In this document: positions 1 through 64,000 of the stretch, piece after piece
Layout: each line of letters starts with the position of its first letter
Numbering within the stretch: position 1 is the first letter of the stretch
Source of the DNA: Ostrea edulis
Lineage: Eukaryota
DNA length: 64,000 nt
NCBI RefSeq assembly: GCF_947568905.1
Contig: NC_079164.1
Span: 36,580,001-36,644,000 of the forward strand
Reading direction: 5' to 3'
Notes under the pieces: generated by a model
Database searches by the model: none
What the model saw: only the letters and a program-made list of their open reading frames with translations
What the model was told of the DNA's origin: nothing
Made by a program: the position numbers and the translations under genes

Positions 1-124
1 TGCAGGGTCTCCTATAATGGAACCGTCTGGCTGTTTATATCCAGCGTATCTAATCAGCTGGCCATTCCAGACTCTAAAGTCGTGTTTCCCGTCAGTTCTG
101 GGCGGGAAAATGGTTATGGCAGAC
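1..124 (-). CDS. NOS: NOS coding exon, truncated by window edge: [41 protein letters not shown]
   Basis: Follows a 108-bp intron (125-232; acceptor ctgtattcaag). Near-identical to the NOS SAITIFP...[14 protein letters not shown] motif. Confidence 0.97.
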
Positions 125-232
125 CTTGAATACAGACAACAGTACAACAGTAATCATTTACTGGTTTCCGTTTTCGATTTTAAAAAATCTACCACATCCT
201 CGAAGAAAATGTGTTTCATCATTAATACATAC

Positions 233-324
233 CTTATGTTCCCTTTATTGGTTCCGTATTTTATATGGTTGCATATGGCTTCAAACATGCCTCTTGCAGT
301 TGTGATATGCCTTGCATCAAATAC
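233..324 (-). CDS. NOS: NOS coding exon (92 bp): [30 protein letters not shown](R)
   Basis: Acceptor ttttgtattcag and donor AAG|GTATGT. Typical NOS oxygenase sequence. Phase 0 to 2. Confidence 0.97.
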
Positions 325-757
325 CTGAATACAAAATAATTATCCGAATAAGACTTTTCAAAGTACAATATGTTGATATTCACGAAGTCCATTTTATACT
401 AGGCTATTTAAGGACACTTGATACAAACACAAACAATGGATGGATGGATTGGTATATATTTTTTGCATTAATTTGGTTGCAATGTAATTACAAATATATA
501 ACTCTCCAAAAAGATAAGGGACTTGTAAATTTACTATGTTGTTCAAAAGTTGAAATATATTACCCCTCCATATATAACTGTTCACAAATTTTCCCCACTG
601 TTTTGGACTTCAGTGAGAAATCATAGGAATAAATTACACTCCATACGGTAAAATGCATTCATTTTATTTCTTTAAAAAAAACCTTAATTTACTTTTTTAT
701 TTTCATCAGTTTTGGGGGGAAACAATGTTTGTATCAAGTATCATAAATCATGCACAC

Positions 758-920
758 CTGTAGTTTATTCCACTGAATTCGTCCGATACACCTGGGAGCA
801 TTTCGCCACGCTGTTTTCGCGCCAAACGTGAGTTCACTGGAAGTGAGCTCATAAGTACCCGTCTTCTCGATAGCGGCTACCACCTCTTCCAACCGCTTAT
901 GGTACGATTGCGAGTTAATT
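758..920 (-). CDS. NOS: NOS coding exon (163 bp) with heme-ligating Cys: ...[35 protein letters not shown]
   Basis: Acceptor tttttattcgcag and donor CAG|[19 protein letters not shown] is the NOS heme-thiolate signature. Phase 2 to 0. Confidence 0.98.
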
Positions 921-1390
921 CTGCGAATAAAAAGATAGCATTGAACCTTAAAAGAAACTTACATAGAACTACGCCGATGTATAATTTTAATGCTTAAGTA
1001 CACCACATCGTAGATTAACTGAGAGGGCTCATCAGTGCTTTTACCCGTGCTTTGACGGAGAACAATTTTTCATACTCTAAATGAATTTTTGTGCATATAA
1101 TGAAACGGAAACCTGAAACTCCAAACTCTATAATCATGTCCTGAAAGTTTATTTGTAGAGAGAATATAAAACCCAAAACATCAGTATCTCTGCAACATGA
1201 AGTTCATAAGTTGCAATGCTTGCCTGAACCACGCTCATGAGGATACATGCATATTGTAGTAAGTTCTTGCTATTGCAAAAATACTCTAATTGAAAAAAAG
1301 GAAATCTTTGAAGATCTGCCACAGACGAAATCTGGTTCTAGGTGTCGTAAGTTTAAATATCATTTTGACAATAATTGGTAGTCTTTGTTT

Positions 1391-1398
1391 ATATATAT

Positions 1399-1444
<46 letters not shown>

Positions 1445-1464
1445 GGATAGATAGATATAGATAT
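1391..1464. repeat. (TA)n/(GATA)n microsatellite
   Basis: Direct reading; source of spurious IYLS-repeat ORFs. Confidence 0.97.
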
Positions 1465-2590
1465 CCTCAATATATGCAGGCATCTTGTCCCACCTTCGCT
1501 TTTGGGGCCGTAATTTGAACAAACTGGAATTAACAACAACATAAAGATCACTGTATTGAATGAATGTAGACTTCTTTTAATTAAAATTGTTCCATAAAAA
1601 AATAAAGTAACTTGCTTGTATATTTCTTTGTAAAATGTAAACCACCACGACCCCGGGATCACGATACATGTGTATAAGAAAACAACTAGAATTTACATAA
1701 TACAAGGATGTTGTCGAGTATCACATTACTTTATCATGTTCTTGAGAATTACTATCTATTGTGACGATTTTAAATATCTCCGTTATTTTTCATTACGTCA
1801 TACTGTAATTTTTTTTTTTTAATTATTACATAAAACTATTGTTGTTTTTTTTTCAATTTCCACCCACCTACTAAAACAAGACTAAAACAAAAATTTAATG
1901 CCCCATCACATGTACTATTGCGCACTGGAAGCATTCGTACACGGATGTTCATTTGTGAAATTAAACTGCTAGTTGTCGTGCAATTTCTACGGGGACGATC
2001 ACGTGTTCAGTGGAGTAGTACTATCTGAAAGCCGGTTAAGCTCTGCAGTAACTGTATGATTTGGTGCATGGGGTGGGGTGGGGATATTCCCGCCTGTTTA
2101 CAAAATTTCAGTAAAATGTTTTTGTTTCTAATCATCATTGCTCAGTGACCTATTTCAGTCTATCTGAGATCAAAGATATGTACAAAAATGTACGTGAAGA
2201 ATGAACGTGATTAACATTAAAGATAGTTATTTAGAACTCCTCAAGGTTACTTTTTAAGCCATTAAAACTAGGACGTAAACTGGAAAACCACAAGGAAATA
2301 TACTAAGGCAGTTAACATACTTTATTAACATTTTCAACAAAGTGTCTTACTCTAACAATGTCAAGTAGTAGTTGCAGGGTCAAAGTTTTTATGCCCACGA
2401 AATCGTAGAGGGGGTGGGGGTATTTTGCTGTTCGTCTGCCCGTTTCTTTGTCTGCAACTTTAATTTTGTATATAACTTTTAAACTAACACAAAATATACT
2501 TCATACTAGGTCAAACTGAAGTTCAAGGTCATTGATTGGTCAAGGTCATCCATTAAATTTAAATTTATCACAATTTTGTATGTTGTTTAA

Positions 2591-2967
2591 CTTATCACTT
2601 TTATGATAGAGTTATTAAAGCGGCATGATTTTAATAAAGCAAAAAGCGTGCATGGGGACCATTCAAGAATTTTCCCTCGTGTAGAGACGTCACCAACTTT
2701 AGGTGAAGTGCCGTTTTGACCTATGCATGGTTCATACGGCCGTAGTAGTGAGGGTTCTTTATTCTGCCGTGTTAGCGCTTTATACGTACGTCCACGTGAA
2801 GCGTACATTCATATCCCCACGTGTTCTTAAGTAAATCACCACGTGTTCTTAAGTATATCACGTTTGAGTTCATGATTCCCCCTTTCGATTGCTCGTAAAG
2901 TAAAATGAACGCTTTTTGCTTTGTTAAAATCATGAGCCTTTGATAACCCTATCATAAAAGTGATAAG
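2591..2967. mobile_element. MITE-like element with 59-bp imperfect terminal inverted repeats
   Basis: Left CTTATCACTTTTATGATAGAGTTATTAAAG...AAGCAAAAAGCGT is the reverse complement of right ACGCTTTTTGCTT...CCTATCATAAAAGTGATAAG. No coding capacity; no clear TSD. Confidence 0.8.
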
Positions 2968-4038
2968 GAATATTCAAAGCATGTATCGGAAAGTTTAAGA
3001 ATCCACAATCCCAGGCTTAAGAAGCAAGCACTATCGGCTGAGGTTCCATTCTGTCCTACGGATAATTACTAAACCGAATAACTATTATAATCCCGGAGAA
3101 ATGTGACAACAGATTTAATTTTCTAACATTTAAACTTAGCAATGCCATAATTTGGCAATTAATGATGATTATTTAATAAATATAAACATTTTTAATTGAA
3201 AAAATATTTGCTAAACATTTCATTAATTTCGATTTATTTGAGAACTAGGCAGTCCTAACATTACCTTTGAACCAAATGTTGCAATCTTAGTTTTATTATC
3301 CTGTTTCAATATACATGTACCCTGGTACTAGTATTAGAAAGGAACTTATATTTAAATTTACATATCAATCATTATAAATGATATAGTGCTATATAAATAT
3401 GGTATTATTATTACGAAAATCGATAGCGGATTGGGGCTTTGTTATGATATCAAATAATTTCTTGGATTTTCCGTCAACTACTCCCTGCCGCCACACACCA
3501 ATGTTCTAATTTTAACAACCAATGATTTACGAGTGAATTCCCATTCTACACTCATACTCCTTCTCTGTCTGTTGGTAGTCCTTGGCAATGAGCACTTTTT
3601 TATTCTTCTTTAAATTCAATTAACATAATACTATATATGCATTTCCCCTGGGTTTCCTCCTGTCGTATAGTTCTTGATTAGATATTCTATTTAACATTCC
3701 ATCCTAATTATCAGACCTGGCCTGCCCTATTCTACTCCACCTTACATTCCTTTCTAATCACCAGACCTAAGCTGTCCTACTCTATTTTACATTCCTTCCT
3801 TATCACCAGGTGTAATCTCCCCTGTTCCATTTTTCAATACTTCACATTCCATCCTATTCCACACACCTACTCTCCCCTATTCTGCTTTACATTCCCTTCC
3901 CATTCAATAGACATAGCCTTTCCATGACTTCCGGAGAAAGTACGCAAGTCAGGAAGTGCATATGACATTAAGCCCCCCTCTCTTGGCCCAGTCAACCAGG
4001 CTGTGTAGGAACGATGATTTGTGGGAATCTCTGTTGTG

Positions 4039-4122
4039 AGATACATGTCTCCCTCATGGCTTTGTGTATACTCCCTGCTGAGATACATTTCTCCCTCATG
4101 GCTTTGTGTATACTCCCTGCTG
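4039..4122. repeat. 42-bp tandem duplication
   Basis: gagatacat.tctccctcatggctttgtgtatactccctgct occurs twice. Confidence 0.9.
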
Positions 4123-4705
4123 GAATACGTCATCCACGAGCGTTCGGAACCGTTTTCAGTAGTACTCTTTGTTCAAACATGCGCATGTACAGCGATAAAC
4201 ACAAAATATCTATTCTGCAACACGACCAATGGTCAGTGTCAGTATGACAGCCACCGCTTTATTGTAACAGACGAAATATCTATTCTGCAAAAATAAATTA
4301 ATTTCACTTGCGCCGTATCATAAAATTGATGGAGATTAAAGCTGGGAAAGAGATTTAAAGGGAAGAATAATTCATTAAAAAAAAAGTTTGGGTCATAACT
4401 GAAGTCCATTTTACGGTTAGAAGCTTTTGAAATCTGTTAAATAGATTGGGCTGAAACATTCCAATTTTAATTTGATCCAACATATTTCCGTTCAATATCT
4501 CTATTCCACTTGGAGAAAGCAGGAGCGAAGTTGTATATGAATGGCCCCCATCTGACTATCAAAGTCTTTTAAAAATAAAAGTATTAAACACTCTGTCCAT
4601 TCTACGAGTAGAGACAGTAACAAAATTTCTAACAAAATATTTCACCCTATAGACCTTCACAACAGATAGATAACAAGATTTATTTCAATAGATCTCACAA
4701 CCGTT

Positions 4706-5256
4706 CGCGGTAGATCAGTGGTAGAGCGTTCGCTTCGTAGCCAGGGGGTCGTGAGTTCGAGCCCTGCTCGTGCATAGGCCACTTCAAACCTAAGACGTCG
4801 ATGTCTGTACTGATTGCTCCTTCACCAAACGCTGGGTATTTAGAAGTGAAAATCACCGGTCTTTCGGTTGGTTGATGTATTGTTTAACGTCCCGCTCAAG
4901 AATGTTTTACTCATATGGAGACGTGCCGGTGAAGGAGTGCAAAATTTAGGCCTATGCTCGGCGCTTACGGCTTTTAAGAAGAGAGGGATCTTAATCGTGT
5001 CATACCTGCAGTGATAGGGGGCGTCAGTTTGGGGGGTCTTACCTGAAGGAGCGCCCCATTTAGTCGCCTCTTACGACAAGCAAGTGGTATGACCTTAAAA
5101 ACGGGGGTCCCTTGTCGCGGCAGGTGTTGACACGTTAAATAACCCTGACTGCTACGCCCCTGAACGCTAAACATAGGTCTTAATTTATAATGCTTCTCAA
5201 TATGAGGGAAAATTCTCGAACAGTCGTAAAATAGCTATCCAACAGAGTTCACCCCT
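4706..5256 (+). mobile_element. tRNA-derived SINE (family B, Meta-like central domain) interrupted by an inverted SINE
   Basis: A-box-like tagatcagtggtagagc and B-box gagttcgagcc head, central gtctttcgg..tatgaccttaaaaacgggggtccc, tail ctcaatatgag.gaaaattctcga. Collinear with copies at 21976 and 62128. Confidence 0.8.
4868..5075 (-). mobile_element. 5'-truncated SINE (family C) nested in family B copy
   Basis: Reverse complement matches 20381-20533 and 25686-25817 (cttgtcgtaagaggcgactaaatgggg...) and ends in a caaccaa tail. Confidence 0.8.
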
Positions 5257-5362
5257 ATTTCACAATATATCTCTGACAAAATCTCCAACAAAAGATAAAA
5301 CCTTATTGATTTTCACAATATACATATACAAATATCCATCAGCAGATTTCATTCTATAGTTT

Positions 5363-5560
5363 AAAAGGTGAAGATAACGAACAGTGATCAATCTCATGAC
5401 TCCTATAAGGAATACAAAATAAAGAGTAGGGCAAACATGGACCCCTGGACATACCAGAGTTTGGATAAAATGTCTAGGAGGAGAAAGCATCCCCTGTTGA
5501 CCGGTCACACCCGCCGTAGTCAAAATGAGTGTGTAAAGAACAGCCTCAATTGGAATGAAT
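5363..5560 (-). mobile_element. Family A retroelement 3'-end copy (internal ~38-bp deletion)
   Basis: Matches the gtgaagataacgaacagtgatcaatctc...gggcaaacatggacccctgg...gaccggtcacacccgccg consensus of 10 copies. Confidence 0.85.
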
Positions 5561-6040
5561 CATATAGTGATGGAAATAGAATCTGACTCATCCTATGGCA
5601 CAGTGATGTAATTCAGTAATTTCTATCAGTAGAATAAACACAGTAAATGTCTACTAGTAGGCCCCACCAATGAATCTGTATCAAAATACTCCAACCATTA
5701 GATCTCAACAAAAATCTAAACCCTCGTAAAAAGACTATGATAGTTAAGTATTAAAATTTAGCACACTGTATACAGCTTTAAATTCGCTCCTGCTTATTTT
5801 CAAGGTGTCTTGTATTAATCCATTTCTCGCACTTTTAAAGTCACAGTTTACACGTGCCGCTTCCTTATCGATGTATATCAACTATAGGTTTCCATTTACA
5901 ATTTTTGACAATAAAAAAAAAAATCGAAAATCCAACTGTATGAAAATCAGATTATATACAGTAGTAAATCAAGATATCAAAGTGTTTTCTATCCTTAAGT
6001 TATATATCTTACTATCCACTACAAATCTGATCAAGTGGAT

Positions 6041-6420
6041 CCATCCAGTAAATCTCAACCAAAAGATTCTGACCCAAAAATCTCTACCAAAAGATTCTGA
6101 CCCATTAAGTCTACCAAAAGATTCTGACCCAAAAATCTCTACCAAAAGATTCTCACCCAAAAATCTCTACCAAAAGATTCTCACCCAAAAATCTCTACCA
6201 AAAGATTCTCACCCATTAAGTCTACCAAAAGATTCTGACCCAAAAATCTCTACCAAAAGATTCTCACCCATTAAGTCTACCAAAAGATTCAGTCTACCAA
6301 AAATCTCTACCAACAGACTCTGACCCAGTAAATCTACCAAAAGATTCTGACCCAATAATTTCTATCAAAAGATTCTGACACAGTAAATCTCTTCAAGTAG
6401 ACTTCGCTCGGTAGACCTCT
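6041..6420. repeat. 27/28-bp minisatellite (aaaagattctgacccaaaaatctctacc and variants)
   Basis: About 12 tandem units with decaying flanks. Confidence 0.92.
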
Positions 6421-6507
6421 CCCAAAAGACTCAACCATATAAATATTTATCAGTGAACTTCATCCAGTAAATACATATTAATCGTGTGACATCTGAAGTG
6501 TGTCTAC

Positions 6508-6653
6508 CTTTTGATGGAGGTGTAGTATTGCTCTATGAAGTCTTTGGCCTGTAGTAATACCTCCTCCTTTGGGCGGGGTTCCCCCGGACCTCTCTTATTG
6601 CTGGTGAACCCCATGATCGATCCCAAGCACCGATTTGAGTTGCAGGGAACATT
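6508..6653 (-). CDS. NOS: NOS coding exon (146 bp): NVPCNSNRCLGSIMGFTSNKRGPGEPRPKEEVLLQAKDFIEQYYTSIK(R)
   Basis: Acceptor ttttgtaacag and donor AAG|GTAGAC. Contains the Zn-tetrathiolate CX4C motif, GSIM and AKDFIEQYY. In frame with flanking exons (phase 0 to 2). Confidence 0.97.
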
Positions 6654-7316
6654 CTGTTACAAAATAAATGAAAGGATAGCAGATCTGGTGTAGTGTTAAT
6701 GGTTCTCTGAGTAGAATGTACAAAATCAAGTACATGAACTGGCCCTGGTGTAGCCACAAAGTTAATGAAGCTTTTTCATACAAGAAGGCGATGAACTAAT
6801 AGATGACAATAAGCATCAGTGTCAATTCAGCAGAAATTAATTGTAAACAAACAAAATTGAAGAGGTTTTTCCGTTTTTTCTTGGGGCAATTCCCGATATA
6901 TTCATTATATTTTTACCCAATATTGACAGGGGCTGCTCTTTTACACACACAAAAAATATAATTTGTTTACATTGTATGAATTATGCTGAAAATTGTTACT
7001 AAAACCGAATTTGTTAATATTGGCAAGCTGGTATATGACTCTATATTCGTTAGGTGACAATTTGATGAATAGACAATGGCTAATTTGGCACGTTTACAAA
7101 CAAACTTTGTCATTGATTAAATTATCTAAAGAATTTAGATGTGAGAACATGAAGATTGAATGTTTTGCGATGTAAATTACGTAAATTTACTACTTAAGAC
7201 AAAGACTTTCCGAAACATGTTCTAGATAATTAGTGTCTATTCATCAAATTAATGAATTAACAATAACCAAGAAAACCAACAAAATCAAAAACAAACAAAA
7301 AACACAACTGACTCAC

Positions 7317-8327
7317 CTCTAAAGACTTGTTGTGTAATGTGTCCGTATACACTATCTTTTCATCTGCAACATTTTTAATCTTCACGAACTTTTTGGCGGA
7401 ATTTGCCGACACTGGTCTCTTTCTTCTTGCAGACGGACTGTGAGCCTCGTCATCAGACCATCCGTTCGCATGGCCGTTCTGACCTGCCCCGTTCACCTTC
7501 AATGTCGTTGAGGAATTCGGTATTATTTTAGAATCCATATTTTGCTCTACTTTTTTATTGCCGGGTTCCTCAGTAGGCTTATGATCTGTCGCTGCTGAGT
7601 TCTTAGTTACCTCGGGGTTGGTTTTTGGGGTCCCTGACGAGGATCTGTCGGTTTGTGTCACTACTATTGCTGGAGATCCCCCGTTACACTGTGAAGTAGT
7701 AACTTCGGTCTGCGAGTTGGTGGCCGTTTGCACTCCGGCGTCAATCACACTGCTTCTGGTAACTAATGTTGTTGAACTCATAGGAAAATGTCTCTCAATT
7801 GGGCACATGAAACAGTTTTCCTCAATAGTTGTGTCGTGCAGACACTTTTCTGCTGACGAGTTGGGTATTATGTTATTGCTGCGGTTAGCCTTGTTCCTGC
7901 TGTAATTAGAGGGAGACTGGGATCGGGAGCGACTGAACGTTCTCCGTATGCGGCCCACGAGGGAATCGTTTGTAGGGACCACTTTGGTCACTCTTACAGT
8001 CTTAGGAACACCGTTTTCCTGAAAGGTGGTTTCAAGGTGCGTGGAATATCCATCCGGTCCTCGCAAAAGTAGGGCGACCGGGGCATCAATTGGTAAAGCC
8101 TTTAACAGTTCTACGGCGTTTTCATAGCTGGTCTCTGACATGTCAATCTCATTTACACGGGTTATGACATCACCAACATGGACCAACCCACTCTGTTCCG
8201 CCATCCCCCCGGCCACCAAGGCGGATATACAAACAAATGGCGGGGCTTTCCGAGGACGTATAAGAAAACCCAATCCATCTTGTCGTCTCTTGATTAATTT
8301 AACCCGTATCAAATTATAGTCTTCCAT
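7317..8327 (-). CDS. NOS: Nitric oxide synthase, first coding exon (337 aa): PDZ domain, beta-finger, low-complexity linker, start of oxygenase domain
   Basis: Translation GLGFLI...GGMAEQSGLVHVGDVI...LLRGPDGYSTHLETTFQENGVPKTVRVT closely matches the nNOS PDZ plus beta-finger, and KIKNVADEKIVYTDTLHNKS matches the oxygenase N-terminus. Phase-0 donor GAG|GTGAGT at 7317/7316, so the listed ORF tail to 7257 is intron. An in-frame TGA lies upstream of the ATG. Confidence 0.97.
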
Positions 8328-8499
8328 GACAAATCAGCCTTTGCAGTAGTAGTCTCATAAGGCACCAGGCCGTCTTCTCAGGTAGAAATGTACTGCTACA
8401 CTAAACAATTATTTTTCAATATGTTGATTTCATCAGTTCAAAGTGGTTCTATGTATCCATCACAGGTGATGTAGCGTGCGATTTCCGTAAGATATATAT
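8328..8499 (-). other. NOS: 5'-UTR part of the NOS PDZ exon (acceptor at 8500-8501); implies at least one upstream non-coding exon
   Basis: Polypyrimidine acceptor gttattttctttcag|ATATAT lies 172 nt upstream of the ATG. Confidence 0.75.
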
Positions 8500-8938
8500 C
8501 TGAAAGAAAATAACTATACGATTAAGAGCAACACTGATCGAAGTTTAAAACGCATTGATCTATTGATCGGACGTGACGTTTTAAAACAAAACTGTTAGGA
8601 CTTATACAATTTGCTTTGTCGATGATAAGTTGAAATACCTTTAATACCACGAAGTCAATGCAAAGTTATATATTGGGAACTTAATCAACAGAGTTTTGAA
8701 CTCGAAAGAGTTACGTAAAATATGTCTGACCTCTGGTATTATTTTATATTGAAATTGCGAAGCATTTCAAAAATATTTTAAAAGAGTTAACACCAAATCG
8801 ATGTACATAGAATATCATTATCTCGAGACCTCTTACAATTTGTATCAAATTTATCACTGAAACCACATAATCCATATCAATCATTGCCTTGTCATTGTAG
8901 ACTCCACCAATCCCCCAAGTCGGGGTGTCATTTTAATA

Positions 8939-9007
8939 CAGATACAGTATCATGTGTACAGATACAGTTTTATGTGTACAGATACAGTTTTATGTGTACA
9001 GATACAT
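8939..9007. repeat. 20-bp tandem repeat x3 (acagatacagttttatgtgt)
   Basis: Direct reading. Confidence 0.9.
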
Positions 9008-9174
9008 AATTTTGAGTAAGGATATGTAGGAGAATATTGTTTTGAAAAGATATATGAATCTGAGAGCGCCCCCAGGCATGCACATAAAGCGACTGGTGCC
9101 ATTACAGAGATCTCTAGTTCTACGTGAGGGGATGCCTGAAACAGATCTTGTTTTACGGAGAAACCGGGTAGGAA

Positions 9175-9340
9175 TTTTCATATTTCAAATTTGATTACAA
9201 GTATATGAATTTTCGGGAATTTTTACATTTCAAATTTGATTATATGTATATGAATTTTCACATTTAAATTTGATAACATGTTTATGAATTTTCAAAGATT
9301 TTCACATTTTGAATTTGATTACAAATATATGAATTTTCAT
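9175..9340. repeat. Degenerate ~35-45-bp tandem repeat (gaattttcacatttcaaatttgattacaagtatat) x4
   Basis: Direct reading. Confidence 0.8.
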
Positions 9341-12300
9341 GATGAATACTGTTTTGTTTTGGTCACATTAAGCATAAAAAACAATGCGTTTACCAAAAAG
9401 TTCGTGAAGTTTAATTTTCACATTTAAAGTTTCACATTTGTCGTTTTTGCTGCGTCAGGCCTCAGTGAGAAAGAATTCTACTTGGATAAACAGATGTCTT
9501 CCACCGGAAATGGGACTGTCCGACTTATAACATGCATATATATAAGATATTGGCATATTGTACCATCCTAAGTAAAAATAAAAAAATTAGCGTGTTTCAA
9601 AAATCCGTCGTTACCTAACAGTGAAAATCAAACTGAAAATCATTTTTGACAAGAGAGGTTTTAAGTTTGAGTGAAAATAAAATAATACCAATTTTCACTT
9701 TGTATGAAATGACCATGGTTTTTTTTAAAATTTGTATTAGGATGAGAGATTCATTTACGAATGAATTATCTAAATTGATTGCCGGTGATTTTCTGTGGAC
9801 GTAATGACACATTGCACGTTATAGTGCTATTCCATTGATAGGTTTCTGTTGTCTTCTCGTCATATATGTAAATATTCCACTTCATTAGTTCTGTGATACT
9901 CCAAGACACTGTAAACAACTCTTCCAAATTATTACCGAGGGTCGCTTTGTTTTTATACATAAATCGGAACATCGCTAGACTTGACGGAAAATGCCGAGCT
10001 AAGTTGCACCTAACGATATCTCTTGCAAGAAGTAACTTTGCTCAATATCATTCATTTACATTTGTTTTTAATTCAAATTGTAACTTTTTATCTACGTTTT
10101 TAAATTATAGACATCAAGCAGTGTACGAAGTCAACAGAATTGAATACACTATCGCCCAATATGTTTAATATCTAACCTCTTTTCGTCACACTAATGGTAA
10201 AATAAACATACTGATGACTCTAATTATTACAGGAATGTACCAGATCTCTGTTCCTAGTCCCACATTTAGGGGGTGTTTTTTCTTTCTTTAAAAGATGATA
10301 GTAACTACAATTCGAGAAGTGAAGTATGAAGGCTATATTTTGAGTATTTCTTATTCCTGTGCAAGCACATGCCACACATTTCCAATCCGTGATGAGAATT
10401 TTATATCGTTTACAATATCCTAGCCTTTCCTTAAGGAATAACTGTCTTAAAATATTCTAAAGCCTTTACTTACGAATCACTGTCTTCATAGATACACTGA
10501 GTAAGTTCTACGTTTTCTATGAGGAAAAGATTATTTCATCTAATTCAATTATACGACCTCACAATTGATTCACGCCACATTGCGTCTATGAGAATATGAA
10601 CCCACTGGGAAGGAAAGGACATAGGGTAGTCTTGACATTAGAATATCTATATTTTTTATGTTTGAATATAGATATAAGTAGTAGGGCTATGAGGAGGATA
10701 CGACATGACACGTGGTATTTAAATGCCATGTTAAATTACTGTTGAAAATGTTAATGCTCCAAAATTTCTGAAAATATCATGGCCGCATCCATTCATCTTG
10801 TCCAAAGAAAAAATCCGATATGATTAAATAATATGAATTAGTAAATTTTCAGCAATGGCATATGGTTTATAGACGGAAAATGTAATGCCAGAAGAAGAAA
10901 AACTCGTCACAGACGCAGATCACAGGAGATAGTGCAATGTGAATTTCATCGGGAGGACCTCATTCACGTGTAATGTCGTAATTAACTCTCATCAAAGATT
11001 CATGTGATGGCCCGTTCTGAGGGTATAGGAGGTGATGTCTTGATTGAACACGTGATGTGCAAAAATTATCACTTACTCAATTAATGGAGAAATCCACAAA
11101 ATATTTTTTTCTTTTAAAAATGAGAGTTGTTTCTTCTGCATGCATTCCTTGCTTTCAGAGTGCGTGAAATACATCATACTATATTTAACCCTCATAAAAT
11201 ACTTGCAATGTAAAACGCATTTTCATAGTTTAAATTGATCGTGAAAATTTGATTTAAATGTTAATTTCTTTCTTTAACTTTAAATTTTCGAAGACTCCCT
11301 TCAACATGAACTAAAATGTTTAATTTTTCTTGTTATAGTAATAGCGCGCGACATTAAGACATTTCAAGAGTTGTAGATGTAAAAGTCAGCTTGAAAAAAT
11401 GCAGTTCGGTGAGGGGAGAACCATACTGAAAGGGTATTCCGAACGACTGCAGTTCAATGAGGGGGAAAAAGCAAAATTAATACCGAAAAAAATCTATTTC
11501 CGTATTTGAATCTCCACATAAAGATCAGCTTTGACAGAAATGCATTGCTAGTAAATACCAATCAATTTCCAGTTATTTTTATTATTTAGCTTGCACTTGA
11601 TTGTATCTGAGCACGCAAGGACTTCATCAATACTTGAAACGCTCTTTCATTCTTTCCACCCCCCGCCACACCCCAAAATAGACGAAAAACACCTTTTTAC
11701 ATTTATGAAACAAACACAAATAAAATCCCAAAAGCGAAATGATAAACCTCACTTTAGAAGAAGAAAAAAATCGTACGATACGCAAAAATAGCAATCCTGC
11801 ATTCAACCGGGAGAGTCCACTCGTTAAGTACACCTTTTGTTTCCGATGACAATATTAACTGTAATACGAAAACTGGAGAAAATCTTTTTACATATAACGA
11901 TGGCTAGTTGATGTCAATACACCAATAAGCTTAAAATACAATGTTATTTATCCCATGCAGAGATAGCTCAACATGCCCGTTTGAAGAGCCTAGACATAAT
12001 TAGGTATAATTAAGTCTATGCACATCTACGCATTACCACAAGCCTTTCGGTTTGACTGCTTCTAATCACTTTCTTACCTCAGTGTTAGTTCTTCCTTCTA
12101 TAGGAATGGAAAGCAATGGCATGCAAAAAGTAATAATTACAGAGGGCTGGGAAAATGTAGGATATCGCTTGAATGTAATGAAGATGAAAGGTGATTAAAT
12201 ACAATTTGATTTCCGCTGAAATCCAGCATTCTCAAAGAGTCGGTCACTCCGAACCAAACAACACAAAGCAGTCCTCTCCTTCTTTTTACAAGATCCTGTA

Positions 12301-12722
12301 ATCAAATTGACTCCCAATAACCAGTGCAGTGGTGGATCCTTATTCATGAGTTTTATTACTGAGTAATAGTGGGAAGAGCAATTCGATAGTAGATGTATTA
12401 TGTGCGCAATATAGACTTGTATGTTGTAAAAACGAAATTGCTATTCAGGGAGATATTGTTTAGACAGATAAAAATCCAAATCAAATATGAAATATTTTTA
12501 TCTCAAACCCTTAGGCGTATTTGGTAGTAAAATATTTCATTATGGTTAAAGTACGGTTGGGTCGAACGAAAATGGTCACGTGATAAGATCTTGGAGTTGC
12601 AGCTCTTTTAATTATCGTCAATTGTAAAAAGAAGATCGATAGAACGGTACTCGCTCTATTGAGTGGAAGATATCCGTAAATTTAAAAAAGACGAAAGTAC
12701 AATGTACGGAGTGTGTATGGGT

Positions 12723-12724
<2 letters not shown>

Positions 12725-12773
<49 letters not shown>
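12725..12773. repeat. (TA)n microsatellite
   Basis: Direct reading. Confidence 0.97.
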
Positions 12774-12775
<2 letters not shown>

Positions 12776-15700
12776 TCTGCCGCATTGCTATTGAAACAAT
12801 AGCCTTGAATGGTGGCGATGATATAAAAAGAGACATTTCTACAGTCATAGCATTTCAACTGAATTTCTAACAACTAGGGTTTTCGATCATATTGGTTTAG
12901 GGAATAATTGTCAATAGATGACAATTTTATTGTAATGAAGTGAGATACTCTTGGATGAATACAAATATTATATCCATATGTGTAGGAGAGAGATAGAAAG
13001 TGTATTTTCATTGGAGAAGATAAAAAAAAGCTGTAAAATGCAACCACACAGCCTTAAGTACTTTGCAGTTAGAACATGTATATTTTGATAAGTAACATAT
13101 AACACCCCCAGAAATTGTTCTTCAGAGTATTAAAATGTATATTTACAGAGCCACAATGTAGAAAAATAAACCCACTCTGTTGTTTGATAATATGATATGT
13201 TTGATAAATGGGAAACCAATACACACCTGTACCGGTGTAAAGTCAAGGATTATAAACAATTAGCTCTAGTAGGCAAACATTCACTTGGAATTTTGTAAAC
13301 ATTTTGAACTTTAAACTACTGTATATATAACGTGATATAACAGGGAGATATTCAATGAACAATTGCTGGTGTTGGCTTCCTTGTTTCTTACAATACAGGT
13401 ATTCAATGAACAACGACGTTATGCAACTGTGAAAGTCGACTAGATGCTGACTATAACACAGTTTAAGGAACTCGATAACGTCGCTGCTGTTTGTTCGTCG
13501 TTTAGGAATTCAAAATTGAATATTAATAAGTATTACTGGTACAGGGGTTTTCTCACATGTGCATGGAATGAAATTTTACATAAACAATTGTTTTTAAAAA
13601 ATTCTTTTTCTTTTAAACCTTGTACATCGAATGTTTTATCCCGAAAATGGACTCATATATCCTAAATATGACGACAGTTAAAATTTCTGGTGTTGTCAAG
13701 CGCAGACAGTTACACAATCAGAGACTCTCGGGATGATTATTCAAAAAGATAACTTCACACGCCGACATCTTGGAACAATACACCACGATGTGCAATTCTG
13801 AGTCAAATAACGCTAATCCATAAATCTCTACAAATTCGAGGGAATTGATGGCATCTATAAATACATTGGTATATTGATGCACTTACATTATCCCAGAAAA
13901 CATTGTTTTAGATTCATCAGGTGTTCCACATCTTTTACTGATTTTGACAAACTACTGTTAAGTAATGATAAAAATAACTTACCCACTGTAGTGGAGATTT
14001 AGTCGGAACACCTGTCAGATTTAATTCTATAATGGTATTAAATTTATAGGTGTCGTATTTATCGCTTAAATAGGTTGCTGGTTTATTTTATGAAATTAAT
14101 CTGCAAGATATAATAACAGTCCTAGGACCACGAGGTTAAATCAAACATATCCCTCCTTGGGAAACGTCACTGACCAAGGGAAAGCCACCTTGGTTTGAAT
14201 GACACACAATATTGATCAACATGTCACAAACTATTAAGGTTGTTCGGCTAAATATCGCGAATGGGTTTAAACTCATTTTTAATTACGTGTAACTTAAATA
14301 AACAGTTAATAATCGACGGTCATCGTGTTCAAAAGCGGGTATGCAGGAGCTAGTGGCGTAATTATCGTATTGCGGTTGACAACTATAGAATACCAGATCC
14401 CTTGAAAGTGAAATGTTTTGATGATAATCTTGAAAAATGACTATTGAATTTATGCAACACAATATAACACAATTTGCTGTGTCAGTTTTGGAAGGATGGG
14501 GCTGTATAATGTTATCACGTTATAACAGTTTTGCGTTTTCAGAAGGAAAAAAAAACCCGCATTTATCACTACTTCCCTTTTTGGGCTTGATTCGTTTACA
14601 AATACAGCTTAGTTTGAATGCATTATGAATTGCGTTTTCGTTGAATTATTTAAAATTAGCTCTTTTCCCGGTATCTTTGATATTTAAATTTCTTTCGCCA
14701 CTCATAGTAAAACAAATTGCATGGGTATATCGTGTTACATTAAGTAATTCACCACGTCAACTGGTTTTTATTAATCATCCGATATTAAGTGAATGAAACC
14801 ACATATAAACTTCTTCATAGACCTACCTTTACAGGTGTGCCCTTTTATAAGACACACCTACGTGGACCTATGTTTGTAACTTTTCCTGAAGAGAAATCCT
14901 GGTTCATCACGAACTTTAGAACAGATCCATGCACTGGGACAATGCCTTGAGACTGTTATTTAAGTAATCATACACAGATTTTATATTGCGTGAATTTACT
15001 ATCTCTACACGCCCCCAGATTATACGTTGTTTCTTTTTTAAATTTAAATTTGAGTACCCCTTTATTTTCTTATCAAGTTCCAAACTTCCGAATAAATATC
15101 CCTTGCCGATATTTAGCTGCATACGTGGTCTTAAAGGGTCTCAATACCCGAACATATCGCATATTTTCTGGGTTGCCTATTGAATACGGCTAGGTTCCTG
15201 CTGCTAGTTGTCAAGAATGCCTGTATGCCAAAAGTCTTTAAACATATAGAACAGTCCCAAATTAAAAGGACAAATTGTCATACGGAGATAGTAACGACAT
15301 ATAAACGGTCCGGTTTCCCTCAAGTAGCTGGATCGCGCGTGTTCGTCTGCAAGTGACATCATAAGCTACGTACATATACAAGGTCATCATATATCATGGG
15401 AGATATGTCAGTGGAAAGGCAAAACGATGGCTTTCCAATGCATGGATCAGTAATCAAACCACTAAATCGTTCCACACATTGAACTTGTTAGAAAGAACTG
15501 GGGAAAAAATGAATTGATGCGTCTAACAGTTACAGTTATCGAGAAATATCTTTTAAAGCTAACTATTTCAGCGAAAGAACATTTTATCTTCGGATTCAAA
15601 TATTAATCAATATTTTCACATAAGTGGCCTAAGACTCGTAAGACAAGGCTGATAAGTGTCATGTGCATCTCAGATGTACGAACGACATGTTGAGAACATA

Positions 15701-15899
15701 TATATTTCTCATTGGCTTACCTATTACATGTCTATGGGTCACGTGATTAGTCAGATGTGTCAGCAATATGTTTTCTTGAAATGTGATGGATACACGCTAG
15801 TCCAACTGTGTCAAAGGCATATTTAGTCTAGATACAATTTTAGTCCAGATATGTTAATGACATCATCGTTTCGAATGTAAGACTCAATGACGTGTAAAG

Positions 15900-18430
15900 T
15901 CGTGCTGTGTTTGTGACATGTTTATTCTAGCTGTGTTAATGACGTTTTGTCTAGCTGTGTGAGTGACCTATTTAGTCTGTGTTAGTGACACGTTTAGTCT
16001 GTGTTAGTGACATATTTAGTCTGTGTTAGTGACACGTATAGTCTGTGTTAGTGACACGTTTAGTATGTGTTAGTGACATATTTAGTCAGTGTTAGTGACA
16101 CATATAGTCTGTGTTAGTGACACGTTTAGTCTGTGTTAGTGACACGTTTAGTCTGTGTTAGTGACACGTTTAGTCTGTGTTAGTGACACGTATAGTCAGT
16201 ATTAGTGACACATATAGTCTGTGTTAGTGACATGTTTAGTCTGTGTTAGTGACACGTATAGTCAGAATTAGTGACACGTATAGTCTGTGTTAGTGACATG
16301 TTTAGTCTGTGTTAGTGACATGTTTAGTCTGTGTTAATGACATGTCTAGTTGTGTTAATGACATATTTTGTCTAGATGTGTGAGTGACATGTTTTGTGCT
16401 GTGTTTAGTGACACGTTTAGTCTATGTTAGTGACACGTTTAGTCTGTGTTAGTGACACGTTTAGTCTGTGTTAGTGACACGTATAGTCAGTATTAGTGAC
16501 ACGTTTAGTCTGTGTTAGTGACATGTTTTGTCAGTGTTAATGACATGTCTAGTTGTGTTAATGACATATTTTGTCTAGATGTGTGAGTCACATGTTTTGT
16601 GTTGTGTTAGTGACACGTTTAGTCTGTGTTAGTGACATGTTTAGTATGTGTTAATGATATGTCTAGTTGTGTTAATGACATATTTTGTCTAGATATGTGA
16701 GTCGCATGTTTTGTGCTGTGTTTAGTGACACGTTTAGTCTATGTTAGTGACACGTTTAGTCTGTGTTAGTGACACGTATAGTCAGTATTAGTGACACGTA
16801 TAGTCTGTGTTAGTGACATGTTTAGTCTGTGTTAGTGACACGTATAGTCAGTATTAGTGACACATATAGTCTGTGTTAGTGACATGTTTAGTCTGTGTTA
16901 GTGACATGTTTAGTCTGTGTTAATGACATGTCTAGTTGTGTTAATGACATATTTTGTCTAGATGTGTGAGTGACATGTTTTGTGCTGTGTTTAGTGACAC
17001 GTTTAGTCTATGTTAGTGACACGTTTAGTCTGTGTTAGAGACACGTTTAGTCTGTGTTAGTGACACGTTTAGTCTGTGTTAGTGACACGTATAGTCAGTA
17101 TTAGTGACACGTTTAGTCTGTGTTAGTGACATGTTTTGTCAGTGTTAATGACATGTCTAGTTGTGTTAATGACATATTTTGTCTAGATGTGTGAGTCACA
17201 TGTTTTGTGTTGTGTTTAGTGACACGTTTAGTCTGTGTTAGTGACATGTTTAGTATGTGTTAATGATATGTCTAGTTGTGTTAATGACATATTTTGTCTA
17301 GATATGTGAGTCGCATGTTTTGTGCTGTGTTTAGTGACACGTTTAGTCTATGTTAGTGACATGTTTAGTCTGTGTTAGTGACACGTTTAGTCTGTGTTAG
17401 TGACACGTTTAGTCTGTGTTAGTGACACGTATAGTCTGTGTTAGTGACACGTTTAGTCTGTGTTAGTGACATGTTTAGTCTGTGTTAGTGACACGTTTAG
17501 TCTGTGTTAGTGACATGTTTAGTCTGTGTTAATGACATGTCTAGTTGTGTTAATGACATATTTTGTCTAGATGTGTGAGTCACATGTTTTGTGTTGTGTT
17601 TAGTGACACGTTTAGTCTGTGTTAGTGACATGTTTAGTCTGTGTTAATGACATGTCTAGTTGTGTTAATGACATATTTTGTCTAGATGTGTGAGTCACAT
17701 GTTTTGTGATGTGTTAGTGACATGGTTTGTTTGTGATAATGACATGTTTTGTCTGTGTTAATGATATGTTTTGTTTAGCGGTGTTAATGACATATTTTGT
17801 CTAGACGTGTTAGTGACATGGTTTGTGATGTGTTAATGACATGTTTTGTTTGTGTTAATAACATGTTTTCTTTGTGTTAATGACATGTTTTGTCTGGCTG
17901 TGTGAGTTACATGTTTCGTCTATCAGTGTTAATGACATGTTTTGTTTATGTTAGGACATGTTTTGTATGGCTGTGTGAATGATGTTTTGTCTATCAGTGT
18001 TAATGACATGTTTTGTTTGTGTTAATGACCTGTTTTGTCTGGCTGTGTGAGTGACATGTTTTGTCTATCAGTGTTAATGACATGTTTTGTCTGTTTTAAT
18101 GACATGTTTTGTTTAGCGGTGTTAATGACATATTTTGTCTAGACGTGTTAGTGACATGGTTTGTGATGTGTTAATGACATGTTTTGTTTGTGTTAATAAC
18201 ATGTTTTGTTTGTGTTAATGAACTGTTTTGTCTGGCTGTGTGAGTGACATGTTTTGTCTATCAGTGTTAATGACATGTTTTGTCTGGCTGTGTGAGTGAC
18301 ATGTTTTGTCTATCAGTGTTAATGACATGTTTTGTCTGTTTTAATGACATGTTTTGTCTGTGTTAATGACATGCTTTGTCTGGCTGTGTGTGATGTTTAA
18401 TCTATCAGTGTTAATGAAATGTTTTATCTC
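15900..18430. repeat. ~2.5-kb minisatellite, 22-bp base unit gtgttagtgacacgtttagtct, with higher-order blocks
   Basis: More than 100 related units; diagnostic variants recur at ~610-bp and ~338-bp periods. Confidence 0.97.
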
Positions 18431-18676
18431 TCTGTGCTAGTAACATGGTCAGTCTATTTGTCTTCGTAACATGCGCAATTAGATGAAGGACTTCAATACC
18501 AAGATGTACTATAATTTAGGCCTTCAATTACATCTCAAATTCACAAGTATAATAATATTTGTTACGGTTAAACACCGAACAATACTACCCACATGATTAC
18601 TCCGACCAAGCTGCCATACATTTCCCACATGGCAATTTCTCATGAGGTCAGAATATGACACCTTTTTATGGAAAAC

Positions 18677-19958
18677 ATGAAAGTTCCCTATTTATAGCAA
18701 TAATTAAGGTATATGTGAAGGTTTCCTACTTATAGCAATAGTTCAGGCATATGTAAAACTTATGCGGTACCAATTTTGATGCACCAGATGCGCATTTCAA
18801 CAAATAATGTCTCTTCGGTGATGCTCAAGCCGAAATTTTGGAAATTCGAATTAACAATAAACATGTAAGAGCTAAAAGGAAAACCAAAGTGCCAAAAACT
18901 GGAGTCAAATTCGTCCAAGGATCAGAGCTATGCATGAGGGAGATAATCCTTAATTTTGAAATGAATTTCTAAATTTTATCCGAGCAATTAAATATACATC
19001 CGTATTTTCAAGCTAATAACGAAGTGCTTAGCTACTGGACTGTAGATAACCTCAGGTACTAACAGTCCACCAGCAGAGGCCTCGACCCAGGGGTCATAAT
19101 GTAAAACTTATACGGTACCAATGTTGATGCACCAGATGCGCATTTCAACAAATAATGTCTCTTCGGTGATGCTCAAGCCGAAATTTTGGAAATTCGAATT
19201 AACAATAAACATGTAAGAGCTAAAAGGAAAACCAAAAAAGCCAAAAACTGGAGCCAAATTCGTCCAAGGATCAGAGCTACATGTATGAAGGAGATAATCC
19301 TTAATTTTGAAATGAGTTTCTAAATTTTATCCTATTATTTATCATATGTAAACGTTCCCTACTTATAGCAATAGTTCAAGTATATGTGAAGGCTCCCTAC
19401 ATATAGCAATAGTTCAGATATATGTGAAGGTTCCCTACTTATAGCAATAGTTCAGGTATATGTGAAGGCTCCCTACTTATAGCAATAGTTCAGGTATATG
19501 TGAAGGCTCCCTACATATAGCAATAGTTCAGGTATATGTGAAGGCTCCCTACATATAGCAATAGTTCAGGTATATGTGAAGGCTCCCTACATATAGCAAT
19601 AGTTCAGGTATATGTGAAGGCTCCCTACATATAGCAATAGTTCAGGTATATGTGAAGGCTCCCTACATATAGCAATAGTTCAGATATATGCGAAGGCTCC
19701 CTACATATAGCAATAGTTCAGGTATATGTGAAGGCTCCCTACATATAGCAATAGTTCAGGTATATGTGAAGGTTCCCTACATATAGCAATAGTTCAGGTA
19801 TATGTGAAGGCTCCCTACATATAGCAATAGTTCAGATATATGTGAAGGCTCCCTACTTATAGCAATAGTTCAGATATATGTGAAGGCTCCCTACATATAG
19901 CAATAGTTCAGATATATGTGAAGGCCCCCTACATATAGCAATAGTTCAGGTATATGTG
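18677..19958. repeat. 38-bp minisatellite (atatgtgaaggctccctacatatagcaatagttcaggt), ~16 units plus 2 units left of an insertion
   Basis: Direct reading; interrupted at ~18750-19345. Confidence 0.95.
18751..19342. mobile_element. Dispersed-repeat insertion in ~1.7 tandem copies (348-bp period)
   Basis: atgtaaaacttat.cggtaccaat.ttgatgcaccagatgcgcatttc... starts at 18751 and again at 19099. Resembles non-autonomous Helitron/Helentron-type repeats of bivalves (classification from recall). Confidence 0.7.
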
Positions 19959-20092
19959 AGTTACCAGGTGGACTGTTAGTGATATACGTAGAAAAAATCA
20001 CAAGTCGTCCACTTATCGGTCACTGTGGTAATAGTTAAAAGTATTACAAGGTCTACTAAATTTATAATACTTTATCTAAGCTAACTTCTAAT

Positions 20093-20297
20093 ATTGATTT
20101 TGACTACAGATTACTCCGTTTACCTGATCAAGACATAGGGCTCACGGCGGGTGTGACCGGTCGACAGGGGATGCTTACTCCTCCTAGGCACCTGACCTAC
20201 CTCTGTTATGTCCAGGGGTCCGTGTTTGCCCAACTCTCTATTTTGTATTCCTTTTAGGATTTATGAGATTGATCACTGTTCGTTGTCTTCACCTTTT
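20093..20297 (+). mobile_element. Family A retroelement 3'-end copy (intact structured core)
   Basis: ttgactacagattactccgtttacctgatcaag...gggctcacggcgggtgtgaccggtcgacaggggatgc...ttcgttgtcttcaccttt. Confidence 0.88.
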
Positions 20298-20380
20298 ATT
20301 TAGCAGCAGAATAGCCCCACCCACCCCACCCCCAACTGCCCATACTGATTTAAGACTTCATATATTACATGTATATATTT

Positions 20381-20533
20381 GCCCATGGAGATCCAGGTTG
20401 GAATAAGTCCTCAGCACACCTTGTCTGTCATAAGAGGCGACTAAATGGGAAGGTCTTTCAAATGAGACCGCAAAAACCGAGACCCCGTGTCAAAGCAGGT
20501 GTAGCACGATAAAGACCCCTCCCTGCTCAAAGA
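20381..20533 (+). mobile_element. SINE family C copy (3'-truncated)
   Basis: Homologous to 4868-5075 and 25686-25817; Meta-like aaaaaccgagaccccgtgtc...gcacgataaagaccc. Confidence 0.78.
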
Positions 20534-20534
20534 C

Positions 20535-21020
20535 TGGAATTTACAATTTCGGTAAAGGACTACCTGCTCCTTCTGAAAATCCATTTAGTTTCATTTTAGT
20601 ATCAATAGCACTAAAGAAGATGGTATGCCAAGTTTAGACCTGCCCCGAGAGTGCAGAAGTCCTGAAATCTACAATTCATGTCCCCCAAGCCCTTGTCCGA
20701 AAGATGCTTCATACCAAATTGGAAAAAAAGGAAGGATAATTATTGTTAATGCACACAATTGATCACTATGGTCATTTTGGCCCTGCCCAGGTACATGTAC
20801 CAAATCCCCACCTCTGGGATCATGAAATTCGCAACTTTGGTAAAGGGCTACCTACTCCTTTTAAATATTCATTTAGTTTCCATTTAGTATTAATAACATT
20901 ACAGAAGATGCTATTAAATTGTTTTACACATAAACACTTTATTCCAAGTATGATCTCGCTTTGGAATCAGACCCTCTACCCTGGGGATCATGACGTTTAC
21001 AATTTTGGTAGAGGCATTTA
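20535..21020 (+). repeat. Diverged satellite-like units related to oyster ~166-bp/Helentron-carried repeats
   Basis: Recurrent gggatcatga..tt.acaa.tttggta.agg and tttagtttc.atttagtat motifs in 2-3 units; family assignment from recall. Confidence 0.55.
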
Positions 21021-21975
21021 TATTTCCCGTGTTAACTGAATAGGCGTCGCGGATGAAATGCCGAAAGCGTTATGGGTCTTCGCACCGTAAAACATTATAT
21101 AATATAACGGATTGAGTAAACTCGACTAATTTCTATAGCAGAAATATCAGTAACATCGAGTATGACCTCAAATGAAAAATCGACAGCAATCCAGTTTAGC
21201 ATGTGTGTATTTTTCTACTGATCTTGAAATTCAAAACCCTTGCTTTGCGAGTTACAAACTGTCAAAAACGTGCTATAATGACCTTGACAATGACATCAGT
21301 TTTTGTTTTCTTTATCTATTTTGTTTTGCTAAATATGCACTATAATTATATGTATTTTTCCTAAGTGGCGATGTCACACCGGAAATCAACATGTGACAGA
21401 CGGACAAAAACGGGGACATATGCATTCTACTTCACACAATAACATTCCAATGAACAAAACATACAAATCAAACTGCAATTCCTCCTTGAGACAAACGTTT
21501 AGAAGAGTGTTTATATTTAGTCTTTCACACGTTTAAACAGCACTTCCACATACAGAATTAAGTTTGAAAGTCGGTATTAATGAAATATAATATGTGACGT
21601 CAGCTGGTTATCCACGAGGGAGTACCTGTAAATCTCCAGCAGTCCACAGTTCATACACAAACTGTTACAGAGTGGCCAGAATCATAAATACAGACAGGAT
21701 GTAATAAAAATTTGAACCCTTGTAAAGAGAGCCAGATGCCTATGTTTACTTTCAGCTCTGTGACGACATATTCTAAGATGCTTATGTTTATCTACGCTCT
21801 ATAACGACATATTAAGTGAAAACGTACGATAAATTTGTTATTTATTTATTACAGACCATTTCATGTCCCTGACTCCCTGATTGTAAGTGGGCAACTGTGC
21901 AAAAATGCTCCATTTGATGTGATGCGAGAGATTTGAGTCCGTTTGGGTCCATAAATGAAAATGATTCTTTTTTCT

Positions 21976-22566
21976 ACAGCTCAGTGTTAAAGCGGTCGTT
22001 GCGTAACTGGGATGTTGTGAGTTCGAATTCCACTCGTGCCATGGTCGCGTCAAAATAGGTGGTGATTGCTCCTTGACAAATGCTCGGCAATCATGGGTCT
22101 TTCGGATATGACCTTAAAAATGGAGGTCCCGTGTCACGGCAAGCGTTGGCACGTTATTGAACTCTCACTGCTACGACAAGCGCCAAGTAAGGGTTAATGT
22201 ACGAGTATCGCTCCATTCCTTAAAAGTAATGGACCGAGGCCCCGAAGGGGCCGAGGTCCATTGCTTTTAAGCAATGGAGTGATACGAGTACATTGACCCA
22301 CTTAAAATCACCTTAATAAAAACTAAACTTTGTGCATTTTAATCATGTCTTACGTTTTTCATTCTTTTGTTGCATGCATCTATATCTACTTGTATAAAGG
22401 TTGACCTACTTTCCGAACACTCCATTCCTGAAAAATAATGGAGTTATCGAACAAAAGAATGACGTCATAGGTGGATTTTAAGAATAGGTATAAATTTGCG
22501 GTACTTCACCCACAGCTGGTGACGTCTCAATATGAGTGAAAAATTGTCGATGGAGCGTAAAAAATA
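21976..22566 (+). mobile_element. SINE family B copy interrupted by a ~295-bp hairpin element
   Basis: Head, central domain and tail collinear with 62128-62442 once 22188-22482 is removed. Confidence 0.8.
22188..22482 (+). mobile_element. Non-autonomous hairpin-bearing insertion (109-nt palindrome at left end)
   Basis: Symmetric fold-back 22191-22299; ctccattcct.aaaa.taatgga repeated at ~22211 and ~22420; CRE at 22460; TAAG at both ends. Confidence 0.75.
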
Positions 22567-23789
22567 TTTTCTCCACTCTCAATACTCCCCTCCTAAAGAA
22601 GGCATACAAGATGAAGTACTGATGTTCGCTGTATTAGAACATTTCAGCATCAGAAAGTAGTCCTACCTTTTTGGCAATAATGTAGTTTTTTCTCTGGTTT
22701 TAATTGATTGAGAGGTTTTGAAAGCCTTTCTAAAGAGTATTTTTAGTATTTTACACTTAAGGAAGTATGCAATGGAAATCACCCACTTCGAGTCGTAAAC
22801 GCCTTGTGTTTCTCTTTGAATCATGAATTGTTATCATAGGTAATTGAGTAGTAATCTGATGAAATTGGTCACGTTAAAACGTTTGATTAAACAAAAGTGA
22901 GTAGTTGGATCTGATGTCAGTTTTACGACATACATACTCCAGACTCGCGCTCGGCATACTATCTAATTATGTTTACAGCACACGCTCTGTAATTGATTTT
23001 TTCCCCTCTATCAGTTTGAAACTGTTAATCAAATGATCGCTAGAATTCTTTCTATTCTTATTTCTTGGAGATATCTTCTCTGTCGTATAAAGAAGATGCT
23101 TGTTTTTAAAATTTCATTTCATGCAGTTGTGGTCAAAGCAAAGTTATTTATTCTTCTGTAACCTTTTGCATTGAGGTACATTGTATTGATTCTACAAAGG
23201 ACTAAATTTGTCATATATAACAGTACGGAAAGAATTGAATCCGGCTACTTCCCTAGTATTGCTCTTTTATGGTAAAAGATATTTTAACCATTATGTGAGT
23301 ATAACACCAATTAAGCAGCCAATCAGACACGGTTTTGGCACACAGCAAAACAGCAACCGTCTGAAAATGTCAAACGGGTCGTATCCTGCGCTCTGAGGTG
23401 CAGACGTTCTGTACATGACATTTAGAAAATCTACAGGGAGGCAAAATTGTATCATATCTGTTACCAGAAAAACCATGAAAAATACATACTTTGGGATTTT
23501 CAAGGTATCATATATTTGGTGTTATTATATACGTTCGACGTTCGGTGTGTTTTATATATTTCAGGAAATTGGCAGGGGAAACAAATTGGCACATTCAAAA
23601 CCCGCTAAAAGTCCGACTCGAAGCATTTGTGAAAACCCATTCCTGACTTTTAAAACGATGAAGAATTAAAGGTTGGATTTCCAGACTATAAATGTTATGC
23701 TCTGTATTGATGAATATGAGCCAAGTATCCCCTTAGTTTGTCGATTCTACATTCGGCATCTGCACGGAGAATGACCCCTCTTGGCTTGT

Positions 23790-24810
23790 AGGTTCACTAA
23801 CCAAAGACTGTAATGCTACCATCACGTGTAGGTTAACACTAACCAAAGACTATGTTACGCTACCATCACGTGTAGGTTAACTAACCAAATACTATGTAAT
23901 GCTACCATCACGTGTAGGTTAAGTAACCAAAGACTGTAACGCTACCATCACGTGTAGGTTAACTAACCAAAGACTATGTAACGCTACCATCACGTGTAGG
24001 TTAACTAACCAAATACTATGTAATGCTACCATCACGTGTAGGTTAACTAACCAAATACTATGTAATGCTACCATCACGTGTAGGTTAAGTAACCAAAGAC
24101 TGTAACGCTACCATCACGTGTAGGTTAACTAACCAAAGACTATGTAACGCTACCATCACGTGTAGGTTAACTAACCAAATACTATGTAATGCTACCATCA
24201 CGTGTAGGTTAACTAACCAAATACTATGTAATGCTACCATCACGTGTAGGTTAAGTAACCAAAGACTGTAACGCTACCATCACGTGTAGGTTAACTAACC
24301 AAAGACTATGTAACGCTACCATCACGTGTAGGTTAACTAACCAAAGACTATGTAACGCTACCATCACGTGTAGGTTAACTAACCAAAGACTAAAACGCTA
24401 CCATCACGTGTAGGTTAAATAATCAAAGACTGTAACGCTACCATCACGTGTAGGTTAACTAACCAAAGACTATGTAACGCTATCATCACGTGTAGGTTAA
24501 CTAACCAAAGACTGTGTAACGCTACCATCACGTGTAGGTTAACTAACCAAAGACTATGTAACGCTACCATCACGTGTAGGTTAACTAACCAAAGACTAAA
24601 ACGCTACCATCACGTGTAGGTTAAATAATCAAAGACTGTAACGCTACCATCACGTGTAGGTTAACTAACCAAAGACTAAAACGCTACCATCACGTGTAGG
24701 TTAAATAATCAAAGACTGTAACGCTACCATCACGTGTAGGTTAACTAACCAAAGACTGTGTAAGGCTACCATCACGTGTAGGTTAACTAACCAAAGACTG
24801 TAACGCTACT
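23790..24810. repeat. 40/42-bp minisatellite with 24 CACGTG E-boxes
   Basis: Unit gtaggttaactaaccaaagactatgtaacgctaccatcacgt; CACGTG counted from 23823 to 24773. Confidence 0.97.
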
Positions 24811-25685
24811 ATTAAACAGTTGTCTTTATGGGTAAACAAAATTCTAGGTTAAAGGCTACATCTTTATCCTATTGATGATATTAATGAAATTGTTTCAAAG
24901 TCGAATATTGATACTGTTTATGTACAACAAGTAAAAGAATGATCTTAGTAATGGTACATGTATTACTAAAATCCAAGAAAGACAGGTATGCTTTTGGTTT
25001 TGAGATCAAATGAATGTTTCCATACAACAGACACCATCACAGATACATTTATCATTGGTTGAAAACTTATATGAAGTGAAATATTCAAATGGAAATTAAA
25101 TAATTTAATGATTAATCTAGAAGTTTGATAAAACCCAAGTCATGCATGTCAGTCCCGACCTTCTGACCGCCTCACAATGTGAAGCCGGAATAACGAGAAT
25201 ATTTTTTTGGAAAACGTTGGAATGGTTCCACCATTAATGACGGTATAATATAGGCCTTGATCACCTTAACGCTGAGAGCGACGTTGTTATAGAAAGACAT
25301 TCGCACAAAAATAATGAATTCATTGTAAAATTTTAAAAAAAAAATATGAGATAGAGGTCTTACGGAATGCTAGATCAAAGCCAGGCATGCGCACACAAGG
25401 AACTGTTGACAAGGGGTTTTGCGGAAATATGAATGAACATGTCTTTCATGATAATTTTTATAATTGAATTTATTTTTTATATTGAACACATTAAATAAGT
25501 GTTTGATTTTTTTTTTTACTCAAGGAAGCTCGGATAACTATTAGTAACGCTATTCGTCTTACAAAATTCGAATTGCACTCAGGAAAGATAGGAAATCCAA
25601 TGACCTTCACCTTAAATAATTAACCTTGAGTAATCATGTCACACCATGTCATGATAAAAATTTAGACTTTAGAATGAACATAAAT

Positions 25686-25817
25686 GGATCTTTATCGTGC
25701 CACACCTGCTGTGACCCGGGGCCTCGGTTTTTGCGGTATCATCCGATGGATCGCCCCATTTACATGTAGTCGCCTCTTACGACAAGCAAGGGGTATTCTA
25801 ACCCGGATCCCCACGGG
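25686..25817 (-). mobile_element. SINE family C copy (5' part)
   Basis: Reverse complement cccgtggggatccgggttagaata...cttgcttgtcgtaagaggcgact...aaaaaccgaggccccggg...gcacgataaagatcc. Confidence 0.78.
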
Positions 25818-28800
25818 AAACCGGAGGTACGGACTTACAATAATTTTACATTTATTTTCTAAGTCACTTTTACAGTTGTCTACATGGTTCTATGTCGGGT
25901 TCAAGACACATCTTCAGAATTTTATACTTATTTTCCAAGTCACTTTAACATTTGTCTACATGATTCTAGGTCGAGTTCTAGACACATCTTCAATGTCAGT
26001 GCAAGCATTTAATATTTTATGTTAAGATCTGGAAAAGAATTAGGAACTTTTTTCTACAAATAGCTTTGATCAAATGACCTTTGGGTACGATCAGGACACA
26101 TCCGCAATGCATGGTCAACATTTGTACCAAGCTTAGTGTTACTGTTAAGTACTTGCCAGTATCCCCCACCCCACCCTCCACCCATCAAATGTCTTTGACT
26201 AGAAGTGACTGGCTGTGCTCACGATCAAATTAAATAATAAACACCTTTTATATCAATAATGGGGGAATTTTTTTTGGGGGGGGGGGTGTTAATTTTTGTA
26301 ATTTCATCATTTATTAGAAAGTATACATATTGTTAGTTGAGATAAAATATCCTCGGATATTCCCGTATAATTCTCACCAATGGTGCCAGGGGCCCATTGC
26401 ATTGAATGTATCTTATTATGATGGGGGAATGTTATCTTTCTCTGCTGTAAAGATTTGACCTACACAAAAGTTATATACTGTGTGTGTACTTATTTTAACG
26501 TATTTTTAAAAGTTCGGCCCAGTCGGAGCTGATGCACGATGCGTAATCATGGTTTAGAGCTATTTCATTAGTATGAGAATGGATGATAGAAAATTTATTA
26601 TTTTAGCGCAACTATATATTATCTCTCTTGTTTCACCACGAAAGCCGTCAAAATTCAATCCCACTAAAATATGTAAACGTACAGTACATTGTTTCTCAAT
26701 TTGACCTTGACATTGTCTAAATTCATCCTTCCAAGGCGGAGATTGCTGAATCCGATACGTATAAATCTCTAAGCATCAATATACCCCTTCAACTCCGTTG
26801 TGAAGAGTACAGAAAACAGAAAATCAATCTGATAAAACAGAACTATTTTACAATATACTAAGATCGACCATAACTAATCGTTAGGAGACCCGGCGTGATC
26901 AGAGACAATGTCAAATATTGAAGTTTAAGTGATTTGATATTATGTGAGCATTTCATTCTCAGAACAGAAATGGAAAGGATGGTTGACGTGTATTGAGATT
27001 AGTACTGGATATAAAAAAAGGGGGGCGGGGCACATAATATCCTTACTGAAAGCAGACTATGCGCTGTCCGTTTCATTCGTTTTTCTGTCTGATAGCGCTA
27101 GTTTTACAATATTACTTCATTTTAATAAAATGTCAAGTCCAATTTTTTTTTTTTTTAAATCAAATACACTATGGAAATTTATTTAGACTTTTTGTCTGAA
27201 AATAATCAAATTATTGTTTTGTTTGTTTTTTATTAACTTTTGCGCACACGTTTTGTCAACAACGATTCATGTTCTTCAACCATGTACTCAACATCAGCCA
27301 CACTAAACTATAACCCAGAAAGCTCTACGGCCATTCATAAGCTGACAAACAGTATGGGATGGAGAGAAATCTAGGTAGGGCGTGACTAATCACAAGCGAC
27401 GATAATCAGGCTCCCATATTAAAGCATAGTCCTTAAAATCTGCACCATAAAACTTGGTTCTGAAAGTTCATGAAAAGAGTATCATTTTCAAAGAATCACT
27501 GCGATTTCTTGGACACTCAAAAATCTGCAAACTGAGCACTCTGTATAAATGTTGGCACTAAAAACGTAGGTGTTGAAACAATGAATAGGCGCATTATGAA
27601 CACTTCATCAATGGATTTGGGGGGATAAAATATGAAATCAAATCACGCAATGCCAATAATTTTTAATTGAAAGTAAGCAGGGTTATTTTGATAAAATTCT
27701 GAACAGATGCATGCATTCGGTCGGGGGCTTATTTGCAAAATTACACTGGGTTCTTTTATTGAAGAGAAATCCAATAACTAACAAACAATGGTTTGCATAG
27801 GTAAACGGTAACATTGGACATTTCCAAGACACACCTTCGATTTCTGATAAATTACACAAAATTTCTTTAATTAGCCCTCTAGAAATACGATTTTGTCGCA
27901 TTCTTTGGCGGGGCTGGTAAATATAATTTGTGGATTTATTTGATTTATACAACCATTCGATTCTGTACGCTGAAATTGAGAGGGGGAGAAAGAAGTTTTC
28001 ATCATTTAAAAAGTTTTCTTTTGTATTAAGAGTTGAGATCTATCAATTCAAATTCTAAAAGTGGGGGCTTGAAAGTATTCTCATTTATATTAGAAATTGA
28101 TTCTTACATATCTAAATAGAAAATAATGGTTGGAACATCTTAAGAAAAAGAGTTTGGTATAATAATCCATTTTTTTTTTTTTTTGCAGTACACCGACCTT
28201 TATGTATAAGTATGAAATAGTTTTCATTATGTCACTTGATTAACAATCCTATCACTTGATTTAATTAACTAAAATATCCAAAGTTGGGTGATGTTGTGAG
28301 TTCAATTTCAACCATTTTCATTTCCCTGACAATTTTTTTAAAGTCTTAAAATTAAATTTTAGAAGAAAAAAAGAAGAGAAAGAAAATCGCCCATCTATTT
28401 GAAAATGTTGAGGTTCTGAGTTTTGGTTTTAGAAATACAATGAAGAAGATAGCAAGCTCCGCTGTAATGTAATAATTAAAAATTCCTTTTCTCTTAAGAG
28501 CAGGTGGGTTTAAAAGACTACTAGAATTTTATCAAATCTTGCTGAACTTCCGACATATATGTTAAAAGCGAAATTCGATAAATTGAACAACAATGCAAGG
28601 TCTTTAATGAATGTACTATTATCGTATTTTTTAAAAGTCTAGCAATACCAGCTGTATTTAATTTATTTATTTTATGGACTTCGTGTTACATCACTCACCC
28701 TAACCTCCAGTTGTCAGTTAATCCTGCTGTTAACGGAGAAGTGTATATATATTCCTGGCAATGTCCCCTCGAAACAAAATTTAAAAACGTTCATCACACC

Positions 28801-29350
28801 TTTAAAACTTAGAAGGGTGATACAAAGTGTAAATTTCATCAATAATTAATACAGGTTTGTCGAATTTGTCTTAACCAATCAATGGTCTAGAAAAGGAAAA
28901 GAGCTCCACCGTTCTTTTATTGAATTTCAGACAATGTCTGCCCGCCTAATTATGGTTTGTAACTTCAATCACACTTGATTAGGACATTTGTCAAACGGAA
29001 AGAAAGAAGCCATTAGACATGTTAATCCAGAACCCATCCATAACGGTGCTGCTGAGAGAAATATACAAAAGATTTCTACTCGACTTCATAACATGAACTG
29101 TTGCCAATTTTACCAACTGCCACGACTATAAAAAGATTTTGCTAAATTGTTACATGAAACATTAAAAGTGGTACATGTAGCACGAATCTTCAAAGATTTG
29201 GAGTTTTTTTTAAGGAAATGGAACCGTAACCTCACTATTTCAAATATATACATATACTACATTAGTAGACTTGATCCATCGCAGACACACGCCCCCTAAT
29301 CCCCCGACCCTCATAAATATGATCCATTTTTTAACATAAAACACTCAAAT

Positions 29351-29355
<5 letters not shown>

Positions 29356-29401
<46 letters not shown>
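29356..29401. repeat. (TA)n microsatellite
   Basis: Direct reading. Confidence 0.97.
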
Positions 29402-29404
<3 letters not shown>

Positions 29405-29600
29405 CCAAATCTCCGTACGTGCGAGCAGCGCGCTCGGCCATCTGGGTAAGTCTTAAAAAACTTGCTTTCGATAATACACACTACACGGTCATTGACAATG
29501 GAAATATGATACAGTCAAATAAATAGGATACATTCATATGACGATCATACAAGATACTATTTGAAATATTTTGACTGTCCTATCTTATGCATGTATATAC

Positions 29601-29745
29601 ATGCTGTCTGACGTGTTTGACCGTTCTTGGCACGCTGATTTTGACTACGCATAGCTCCGTTTACATGATCAAGATATAGGAATCTGTTTTGTATTGTTTA
29701 CGGGAGTTATGAGATTGATCACTGTTCGTTATCTTCGCCTTTCAT
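29601..29745 (+). mobile_element. Family A copy lacking its ~100-bp structured core
   Basis: atgctgtctgacgtgttt...aagatatagg joined directly to ...ttttgtattg...ttcgttatcttcgcctttcat. Confidence 0.85.
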
Positions 29746-30938
29746 GTAGGTATACCAGTTTTATTTTGCTCTCGCCAATTCTGCAATATTTTAACTTTCA
29801 TTAGTTGGATTTCATATCGGCAAACTTTTTTTGGGGGGAGGGGGTATAAATATTAAGAAGTTCATAGTATCAGTAAAATCTTGCGTAATATCACAAGAAA
29901 ATTAAATTAAACATATTTTATTGAGAAACCCATTAGGATCGGGCAACAGGCATAGCCTTAAGCTTTGTAGACCCTTTCCCAAATACAAAGGTCATGTACA
30001 AAGGTATGATTGGTAAACAGGATTCTTTGAAAATGAAATAATATTGTAATGAGGTTTACATGAAAATAGTTAATAAGAATTTTGTTGAATTTGGCTATGA
30101 ATTGATTTTTTTTAATAGATCAACATGTTCTACACATACACATATACTTACATAACCCTCCACCTACAGTCACACACATACATATATACATATAATATTC
30201 ATCAATCCAGCCCGTATATAACAATATTAAAAAGTCCCTTCGTATCAATTACCAAAGGGAGTTTGACATTTGATTAATGAACCATAATTTTTTGTCAGAA
30301 TTTGTTAAATAATTAAATATACCTAATACATCTATTACTATCATGTTCTTAATAATTAAAATACAAAACTTGTGATCTTGCACATCAATCGATGAACTAG
30401 GGTAATTATCTATTTCAAATAGCATTAAACAGTGAGACTAAATATAAAATCCGTAATTTCCGAAATCAACATTGTTTAATGTACAGGGTAAGTAGGCTCG
30501 TGAATGACCCTTTAATATAATTTGCAGGGATGTTTTCTACATAGCTGTAAAAAACTAGTATTCAACCTATCCATGTATAGTATAAAACAAACCGTATCGA
30601 ATTAATTTACATTTAATTAGCATATTGCGAACATCCAAGATTTACTTCGTCCCATTCTTCAATCCAAAAGGTTTTCATAGATTGTCGGAATCTTGATGCC
30701 TAAAATTACATGTAAACCCAGAAAAACTTGAATTGGAGATGAGGGCGTATATATTATATTTAAAGGGAAAGGCAATCCTGACCACATTGTTGCTTTTATG
30801 AATAAAGTATTACTTGCTAATATCGTAAATAACAGTCTTTAACAACAAAAATCCTTGCCTAATGATTAAATCAATATTAATCTATCATATATTTTAAATT
30901 ACCTGCCGCTAAGAGAGTGGCCATTGGAGTTTAATTTA

Positions 30939-31348
30939 TGACGTCACACCGTCGGTTCCGGTTTATTTCATTAGCAGCACTATAAACATGACAAGTCACG
31001 AACAGTTAAGTTTGGAGCTGTATAGATTTGAGCCCGTTCTTTCGCAAGAAGTGTTCAGTCGAGTCGCAGACTAGGCAGACGGTACACGTTTCTTCATACA
31101 AATGTCTCGAACCTCAACTTGTCATTACGCAAATGATGGATCCACAGTTTACATAGTCTTATCTTTTCAGATTACTTGGTTGGGTCAGGAATTTCGCAAA
31201 AAAAAAAAAATATTCCACATCTCCCCTTCGCATTAGTGTAATTAACTGCTTGACAGGAAGGCATCAACCTATTTTTTAGTCAAATCTACCACATGCACAT
31301 CTTTGATGATCTTAGAATCTCAAAACCGGAACAGACGGTGTGACGTCA
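30939..31348. promoter_or_regulatory. Pair of inverted 26-bp CRE+ETS modules ~360 bp apart (regulatory or MITE remnant)
   Basis: TGACGTCACACCGTCGGTTCCGGTTT (30939-30964) versus reverse complement of 31323-31348: 25/26 identical. Confidence 0.55.
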
Positions 31349-32630
31349 AAGTCGTTTATTTTTGTGGTCTTGAAAACGAAAGAGTTCCACATCATGGCAG
31401 CCTCTATAGATAGCGGGAATTTCAATTTCTAACGTTTTCAAATAATGCAAACATCACGAGGGGCGAGACGTCACACGAGACCGGAAGTCGACATGAATCC
31501 CAGTGATGATTTCTGGAATCAATCCCCATAATTAACAATTTTGAAGTTTTGGAAAATTCACAATTCCGAATTACGCTATTGTTCTATTTAGTACAGAGAC
31601 AAGATAAACCTACACACGTCCTATTCATTAATCTGAAAATCAGTTAATTTTTCTGGATGTTTAATTATCTTTATTGTTAAGATATTTGATTATTGTTCAG
31701 AGATCTGAATATCGTAATAGAACGTCTCCCTTTGTAAAGCCATGAATAGACCAATAAGTGGCAAGTATCCTGATGTTACCAGGAAACGAATTTAAACGTC
31801 GGCGTTTGCAAAACAATTGTCTGCCATGGAAAAAATAAATAAAAATGGTATTATCGGAAACCTAATTTATATTCATATCATAGATCAAAACAGATTGCAA
31901 TTCTCTGTGTTCGAAAAATAAAATAAACTTTGTAAAACACAGTCAATGCTGTATAAACTAAGCAAATACATGCATATATAAGCAGTCTTTAAAATCAACT
32001 ATAATAATTCATTTCAGCGCTTTAGGTTAGATTTGTCAAGGCCAAAACAGTTACAAATTAGCAGCTTTAAGACTCTTTCTCACACGTCAAATCTGGAATG
32101 CACTCTATTTCAAATCTTCAAAATTATACTTGACATGGAAAACTTCAGATAAAATTTACGACGCTGTTTTCTGAATACTTGAAAAATGAAGCAGGTTGAC
32201 TCGAGTGTTTGATTATTCGTTATAAAATATAATATGTTACACAAGAATTATAGGAAGGAGTGTAATAAGCGTGTAAGGATACCTTCATTTCAAATAAACA
32301 ACCAGTGGCGAGGTTAGTGGAGGAGGTTAGGAGGGTTGCAATCTCCTCCCTTATCTTGGTTGAACATTTGAAAAAATAATAATTGTAATTTGTTACAATT
32401 TTGGGCTCTTCAACCCCTCTTTTTGGACGGAAAAAGTACCAAACTTGAATCGCAACCCCACCTTGAAAATTAACTGGATCCGCCCCTAAACAAATATACT
32501 TTTTAAAATCAAAATGATATTTCTTTTAAAAGTACATGTACTGACATTGATGAAATACAGTATATATTGTACGTTACTTCTGATTAAATTTGATAGTTGG
32601 GTGGTGTGGGGGTGGGGGGCGGTGGTATGT

Positions 32631-32795
32631 GTGTAACATTATCACACACTTCATTACTGTGTATTACATCCTGGTTTAGTATAGGTGTAACAGTATCACA
32701 CACTTCATTACTGTGCATTACATCCTGGTTTAGTATAGGTGTAACAGTATCACACACTTCATTACTGTGTATTACATCCTGGTTTAGTATAGGTG
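32631..32795. repeat. 54-bp tandem repeat x3
   Basis: gtgtaacagtatcacacacttcattactgtgtattacatcctggtttagtatag units. Confidence 0.93.
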
Positions 32796-35700
32796 CTAAT
32801 AATATGCGATGCCAATCAGTCAACATCATGATGTTGAGATTTAGTTCATGAACCTCAACTCTCAGACTTTTTTAATAACGAAGTTGTACTGTATATATAA
32901 AATCATATTTCATTGTAGAACATATACATTTAGGTTCGAGATCAGCGATTCTCGTTTATTGGGGAATGTGTTGATAAAGCAAAAGAACCAAAACAAACAG
33001 CTGTGGGTCGATGTAGCAAACTGGCTCTGATGTAGCAGAGGACAGTTTCGCACTATAGGCCCTGTCAACTTTCTTAAAAAATGGAAATACCCCATATTTT
33101 AAGTGATATTACATGTGTAAATATGTAGACAATAATTTTAGTATACCAGTCAAATGTAGATGAGTGCTTAATAAAAATGTTGATATACAACATGTAGGTG
33201 TCACCATGATTCCTAGCATATAGATGGATGCAAATACGAAACTTAACACGTTGTCAGTTGCTGAAGAAATTCCGGTGAAAACATGCAGGGTCCAGCAAAG
33301 GGTCTGTAGCTGAGAGGGAAGGTGAATGGCCCCATATGAAAGGTAGATGTTTAAGAAGGGCAGATAGGGTTCTTGATTTTGCATAGTGTCTAAATCCCCT
33401 CGCTTGGTAATGTGAAGGTGTGTGGGTGTTGCGGGTTGGCCCAAATGAGAGAAAATCAAAGCGAGAAAGGGGCACCTGCTCAGAGCATTTTTGTGCACCA
33501 GTACCAGTATGTATAGATTACATGTAATTTAGGGTCATAATTTATTAACTACACCAATATGAAATACAACTATTGACATAAAAAGGAAAAATGATTTTTC
33601 ATTAGTCTGTCATAATCTGACTTTGATGTATAGCCCCTACCCACATGTTTTAGAACCAAAAAATGTCCCCTGCCACCTGAGCGACAACACTGAAAACCAA
33701 TAACTTGTAAACCCCATTTTTCATTTGTACGAGTTAATATTTTCAATTTACCAAAGTGTAGTTAGCATGGAGATAGTAATGAACCTATGCTGCTTCATCT
33801 TTATTTCTCGATAAAAAACACTTACAGGCAGTTGACTTCTGAACTTGGCATACAATCATACACTGGTGAAAAAGGGCGTTAAATGACAATATCAGGAATA
33901 AATACTTAGATTATGTCTACTTTGTATAATAGGGAACAATAGAACCATATAATAATTTTTTCCAATAACCCACACACCCAATGTCATCATAACTTAAATA
34001 ACCTTGATATTTGTTACTAATAATTATAAAAGATTTACGTATGTTTGTGTCCCTGTCGCACCCTCATCCAACTGAACGATATATCGTTTTATAACTGTCT
34101 GTCTTGTCGGTCGACATTCTCCTGTCCGACTGATAGCTAAATAACACTTTACCTGATTGTTAATTTCATTGACTAATTTGGTCATGACTAGTAAGTAACT
34201 CCTATTGATTTTGAGCTGAAACGCTTAAAATCCAGGAATTTTCCAACTAAACACCAGAAAACCCATTACCTGATTGCCATTTAACATCACTAACAACTTC
34301 ATCATGAGTAATAAATGATCATGATTTTCAAATAAAAAGGTCAAAGGTTAACGTTTCTCTAGTTTTCCATGTGAAGGGGGGGGGGGGGGTCAGTGATTTC
34401 CACGGAAGACCGTTTGTGCCATTTAGAAAAGTATTTCATCTGCCAATTCATTCATTTTTCAACAGCCATATAACTATTTGTCGATTGCCATGTAACTATA
34501 TATTTTCCTATTGACACATAAGTATTTCATATCTAATGTGATTATATTTTGTCGCTTTATTAGATATGTAGTATATTTGACTATTTTCTGTATATCAATC
34601 TGTTTGAACTATTCAAGAAACTAGAAAGCGATCTATTTGACCGCTAGTCAATAGCTTCTGAATTTTGGACCAGCTGTCTATTGGACCAGCAACGTACCTG
34701 CATTCCGAAAACGCGGTATTTGTTCGAATTTATTATCGATAGCAGGAGTTTATGGTTTTAGAAAGACGACAATGATTTACTGCAGGCCTACATTATATGT
34801 AATAAACTCAATTATATATATATCAAATACCATCATTGTGATCTGATTATTCTATTAAATCAAATTACGCTAGTTACAAATATCTAGTCACGATTTTGAT
34901 AAATAACATATTCTTTGTGCGAATCCAATTTTCAGCATTATTCGTACTATCTATTTTCGTATTGAAAGGTCATTCAACTTTAGGCCAAGCAAAAAAGGGT
35001 TTTCAGGCCTGTTTTAGAAAATCAAAAAAAAATTTTTTTACGATCACATATATATGACTGTAAATCGCGTAATATCGTAAACATTCCAATACAATCATTT
35101 GTCTTTTTTGCTTTTAGGCATTTTCTTTCCGTATGTTACATTTTCATTTAGAAAGAGCTTTATCATTGTAATTAGCACAAACTGGGTAGGCACCATCAAC
35201 TTTCTGCTCATTGTCACTGCTTCAACAGCTGTTACAAATGTCAAGAAAACAATTGGACTCGAATACGACAAGTTCTTCCTCACGAATACTTTGTTCAACA
35301 GAAAATTTATGCGGGGGGATAATCTGACGGTTTGAGGTTTGAGATCCTTTATTTTCTATCAAGTTCAGGGAAAAATAACACTTGATTGGCACAGAATTAT
35401 GAATCGGCCATTGAAAAAGTTGGTTGTGTTCTAAGTTTAGATCATATAAAGAAAAATTTGATGAAGAAGGAATTTGGTCGCTTCGCTCCCTCCGCCTCTT
35501 TCTAATCGCTAATCGCTAAAATTTTACTTAATAAGATCTAATTTCTCACTCAGAACGAAACAATATTTTACAGAATCCTAATCTTTCATACAATGTTTAA
35601 ATATTTCAGCATTTGCATGTACTAAATCAATGAAGATATAAGTTTACCCCTTTTGTTGTTGTTGTTGTTGTTGTAAGGATACAATGAGATCCATTCTCAA

Positions 35701-35998
35701 TCCCCAGAATTAATCAAAATGATCATTTGATGTCAAGTTTACAGTTAAATGTTTTCATAGACGTATCTGTAATAATGAATTTCACTGGCATGTACTAAGT
35801 GGCATGATCGTGCATGCTAAGCTAACCCGGCCTGAACCAATGTAAGGTGGGGTATGTCACCATGTTTTGCACCACCGGGCATGCCAATTACTTGAAACTG
35901 GTAACTAAACGTGACCAGATCCCCCCCCCCCCCCCCCCCCCCCCCCCCGATGTTTGAGTTTTCTGTTCCACAAAACAATCTATCTACATTATGTATTT

Positions 35999-36151
35999 CA
36001 TAGGCGTAGCTTGGGTTCGAATATTACCGAGGCAGGGGGTCTGGGGGGCTGCGCCCCCCAGAAGCTATCGACATTTTAACAACGTAAAAGGTGGGTTTTT
36101 TTTTTTACCGAGGCAGCTGCCTCGGTTGCCTCAATGGAAGCTACGCCACTG
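35999..36151. mobile_element. 153-bp MITE with CA..GGCGTAGCTT termini
   Basis: cataggcgtagctt ... aagctacgccactg inverted ends; internal palindrome ccgaggcagctgcctcgg. Confidence 0.7.
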
Positions 36152-36563
36152 TTAAGTTAGATCCAACCTCCTCTTATTTCATATGATAACGTCAAACAAA
36201 GAGAGTGCCCCGCCCGATCGGTTCCACATTTCGTCACATAGTCTGGGATAAAATTGAGACAATCAACGGACGTTCATAATCTCAGGTCAACGAGATTTTA
36301 CTTTGAGAGATAAAAAAGGACGAATGTAATTAGGACGTGGGAGATTTTTTCGACGGTAAACGTTCTGTTGACGTTTATGTAACTCGAATTTCTTCTGCCC
36401 TAAATATTTAGAGCTCGCGCACATGCTTAGCTGACATCCACAATATCTAACTTTGAAACAAAAGATTTAAACACGTAATATATTATATGATTAATTAGAT
36501 TACTAAAACTCTCCTTTCACAAAATCAAAGCACTACTCATGTACATATACATTAGGTTATAAA

Positions 36564-36709
36564 ACAGTTAAATCAAAACTAGAACATTTCCCCCTCGGTG
36601 CTAGGAACAACTCAATATGTTACCCTTGGGCAATAGAACACATTGAGCTGTTCCCAGCACCTTGGGAAAATAGTCTGGTCCCTTGATTGATCACACATTA
36701 AATAACTGT
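36564..36709 (-). mobile_element. Small hairpin-bearing element (84-nt fold-back 36587-36670)
   Basis: ggtgctaggaacaactcaatatgtt pairs with aacacattgagctgttcccagcacc; 7-bp inverted ends acagtta/taactgt. Confidence 0.6.
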
Positions 36710-36711
36710 AT

Positions 36712-37450
36712 ACTGTCGACAGTCACTGCCATATACCTATCTGTCAACTGCCAAATAACTCTCTGCCGGCAGCCATTTTAACTGTCAATCGACTGGCATA
36801 TTCTGTTGGTGCCAAGTTAGAAAAATACTGGTATTTTATTTGGTGTTCGAGAACCAGTTTATCTAACAGCAGTCATATAACAATCTGTCGACTGTCCAAT
36901 AGCTATTTGTCGACTGTCCTATAGCTATTTGTCGACTGTCCTATAGCTATTTGTTGACTGCCCTATAACAATCTGTCGACTGCCCTATAACTATTTGTCG
37001 ACTGTCCTATAGCTATTTGTCGACTGCCCTATAGCTATTTGTCGACTGCCCTATACATGTAACAATCTGTTGACTACCCTATAGCTATTTGTCGACTGCC
37101 CTAAAACAATCTGTCGACTGCCCTATAGCTATTTGTCGACTGTCATATACATGTACATAGGTAATTATCTGTTGACTGTCATAAAACTGTCTACCGTCTG
37201 CCAACAAACTATATGCCAGCACCGTCTGCCAACAAACTCTATGCCAGCATCCATTTAACTATATGTCGACTACCAAATAACTTTCTGTCGACACCATATA
37301 CCTATCTGACGACTGCCAATTGATTATCAATCAGGCTGATGTTCATATAACTATCTGTCCACAGTCAAATAATTATCTAACGGCTGTTATAATAACCTCT
37401 TGTCATATATCGACTGCCATATGGATATAACTATCTGCGGTACAGGTACG
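36712..37450. repeat. 22-bp GTCGAC-containing minisatellite (agctatttgtcgactgccctat), homogeneous core 36880-37145
   Basis: Direct reading; degenerate on both sides. Confidence 0.9.
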
Positions 37451-37567
37451 AGAGACGACGGTATATCGGAGATGCACTGTACACCTCGTATTTTATACGG
37501 CGTGCATACATATTTAATAGACAGGTTATTCAATTATCAACATCCAACTCTACCAGAGTAAGGTTAT

Positions 37568-37598
<31 letters not shown>

Positions 37599-37610
37599 TT
37601 AGAGTCTTAC

Positions 37611-37708
37611 CTTTTTACATCTTCGTCAAACATTAAAGATCTCGTCTTAATCGCCGATGCTGATTAGCACTCTCCAAAGATTTGATATATCGGAATACGT
37701 GACGTCAC
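37611..37708 (-). promoter_or_regulatory. Candidate NOS alternative first exon/promoter with palindromic CRE
   Basis: Donor AAAAAG|GTAAGA at 37611/37610; GTGACGTCAC at 37699-37708. Confidence 0.35.
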
Positions 37709-39435
37709 AGTACCTCCGTACACGGTAGTCAATGGACATTTCTTGGGTTAAACCATGAGCTACCTTATCACAACAGCCTACAATGAATAACACAATAAAT
37801 AGGTATATTCGGCCATTACCACATCGTTACAAATTATCTGTGAACAAGACGGGGAATCGTCGACGGAAATTACAGAATGACTCAAAAATATGGTTCAATG
37901 TATAGGTAAATACTTCGGCCTCATTCTGTACATTTTTGCTTTGAATGCCGTATTAGTCTACAACTTTGTGTATGGATTGTAACCCTAACGGTTCCCCTTC
38001 GCCGTCCATCCTCCACCCCGAGCTTAAGGGGTCTAACCTTAAAGTAATCACCTACGAAACAGTGTTTATTCAACACTACTTCAAAAGTTGATAAGGGAAT
38101 CATGCGCCCGGTTTATGTCCCATTTCGTTTGCACAGTATTAAAATTACAATCAGTTAAAACTTCACACTCTAACATTAAACTGTAAACCCAATTTATCGA
38201 TAAATTGATTTATTGACCAGTGATGAATCGGTTTTACGGAATGTGAGGGTGTACGTTTGCGTGCTGGTATTTCTCTTTATCATTTTGATTTTGTTTAATG
38301 TTTGTATTGAACAATGAAGTTGACGAATACACTTTTTAATCGTTTCTCAAATATCCTGTACGATAATTTGATTCCTAAAGAAGTTATATATATAGAAAAC
38401 TCCCATCCTTACCTTTCATGATTTTGTTAATTTGTTTGCGGAATTACGACTATGCTAAACGTATGGAGAATTTTTTAGGATTTTTAAAGAACTATGTATG
38501 ATTTGATAAACTCATATCTTAATAGCACAATGCCAAATTAAAGATTGAAACTTTGGCAGTTATTACAATGCAATGAATTATAAGAAATATAATGATATTT
38601 TGGTTGAAAGGTTAACATTCAGCTTTTTATATTCAATACCAGTTACTAAATTTAGAACGAGTAACTTTTTACAGTCCGAATAACGATGACACATAACATG
38701 CTGACATTGTTTTGCTGTCGAAAATAAAAACAACCTTGACACACCTACACGTAGTATGTACAAATTATTTGTGGAATATTTTATTGCGATGGGTGTTGGG
38801 GCTGCTTTGCATATAATGCAGAGTGGAAATAGCTTCTATAGACTACGATAAGATAATACCCAATAAGAAACCGTTACTATTTATCTCGTGCTCTACCAAT
38901 AAATAAACTGTTTAACTTCTCGCAAATCTAGCTCTTCACCAATCAATGATGAAGGATCGTTACCATATTGGAAAGTCATTGTACATATTCTAGTCTTTAC
39001 TATCGCATGTACGACTATCGAACAACGTTCCTTGTTTACGACAACCAGAGACACTCAACGAAATCCAGGACAACACGGAAGAACGACGCAGAGTTCATTG
39101 ACTAGCTTTTGTCCTCTGTTATCTCTGAGATGTTATATGGGCCTGATTTTTAAAATATCTTCTTTTATCTTCACATGAATCAGTTACACTTTCGTAAAAC
39201 CGAGGGATCTTTGGGTGTTGATGCCATTATTGTTCATAAATATCTGGAACAATTTGTTACGTAAATACGAGACATTTGCGATAGTCAGCAAGGTTATGAA
39301 ACGAGAAAAGCAAATAGCGCCTAACGATTAGGTTATGGAACTTAATTCCCACTGCTCAATTTGCTTCATTTAGTACCTCATCATAAACACCAGTGTTCAG
39401 GGGTTATATTATGTGAAATTCGCTACCGCTTTTTA

Positions 39436-39563
39436 TGAAAATTGAAGATAAACAGTGATCAATCTCATAAATCCCATAAAGATTACAAAATTAAGAGCAG
39501 GGCAAACACAGACCCCTGGACACACCAGAGGTGGGATCAGGTGCCTAGGAGGAGTGGGCATCC
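39436..39563 (-). mobile_element. Family A copy (5'-truncated)
   Basis: gaagataaacagtgatcaatctc...accagaggtgggatcaggtgcctaggaggagt. Confidence 0.85.
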
Positions 39564-41239
39564 AGTAATAACGACATTGTTTCCATTCAGCAAATCACAA
39601 AACAGCAGTAAAAAGTAAAAAACTTCACTTCAGTGACTGTTTTGTAATCATATTACTTGATTTTGTAGTTGTAAAAGTACTTTTTAAACTAGAAACGTAG
39701 TTCCCGAGAAAATTTGACTCTAATACTTCACAGAAATAAACCAATATGGATCGAATATTCTCTCGCATTAGCTAAGTAAATTCATGGAAATTATCAGTGT
39801 ATGCAGTACCAACACAGACTCTTTACACATAAATGTAGACTTGAATTGCCGTCTAAGTTTTGAAATACATAATTTTACATTTTGCATTGCAGAGAAAGGT
39901 AAAGCAGAAAATTCAAAGAAATGGACAACAGAAGACAAGTATATGTATGGATTCAGTCCTTTTCATTGAACAGACGCCGATATATCGCGGGAGCACCTGT
40001 TGTTTGTTATTATACGAGTAAAGTTTGTAGTAAAGAACCTTATACCTATATGTATTATTTGAAATCAATACACCGACACAAAAGTTCGTAAAATTGACTA
40101 ACTGTTGCACGTTCAAAGAATATCATTAACAAATAACAATACATGAACGTCACACGAAGCTGAAAAATTTATTCCAAAGGTAGTAATCATCAGACTATGT
40201 AAAAATATACTCTTAAAACGTCATCCATTGCAGCAAATTACTTGTACTTACATTCCACAGTAAGTGTACGTAAACTACAAAGTCTATATACCACATGTAT
40301 GTGTTAATCCAGACTGCTGTGGGTGGTTACACACTCGGCGAAACTTCGTTAACGACCCAGACCTATACGTCAGCCGTCACCCAAACCGCCAGCTACAATC
40401 TGTTCACAGCGCCATCAGCTGATGATGCTCACGTTCACTGATTGTGTGTGTTTATAGCCAATCTAAAACAAGCAGCTCGGATATCTTCTTATGAATTAAT
40501 ACTTAATTCAAAACGATCGCAAGATTTATTTTGGAGTGGTTGTAAGTGTTTGACTAATTTAGAATTAAAAAATTATACTACAAAGAGAATGTACTGGGTC
40601 TCTTTGAACAATTATTGCTTTCTTGGTTTTTTTTTTCTCGTTTTTTTTTTCTTCTTTTTTGTGAACTGTTCAATTGATTATTACAAATCATTGCAGTTCC
40701 GTGTTGAATATACATGTAGTACGGTTTGATTTTTACAACAACACGTGTGCGTCACGTAAAGTTTTATCCTAACACAGGCGCGGATTCAGAACTCTCGCCG
40801 AAGTGTGAACCATGAAACGAAGGTTGTAATCCCACGTAGATCAATCTAAAGTTGTGTGCAGTGGTGACACTGTGGCCCTTTTTGTCAAAAGTGCAATGAA
40901 CTGTGTGTATAAATAGAAATAACACCCACATTAGCAATGACATGTCAATCACACGATTACACAATTACACATGCATTCCTTTAATCTTAACTGGGAATAA
41001 ATCATGCTTTGGAAAAAACAAGAAATGTTTTAGAATACATGTATGCCCCCGTAGAGCAATATTGAAAAGTTAGGAAGCCTGTAATTATAGGGGAGAATAT
41101 GGATTATCTACCATAACACTACATATTTGTAAGTTTGATCTCTTTGGTTCTAAAAAATGCTAAACTGTATTATTTATACCCAGAGTGAATTAATTTATGA
41201 TCTTGAGAGAATGAAATGGTATCAAAATACCATTGCCAA

Positions 41240-41875
41240 TGGGGTCATCTACTCTTTCGAGAATACCAGTGTATCAGGTTTGATGACTATCATGCAAAAG
41301 GTTCACAAGATATCGAGAAGACAAATTTTTTCATGACCAGAGTAGTTTGACCTTTGGCCATGTTACCTAAAAATCAGTAGAAGTCATTACTCCTTATAGT
41401 GTGCCAAATTTGATGTATGTCAAGACCAAAGGGGTCAAAAGATATTGAGTGGATAATATCTTCCTCTGTCTAAAGTAGTTTGACCCTTGACTTTGTGAAC
41501 TCAAAATCTATGGAAGTCGTCTACGTTTTAGGTAAAATCAATGTACCATGCAAGTCTGATATGTGAAAAGCTACGAGTTCGAAAGATATTGAGCAGGCAG
41601 TGCCTTATCATATTCCAGTTTGATCCTTGAACTTTGGCGTTGTGACCTCAAAATCAATAGAAAACATCTACATCTTGCATGTAGGAGCAGCCAGTGTACC
41701 AAGTTTGATGTAGACCTGACAGGCAAGGCGTTCTCAATATATTGAGCAGAAAACATTTTCCTACGTCCAAAGTAGATTGACTCTTGACCTTGTGACCTAA
41801 AAATCAACAGGGGTCATCTACTCTTTCGGGGAAACCAGTATAACAAGTTCGATGTCTGTCAAGCAAATGGTTCTT
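41240..41875 (+). repeat. Array of ~5 diverged ~120-130-bp units, typical of Helentron-associated (HINE/pearl-like) central repeats
   Basis: Repeated tgacct.aaaatcaa.aggggtcatctact...ccagtgtaccaagtttgatg...aagatattgagc...; classification from recall. Confidence 0.7.
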
Positions 41876-44270
41876 TTAAAAATATTGTCAAGAGGGCATC
41901 AAAATTGTAGAAATGGAACCGTGCATGCCATTGATATTATTGTTTTGTGTTCATCAATCTACTCTTGAGGTGGAGCATTCTCTCGTATAGACTCCATGCC
42001 TGAACTTATTATACCCGGGTGTCTGTATAAGTATTGGTCCATATACTATATAGTAGTAAAGCAATCACCCCACGAAGGACAAGGTTGTCTTGAGGAAGCC
42101 TTTCCAGAAATATCCGTACGCATAAGTTTTAAAAGTTACGTCCTTTTTCCGCCATCTTGCGGTAGAAAAAAATATTTATTTTGTAATTTTCTGATTTATA
42201 GCTTTGGCATTCATTATTTTTTCATCAACTGCTATCAACTACCATATCCCGGGGTAGAGCAATCCATAAACTTGTATGAAAACTTAAAGATTAGGTGAAA
42301 TTCACAGTTGTAATCTCTTGCATTTGGCTGGGGAAAACTTTGCTTTTCATCGATTGACCCTTGGTTGACCCCGCAGTGGGAGGTAATTCATATTAGTGTT
42401 TGATAGGTGTATTATGTACTATCATCGGCAATACTGACGTCAGGAAATAATATTTTCGATATCTCTTTTGTTCCGAGTACTGGTAAATATCGGATTCAAC
42501 TTTGGAAAATAGCAGTATATAACAGAAGCTGCATCACGAAAACAAGTTCCTATAAAGTTATATTACATACTGTACCCTCCCATAAAAACTGGGCGTTATC
42601 CTAATTACATGTAAGATATGTCGGATTTCATTTAAAGCTATAGTTTTACATGTAATAAACAATTTTGAGTTAAATATTTGCATCGCATATAAGTGGAGGT
42701 CAATTTGAAATACATATATTTGTAATTTACTGAAAATGTGTGAACCCTTGAAATTTCCATGATTTTTTTTGGGGTCTGAGGCGGATAGAAAATGAAGTCG
42801 GCAGCCATCTTTATTAATCACTGTGTTAAGACTTAAAACAGGTACCGGAAGTGGATTAAAGGTAACATAACGTTAATGGAAACTCGCTTTCGAAAAAACA
42901 GTTAATAACATGGTTACACAGAAGTTAACACCAAGATAACACCGTGTTAAAGTTAACCACCATTCGAAAAACTGGGCCCTGTACAGTAACTGAGCTTAAT
43001 AATAATTTGTGAAGTGTTAAAGAAAAGTTTGAAAGAAGAAAGAGGAAACGTTTTCCCATGAAATACATTAAATATTTAGCTGTATAGTCGTGATTGTCAA
43101 TTACGGAATTACAGGTAATATTATAGACCATTCTCACAGAGATTAAAGAGACGCAACAATACCCAATAATGAGTTGAATGTGTGGGGGATGCCCAATGTT
43201 AGTTTCACTTTGTAGCATTTCAGACGTCCACTTATGAAATGGTACTTTTGATCATCACAATGCCTGCTAATTTAAGGCATCTAAATAGACTATAAATACA
43301 TAAAACTACGCTTTTTCGAAATACCATCTTAAGAGTACGGGTGCTTATATTCATAGATTTATTCTGTAACATAAATATTCTAAAATTATATTTTTAAGTC
43401 AACAGTTATGAACTACATCAACTACAGCACGTTGTAATCTTCAAAAAAGCATTAATAATAAACATTTTCATCTTGACTTGTCGGAAAGGAGGCAGGAAAT
43501 ATGCAAAGTAGACTATTTTTAGCGGAATTAACGCGTTTGTTGTTTTCCATCCTTTCGAGCATTTTTATCGTTTTTGCGTAATTAACGTGTGGCCATATAC
43601 TGTAATAATATCATACAGTAAAATGTACGCCAACAGGATTTCAACGATGAAAGAATTCTTCTTCAGATAAGTTTCAAAAACAAATTAAAACAGTTTATAT
43701 TTACCTACCTTGCTATGAGTAATATCCACACAAACGTGGAATCATTTCGAACAATGCCTGGCAGTCCACTGAAACCTCAGACAGAAGATAAGTATATAAT
43801 TTTCAGATCGTCGGAAAACACATTATCGGATCAGTCGATCTATACCTGTAACCTAAACGCCAGTCCTTGAGCGCATGTGTCCTGGGCAAAGAGAGCCATT
43901 AGCGCAATAGTCTTATCGTAAACCTTGGCTTCTCCTACAATAAGAATACCTTAAGAAACCTATTTCGTATACAAAGCAACTGACATCCTAAGGAATCACC
44001 GTTAACTTTAAGAATTTATTTCGTAATCTTACCTCGTTTCTCATTACGAGCTTAATTCTTCAACAGACTTCATTTTTGTAGATTTAAGTCTCAATTAGAA
44101 AACTTTCAGATATAATATTTCATACCAAGTCTTACACTAATTGATTTGGCATGCGGCGAGTGTAAGTCTAGTTAATGAATTTTAAGTTCATGGTGCTGTT
44201 TAGCATTAGTAGGGGCCCTACTAGCATTGGAAAAACCACACACGGCCTTTTCTCTGAAGTTCAAAGCTTC

Positions 44271-44405
44271 AAACGGCAGAAATCGTCATCAAATTCTGCA
44301 GAAATCGTCATCAAATTCTGAAAGTTCAAGGCATCAAACCGCAGAAATATTATCAAATTCTAAAGCTCCAAGTCTTCCAACCGCAGAAATCGTCATCAAA
44401 TTCTA
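44271..44405. repeat. Short tandem repeat with gcagaaatcgtcatcaaattct core x4
   Basis: Direct reading. Confidence 0.85.
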
Positions 44406-46163
44406 AAAATTAGTTTAGTTTGCTATTGTGACCTTTAACTCAAGAGACATATACTTTTATACTCAAAGAATGGATTTTAGTTTGGTCAATCATCACAGTA
44501 TAATGGATTTCTAATGTATCTTAAAATCATCGGGCAAGCGTGTTTTCTATCCATTACATTTTTTGCGTTCTGTTAATTAACTATTGCCCCTAATTAACTT
44601 TTCCGGAGAGTTTTGAGACCTATGTAACTCCTGCACATTTTTTCGCACCAATGGTCGATATTAGCAAGCGATAAATGTAAATGATCTCATTTCACAGGGG
44701 AATAAGGATCTACGTCATTCCTATCATTAAAAGTGTAGACGTCTGTTGAATTTCCTCCATTGTCACTGAAGAAGGTACAGATCTATCTAAGCTCCCTCGC
44801 TTAAGTCTTCTTCCGCTATACTAGTAAACACTAACAATAAAACTGTTATTATGACTTACTATAGAATAAAGTTTGATACTTTAGTGAACTATAATAAACA
44901 CTTTGATTTTTTTTATTTATTTATTTTTATTTTATTTTATTTTATTTATTTATTTATTTTATTTTATTTGGATAATTTTTTTTATTTTTGTTGTTGATGA
45001 TAATTTGACTTAAGAAAACTGTAGGTGATATTTTTGAAAATTTATCTTAGATGGAGCTGATATTTCAACATATGTATTAAAACATATGATAGTTTATTGC
45101 AGCAAATACTTTCATCTATTAAAACGTTGATATACTATAGATAACGGATTAAAAATTTGGATTGACTTTTGTAAAATTGAGATACAATAGTTAAATCAAT
45201 AAAAAAAAAACTTGCAACATAGGTTGTATCTAGTAATATTACAGAAACTCACCCTGAAATTTTAGTTTAAATTACACACGTGGACTTCCTTGAAGCTATC
45301 AGTTTTCAGTTCAAATGGGACTATAATAATTGATTTGAAGGAAGGTCTGATGAATTCATTGACGTTAAAATCTCCGGAAGTCCTTCCAATGACATGTATC
45401 AATAGGCCATTACTCAGGTAGAGTGTCGAAGTTTGAATGGAATTGGTAGGGGCTTTTTTGAAAGAATGAATATTTGTAGATAGAGGTTTTATGCATTTAG
45501 AATTATAAATTAAGACCTCCATGCACCTCACTTTCATACCCAGATGCCATGTATTTCATTTGAGGAAACAAACATGCATGTGGTATCTGTATAATTGAGA
45601 ATTTTAGCAAAATGAATGGAATTTTGATATTTGATTTGCAAGGGCTTAGCTCCATATATGGATTTCTCAATTACGATAGAAGATATTTTGCTAATCAAAA
45701 TCATTCCTAAGAAATTTTTCAAAATTTATTCTCAAAATTTTTAATGGAGGGGGTGGGACCCAAGTTTGTATCTTTTCCACCCAACAAAGGGGGAGGGAGG
45801 AGGTAAAGCCCCCAAATGGCAAAAATTACCTTTTATAAAAGAAATACACATTCAGCGAAGGTGGGGGTTGCAACTCCCGTAATCCCCCTCTAGATTCGCC
45901 CTTACAATGTATCTAACTTATTAACTCAATGGAACCCCAATGGCAAACCCTCGAATAATGGATGTATACCTCATATGACGAGATACAGATGTTATCTGAT
46001 AGTTAACTTAGAGTGGAGCAAACTCCTAGAATTAAATAAACTTTAAGACTTGTAACATTATCATTGCAGGGTTAGGTCCCTTCCTCCAAGACTCTAAACA
46101 GCTCTGGCCCCGGAACCATAAAACTTAACTTACTTCTGGTCTAAGTCTCTTTATAAAATTACA

Positions 46164-46360
46164 TTCTGATTTTACTGCGGATTATTCCGTTCACCTGATC
46201 AAGATATCGGGCTCACGGCGGGTGTGACTGGTCAACAAGTGATGTTGCCCCTCCTGGGTACCTGTTCCCGCCTTTGGTGTGTCCTGGGGCCCGTGTTTTT
46301 CCTATTCTTGATTTTGTATAGGGTTTATAAATTTGATCACTGTTCGTTAAGTTTACTTTC
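46164..46360 (+). mobile_element. Family A copy (diverged)
   Basis: acctgatcaagatatcgggctcacggcgggtgtgactggtcaac...ttgatcactgttcgtt. Confidence 0.83.
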
Positions 46361-47253
46361 GTCAAAGTTTTACCTGCGCGGCTCAGAAATCGTTAGAGTT
46401 AAGCATCGAAAAATGTTACATCATAAATTGCAACATTTAGAGCTGTTATTCCTAAAGGATATTGGGCACTCTTATTACACGGTTAATTCCTCCATTTTCT
46501 CTTGCAAACACATTTTCCACGTTAAATGATAATAGATCCAAACATAGCTGTAACACGCGTCAAGATAGCGCAATAACACAATTATCTGTTAGTGCATTTC
46601 ATATACACATGAACAGAGAGCTAGGTACCCTCTGACCAGCGTGCAGTTTGTTAAAGGTATAGTATTCCAAGCAACAAAAAAAATGCTTCTTGACATGTTT
46701 TTTTTTAATTTTTGCTCGTTCTCTGAGAACGCAGTAACTAGCCCAAGGGTCATGAATGCCACAATTCTCGTTCTTCTTATAGGACAGGCAGCTAATTTTA
46801 TGACAATTTACATGTTTTGATTCCTATTATCAATATTTTGTATCTTCCGGGAATGGGGGGTCAGCTTGCATAATACGATGCCAAATTGATATGTCCAATA
46901 TTCACTATTCTCCTGACCCCCTATATATTTTGTATATACATCTGTACATTTACATAATGAATGACAAGTTTCAATTCAGATGGTGTTAGGTTTTGCCTGC
47001 CTCAAGCAATAGCAAAGCAAAGTCTCCTTGGCAATGTTTTAATGTCGGAACATCAATAGTATTTTGTCACAATGTACCAAATTAGAGAAGATATTAATAG
47101 ATAAAATGTACTTTTACCTATTTAGCTCCTTCCTAGTGTGTGAACCGTTGGCACTGGGGTACGGGAATTTCTTATTTTGTTACAAGGCGGCATGCTCCTC
47201 ATGAGCATGCGTAAAGTATTTATTCACTATAAACAGAAGTAAAGAATGAAAAT

Positions 47254-47452
47254 AAAGTGAAGACAACGCACAGTGATCAACTTCATAAATCCTCCGCAGA
47301 ATACAAAATTATGAGTAGGGCAAACATGGACCCCTGGACATACCAGAGGTGGGATCGGGTGACTATGATGAGTAAGCATCCCTTGTTGACAGGTCACACC
47401 CATCGTGAAACGGGTAAACAGAATCCGTAGTTAAAATCAGTATGGAAAGAAC
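47254..47452 (-). mobile_element. Family A copy (short internal deletion)
   Basis: agtagggcaaacatggacccctggacataccagaggtgggatc... Confidence 0.85.
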
Positions 47453-48708
47453 GCATTCTCTATAGACACATATTTGAGCCCCGCCCTAATGCCCAAAACA
47501 CTGGGCTTGGGGCTTTTATAAAAATTGGTAGACAACCACATGCTTTTTATGCAGAAGAAATGGAGAATTCCTTTTAAATATAAAATGTATTTTCACTATA
47601 AATCTATTTGGGTCCCGCCCTAGACCATACAAGAATTTGACAATTGTAGTAAAGGCTTGGACATGATTTTGTCCAGACAAAGTTGTGTACCTGATATATT
47701 CATCATTATTGGACAATACTCCCGGGGGGAGAGGTATTTGTCAAATTCTGGACAGTTCCCCCTTTATTCATTTTTCTATTGTTGTGTTATGTCTGTAGAT
47801 AATGATTTATTGTTGGTATCGTATCCGATTTTAATGTCCATTGACCTATTTTCACTGAATCTTTGAAATGTCTAATTTACTGCTCAATTCAGGATAAAAA
47901 AAAATCTGTGCTGGTAGACAATGAGCTGATTTGTTTTTATTTTGCTGTATTCGACGATAATGAGCAGATTTTAGTATGTTTTTTATATTGATGACTTTCA
48001 TACATAGTTCAAATTTCATGTCGATTGACCTATTTTCGCTAGTTATTGCCTTAAGCTTATCGTTTCATTTGCATTCAATGTTATGTTCACATCCTTGGAG
48101 TTTTAGATATTTTAAACTTGATTGTCAGCGGGGGCATTCGTGTCATTCTGACAAATCAAGTTGTACCTGAATCAAGAAAACCATTAAAGATTGCATTCTT
48201 ATAGGATTTTACCTCTACCCTAACAACAGAATTTGCCCCCCCCCCCCCCCCCCCCCCCCCACACACACACACCCCGGAGTTCATAGTTTTGGCAGAGGCA
48301 GCCCTGTTCATTATAACTATAAATACAGTTGTCTGCTAGTTGTTCCCGAGTAAAGAACACTTTTAAAGATCACATTATTTTAAAGGGTTTTCACCCCACC
48401 CCTCAGGGGTGCAATGACCATTAAATTCACGTTTTTACTTCCCCTTACTTCAAAACTGTTCCATACGAAATTTGATGAAAAATTATCATGTACTTTCATG
48501 TTGATTGTGTTATTTTTGTATATAGCGTCTTTGTACTGATTCAATGATCAGTTTTAAAACCGAGACATCCTACAAACAAATAACTTGATATTGCAGGGGT
48601 TTCAACAGTCTAATAGAAATCCCGCATTTCGCAATTCTATGACCATTATAATGATTTAATTTGCATATACAACATATAATAACGTTGATTGCTGTTTGAC
48701 ACAATCCG

Positions 48709-48926
48709 TGTTAGGCCGTTCATTGGATATAATGATTTTGACTGTGGGTTACTCCGTTTACCTGATCAAGATGTTCACATCAGGTGTGACCGTTCAACAG
48801 GGGATGCTTAGTCATCCTGGGCACCTGGTCCCACCTCTTGTGTTCCCAGGGGTTCGTGTTTACCCTGCTCTGAATTTTGGTACGATTTACGAGATTTATC
48901 ACTCTTCGTTATCTTCACTTTTCATT
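48709..48926 (+). mobile_element. Family A copy (diverged)
   Basis: ttactccgtttacctgatcaagat...ggtgtgaccgttcaacaggggatgctt...ttcgttatcttcacttttc. Confidence 0.83.
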
Positions 48927-51821
48927 CATATGAGAACGGGCGACGACGGACAAATGTCACCTGGAGGATTCAGGTGACCTAAACATAGACTAATATCATG
49001 TAAGTTAGTTAATTCTGATAATCTCATTGCACTTGATTCATTCTGTTTTAATGGAATGAATTCAGTGTTGTCCAGTTATCCAAACTAAATGATGCGTGGG
49101 AAATCTATTTCGCAAAAAGGATGAGTATTTCAATGCGATGAGTAATGGGTTTTTTTTTTCTTTAAAAATAGAAATTAGTGGAAAATATAACGAAAGTGTG
49201 TATCTCCAAGGCGTGTTATAATTTTACACAAAACCAAACTATTCATTCATAAAATATTCTTGAACTAGACAGTATTCATACATGTAATCCATCATATTAG
49301 GGAGATACAACTTGTAGTATCCGGTGATAGTGTCTCAAAAAGAAAGGTCGATCTTAAAAATAACTCCTAGCATCATGATTGGACTGAACAAATCTACAAT
49401 GAACAGTTTTAGTATTTTCCATTAAGTCTTTTCTATGTTTTTGTTTTTCCGATTAAACCATGCTTTTTATTCCAACCCTTTCAAGATTTGAAATGCTTTT
49501 CATCAGATTAGTCGATTTATTTTTGGTTTCAAGCAGAAAATATGACATTAATGTTTAATTCCCGAGAGAGATCTAGATTAACAATAATCTATACGAGCCC
49601 TGAAACTCGCCTCCATTTATCCCCGTGATTGAGTGATAAAATAAGAGAGGAAGAATGAAGATGAATGGATGTGTCATCCACGAGTTAACAGTAATCGGGA
49701 GAACTTGACGGACCCCTCATTTTGAGGGTCAGAAATCACGTGCCGCATCCCTTTTGTAAATGACTCCTGAACCAAGGCAATTGTTTGATTTAGTTCCGTT
49801 CACATAGTGATCAATTGTTAACATGTTTTGGTGAAAAAAGGATGTCTGGACCTTAGATTCTACAAGATGAACATTTTATTACAAGAAATGGGATTCCAAG
49901 AAATTCACATGTTTCACGTTGTGCGTAGAACGTAGTGACATTTATTCACATTACATCTCATTAATTAATACGAGTCCCTGGGCCTGTCACACATGAATGA
50001 CAAATCATATGGATTGGATTATCCGACGGAAATACCATTGTTACTTATAAAATAGTTAAAACCCTTCATTATTCCTGTTAAATGTTGTGTGTGTTGTTAA
50101 ATGTTGCAAATACTATGTGAAATCTAAAATCTTATAAAGGTTGACTTACAAAAAAAGTATACGAGTATCTCCCGCCGTTCTATGACCGTTGGACAAATGT
50201 ACTGAGTCGTTTTGTTTAAATTTGAATTTTCTTAGATGAACTTAAACTAAAGATTGGTGGGTGTAAACGCTTAATTAAAAAGAAAATCGTGACATTTCAA
50301 TTGCAAGCCAACTCGTGTTTCCCCCTCAGAACAACTTCATACTTTATCATGTAGGTCTATTGTGAGTACTTTTAATCGGATGTGATAATTCCCTTCGGTT
50401 TGATAGAAGATTGTTTTGTCCGACAGAGACAAACCGAGGGAAGAATATTTTGCGAGACTTTATATAAAAAGCGTTCGAGTAGACTATATTGATAAAGAAT
50501 TTCCTTCAATATTTTCTCAAACTTTCTTATCATACAGATTTAGGTTTTTATGGAATAAAAACCTCGCAACATACAACTTTCGTTGGAAAAGTGTATAAAT
50601 CATTTATTTATTTCTAAAATTGAACATCAAATTTTGTAGATTTTAAGATATAAATTTGCATCAAACTACTATCTGGTATTACTGCATGACACATTCTAAG
50701 GTGTTGTCGTAGAAATACATATAAACCAAACATTCATGTATTAAACAAAAAAACAACACCTGCGCTGTTTGTGCCCAGAGGATACTTTGTATCTAACTAC
50801 CGTCATATCCACGTGCACAATTACTAATCCTATGATAAACTACTCTATTTATTTATCAAATGCTGATACTAGGTCCGTTTACAGTTGTATCATCATAAAG
50901 GACCAAAAGTAGCAAACCGGAAACTAATGTTTGAAGGATATTCCAACAGTCAGTGGAACTTCTGAGATTAGTTTGTTAACAGTCAACGTAACAATAGGGA
51001 CTGCAAGTCTCGTTTCTTGTCACTTCCGGTGAAGCGTTTCCGGTGACAAACAAATCCGATACAGTACTGGGCCAGCTACACGTCCGAAAAACTAAAGCTT
51101 ATGCATAAATCAGAGAACGCTGTGTACCGCAACCATTTTATATGTCCCTGATTAACAAGTACACGTACATTAGATGCATTGGTTCGTGCATCCTTGAGAC
51201 TTTATAAATCAAAACAAATGATTTTTTTTTAAAACAGAGATTTTGATGTTTTTTATTCAATTTATTGCGTGAACCCTGAGGTCTACACAAAACATGTATA
51301 AGCGAAGATAAAGAGGATGCTATATGGGATTTTCGAGTTCTTCCATGTCCGTGTTTATTCTGCATTTAGTCACTATTATGTCATATCTTTAGGAATAGTC
51401 ATTTCCGGTTCATCTTCGTTAACGTAAATACAAAAGTGGACGTTGATTTTATGCACGTATCAAACTAAAGAAAATTTTGTTATAGATGAGTGTTTATCAC
51501 ACAACAGAGCTTTTCTCAGGTTCATAACACAGGTTCTGAAAACCGATATGAACTCGTAGTGCTCACAGGTTCATAATCATGCAAATAGGTAGGACAATCA
51601 TCCATCTGTCACATAAACAAAACATGCCATCCTTTGTTTTATCACCAAGGTTGTTCCAAGAAGATTTTGTCTTTTATGAAATGAAAATAATTTCCAGTTT
51701 CTTCAAATTGTGATGTAGCGACGACATCACAATCGAATTGAAGGCAAACAAATTCTGTGACATTCGGATTGTGAAATAGACAGTAAATTAAAATGTGCGT
51801 TTAATGAAAGTTGTGTGATAA

Positions 51822-52587
51822 AGAGAATCTTATACTCGTGCTTATGGCCATCGTCGGAAACCCACGGTCAGTCGCTCTACGTTCGCCTACTGTGGGTCAC
51901 AGGGCCGATATTTTCGCATAACTCATTAAAATGCATGACCTTACGTGACCTATCGAGGACCAATGGGAATCACCGTAAATATTCCCGGTACTCAAAGTGT
52001 CAGCTGTAATGGCGACGCCCATGAAAGTGTGTGTTTTGTTGAGCCACTATCAAAGATATGTTAATAAAAACTCCCAGATTTGGCACCCAAAATGGCTGAT
52101 TACTTTAACTAATACTTCACTTTCACATCCCCCCTTCGGAAATTCTGGATCCGCCTCTGGTATGTTTTTTATCATCACTGCTTCATGGCACGTGAATAAA
52201 ATCAGTCATGCATGATACAATTTAAAAATTAGATGCAAATTTGAGTTAAGATATTGTCTTACAATCCCTTTCACACGTCATTTTGTAATTAGCGTAGGTG
52301 AGACATCAACTGTGTTTGCATGATAGAGGTGTGTTTTAGATCGAAGGTCACAATTACTGGCTCAGATTGTGCCGACACCACAACTGGAACAAAAACTGGC
52401 CTTGTGACCCACGGTAGGTGAACGTAGAGCGACCGACCGTGGGTTTCCGACGATGGCTTATGGCATACGAAATTTATGAAATTCGTTACCGGATTTGAAT
52501 ATTTCCCTCGCCAATACTCGGGAAATATCAAATCCGGTAACTCTTTCATAAATTTCATATGCCATAAGTACTCGTTCAAGACCCTCT
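51822..52587 (-). mobile_element. Fold-back element with nested inverted repeats and a 112-nt palindrome
   Basis: 59-bp IR 51848-51906/52398-52456 (4 mismatches); palindrome 52457-52568; outer IR 51822-51848/52561-52587. Confidence 0.75.
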
Positions 52588-54650
52588 ATTTCTTGTTCCT
52601 TTTACCGTAAAAGTCAGCTTGTGCATGCACAAGTGTACGTTTATCTGAATCGGGATCGGGATTCACTGGTTGTTATGAGTAAAACAATCACACATTCTTG
52701 GGTCCTTCCGGCAAGCGGAAAGACGACCTAAAATGTATTACGGTAACCTCCATTCTTATATCAAATCAAAACACAATAAAAATACTTAGTGTCTTTTTTT
52801 TCAATAAATATTTGCTAGAAATTATGAAATCTTCCCATAGTAAGTCTAAAAACATATTGATACATGTAACTATTAAGTAGTGACCTACACGATGATTGAA
52901 AATGTCCATTTTCTACTTCCGGTGAACGTTATACATTCGAGGAGGCTTCCAAAACTTCCGCTAGAGTTCGTTATACAATGGGGCCTCGACGGGGGAGTTT
53001 GGGGGACATTTCCCCAACTTGCCGGAAAAAACCGAGAAGTTGCGATTGAACAGGAGAACTTTAGCTTGATGACGCAGCCTTTATTTATAGATTGGAACCT
53101 AACAGGGTGACACGTGACCGTTATCATGGGGGGGGGGGGTAGATTGCACAAGTACATGTTTATCGGGATTGGCAATATTTCATAACCATGTGTCAAGAAA
53201 ATGTTTTTAAAAAATCGATTAATGTTATGGAATCTAACTTATTGATACATACATATAATTATGATAACATATTTAGCTTAGCTGCAATAATGTAGCTCTA
53301 TCCGATTTTTTTTTTATTCCGACGTCTTCGGGATAGGGCTACAATTCCATAGGATCTCCGTATTGGAGCAAAATAATTTTATGAATAACCGATAATAAGT
53401 TCCATGTATCAATCCCAAATGTTGTCTACACCAAAAGGAGTACCAACTTTGTGCTTGTCTAATAGGGTGTTTTTCATTAAACATCATGTACAGCATGCCA
53501 AATTCTTCGTCTGCTCCGCCATGCTTGTTATCGCGAGATCTCGTACAGTGTAAGTGGATCTAATGTAAAACCTAAACATTGACAATCTGCGCGAAAATGT
53601 AGTTACTCGAGCCACTCCGACAAAGAAAGGAAAATCAGATGGTTACAGTAATGATTTACTCTTCGCTGATCGTTTTTTAACTTAATATTAAATCTAAACC
53701 TTTTTAATACCGACGAAATAGCTTTCTCCTCCGTACTTGTCCATTGATGTAAAGACTACCTTATATGGCATATGCAAATAACTTGACATTCGGAAGTTGT
53801 AACTTCAGTACATCTAACATGGCGCACAAATATGAATCGAGAAATTGGAATATATCGAAATTGTTGAAAACAGTAGAATAGAGCCTCACAAATCGTAAGT
53901 TTCAGGTTGTAAATTTATATATTGACTAAGCAACATAGAATATCATTTTATTTACGTAAAAAAATTCAGCAAATGTCTAAAATGAGCGAAAATGTTGCGG
54001 GAGTAAATCACTCCCGCATTTGCACCATTACGGAGATCCTATGGAGTTGTAGCCCCCCCCCCCCCCTCCCCTCCCCCCCCCCCCCCCCTCCAAATAAAAC
54101 TGAAGAGGGCTACATTATTGCATCTATATTCAGCTCAGCGACGCTTAACAAAAGAGGAAATGTATTGTTCTTGCTGTTTTTCATCTCTTAAATGGGCGTC
54201 ATTTGTGAAGTTGAACTGAGCTATTGCAATGAAAAACGACAAGCTTGTGAGCAACAATATTTTTTGTTGCCAGATTTGTCATTGAATTAAGGTATAAAAC
54301 ACAAGTGTTATTATCTAAACAAGATTGTGTTCTCTGTTTAATTTCAACTTTAAGGTCTTGATTAAATACAAGGATGACACATAATTCTGAGGATATCAGT
54401 TCTAGCAATAAAACTTGTAATAAGATATTTGTATGTTTCAAGATTTAAAAAATCTTGTCTAAAACACATTTTCATTTCAACCCAGAATATCAAATTTCTG
54501 TTAGAACCATATGCCTATGGTCCACGTGTTGCAGTGACTCCTTTTTGTTTTAAAAGACAACAACTTGTTGTTTTATAATTTAATGAGCATTATAAAACGC
54601 CTGTCATTATCCTGACTTGCACGCTAGACACTAAGACCTCTGAACATTAT

Positions 54651-55998
54651 CTGGCAAGATTGGAAATATACAGCGTTCGTAACTGTCGTCTTTTACAGTC
54701 AAAACATTTGACGTCAAAAACGAAGAGGGCAAGTACGATTCAGCGCGGACGACCGTGACAACATGAGTTTGAAATTGTAGTTTTGAAGTTAATTTCAATC
54801 TTCTTTGCAATTACATGTATCATTACCAATATAATGGGTATCAGGTGCAAACATGTGATATTTTCTTAAATGCAATTAATTTGATGATCATTACATACTT
54901 GTAATAAAATTTAAGACATACAATTGATTACCATAATACCTCTACAAAATTACTGTATGTCACTTCACAAAAATAAAACAAAATCTACCAGAGGTTTTGG
55001 AAGAGAACATTATGAAATACGTTTTGTGTGTTGACACTTCGTAGTTCATTTGCAATGAACAGGATCCCCTGTTCATCCCGTCTATACAGATAGCTTAGTC
55101 AGTTAAAATGTTTGACCTTTAGGTGGCAAGTTCGAATATCACTCCTACGTGTTTACCGTTGAAGAAATTCATAAAACTTAAAATGCATTCTTGAGGTAAA
55201 CCTTGCAAATTTTGAAAACCTTGGTTATAGTTTGCTATATTTTCATTTGTATGAAACTTTCAGGGTCTCATTTCTCCTTAAGATCGATGTACTGCTTTAT
55301 CTTGACGAATTTATTGTTAACAAGAATTTTGTTGTGCTTTTAATTGACAAGGATCGTACTGAAGGCTATAAAATTGGATTAGAATTCAATTAGCAAAATG
55401 AAATTTTAATCTCACGATTCCAGTGACGTTAATTGAAGGTAAAAATAGGATGGTCTTTCAAAGTATTAATATCCATTGTATTTGTTATGATACATACAAT
55501 TGCAAAGTGGATCATAAACTATAATTACGATCCAATTTTTCCCGGTCGTCCGCGTTGAATCATACCTTTTCCTTGTGACGTCAAATGATTTGACTGTAAC
55601 AGATGACAGTAACGAACGTATTATTTTCGCAATCTTGTCAGTTTTAAATATAGATGGACAAAGATAATTTCAAAACAAAAGTTGAGGTTAATCTTATTTC
55701 GAAAGGAAGTACATCACATAATAGGGGAAAGGGGTCGGTCCAAATTACCATACATAGAAAAAGAGGCGAGGAAAGGTATAGATATATATAATAAGAAAGG
55801 TATAGATTCAGATATACCCATTATATTGGTTATATATGATACATATAATTGCAAAGTGGATTAAAAACTACAATTTCAATCCAATGTTTTCACAGTCGTC
55901 CACGCTGGATCGTACATGTTCCTTTTCATTTGTGACGTCAAATGTTTTGAATACAACAAATGACAGTCACGGACGCTGTGTATTTCCAATCTTGCCAA
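54651..55998. repeat. Three copies of a ~160-170-bp CRE-containing repeat (54651-54823 inverted; 55487-55640 and 55836-55998 direct)
   Basis: Shared atgatacat..aattgcaaag...gtcgtcc.cg.tg.atc.tac...TGACGTCAaatg...aatcttg.ca. Confidence 0.8.
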
Positions 55999-58900
55999 AT
56001 GTTTCGCACTCTTGTACGCTGATTAAAGGGGTTAAAGGTTAATACATACTAAATAAAACGAGTGAGTCTCTGCATATAGTAACTGAATAACCAATGTTAA
56101 CTGCACCAATTAGTGAAAATAAATCAATATTAAATAGACAAATAAATAAAACAGCAGAATTACTTTGATGTATAACTATTTTTTTTAAATGTTTGAAACG
56201 CTCTGTTCCCAGGAATACATTCTGTACTTTGATTGCATTCAGTTGCTGGGCTATACCCGTATGTAGGGTTTATAAATTTGATAGAGGTACAAGGGTAATA
56301 TACGTGCTGTCAAGATTCTCTTTCAACATTCTTTGTGCAGCTCTCTATCACTTCAACCTTGTCGACAACAAGAATCGTTTATTGCATCCACTCTCTGTAA
56401 TCTCACACAGTAAATACAGGTTAAATAGTCAGTGGAATGCAATATCCCAAAATAACCACCAACGTGACAATAGGGCAACATTTCGATAAAGGGAGGGCAC
56501 CGGGTTAGACCAGACAATGCATTTTACTTGTACAGGTAGACAATTACCGGTATTTACTCCCACCTCATCCCCCACATCAACCCTGACCGTATTACAGAAC
56601 ACACAGGTAAACATTTGAAGTCCTGACCTATGACCCGCTCTTAATGAAAATTGTAAATTTTGTTGAAGAGTGTAACGCCTGAAGTAAATAGATACGCTGA
56701 GGATTTCTCATGCAGCTTATAGTCAAGCTTCAATGTTGACTGAATTTATCTAACTGGATCTATGTCTGCATGAAAGTTTTCTTGTTTGCTTTATTCTCTT
56801 CGCCAGGTCGAGAGTTCTTAACTGTCAATATATGTGTACATATATAATTAAAATGCTGAAAAATTTGAAATTGATCTTACGAAAATCGATGCCGCGTTTG
56901 CATTCCATACTCGTTTTGACTGATTCTAACGTTAGACACAGAGGATATTACATGCTTCTGTAGACTGTGATTTCTGATTTTATTTACGACATTAGATAAT
57001 TAATAATACCCCGCCAAGAAAATTCAAAAGTTACAAAATGAAAGTCCAGCTACAAATGTAATTTTGATTCACTTTGGAGGAGGGGGATTTGAAGATTTCA
57101 GTGTCTTTACTGACCTTCAACATATTTTTTTCTCTTCATCTTTTTTACTTTAGAAATATAACGGGCTGATACGTGCTGAAAATATGGTGAACTTATACAA
57201 ATGTCATCGGAGAGATGTTTTATGCGATTGTTACTCAGAAACCGGAATTGATAATCATTCTGTTGAGGATTAATTTACCTTACAGTTGGATTAAAACACC
57301 TTACATGTTTGTTGGTCTCAGAATTATGGTTCTATCACACGTAAGGTTCTCAACATGACTCGTAGTAGCTCTTATAACATAATCTGTGGGTCATTAGACT
57401 ACACAAAATGTCGACTAAATTAAAACCGTTTTTGAGAATTTATAGTTCGTGGGATGATGTGCCTGATTCCCAATTTATACACAATAATTAATCAAAGTAG
57501 TAACCGTGCGCCGATTGCCTCTGCATGCATAATATACTCAACAGTCCAATGAAAACCCTTTATTATATTCAGTTCTTGAAAATATCTTAGAGATGTTTAT
57601 GTTTGTTTTATCTGTGTCATCATTACTACATTTTCTTTCAAAATAAATGCAAATTTTGTAACGCTTAAACTTAGACCTTCTGGGTAATTAATCAAATGAG
57701 TTAATTGACGTGTAGTTTTTCGTCTGATTTCTACATACACCTTGCGTACGTCCTATGCCAAACAGAAGACAAGAAACATTACCTTAGAGAGCAGCAAAAT
57801 GGTAAAAGCGGGTGTCCGTTGCCCTATGCCTCCCGAGATTTGCCGGCGGTTCGATCCCCCACGTCGCTCGTGTACAAATTTACCTGTACTGAATCAATTC
57901 ACAGCAGAGAAATCACAGCTCATTGAAACAGAAGGTGTATAAATAAGAGCACGTTCACTAATATATGATGCACGAATAAAACGGAGAAAAGCCAACACTG
58001 GATTGACAGATGTTGAAGATTAGAAGGCGTTTTAAGATCAATAGGTAACAATCCTCATGCTGTACTGTAAAAAAAAAAGTGTTTAAGATTCAGTCAAGCA
58101 AGTTTCCATGGGAAGTTTTTGTTCTGATGAGACTTCAAATTTAACTGGCCTCGGCAATGCACCTCCCCTTTAACAAAAAGAATTTTAAATCTCGATTTTA
58201 GAGGTGGGTAGTAAGTTGCACGATGCTTTAAGGAATAGTGATTCAGTCCCCCGTCCTACAGACAAGGTAAATATTCAATCCACCAATAGACCACATCCTG
58301 TAAGCTTAGAAACGTGTGGGTGTTCATAAACATAAATAAAATTCATTTTCATTTTTAATCTATTTCATTCGTCTGTGTCATCTCTTAAGCTGTAGAACCT
58401 CAAGGGTTTATTTGTCACTGTGTAAAGTGCCGTGATACTCCGCAGATCACTTGTACACACGTCACATACTTTAAAGCGGTGTATATTTTAAATTTCTTGG
58501 ATAAAAAAATTTCCTTGGGGTCAAAATGTATTCTGATGTCGTGGCATCTATGTTTGATAGTGATCGTATATTTATCCCCCTCGCACCGGAATTGGGGAGG
58601 GGGTATATTGGCGCGCATATTTGCGAGTGAATGGTTGCGTTACACCATAAGTGTCACAGGGTTTTGATGGCTAGATAGATAAGATGGATATATACATGCT
58701 TTATAAGAGCCAGACTGAATCACATTTTAGATATTTGTTAGATGCAGAACTGTGGCATTCTGGGGGGAAATAGGATACACCAGAGAGCTACAGACCCATC
58801 CTCTCTTCTTCTTTTTTTAAACCCTTCGAATTACAGCACAACTTTTTTTGAGCGCGATTCAGGTCTTATTTCTGTATTTCTCTTAGAGCCGTCTCAAAAT

Positions 58901-59255
58901 TGTGATTAAGTATAAACAATTCATAACATATAGTCCCACAACATTTATGTCAAAGAATACCTTCAAAGAACTATTAAAACCCCATTCGAAAAAAAGCTTG
59001 CAGCTTCAATGAAGTTCGCGAATTTACGTGGCCATGTTAGGTTGCCGGCCAATTCGAACCCCGCTGATTTTAATATTCATTTGTTAACTATTACTGTATA
59101 TCTACAAACTCCGTCTATATTCTAACTATTTTTACACAAATCTTTTACGATGAGAGCAATCCAGTTCGGATGAAATTATTGTTTTGATAGGTTTGAATAC
59201 TGAATCAAAATTCTGGCTCTTGACATACTTATATATTTACCAATTATTCATGTAG

Positions 59256-59519
59256 ATGGAAGGTGAAGATAACGAACAGTGATCAATTTCATAACTCCTA
59301 TAAACAATACAAAATACATAGAGAGTTGGGCAAAGACGGACCCCTGGATATACCAGAGGTGGGATCAGGTGCCAAGGAGAAGTAAGCATCTCCTGTCGAC
59401 CGGTCACACCCGCCATGAGCCCTATAATCTCGGTCAGGTAAACGTAGTAATTCGTAGTCAAAATCAGTGTGCCAAGAACGGCTTAACAATTGGTATGAAA
59501 CACGTCAGACAGCATTTGA
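59256..59519 (-). mobile_element. Longest family A copy; retains the last codons of an ORF (QMLSDVFHTNC*) then the 3' UTR
   Basis: 59518-59483 translates QMLSDVFHTNC-TAA, resembling the C-terminus of bivalve Penelope-like reverse transcriptases (recall, unverified). Confidence 0.85.
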
Positions 59520-60982
59520 ACCAATGATAGTTTTTGAGGTGTTTTTTTTTTTTTTAATTTCAAATTATTTTTTTGCTCAAGATAAAATGAAGACCGATGT
59601 TTGTAGTTTTGGAAATATGAATAAACACAGCATCAATAAGGTTTGAATTGACTGGCAACCTAACACGGTTGCATAAACAGGCGAAATTTAGCGAAACTGT
59701 GTGTTTTCACTATTTCGAAGTGGACTGAAATATACGTTTGAAGATAAGGTAGGAATTTTTATGTATTTTTTTTTTGTAGACGGATATTTCCAAATAAGAG
59801 GTTATAAGGCCTGATTTGTGCGCAGAAAAACTTGCGTCGTAAATGAAAGGTTTTCAAAAGGAGTGGATCTGCAGCTCTCTGGTCTATCCAAAGGGGTTTT
59901 TTTTCTGAGAGAGCTACATTATTTGTGTGATTTTTAGTTCATTATCCTCCCCAAATTAACCTTTCAGTTTCATCAGAAATTGATCAAGATTATTCTTTGG
60001 GACAGGGCCTTTTGGACCAAAGTTATTTTGAAAAGGTCAATGTCACTCAGAACATATACCTTATATAAAGAAAAAGTTCCTTATTTCAACAATTTTGAAC
60101 AGGTTTTGATCTTATATTACACAAATAAGTAAACAGGAAAATGGCTTTCACACAAAGGTCACTCAAGGTCATTTTGAAAAGGTCAACGTCACTCAACATA
60201 TACCTTATATATATATTTAAAAAAAAATCATTTCAACAGTTATTGATCATTGTGTCATTCATCAGATGAAGTAGTTCATTGGTTAGATGTAGTTACGGGA
60301 GCATCTATCAGTTTTACTGGTATTCTTGTTTTCAGCAGTGTCTCTAATCATCACAGACTATCATATTTGTGTATAACTTTTCGTCATTTACTAAATCAAT
60401 GACATTTTCAAACATACATCTATTTACTCCTGTATCAGGAAAACGAGCTTTGGGCCATTGACAAGTTAACTAAGGAACATAAATATGCCCATTTACGAAA
60501 GGATGATTTCTTTCATTCAAACTTTGCCACGTGCATGACAGAAAGTCGCATGACCTTGTCATTTTGATCGGAAAGTCAACAAGTACCCTCTACTAGTCGT
60601 GAATAACCTAAGTGCCTTTGATTTATAACTATCAGTATAAAAGTTCTTCAGTAATACGCAATTTTCGAGATATCGGCTCTTCTGTGGTGGGAGTATGTTC
60701 GGTATAATGTTGAACGCTTGGGTGGGTACAAGATGTAAATTTTATTTATAGACATTAAACTGATCATATAAAAAATTATGTTTGAATTAGGCCATCAGTA
60801 AAATGATTATGAAATTAGTATTTATTTCTTCGTCCACAATAGTGATACTTTTATCAAAGAAAGTGTTGATTATCGATTTTTGTTTGCGCTATCTTATTAT
60901 CAAATACTCATAAACTTACTGAATTTGTGTTTCCCTGCAGTTCATGTCAGCTTGTTATCATTCTTCAGACAATGTAAAAAAG

Positions 60983-61195
60983 AAAGTGAAGATAACGATA
61001 GTGATCATCTAAAAAATCCCCTAAAGAATACAAAATTAAGAATAGGGCAAATACGGGACCTTGGACATACCAGAGGTGGGGTTATGTGCCTTGGGGGAGT
61101 AAGCATCCCCTGTAGAACTTATCACACCCGCTGTAAGCCCTATATCTTGATTGGGTAAAAGGAACATTCCGTAGTCAAAATCAGTATGGAAAGAA
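60983..61195 (-). mobile_element. Family A copy
   Basis: aagaatagggcaaatacgggaccttggacataccagaggtggg...cacacccgctgtaagccctatatcttg. Confidence 0.85.
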
Positions 61196-62016
61196 AAGTC
61201 AATAGATATGAAACGAGTATATGTACGCAGCGGTAAGCAACGTGGCTACGAAAACAAAGTTCGCGTCTCACCATGTGTAAGAATTCAACAAATTATTTCA
61301 ATTCAAAAATTGCCTATTGATAGGATACTGGTAATTACAGTTTCTATGCTAGAAATCCTTTGACATTTTAGCGTGAAAAATCAATAAGGATATCGATCAT
61401 CTACTAGTTATTACCAAACAACTTATCAAGTTTGTTGACCACTGGACAAATTGTCGTTTTGTAATCAGTCGGACAATTTCCACCGACATGCCCGACGACC
61501 ATGTAAAACTCCCATATCTTCGAAGGGGCATATTGTCATATATCTACCTGCAGGAACACCATTTTGTTTTCCATGTGTAATATCAAAGATCACCGATATC
61601 ATTCCGATGACTAACCAATAGAATCGAGTCTATTTTCTATGACTTGCCCTTTAGATGGATTAGGTAGATAGGAAATAATCCCATATGTTTATGTAATAGA
61701 AATTTTATTTCTATACTTAAAATTAATTACATATCTCTCCAAATAGTTGAGAAACTCTGCAATAAATCCATCTGCTTCAAGCGTTTTATCGTTTTTTAAA
61801 TGATTGTCATGCTTCTATAATTTTACGCTGTGTATGGGTAATATCGGCATTTAGAATTTGAAGGAATAACACATCCGGGACATCTGTTATGGATTAAAAG
61901 TGTTGGATATGTACAAATTGATATTTTGAAAAGTTTCAAATTTACCCATTTTGTAAAAAAAAAAAATGCAGTTTTAGTAAATAGTAATCGAGGGGGGGGG
62001 AGAGAGAGAAATTAAA

Positions 62017-62086
62017 CCTCTGCTGGACTCGAACGCACGAACTCCTGATCAGCAGCTGACATGTTAACCTATTGAGCTATCCAGAT
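62017..62086 (-). pseudogene. Degenerate tRNA-like sequence (SINE head or tRNA pseudogene)
   Basis: A-box TAGCTCAATAGG and B-box GTTCGAGTC, but T-stem and anticodon stem do not pair. Confidence 0.6.
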
Positions 62087-62127
62087 AGGTAATTCGATTC
62101 AATGTATACCTATAGAAATACTTAACT

Positions 62128-62442
62128 GGTCGCGGTACCTCAGTGATAGAGCTTTCGCTTCGGAATCTGGTGGTCGTGAGTTTCAGCCCTACTCGTGCCA
62201 TGGCTCTGTCAAACCTAAGTAGTGAAACGCACGGCATTTAGTGAGAGTCACGTGTCTTTCGGATATGACCTTTAAAGTCCTTAACAACGGAGGTCCTGCG
62301 TCGTGGCACGTTAAAAAAAACCTCACTGCTACGACTTTAAGCGCTTAGCATTTAAGTCTAAATTTGTGGTACTTCACCTACAGCTGGTGACGTCTCAATT
62401 TGAGTGAGAAATTCTCGACGGGCTGTAAAACAAGCAGCCAAT
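62128..62442 (+). mobile_element. Nearly full-length SINE family B
   Basis: tRNA-like head, gtctttcggatatgacc central domain, tail ggtgacgtctcaatttgagtgagaaattctcgacggg. Confidence 0.82.
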
Positions 62443-62565
62443 AATTAGCGCGCTGTTTTCCTTCCTCGACTCATCTGCATTAATTTTTAAAATGTCTGTT
62501 ACAATCATATTTTAGTATTTATTTAGATCGCTAAGCAAATCAGCATATAGTGTAAAGTTAAGTGT

Positions 62566-62680
62566 ATCAGTCGCGAAGAAGAAATCAGTACCTATGTTTA
62601 CGTCTTAGAATGGATGTGGTCATGACACGAGTAGGTTCGAATTCACGAAGCAAACGCTCTACCACTGAGCTATCACGACC
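62566..62680 (-). mobile_element. SINE family B head fragment, inverted relative to 62128 copy
   Basis: Reverse complement ggtcgtgatagctcagtggtagagcgtttgcttcg...actcgtgtcatgacc...ctaagacgtaaacataggtactgatt. Confidence 0.75.
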
Positions 62681-63867
62681 GATCATTTACGCTTCTTTGA
62701 TATATAACAGGCATAATAAAAAGAAAATCACTAAAACATAATCTTATATTCAGAACTCAATTCCAAAAACAAAACGATTTGTCTCGTTAAATGTAAACAG
62801 CATTATATGAAATAATAGAGATAGAATCCCCCCCCCCCAATTTATTATGCAGCATTGAATAAGATGACCTTCAGCTTTGAATTTCATAAGCATTTATAAA
62901 ACAGCCATCACTCTAACTTGCACTCTAGACACGACATGGACGAGTTACTCGCTGATTATTTTACATCATACGCCCGAGTCTCTGCATATGGTAGATAAAT
63001 GAATGTATAAATTTATTGAATAATTTAGTAAAAATATATCAATATCAGATAAAAAGGAAAATAAAACAGCGAAATTACTTTGATATATAATTGATTTTGT
63101 TTGTTTGAAAAAATTCCCCTCCCATGAGTACCTTCTGTACTTTGATTCTACTTGGGGGACTGAATTCATTACTGTTGAAATCACTGTTAAATTTTCAAAT
63201 GAGGGAATTACGTGATCTTTTACTATGCCGCTGATTCCATCAAAAATATAGTTCCTTCTAATCCAAGTTCCCCGGAACCTCGTATGTCAGTATTTTAAAA
63301 TTGTAACTGTGAGGAAGAAACAGCAAAGTGACTGCATGACCCACATTGTAAAACTGAAGATCACACACCGACATATGTTGCATATCCTTTGATTGATTTT
63401 GTGTACTTTTACGCCGATTTGGAATGATGACAAGAATCCATCCCTAAGTTGAAAAGGAAAAAGAAAATCGCTCTTTCCAGTTATACGTATACATAGGTAA
63501 TAATTACATCCAAAATTAGAACAAAATGAAGTATGGTTTATTATGTAGGAGTCTTTCAACTATACGTTCAAGTTTTTAACCACATGTTTTCAGTTACAAA
63601 TTTAAGATTTTGACTCCATGTACTGTAAGATTTTCACTAAAGTTGAAGACTTTGACTCGAAGTTTAAAATATTCTAAAACTACGAGTTTAAAATTGTGAA
63701 TTTTTGTTTAAGATTTTGACTTCCTGTATAAGATTTCTTATCTGGGTTACTTATTCTCCACAAATCTGTTTTTAACTTTTGTTTTATTTTTAAAACAGCT
63801 GATCTGTGTAAGAATGAAAGTGAGAATATTGTACAAGATTCCAGTCCCCATGTTAGTAATGTCATTA

Positions 63868-64000
63868 TGAAATTGACTACGGATAACTCCGCTTACCTGA
63901 TTAAGATATAGAACTCATGGCGGGTGTGACCGGTCGACAGGAGGTGCTTACTCCTCCTAGGCACCTGATCCAACCTCTGGTATATCCAGAGGTCCGTGTT
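63868..64000 (+). mobile_element. Family A copy truncated by window end
   Basis: ttgactacggataactccgcttacctgatt...ggcgggtgtgaccggtcgacagg...ctcctcctaggcacctgatcc. Confidence 0.88.

What the first reader, a model, noticed from the sequence alone, without database searches (positions are those of the whole stretch)
22191..22299. Strand-specific 109-nt hairpin with two tandem G.A motifs, G.T wobbles and a GAA triloop
The fold-back is perfectly centred on GAA (22244-22246). Non-Watson-Crick positions are two CGAG/CGAG sites (tandem sheared G.A pairs), three G.T wobbles and one C.C. Sheared GA tandems and c-GAA-g loops are known to be very stable in single-stranded DNA, and the complementary strand would have T.C and A.C mismatches. 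The sequence therefore looks selected to fold on one strand only, as in folded-ssDNA substrates of tyrosine recombinases (integron attC, CTX phage) or HUH enzymes. Inference: a non-autonomous element, possibly Crypton-related, moving through a folded single-stranded intermediate.
Basis: partly seen in the sequence, partly recalled or inferred. Interest (0 to 1): 0.72.

Follow-up and report, generated by a model that had tools for sequence, protein, structure and literature searches.

The report
Oyster rolling-circle-type transposon's terminal hairpin
The 109-base hairpin is real, but it is one end of a young, roughly 300-copy, 295-base non-coding transposon that inserts without duplication right after the host letters TTAC or TTAT.

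Summary
The hairpin at 22191-22299 is confirmed. It has two CGAG/CGAG tandem G.A sites, three G.T wobbles and a C-GAA-G loop. The C.C mismatch is private to this copy.

The hairpin is not an element by itself. It is the left end of a 295-bp non-autonomous transposon (22187-22481) with about 280-305 copies at roughly 95-100% identity on all ten chromosomes.

Seven paralogous empty sites show exact insertion 3' of host TTAY. There is no target duplication and no deletion.

A 12-14-nt inverted repeat links the far terminus to the sequence just behind the hairpin, and it spans the joined-ends junction. Four exact head-to-tail junctions exist in the genome. This is the Helitron2/Helentron (HLE2, HINE-like) layout, but with an unusually long palindrome and a TTAY target instead of T|T.

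Three features point to the window + strand as the active single strand:
- TTAN lies 5' of both junctions.
- The C/T choice in the target fits G.C or G.T pairing with the element's first four bases, GTAA.
- All non-Watson-Crick features favour this strand.

About 40 or more copies lack the apex, so the apex is not essential. No partner transposase was found, and the Crypton reading is not supported.

The parts
22183..22186 (+). Host target tetranucleotide. It is CCAA in this copy and TTAY in the family. The insertion point lies directly 3' of it.
   Evidence: In 30 copies the four bases before the element are T in 24, T in 28, A in 29, and C14/T13/A3/G0. Paralogous empty sites align without gaps across this point.
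22187..22190 (+). GTAA, the first four bases of the element, directly 5' of the hairpin foot. It is the complement of TTAC and is a proposed guide for target choice (inference).
   Evidence: G, T and A are invariant in 30 copies and the last A is present in 28. The C/T choice in the target fits G.C or G.T pairing. CpG decay cannot explain the T: 13 of 30 junctions carry TG, against about 2.5% decay at internal CpGs.
22191..22299 (+). The 109-nt terminal palindrome, which is the finding itself.
   Evidence: About 142 genomic copies carry the apex and 278 carry the outer left arm.
22300..22312 (+). Internal arm of the asymmetric terminal inverted repeat. The consensus has 14 nt and reads AC, then TTAAAATCCACC; this copy lacks one C.
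   Evidence: It is the reverse complement of the last 12 nt of the element plus the first 2 nt (GT), so the repeat spans the joined-ends junction.
22313..22411 (+). Internal spacer. Different copies carry different short deletions at its start.
   Evidence: Alignment of 30 copies.
22412..22452 (+). Second, smaller hairpin, with a 13-15-bp stem in the consensus. It carries the same CTCCATT/AATGGAG words as the large hairpin. This copy has two changes in the right arm.
   Evidence: Consensus; fold.
22460..22467 (.). TGACGTCA palindrome between the second hairpin and the terminal repeat.
   Evidence: Conserved in the copies. The second family also carries it.
22470..22481 (+). Terminal arm of the inverted repeat, GGTGGATTTTAA. 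The element ends with TTAA.
   Evidence: 305 genomic matches to the 28-mer that ends here. The flanks are random beyond it.

Best explanation
The hairpin is the terminal palindrome of a young, non-autonomous transposon of the Helitron2/Helentron (HLE2, HINE-like) type. The element spans window 22187-22481.

Shown:
- The element inserts exactly 3' of host TTAY, without duplication or loss of host bases.
- Its last 12 bases plus its first 2 bases are the inverted repeat of the 14 bases directly behind the hairpin.
- Exact end-to-end junctions exist in the genome.

Inferred:
- A HUH-type Rep-helicase supplied in trans cuts one strand 3' of TTAN at both ends.
- In single-stranded form, the hairpin and the repeat pairing bring the two cut sites together at the hairpin foot.
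- The ends are joined into a circle (TTAA|GTAA), which then enters a new site 3' of TTAY.
- The target is probably read by pairing with the element's own GTAA, as IS608 reads TTAC.
- The active strand is most likely the window + strand, the one on which the hairpin carries G.T pairs, tandem G.A pairs and a C-GAA-G loop.
For: Boundaries and empty sites. Thirty copies diverge upstream of TTAY-GTAA and downstream of the final TTAA. For seven copies, the flanks with the element removed align without gaps to paralogous unfilled sites.

Copy number and age. There are 278 left-end and 305 right-end matches at two mismatches or fewer. The 80 best BLAST matches are 96-100% identical, and the 30 fetched copies lie about 5% from their consensus outside the hairpin.

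Layout. The inverted repeat sits 0-2 nt from one terminus, and its other arm abuts a terminal hairpin. This is how Helitron2 and HLE2 are defined (PMC3627910; PMC4067079; PMC11417382). The joined-ends fold extends the hairpin stem by the repeat.

Junctions. Four exact head-to-tail junctions lie on four chromosomes.

Enzymes in the genome. The genome holds 74 Helitron_like_N matches. Several open frames of 1565 to over 2000 aa carry DUF6570, Rep and PIF1, and DUF6570 is the HLE2 marker. No IS200/IS605 Y1 transposase was found.

Strand.
- TTAN precedes both junctions on the + strand only.
- The fourth target base is C14/T13/A3/G0, and CpG decay does not explain this.
- The consensus hairpin is 6.3 kcal/mol more stable on the + strand.

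Second family. An unrelated hairpin family (L035, 140 copies) has two CGAG/CGAG tandems about 30 nt apart and a C-GAA-G loop on one strand. On that same strand it is followed by AAATCCAC and TGACGTCAT, as here.
Against: - No autonomous partner with these ends was found. There is no similarity to the element in 200 kb next to 20 Rep genes, and only half of each of those loci could be read.
- On chromosomes 1 to 5, as far as those lists run, no listed exact left or right end lies within 20 kb of a Rep match.
- HLE2 elements are reported to insert between T and T. This family does not.
- The palindrome is 5 to 10 times longer than the usual HLE2 hairpin.
- There is no central tandem repeat or microsatellite, as typical HINEs have.
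- In the customary HLE2 orientation the hairpin is at the 3' end, which would make the window - strand the 'top' strand, opposite to my strand inference.
- The apex is absent from 40 or more dispersed copies.
- Private substitutions give 8 G.T-type against 3 A.C-type changes, which is not significant.
- Nearest-neighbour energies barely separate the two strands of the second family.
Confidence: 0.6

Rival explanations
1. A tyrosine recombinase (Crypton-like, or integron/CTX-like acting on folded single-stranded DNA) integrates a circular form by site-specific exchange at the TTA core.
For: There is no target duplication. TTA is present at both junctions. The joined-ends junction lies in a predicted duplex stem with a bulge, like a folded recombination site. 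Fungal Starship elements, which use a tyrosine recombinase, are reported with TTAC sites (paper listed, not read in depth).
Against: The base after TTA is C or T at the left junction in 27 of 30 copies, and A at the right junction in 28 of 30. A staggered exchange over an overlap region should mix these bases or require them to be identical. The layout of inverted repeat plus terminal hairpin is the published Helitron2 layout. No recombinase gene was linked to the element.
Confidence: 0.1
2. A single-strand 'peel and paste' element of the IS200/IS605 kind, or one moved by some other HUH enzyme that is not a Helitron-type Rep-helicase.
For: Insertion is exactly 3' of a tetranucleotide, TTAC, which is the IS608 target (papers listed, abstracts only). 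There are hairpins near both ends and a possible 4-nt guide at the hairpin foot.
Against: No Y1_Tnp match exists in the whole genome, while the controls gave matches. IS200/IS605 elements have no terminal inverted repeats, and this element does. The family is not known in animals (my knowledge).
Confidence: 0.1
3. The strand bias reflects an RNA hairpin, such as a small-RNA precursor read from the + strand, in which G.U and tandem G.A pairs are ordinary. It would then not reflect single-stranded DNA.
For: With RNA parameters the + strand folds at -89.9 against -73.3 kcal/mol. Weak, sub-threshold matches to microRNA precursor models were found.
Against: All Rfam matches lie far below the gathering scores (33 bits against 99), and they occur on both strands. 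The hairpin position is tied to the insertion junction and to the terminal repeat. No expression data were available.
Confidence: 0.08
4. The palindrome is a transposon end, but its mismatches are neutral relics inherited from one master copy. Strand polarity would then mean nothing.
For: All copies are near-identical, so they count as one observation. Six features favouring one strand has a chance of about 1 in 32. The apex is dispensable. Private changes show no significant bias.
Against: The same two-tandem-plus-GAA design recurs on one strand in an unrelated family, in the same orientation relative to shared flanking words. Both tandems sit in the YGAR context, and the control motif gave no hit.
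Confidence: 0.25

Closest known systems
Helitron2/Helentron (HLE2) non-autonomous elements: HINEs, DINE-1 of Drosophila, Cg_HINE of Crassostrea gigas
   Same: There is no target duplication. A short inverted repeat sits 0-2 nt from one terminus, and its other arm lies directly next to a terminal hairpin. A second hairpin lies near the other end. The element is small, non-coding and high in copy number. Tandem head-to-tail junctions occur. The host genome is rich in HLE2 Rep-helicases.
   Different: The target is TTAY|N, not T|T. The palindrome is 109 nt rather than about 10-30 nt and carries tandem G.A sites. There is no central satellite or microsatellite. The second hairpin does not involve the terminal repeat. 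No partner is known.
IS608 and other IS200/IS605 insertion sequences of bacteria, and their non-autonomous palindrome-associated derivatives
   Same: Insertion is exactly 3' of TTAC without duplication. There are imperfect hairpins near the ends. Action is strand-specific. Target reading may work by pairing with 4 nt at the hairpin foot (abstracts listed; otherwise my knowledge).
   Different: The host is a eukaryote. No Y1 transposase is present in the genome. Terminal inverted repeats are present. The guide would abut the cut site at the left end, so it could act only on the target, not in cis.
Canonical Helitron1, for example Helraiser
   Same: The transposition chemistry is HUH-based. The hairpin near one end acts as a terminator. 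A circular intermediate with exactly joined ends is formed. There is no target duplication.
   Different: Helitron1 has 5'-TC and CTRR-3' ends, an A|T target, a short hairpin and no terminal inverted repeats.
Folded single-stranded recombination sites (integron attC, CTX phage attP) and parvovirus telomere hairpins with mismatch 'bubbles'
   Same: Imperfect palindromes whose unpaired or mismatched bases tell one strand or arm from the other (my knowledge).
   Different: The first two use different enzymes, namely tyrosine recombinases. No sequence or layout similarity was tested here. This is an analogy only.

Membership tests
Helitron2/Helentron (HLE2) non-autonomous element | Short (8-16 nt) asymmetric terminal inverted repeats: one 0-4 nt from a terminus, the other subterminal and next to a hairpin | tested here: met
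   The last 12 nt (plus the first 2 nt) pair with the 14 nt directly behind the hairpin.
Helitron2/Helentron (HLE2) non-autonomous element | Terminal hairpin outside the subterminal repeat | tested here: met
   The 109-nt palindrome lies 4 nt from the terminus.
Helitron2/Helentron (HLE2) non-autonomous element | No target site duplication | tested here: met
   Seven filled sites align to paralogous empty sites without gaps.
Helitron2/Helentron (HLE2) non-autonomous element | Insertion between T and T | tested here: not met
   The host reads TTAY|N, and the base after the cut is random.
Helitron2/Helentron (HLE2) non-autonomous element | An autonomous Rep-helicase element that shares the termini | tested here: inconclusive
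   None was seen in 200 kb next to 20 Rep genes or near the listed ends on chromosomes 1-5. Only part of the genome could be read.
IS200/IS605 (IS608-like) | Insertion 3' of a fixed tetra- or pentanucleotide, without duplication | tested here: met
   TTAY in 27 of 30 copies.
IS200/IS605 (IS608-like) | Y1 HUH transposase (Pfam PF01797) available | tested here: not met
   No match in the genome; six of the 14 control genomes gave matches.
IS200/IS605 (IS608-like) | No terminal inverted repeats | tested here: not met
   A 12-14-nt inverted repeat is present.
Crypton / tyrosine-recombinase element | Identical short direct repeats at both junctions, from the crossover region | tested here: not met
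   The left junction has TTAC or TTAT and the right has TTAA. Only TTA is shared, and the fourth base is not mixed.
Crypton / tyrosine-recombinase element | A tyrosine recombinase gene in long copies | not tested
DDE-type MITE (Tc1/mariner, piggyBac, hAT and others) | Terminal inverted repeats at both extreme ends, plus a fixed-length target duplication | tested here: not met
   There is no duplication, and the two extreme ends are not inverted repeats of each other.
Known RNA families (Rfam 15) | A score at or above the family gathering threshold | tested here: not met
   The best match is 33 bits against a threshold of 99.

The most novel reading that the evidence does not exclude
This is a eukaryotic single-strand transposon that picks its target by DNA-DNA pairing, as bacterial IS608 does. 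Four bases (GTAA) at the foot of a folded single-stranded hairpin would read TTAC or TTAT, with wobble, in the host. The terminal repeat would present the other cut site on the far side of the same hairpin. Tandem sheared G.A pairs and a GAA loop, shared by at least two unrelated oyster families, would mark the active strand for a Helitron-type or still unknown HUH enzyme.
Probability: 0.25. Interest if true: 0.8.

Novelty: new variant of a known kind. Interest (0 to 1): 0.55.

Why it matters
How Helitron2/Helentron elements recognise their ends and targets is unknown, and nobody has shown which strand they move. This family offers a small, young substrate of about 300 copies with three useful properties:
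- a four-base target rule that its own first four bases may explain;
- a repeat that spans the joined-ends junction;
- strand-marking mismatches that recur in another family.

If the guide idea holds, target choice of a eukaryotic rolling-circle-type transposon could be reprogrammed as was done for IS608. If it fails, this is still a well-defined new oyster repeat family for annotation.

Tried and rejected
- **Whole MITE.** I tested whether the hairpin is a whole MITE. It is not, because the flanks stay conserved for about 185 nt on one side.
- **piggyBac or Tc1 reading.** A reading based on TTAA or TA duplications is rejected by the empty sites.
- **Post-insertion CpG decay.** I tested whether decay explains TTAT. 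It does not: internal CpGs are about 2.5% decayed, against 43% T at the junction.
- **Partner search.**
  - 20 loci next to Rep genes show no similarity to the element.
  - A chance 10-mer in L033 lies in coding sequence.
  - Inverted-repeat scans of Rep loci gave nothing usable.
  - The hairpin array upstream of the Rep gene in L035 lies outside that Helentron, whose shared 5' boundary starts about 35 nt further on.
- **Metagenome scan.** A scan for the apical 23-mer found seven contigs, with G+C from 38 to 67%, that share only the short hairpin. None shares any other part of the element.
- **Other searches.** Rfam and tRNA searches found nothing. The 1-kb insert in L011 is another transposon, not a tandem repeat. 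The fold-back at 51822-52587 is a different element.
- **Limits reached.** I did not try to get those letters by another route.

Full report
**Observation**

Window 22191-22299 is a near-perfect fold-back centred on GAA at 22244-22246.
- As single-stranded DNA the + strand folds at -42.9 kcal/mol (z = -14.9) and the - strand at -39.1.
- The non-Watson-Crick positions are three G.T wobbles (5/105, 20/90, 37/73), two CGAG/CGAG tandem G.A sites (13-14/96-97 and 46-47/63-64) and one C.C (28/82).
- The C.C is private to this copy. The family consensus and every other copy printed have G at position 82.
- For the consensus the two strands fold at -47.8 and -41.5 kcal/mol.

**What it belongs to**

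The genome is an 895-Mb eukaryote with ten chromosome-sized contigs.

The hairpin has at least 40 copies at 98-100% identity. Aligning 30 copies with their flanks shows two things:
- Similarity stops just upstream of the hairpin, after a TTAY-GTAA motif.
- Similarity continues for about 185 nt downstream, to a sharp end at GGTGGATTTTAA.

The unit is therefore 287-327 bp long, and 295 bp here (22187-22481).

Pattern counts over the whole genome are:
- 278 outer left arms;
- 305 right ends;
- 142 hairpin apices.

About 40 exact and some 15 near-exact copies carry the same 45-nt deletion between two TCCATT words. This deletion removes the apex and leaves a 64-nt hairpin. These copies are spread over nine chromosomes. 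Six of them, which I could size from coordinates, have the same total length of 251-252 bp. That points to a mobile subfamily, although recurrent deletion across a palindrome is not excluded.

**Insertion site**

For seven copies I removed the element from GTAA to the final TTAA and joined the flanks. The joined flanks align without gaps to paralogous copies of the host repeat elsewhere in the held DNA. The window copy is one of the seven; it sits inside a SINE-like repeat.
- The host reads, for example, GCGCTTAC|GGCC, GAGTTAC|CATACC or CCATTAT|GACG.
- There is thus no target duplication and no loss of host bases, and the element inserts exactly 3' of the tetranucleotide.
- In 30 copies that tetranucleotide is T (24), T (28), A (29), then C14/T13/A3/G0. 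The base after the element is random.
- The window copy used CCAA.

The T at the fourth position is not later CpG decay. Internal CpGs outside the hairpin show about 2.5% decay, against 43% T at the junction.

At least three copies are inserted into the TTAC that lies on the minus strand of another copy's hairpin.

**Layout**
- The 14 nt directly behind the hairpin (AC, then TTAAAATCCACC) are the reverse complement of the last 12 nt of the element plus its first 2 nt (GT). The inverted repeat therefore spans the junction that forms when the two ends are joined.
- In a fold of the joined ends, the repeat extends the hairpin stem, with an AA bulge.
- In a fold of the whole single strand, the same pairing puts the 3' end next to the hairpin foot.
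- Four exact head-to-tail junctions (TTAA|GTAA) exist on four chromosomes.
- A second hairpin with a 13-15-bp stem lies about 30 nt from the other end. It reuses the CTCCATT/AATGGAG words that also occur four times in the large hairpin.

**Comparison with known kinds**

Helitron2 elements are defined by three features (PMC3627910):
- short asymmetric terminal inverted repeats, one 0-2 bp from the 5' end and the other just upstream of a 3' hairpin;
- hairpins at both ends;
- no target duplication.

The same layout is described for Helentrons and their non-autonomous HINEs (PMC4067079), for oyster Cg_HINEs (PMC7492417) and for HLE2 in general. HLE2 includes forms with the stem-loop on the other side of the transposase gene (PMC11417382).

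The element fits this layout. It departs from it in four ways:
- The target is TTAY|N rather than T|T.
- The palindrome is much longer.
- There is no central satellite.
- No partner is known.

On the enzyme side:
- The genome has 74 Helitron_like_N matches.
- Open frames of 1565, 1740 and over 2000 aa carry DUF6570, Rep and PIF1, and two of them also carry an OTU-like domain. HLE2 enzymes are therefore available.
- A search for the IS200/IS605 Y1 transposase found nothing, while the control genomes gave matches.

**Partner**

I could not find the partner.
- The 200 kb fetched next to 20 Rep genes has no similarity to the element.
- As far as the lists of exact left and right ends run (chromosome 1 to part of chromosome 5 or 6), none lies within 20 kb of a Rep match.

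**Which strand**

Three independent features favour the window + strand as the strand that is cut and moved.
1. Only on this strand does TTAN lie 5' of both junctions (TTAY| at the left, TTAA| at the right). This is the pattern expected if one active site cuts 3' of one recognised word, as in IS608 (my knowledge of that system; abstracts listed).
2. The fourth target base is C or T, seldom A and never G. This is what pairing with the G of the element's GTAA would allow (G.C or G.T). On the other strand the same variation would need a C.A pair.
3. All six non-Watson-Crick features of the consensus hairpin favour this strand. These are three wobbles, two tandem G.A sites in the YGAR context, and a C-GAA-G loop. 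The chance of six of six on either strand is about 1 in 32.

The usual HLE2 drawing puts the hairpin at the 3' end, which would name the other strand as the top strand. That convention rests on analogy, and the transposase gene is known in both orientations.

**Second family**

A scan of the held DNA for long imperfect hairpins found an unrelated palindrome of 187-207 nt, present twice in L035.
- On one strand it has two CGAG/CGAG tandems about 30 nt apart and a C-GAA-G loop.
- Its feet also read GGGT...ACCC.
- On the G.A strand it is followed by AAATCCAC, and further on by TGACGTCAT, as in the present family.
- It has about 140 dispersed copies.
- Its ends are not defined. Fourteen conserved bases precede the hairpin in nearly all copies, so the hairpin is not terminal in the same way.
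- The array in L035 lies just outside a Helentron whose own 5' boundary is shared with L037 and L038. It therefore gives no link to a Rep gene.

The recurrence argues that the G.A tandems and the GAA loop are functional. However, nearest-neighbour energies hardly separate the strands of the second family. In addition, the apex of the present family is dispensable.

**Rivals**
- **Tyrosine recombinase on a folded site.** This is not excluded by the exact junctions alone. The unmixed fourth base and the Helitron2 layout speak against it.
- **RNA hairpin.** This would also explain G.U polarity. There is no Rfam support and no expression data were available.
- **Neutral relics.** This remains possible for the wobbles, and is less likely for the tandems.

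**Verdict**

This is a new variant of a known kind: a Helitron2/Helentron-like non-autonomous transposon with a TTAY target rule and a strand-marked long terminal palindrome. The transposase, the active strand and the guide idea are all inferences that still need testing.

Noticed in passing
L035:2650-3640 (G000 chromosome 1, about 43.40 Mb): A tandem array of an unrelated hairpin repeat of about 485 bp per unit, which I call family B. Its hairpins are 187-207 nt long and have two CGAG/CGAG tandems and a C-GAA-G loop on the minus strand. The family has about 140 genomic copies. The array lies 35 nt outside the 5' end of a Helentron.
   Followed up: partly
L035:4140-8834, L042:4044-9263, L044:3829-9999: Long open Rep-helicase frames (1565, 1740 and over 2057 aa) with DUF6570, Helitron_like_N and PIF1. 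Two of them carry an N-terminal OTU-like (Herpes_teg_N) domain. They look like intact HLE2 transposases. L035, L037 and L038 share a 5' end that starts with a small GGCCGC hairpin.
   Followed up: partly
window 22040-22186 and 22482-22565: The element sits inside a very abundant SINE-like repeat. The first look gave 3202 candidates for the upstream part, and other copies of the repeat run straight through the insertion point.
   Followed up: partly
window 51822-52587: A different fold-back element with long inverted arms and an inner hairpin (52441-52584). It shows no similarity to the family studied here.
   Followed up: no
L002:1241-1810, L015:1247-1720, and G000 chromosome 5 at about 10.809 Mb: Copies of the family are inserted into the TTAC on the minus strand of another copy's hairpin (CCATTAC|TTTT). 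This suggests self-targeting, or a composite that was itself copied.
   Followed up: partly
L011:1697-2754: A 1.06-kb unrelated insertion inside one copy of the element, with ends that resemble short inverted repeats.
   Followed up: no
G000 chromosome 3 at 73.971, 74.066 and 74.161 Mb: The same pair of a family-A hairpin arm and a family-B hairpin, 138 nt apart, recurs three times at a spacing of about 95 kb. This suggests a large tandem duplication.
   Followed up: no
If the gene runs on the minus strand, the transposon lies about 14 kb upstream of this exon.
   Followed up: partly
L051-L057 (metagenome contigs): The 23-nt apical hairpin occurs verbatim in seven unrelated metagenome contigs, four of them G+C-rich. 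The surrounding sequence is not similar, so these are independent short stable hairpins.
   Followed up: yes

What the first reader, a model, noticed from the sequence alone, without database searches (positions are those of the whole stretch)
51822..52587. Branched fold-back element with three tandem G.A motifs and a switchable 8-nt junction
On the minus strand the outer IR (51822-51848/52561-52587), the 59-bp inner IR and the 112-nt palindrome can form a multi-arm structure. GA/GA tandems occur at the palindrome tip (cccgag..gcgagg), mid-stem and in the outer IR, all on that strand. CTTATGGC (minus, 52568-52561) can pair with GCCATAAG either at 52464-52457 or at 51848-51841, so two conformers interconvert by branch migration. 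This resembles a pre-folded recombination or replication substrate rather than a MITE TIR. It is the most elaborate member of the proposed one-strand hairpin family.
Basis: partly seen in the sequence, partly recalled or inferred. Interest (0 to 1): 0.7.

Follow-up and report, generated by a model that had tools for sequence, protein, structure and literature searches.

The report
MITE nested in Crypton hairpin end
The "branched, switchable" structure is an accident: one jumping gene landed inside the hairpin end of another and duplicated 9 bases, but that host hairpin is the real, conserved end of a tyrosine-recombinase (Crypton) transposon, and its G-A mismatch design suggests the enzyme likely reads one folded DNA strand.

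Summary
The repeats exist, but they belong to two independent transposons. Element A (51849-52455) is a deleted copy of a ~1-kb TIR MITE family; 24 of 28 copies have 9-bp target-site duplications (TSDs). The "switchable 8-mer" is simply A's TSD (51840-48 / 52456-64), unique to this copy. B has no TSD (0 of 47 copies at 6, 8 or 9 bp), an internal mirror copy of its joined ends, and a 150-nt terminal hairpin with three GA/GA tandems on one strand. B's ends flank decayed DUF3504 tyrosine-recombinase coding sequence elsewhere in the genome, so B derives from a CryptonA-type transposon. Intact Cryptons with unrelated hairpin sequences share the design (9 of 9 two-base loops are GA/GA, antisense strand). 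A folded single-strand substrate is inferred, untested. The scan noted this Crypton end design before on other genomes (six notes).

The parts
51493..52588 (+). Element B: non-autonomous CryptonA-type (DUF3504 tyrosine recombinase) transposon copy, about 480 bp without the insert, interrupted by element A
   Evidence: Sharp shared ends in 47 non-redundant copies; B ends flank recombinase coding remnants in L182, L211, L212
51493..51505 (+). B left terminus (13 nt), complementary to the internal mirror segment
   Evidence: Alignment boundary; pairs with 51810-51822 in the fold of the insert-free host
51810..51822 (+). Internal mirror of the left end, directly before the hairpin; with the next bases it is the complement of the joined right and left ends (ICR-like)
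   Evidence: Sequence; 71 genomic matches to the family motif at <=2 mismatches, 0 for the reversed control
51823..51848 (+).
   Evidence: Contiguous with 52465 onward in uninterrupted B copies
51840..51848 (.). Left copy of the 9-bp target-site duplication of element A
   Evidence: Identical to 52456-52464; 9-bp TSDs in 24 of 28 A copies
51849..52455 (.). Element A: 607-bp internally deleted copy of a ~1,015-bp TIR MITE (TIR about 60-70 bp, CA...TG ends); superfamily unresolved, Mutator-like by TSD length
   Evidence: 206 exact genomic matches to the 21-nt TIR tip, 0 for the control
52456..52464 (.).
52465..52588 (+). Rest of B's terminal hairpin: left arm, tip near 52512-15, right arm. GA/GA tandems on minus at 52483-84/52542-43, 52508-09/52518-19 and 52572-73 (partner 51836-37)

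Best explanation
The region is a nested insertion: a TIR MITE with a 9-bp target-site duplication sits inside the terminal hairpin of a non-autonomous Crypton derivative, whose end design likely serves as a folded single-strand substrate for the Crypton tyrosine recombinase. Shown: A and B are separate dispersed families; the switchable 8-mer is A's duplicated target; B shares both ends with decayed recombinase-coding copies; B and intact Cryptons share a mirror segment plus a GA-studded hairpin. Inferred: on the antisense strand the left end pairs with the mirror segment while the right end pairs within the hairpin. This brings both termini together at a nicked junction. The sheared GA/GA steps would mark the strand and register for the recombinase, as extrahelical bases do in integron attC sites. 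The joined ends would then recombine with an AT-rich target needing only partial match. A's insertion probably disabled this B copy; the branch-migrating conformers are a physical by-product with no function. Odds: nested insertion about 0.97; B is Crypton-derived about 0.92; folded single-strand substrate about 0.55.
For: TSD: 16 of 28 A copies exact, 24 of 28 with <=2 mismatches at 9 bp; shuffled pairing mean 0.09; all 28 TSDs differ and only the window copy has this 8-mer. Removing A and one TSD copy restores a normal B hairpin. B link: 1 of 111 B-containing loci hit Crypton proteins (L182), and that place passes the DUF3504 cut-off (C5:50660858). Its coding DNA found 6 places; all 6 carry B left-end sequence, 4 of 6 have recombinase tblastn hits, 2 of 6 also carry B's right part. 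Design: 14 of 15 two-base loops in 7 hairpins are GA/GA on one strand; 9 of 9 in ORF-bearing Cryptons lie antisense. The mirror segment matches the left end in 9 of 11 Crypton copies at 0 of 200 shuffles. Target signature: A at -7 in 41 of 47, TWTM after the right end in 24 of 47 against 1-2 at control offsets.
Against: No intact recombinase gene with B ends was found; B does not match any of the 30 DUF3504 loci fetched at sequence level. Conservation across dead copies reflects ancestry: the tandems are kept in 33, 24 and 23 of 50 copies, and all three in only 9 of 50. The folding model favours minus over plus by only 3 kcal/mol for the family hairpin and favours plus for the whole 781 nt. 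The one-sided target match also fits the double-stranded circle model (10.1101/2022.05.23.493040, passages). One Crypton family (F5) lacks this downstream hairpin, and the mirror test failed in L138 and was weak in L144. No empty allele of this locus was demonstrated.
Confidence: 0.85

Rival explanations
1. One reading: the 766 bp is one selected multi-arm element whose 8-nt junction switches between two conformers.
For: Partial branch migration is physically possible in a folded single strand. The forced outer conformer costs 4.5 kcal/mol (minus) or 3.7 (plus); outer pairing probability reaches 0.12 on minus and 0.28 on plus.
Against: The third motif copy is a TSD unique to this insertion; no second composite among 29 A and 29 B loci. 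A is normally ~1,025 bp and this copy has lost ~408 bp. Other B copies are interrupted by other inserts, for example L091.
Confidence: 0.02
2. B is Crypton-derived but moves by the classical route: double-stranded excision to a circle and reintegration. The CTCG motifs would be duplex protein-binding sites in direct orientation, or act in a cruciform or in RNA.
For: Donor/target microhomology and clean excision were observed for CryptonF-1 in Chlamydomonas (10.1101/2022.05.23.493040, passages). B's TWTM flank resembles its own left end. Both arms read CTCG on the same strand, so a duplex direct-repeat reading is possible.
Against: It does not explain why the motifs sit exactly in register inside 130-175-nt stems of unrelated sequence, nor the mirror copy of the joined ends. 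The same paper notes that copy number rose, suggesting a more complex mode.
Confidence: 0.35
3. B is mobilised by another machinery with similar ends: a DIRS-type retroelement (ICR) or a Helitron2/Helentron-type HUH element (asymmetric inverted repeats).
For: The mirror segment has the anatomy of the DIRS-1 ICR (PMC7192593, passages). Helentron-type asymmetric repeats are recalled, not tested.
Against: B's ends flank DUF3504-type coding remnants in the expected order, and the span left between them is filled by a Crypton-sized ORF and unrelated inserts. The top 30 Phage_integrase loci show no B match and no such hairpin. No HUH search was run.
Confidence: 0.06

Closest known systems
CryptonA DNA transposons and their non-autonomous derivatives (Kojima & Jurka 2011, PMC3212892, passages; Glomhopper, PMC13465315, passages)
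   Same: Single DUF3504 tyrosine-recombinase ORF in the autonomous form; derivatives keep the 5' and 3' ends; no true TSD; AT-rich microhomology with the target.
   Different: PMC3212892 states that no terminal repeats were found in animal Cryptons. Here B and four intact families have a 13-16-nt asymmetric inverted repeat plus a 130-175-nt terminal hairpin with GA/GA tandems.
DIRS-1 internal complementary region (PMC7192593, passages)
   Same: An internal segment complementary to the joined outer ends, near the right end, in a tyrosine-recombinase element; single-stranded DNA intermediates shown for DIRS-1.
   Different: No long inverted LTRs in B; the intact Crypton families have a single recombinase ORF; the mirror is 13-16 nt plus the hairpin arm, not 88 nt.
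Integron attC sites (PMC2727003, abstract; PMC3458562, search listing)
   Same: Imperfect palindrome whose unpaired features differ between strands, with little sequence conservation between sites, next to a tyrosine recombinase system.
   Different: attC uses single extrahelical bases and is proven biochemically; here the marks are GA/GA tandems in a eukaryotic transposon and the mechanism is untested.
Non-autonomous Mutator-like elements / 9-bp-TSD MITEs (PMC5499845, passages)
   Same: Element A has TIRs, no ORF, many dispersed copies and a 9-bp TSD (8-10 bp is typical of MULEs).
   Different: TIR is 60-70 bp rather than >100 bp; no autonomous partner was found, so the superfamily is not established.

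Membership tests
TIR MITE (element A) | Terminal inverted repeats | tested here: met
   58 matching terminal bases apart from a 2-nt gap in the family majority; window copy 90% over 67 nt
TIR MITE (element A) | Fixed-length target-site duplication | tested here: met
   9 bp in 24 of 28 copies; lengths 6-8 and 10-12 in at most 1 of 28; control 0.09
TIR MITE (element A) | Short, non-coding, many dispersed copies | tested here: met
   Median 1,025 bp, longest open frame 73 codons; 206 exact TIR-tip matches
MULE / MuDR (element A) | 8-10-bp TSD | tested here: met
   definition from PMC5499845 passages
MULE / MuDR (element A) | Long TIR (>100 bp typical) | tested here: not met
   About 60-70 bp
MULE / MuDR (element A) | Shared ends with a MULE transposase element | tested here: inconclusive
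   No match in 30 of 80 MULE loci (+/-1.5 kb) or in 20 long regions at TIR hits
CryptonA (element B) | Autonomous partner encodes a DUF3504 tyrosine recombinase | tested here: met
   Decayed copies with B ends: L182 passes the PF12012 cut-off; tblastn hits between B ends in L211 and L212, with R, HxxR, GH and Y motifs visible across remnants
CryptonA (element B) | No true target-site duplication | tested here: met
   Exact duplication in 1 of 47 at 4 bp and 0 of 47 at 6, 8, 9 bp; no enrichment over shuffled pairing with shifted ends
CryptonA (element B) | Short microhomology between a terminus and the target | tested here: met
   TWTM after the right end in 24 of 47 against 1-2 at four control offsets
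CryptonA (element B) | No terminal repeats (as described in PMC3212892 for animal Cryptons) | tested here: not met
   Asymmetric inverted repeat and terminal hairpin in B, but also in intact DUF3504 elements of this genome; the description, not the membership, appears incomplete
CryptonA (element B) | Placement inside the CryptonA clade by recombinase phylogeny | not tested
   Only profile and tblastn evidence; the B partner is fragmentary
DIRS1-like retrotransposon | Internal segment complementary to both outer ends | tested here: met
   51810-51822 plus the start of the hairpin arm
DIRS1-like retrotransposon | Long inverted LTRs and RT/RNase H in the autonomous form | tested here: inconclusive
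   No long inverted LTRs in B; intact design-sharing elements have one ORF with no RT domain; the decayed B partners were not scanned for RT
Helitron2 / Helentron | HUH Rep-helicase partner sharing the ends | not tested
   No HUH search was run; the partner found is a tyrosine recombinase
attC-like folded single-strand site | Strand-specific recombination of the folded site | not testable with these tools
   Only sequence asymmetry shown
Parvovirus-type terminal hairpin | Flip and flop orientations of the hairpin | tested here: not met
   No copy of 50 has GA on both arms of the plus strand at any of the three motifs; the family definition is recalled

The most novel reading that the evidence does not exclude
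Animal CryptonA transposons move as a self-folded single DNA strand: a mirror segment splints the two ends together and sheared GA/GA tandems tell the recombinase which strand to use. They would be a eukaryotic, RNA-free counterpart of integron cassettes, and element B is a minimal 500-bp substrate for testing it.
Probability: 0.45. Interest if true: 0.8.

Novelty: new variant of a known kind. Interest (0 to 1): 0.45.

Why it matters
The composite itself is ordinary. It is a caution: any TSD made inside a hairpin arm creates a false 'switch'. The host matters more. How Cryptons transpose is still a proposed model, and animal Cryptons were described as lacking terminal repeats (PMC3212892). Here a defined end architecture is shared by unrelated families in one genome and tied to the recombinase gene. 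It makes sharp predictions about strand, cut site and target, testable with a ~460-aa enzyme and short oligonucleotides. It also gives a structural signature for classifying unlabelled hairpin repeats in animal genomes. If true, it would be a structure-specific recombinase native to eukaryotes.

Tried and rejected
1) Empty allele: contigs of 8 runs laid on 51200-52900. Joints skipping A had short sides and other letters between, so they likely come from paralogous B copies; no empty allele shown. One contig with no differences crosses the left B/A junction (X2 record 13), so that junction is not an assembly artefact. 2) Autonomous partner of A: none in 20 long regions at TIR hits (13 of their ORFs scanned, no transposase family) or 30 of 80 MULE loci. 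3) DIRS-type partner of B: none in 30 of 100 Phage_integrase loci. 4) Intact Crypton with B ends: none in 30 of 144 DUF3504 loci; the other 114 were not fetched. 5) Long B copies L091 and L187 proved to be nested inserts. 6) Flip/flop: none in 50. 7) TSD for B: none. 8) Earlier-notes look-ups by sequence and by place found nothing. 9) Literature searches for a described Crypton hairpin or GA-tandem end listed none. 'Hairpin' and 'palindrom' occur 0 times in the main texts of PMC3212892, PMC5753468, PMC13465315 and the Chlamydomonas preprint. Repbase/Dfam entries and supplements were not seen and may mention it.

Full report
Setting. The window is AT-rich, repeat-dense animal DNA with two ORFs of 150 aa or more. 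It lies in an 895-Mb genome, G000; some runs holding it are labelled oyster metagenome, so the host is probably an oyster.

Observation. The inner IR, the 112-nt palindrome, the outer IR (20 of 27 pairs) and the three 8-mer positions are as described. Folding is far beyond chance on both strands. In the best fold of either strand the 8-mer pairs within the palindrome and the outer IR stays open.

Element A. Searching G000 with 51700-52700 returned 40 scored places; apart from the window itself they matched only the segment between the inner IRs. Of 30 loci, 28 had both ends. They start and end at the same bases as 51849 and 52455, and 24 of 28 have a 9-bp direct repeat with at most 2 mismatches, 16 of them exact. 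Shuffled pairing gives 0.09. All 28 duplications differ. The family is about 1,015 bp and non-coding; the window copy lacks about 408 bp. The TIR tip occurs 206 times exactly. So the inner IR is a MITE TIR and the 'switch' is a TSD. No autonomous partner was found.

Element B. The palindrome alone finds a second family (132 candidates, 40 scored). With A and one TSD copy removed, the window aligns end to end with uninterrupted copies. The family extends left to a sharp end at 51493 and right to 52588. There are two size classes, about 510 bp (B1, this copy) and about 800 bp (B2). None of 29 other A loci held the hairpin and none of 29 other B loci held an A TIR. B1 copies are 92.6% identical to their majority and A copies 94.9%. 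That fits A being younger, but both sets are best hits and so biased.

Anatomy of B. The left 13 bases recur inverted at 51810-22, directly before the 150-nt hairpin. The complement of that segment and the next bases equals the right end joined to the left end, as in the DIRS-1 ICR (PMC7192593, passages). The insert-free host folds so that both termini meet. In 50 non-redundant hairpins the majority has three TC/TC loops on plus, that is GA/GA on minus. Both arms keep TC in 33, 24 and 23 of 50 copies; most losses are TC to TT, consistent with CpG decay; none is flipped. Tandem GA-AG steps stack strongly in DNA (PMC8163305, passages). B has no TSD, but its flanks are constrained: A at -7 in 41 of 47, T at +1 and +3 in 39 and 40 of 47, against a 0.34 background.

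Link to Crypton. A DUF3504 search gave 144 matches. Among 30 loci fetched, four families of 2.1-2.3 kb end in 130-175-nt hairpins of unrelated sequence; three checked have a single 455-471-aa ORF matching DUF3504. All 9 two-base loops counted in five such hairpins are TC/TC on the sense strand. The segment before the hairpin matches the left end in 9 of 11 copies at 0 of 200 shuffles; one was weak and one failed. A fifth family has a different, upstream hairpin. B did not match these 30 loci. However, 1 of 111 B-containing loci, L182, continues from B2's left 353 bp into recombinase coding remnants. That DNA found six places. All six carry B left-end sequence, four have recombinase hits, and L211 and L212 also carry B2's right part, in L211 reaching into the hairpin. 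B2 is therefore an internal deletion of an old CryptonA-type element and B1 a shorter derivative.

Mechanism. Shown: nesting, the TSD origin of the third 8-mer, Crypton ancestry and the shared end design. Inferred: the antisense strand folds, the mirror segment splints the ends, and GA/GA steps mark the strand, as unpaired bases do in attC (PMC2727003, abstract). The rival is the double-stranded circle model, which fits the target microhomology equally well (10.1101/2022.05.23.493040, passages) but not the in-register mismatches. The two conformers of the composite differ by 4-5 kcal/mol and can exchange partly in a folded strand; any TSD in a hairpin arm would do this.

Comparison and novelty. 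PMC3212892 reports no terminal repeats in animal Cryptons (passages), and PMC13465315 says some families lack a repeat description (passages). Six literature searches listed no description of this end design; Repbase, Dfam and supplements were not seen. Six earlier notes of this scan describe the same design on other genomes; they are unchecked and not independent support. I recall that human Eulor5/6, classed as Crypton in PMC5753468 (passages), are hairpin-shaped; this was not tested.

Verdict. The composite is a chance nesting and not a functional unit. The host end is a real, apparently undescribed variant of Crypton termini with a testable mechanism. Interest 0.45.

Noticed in passing
window 22191-22482: A second element of the same design on the opposite strand: 109-nt hairpin with two CGAG/CGAG tandems, followed by a short segment whose complement lies at about 22469-82. 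It interrupts another dispersed repeat, whose halves lie at 22100-22172 and 22481-22568.
   Followed up: partly
L048, L054 and one other of 50 B hairpins: The mid-stem TC/TC loop is converted to a perfect Watson-Crick pair in 3 copies (left arm GA) and 1 copy (right arm GA); a Crypton copy (L127) shows the same at its tip. This suggests template switching or repair within the folded hairpin.
   Followed up: no
L129:982-2382, L130:1069-2484: Two intact Crypton recombinases have T in place of H in the HxxR motif, while L126 and the B-linked remnant in L212 keep H.
   Followed up: no
L141, L142, L149 (about 710-830): A young DUF3504 family (99% identical copies) has a 107-nt hairpin at its upstream end instead of the downstream hairpin.
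   Followed up: no
L091:1357-3833: A 2.5-kb insert with 450-bp TIRs (93%) interrupts another B copy.
   Followed up: no
G000:C9:36.72-37.27 Mb: Eleven B motif matches, all on the minus strand, at spacings of tens of kb, suggesting a large tandem amplification that contains a B copy.
   Followed up: no
window about 51322-51390 and 52609-52642: Short high-copy repeats flank B on both sides: very high summed contig depth at the first, and loose ends at both.
   Followed up: no
window 15.8-17.5 kb, 19.2-20.1 kb, 23.7-24.8 kb, 36.8-37.2 kb: Tandem arrays with 22, 38, 42/82 and 22-bp periods, and several copies of dispersed SINE- or MITE-like repeats.
   Followed up: no
window 7257-8327 (-): 356-aa ORF with a PDZ domain, probably a host gene exon.
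   Followed up: partly
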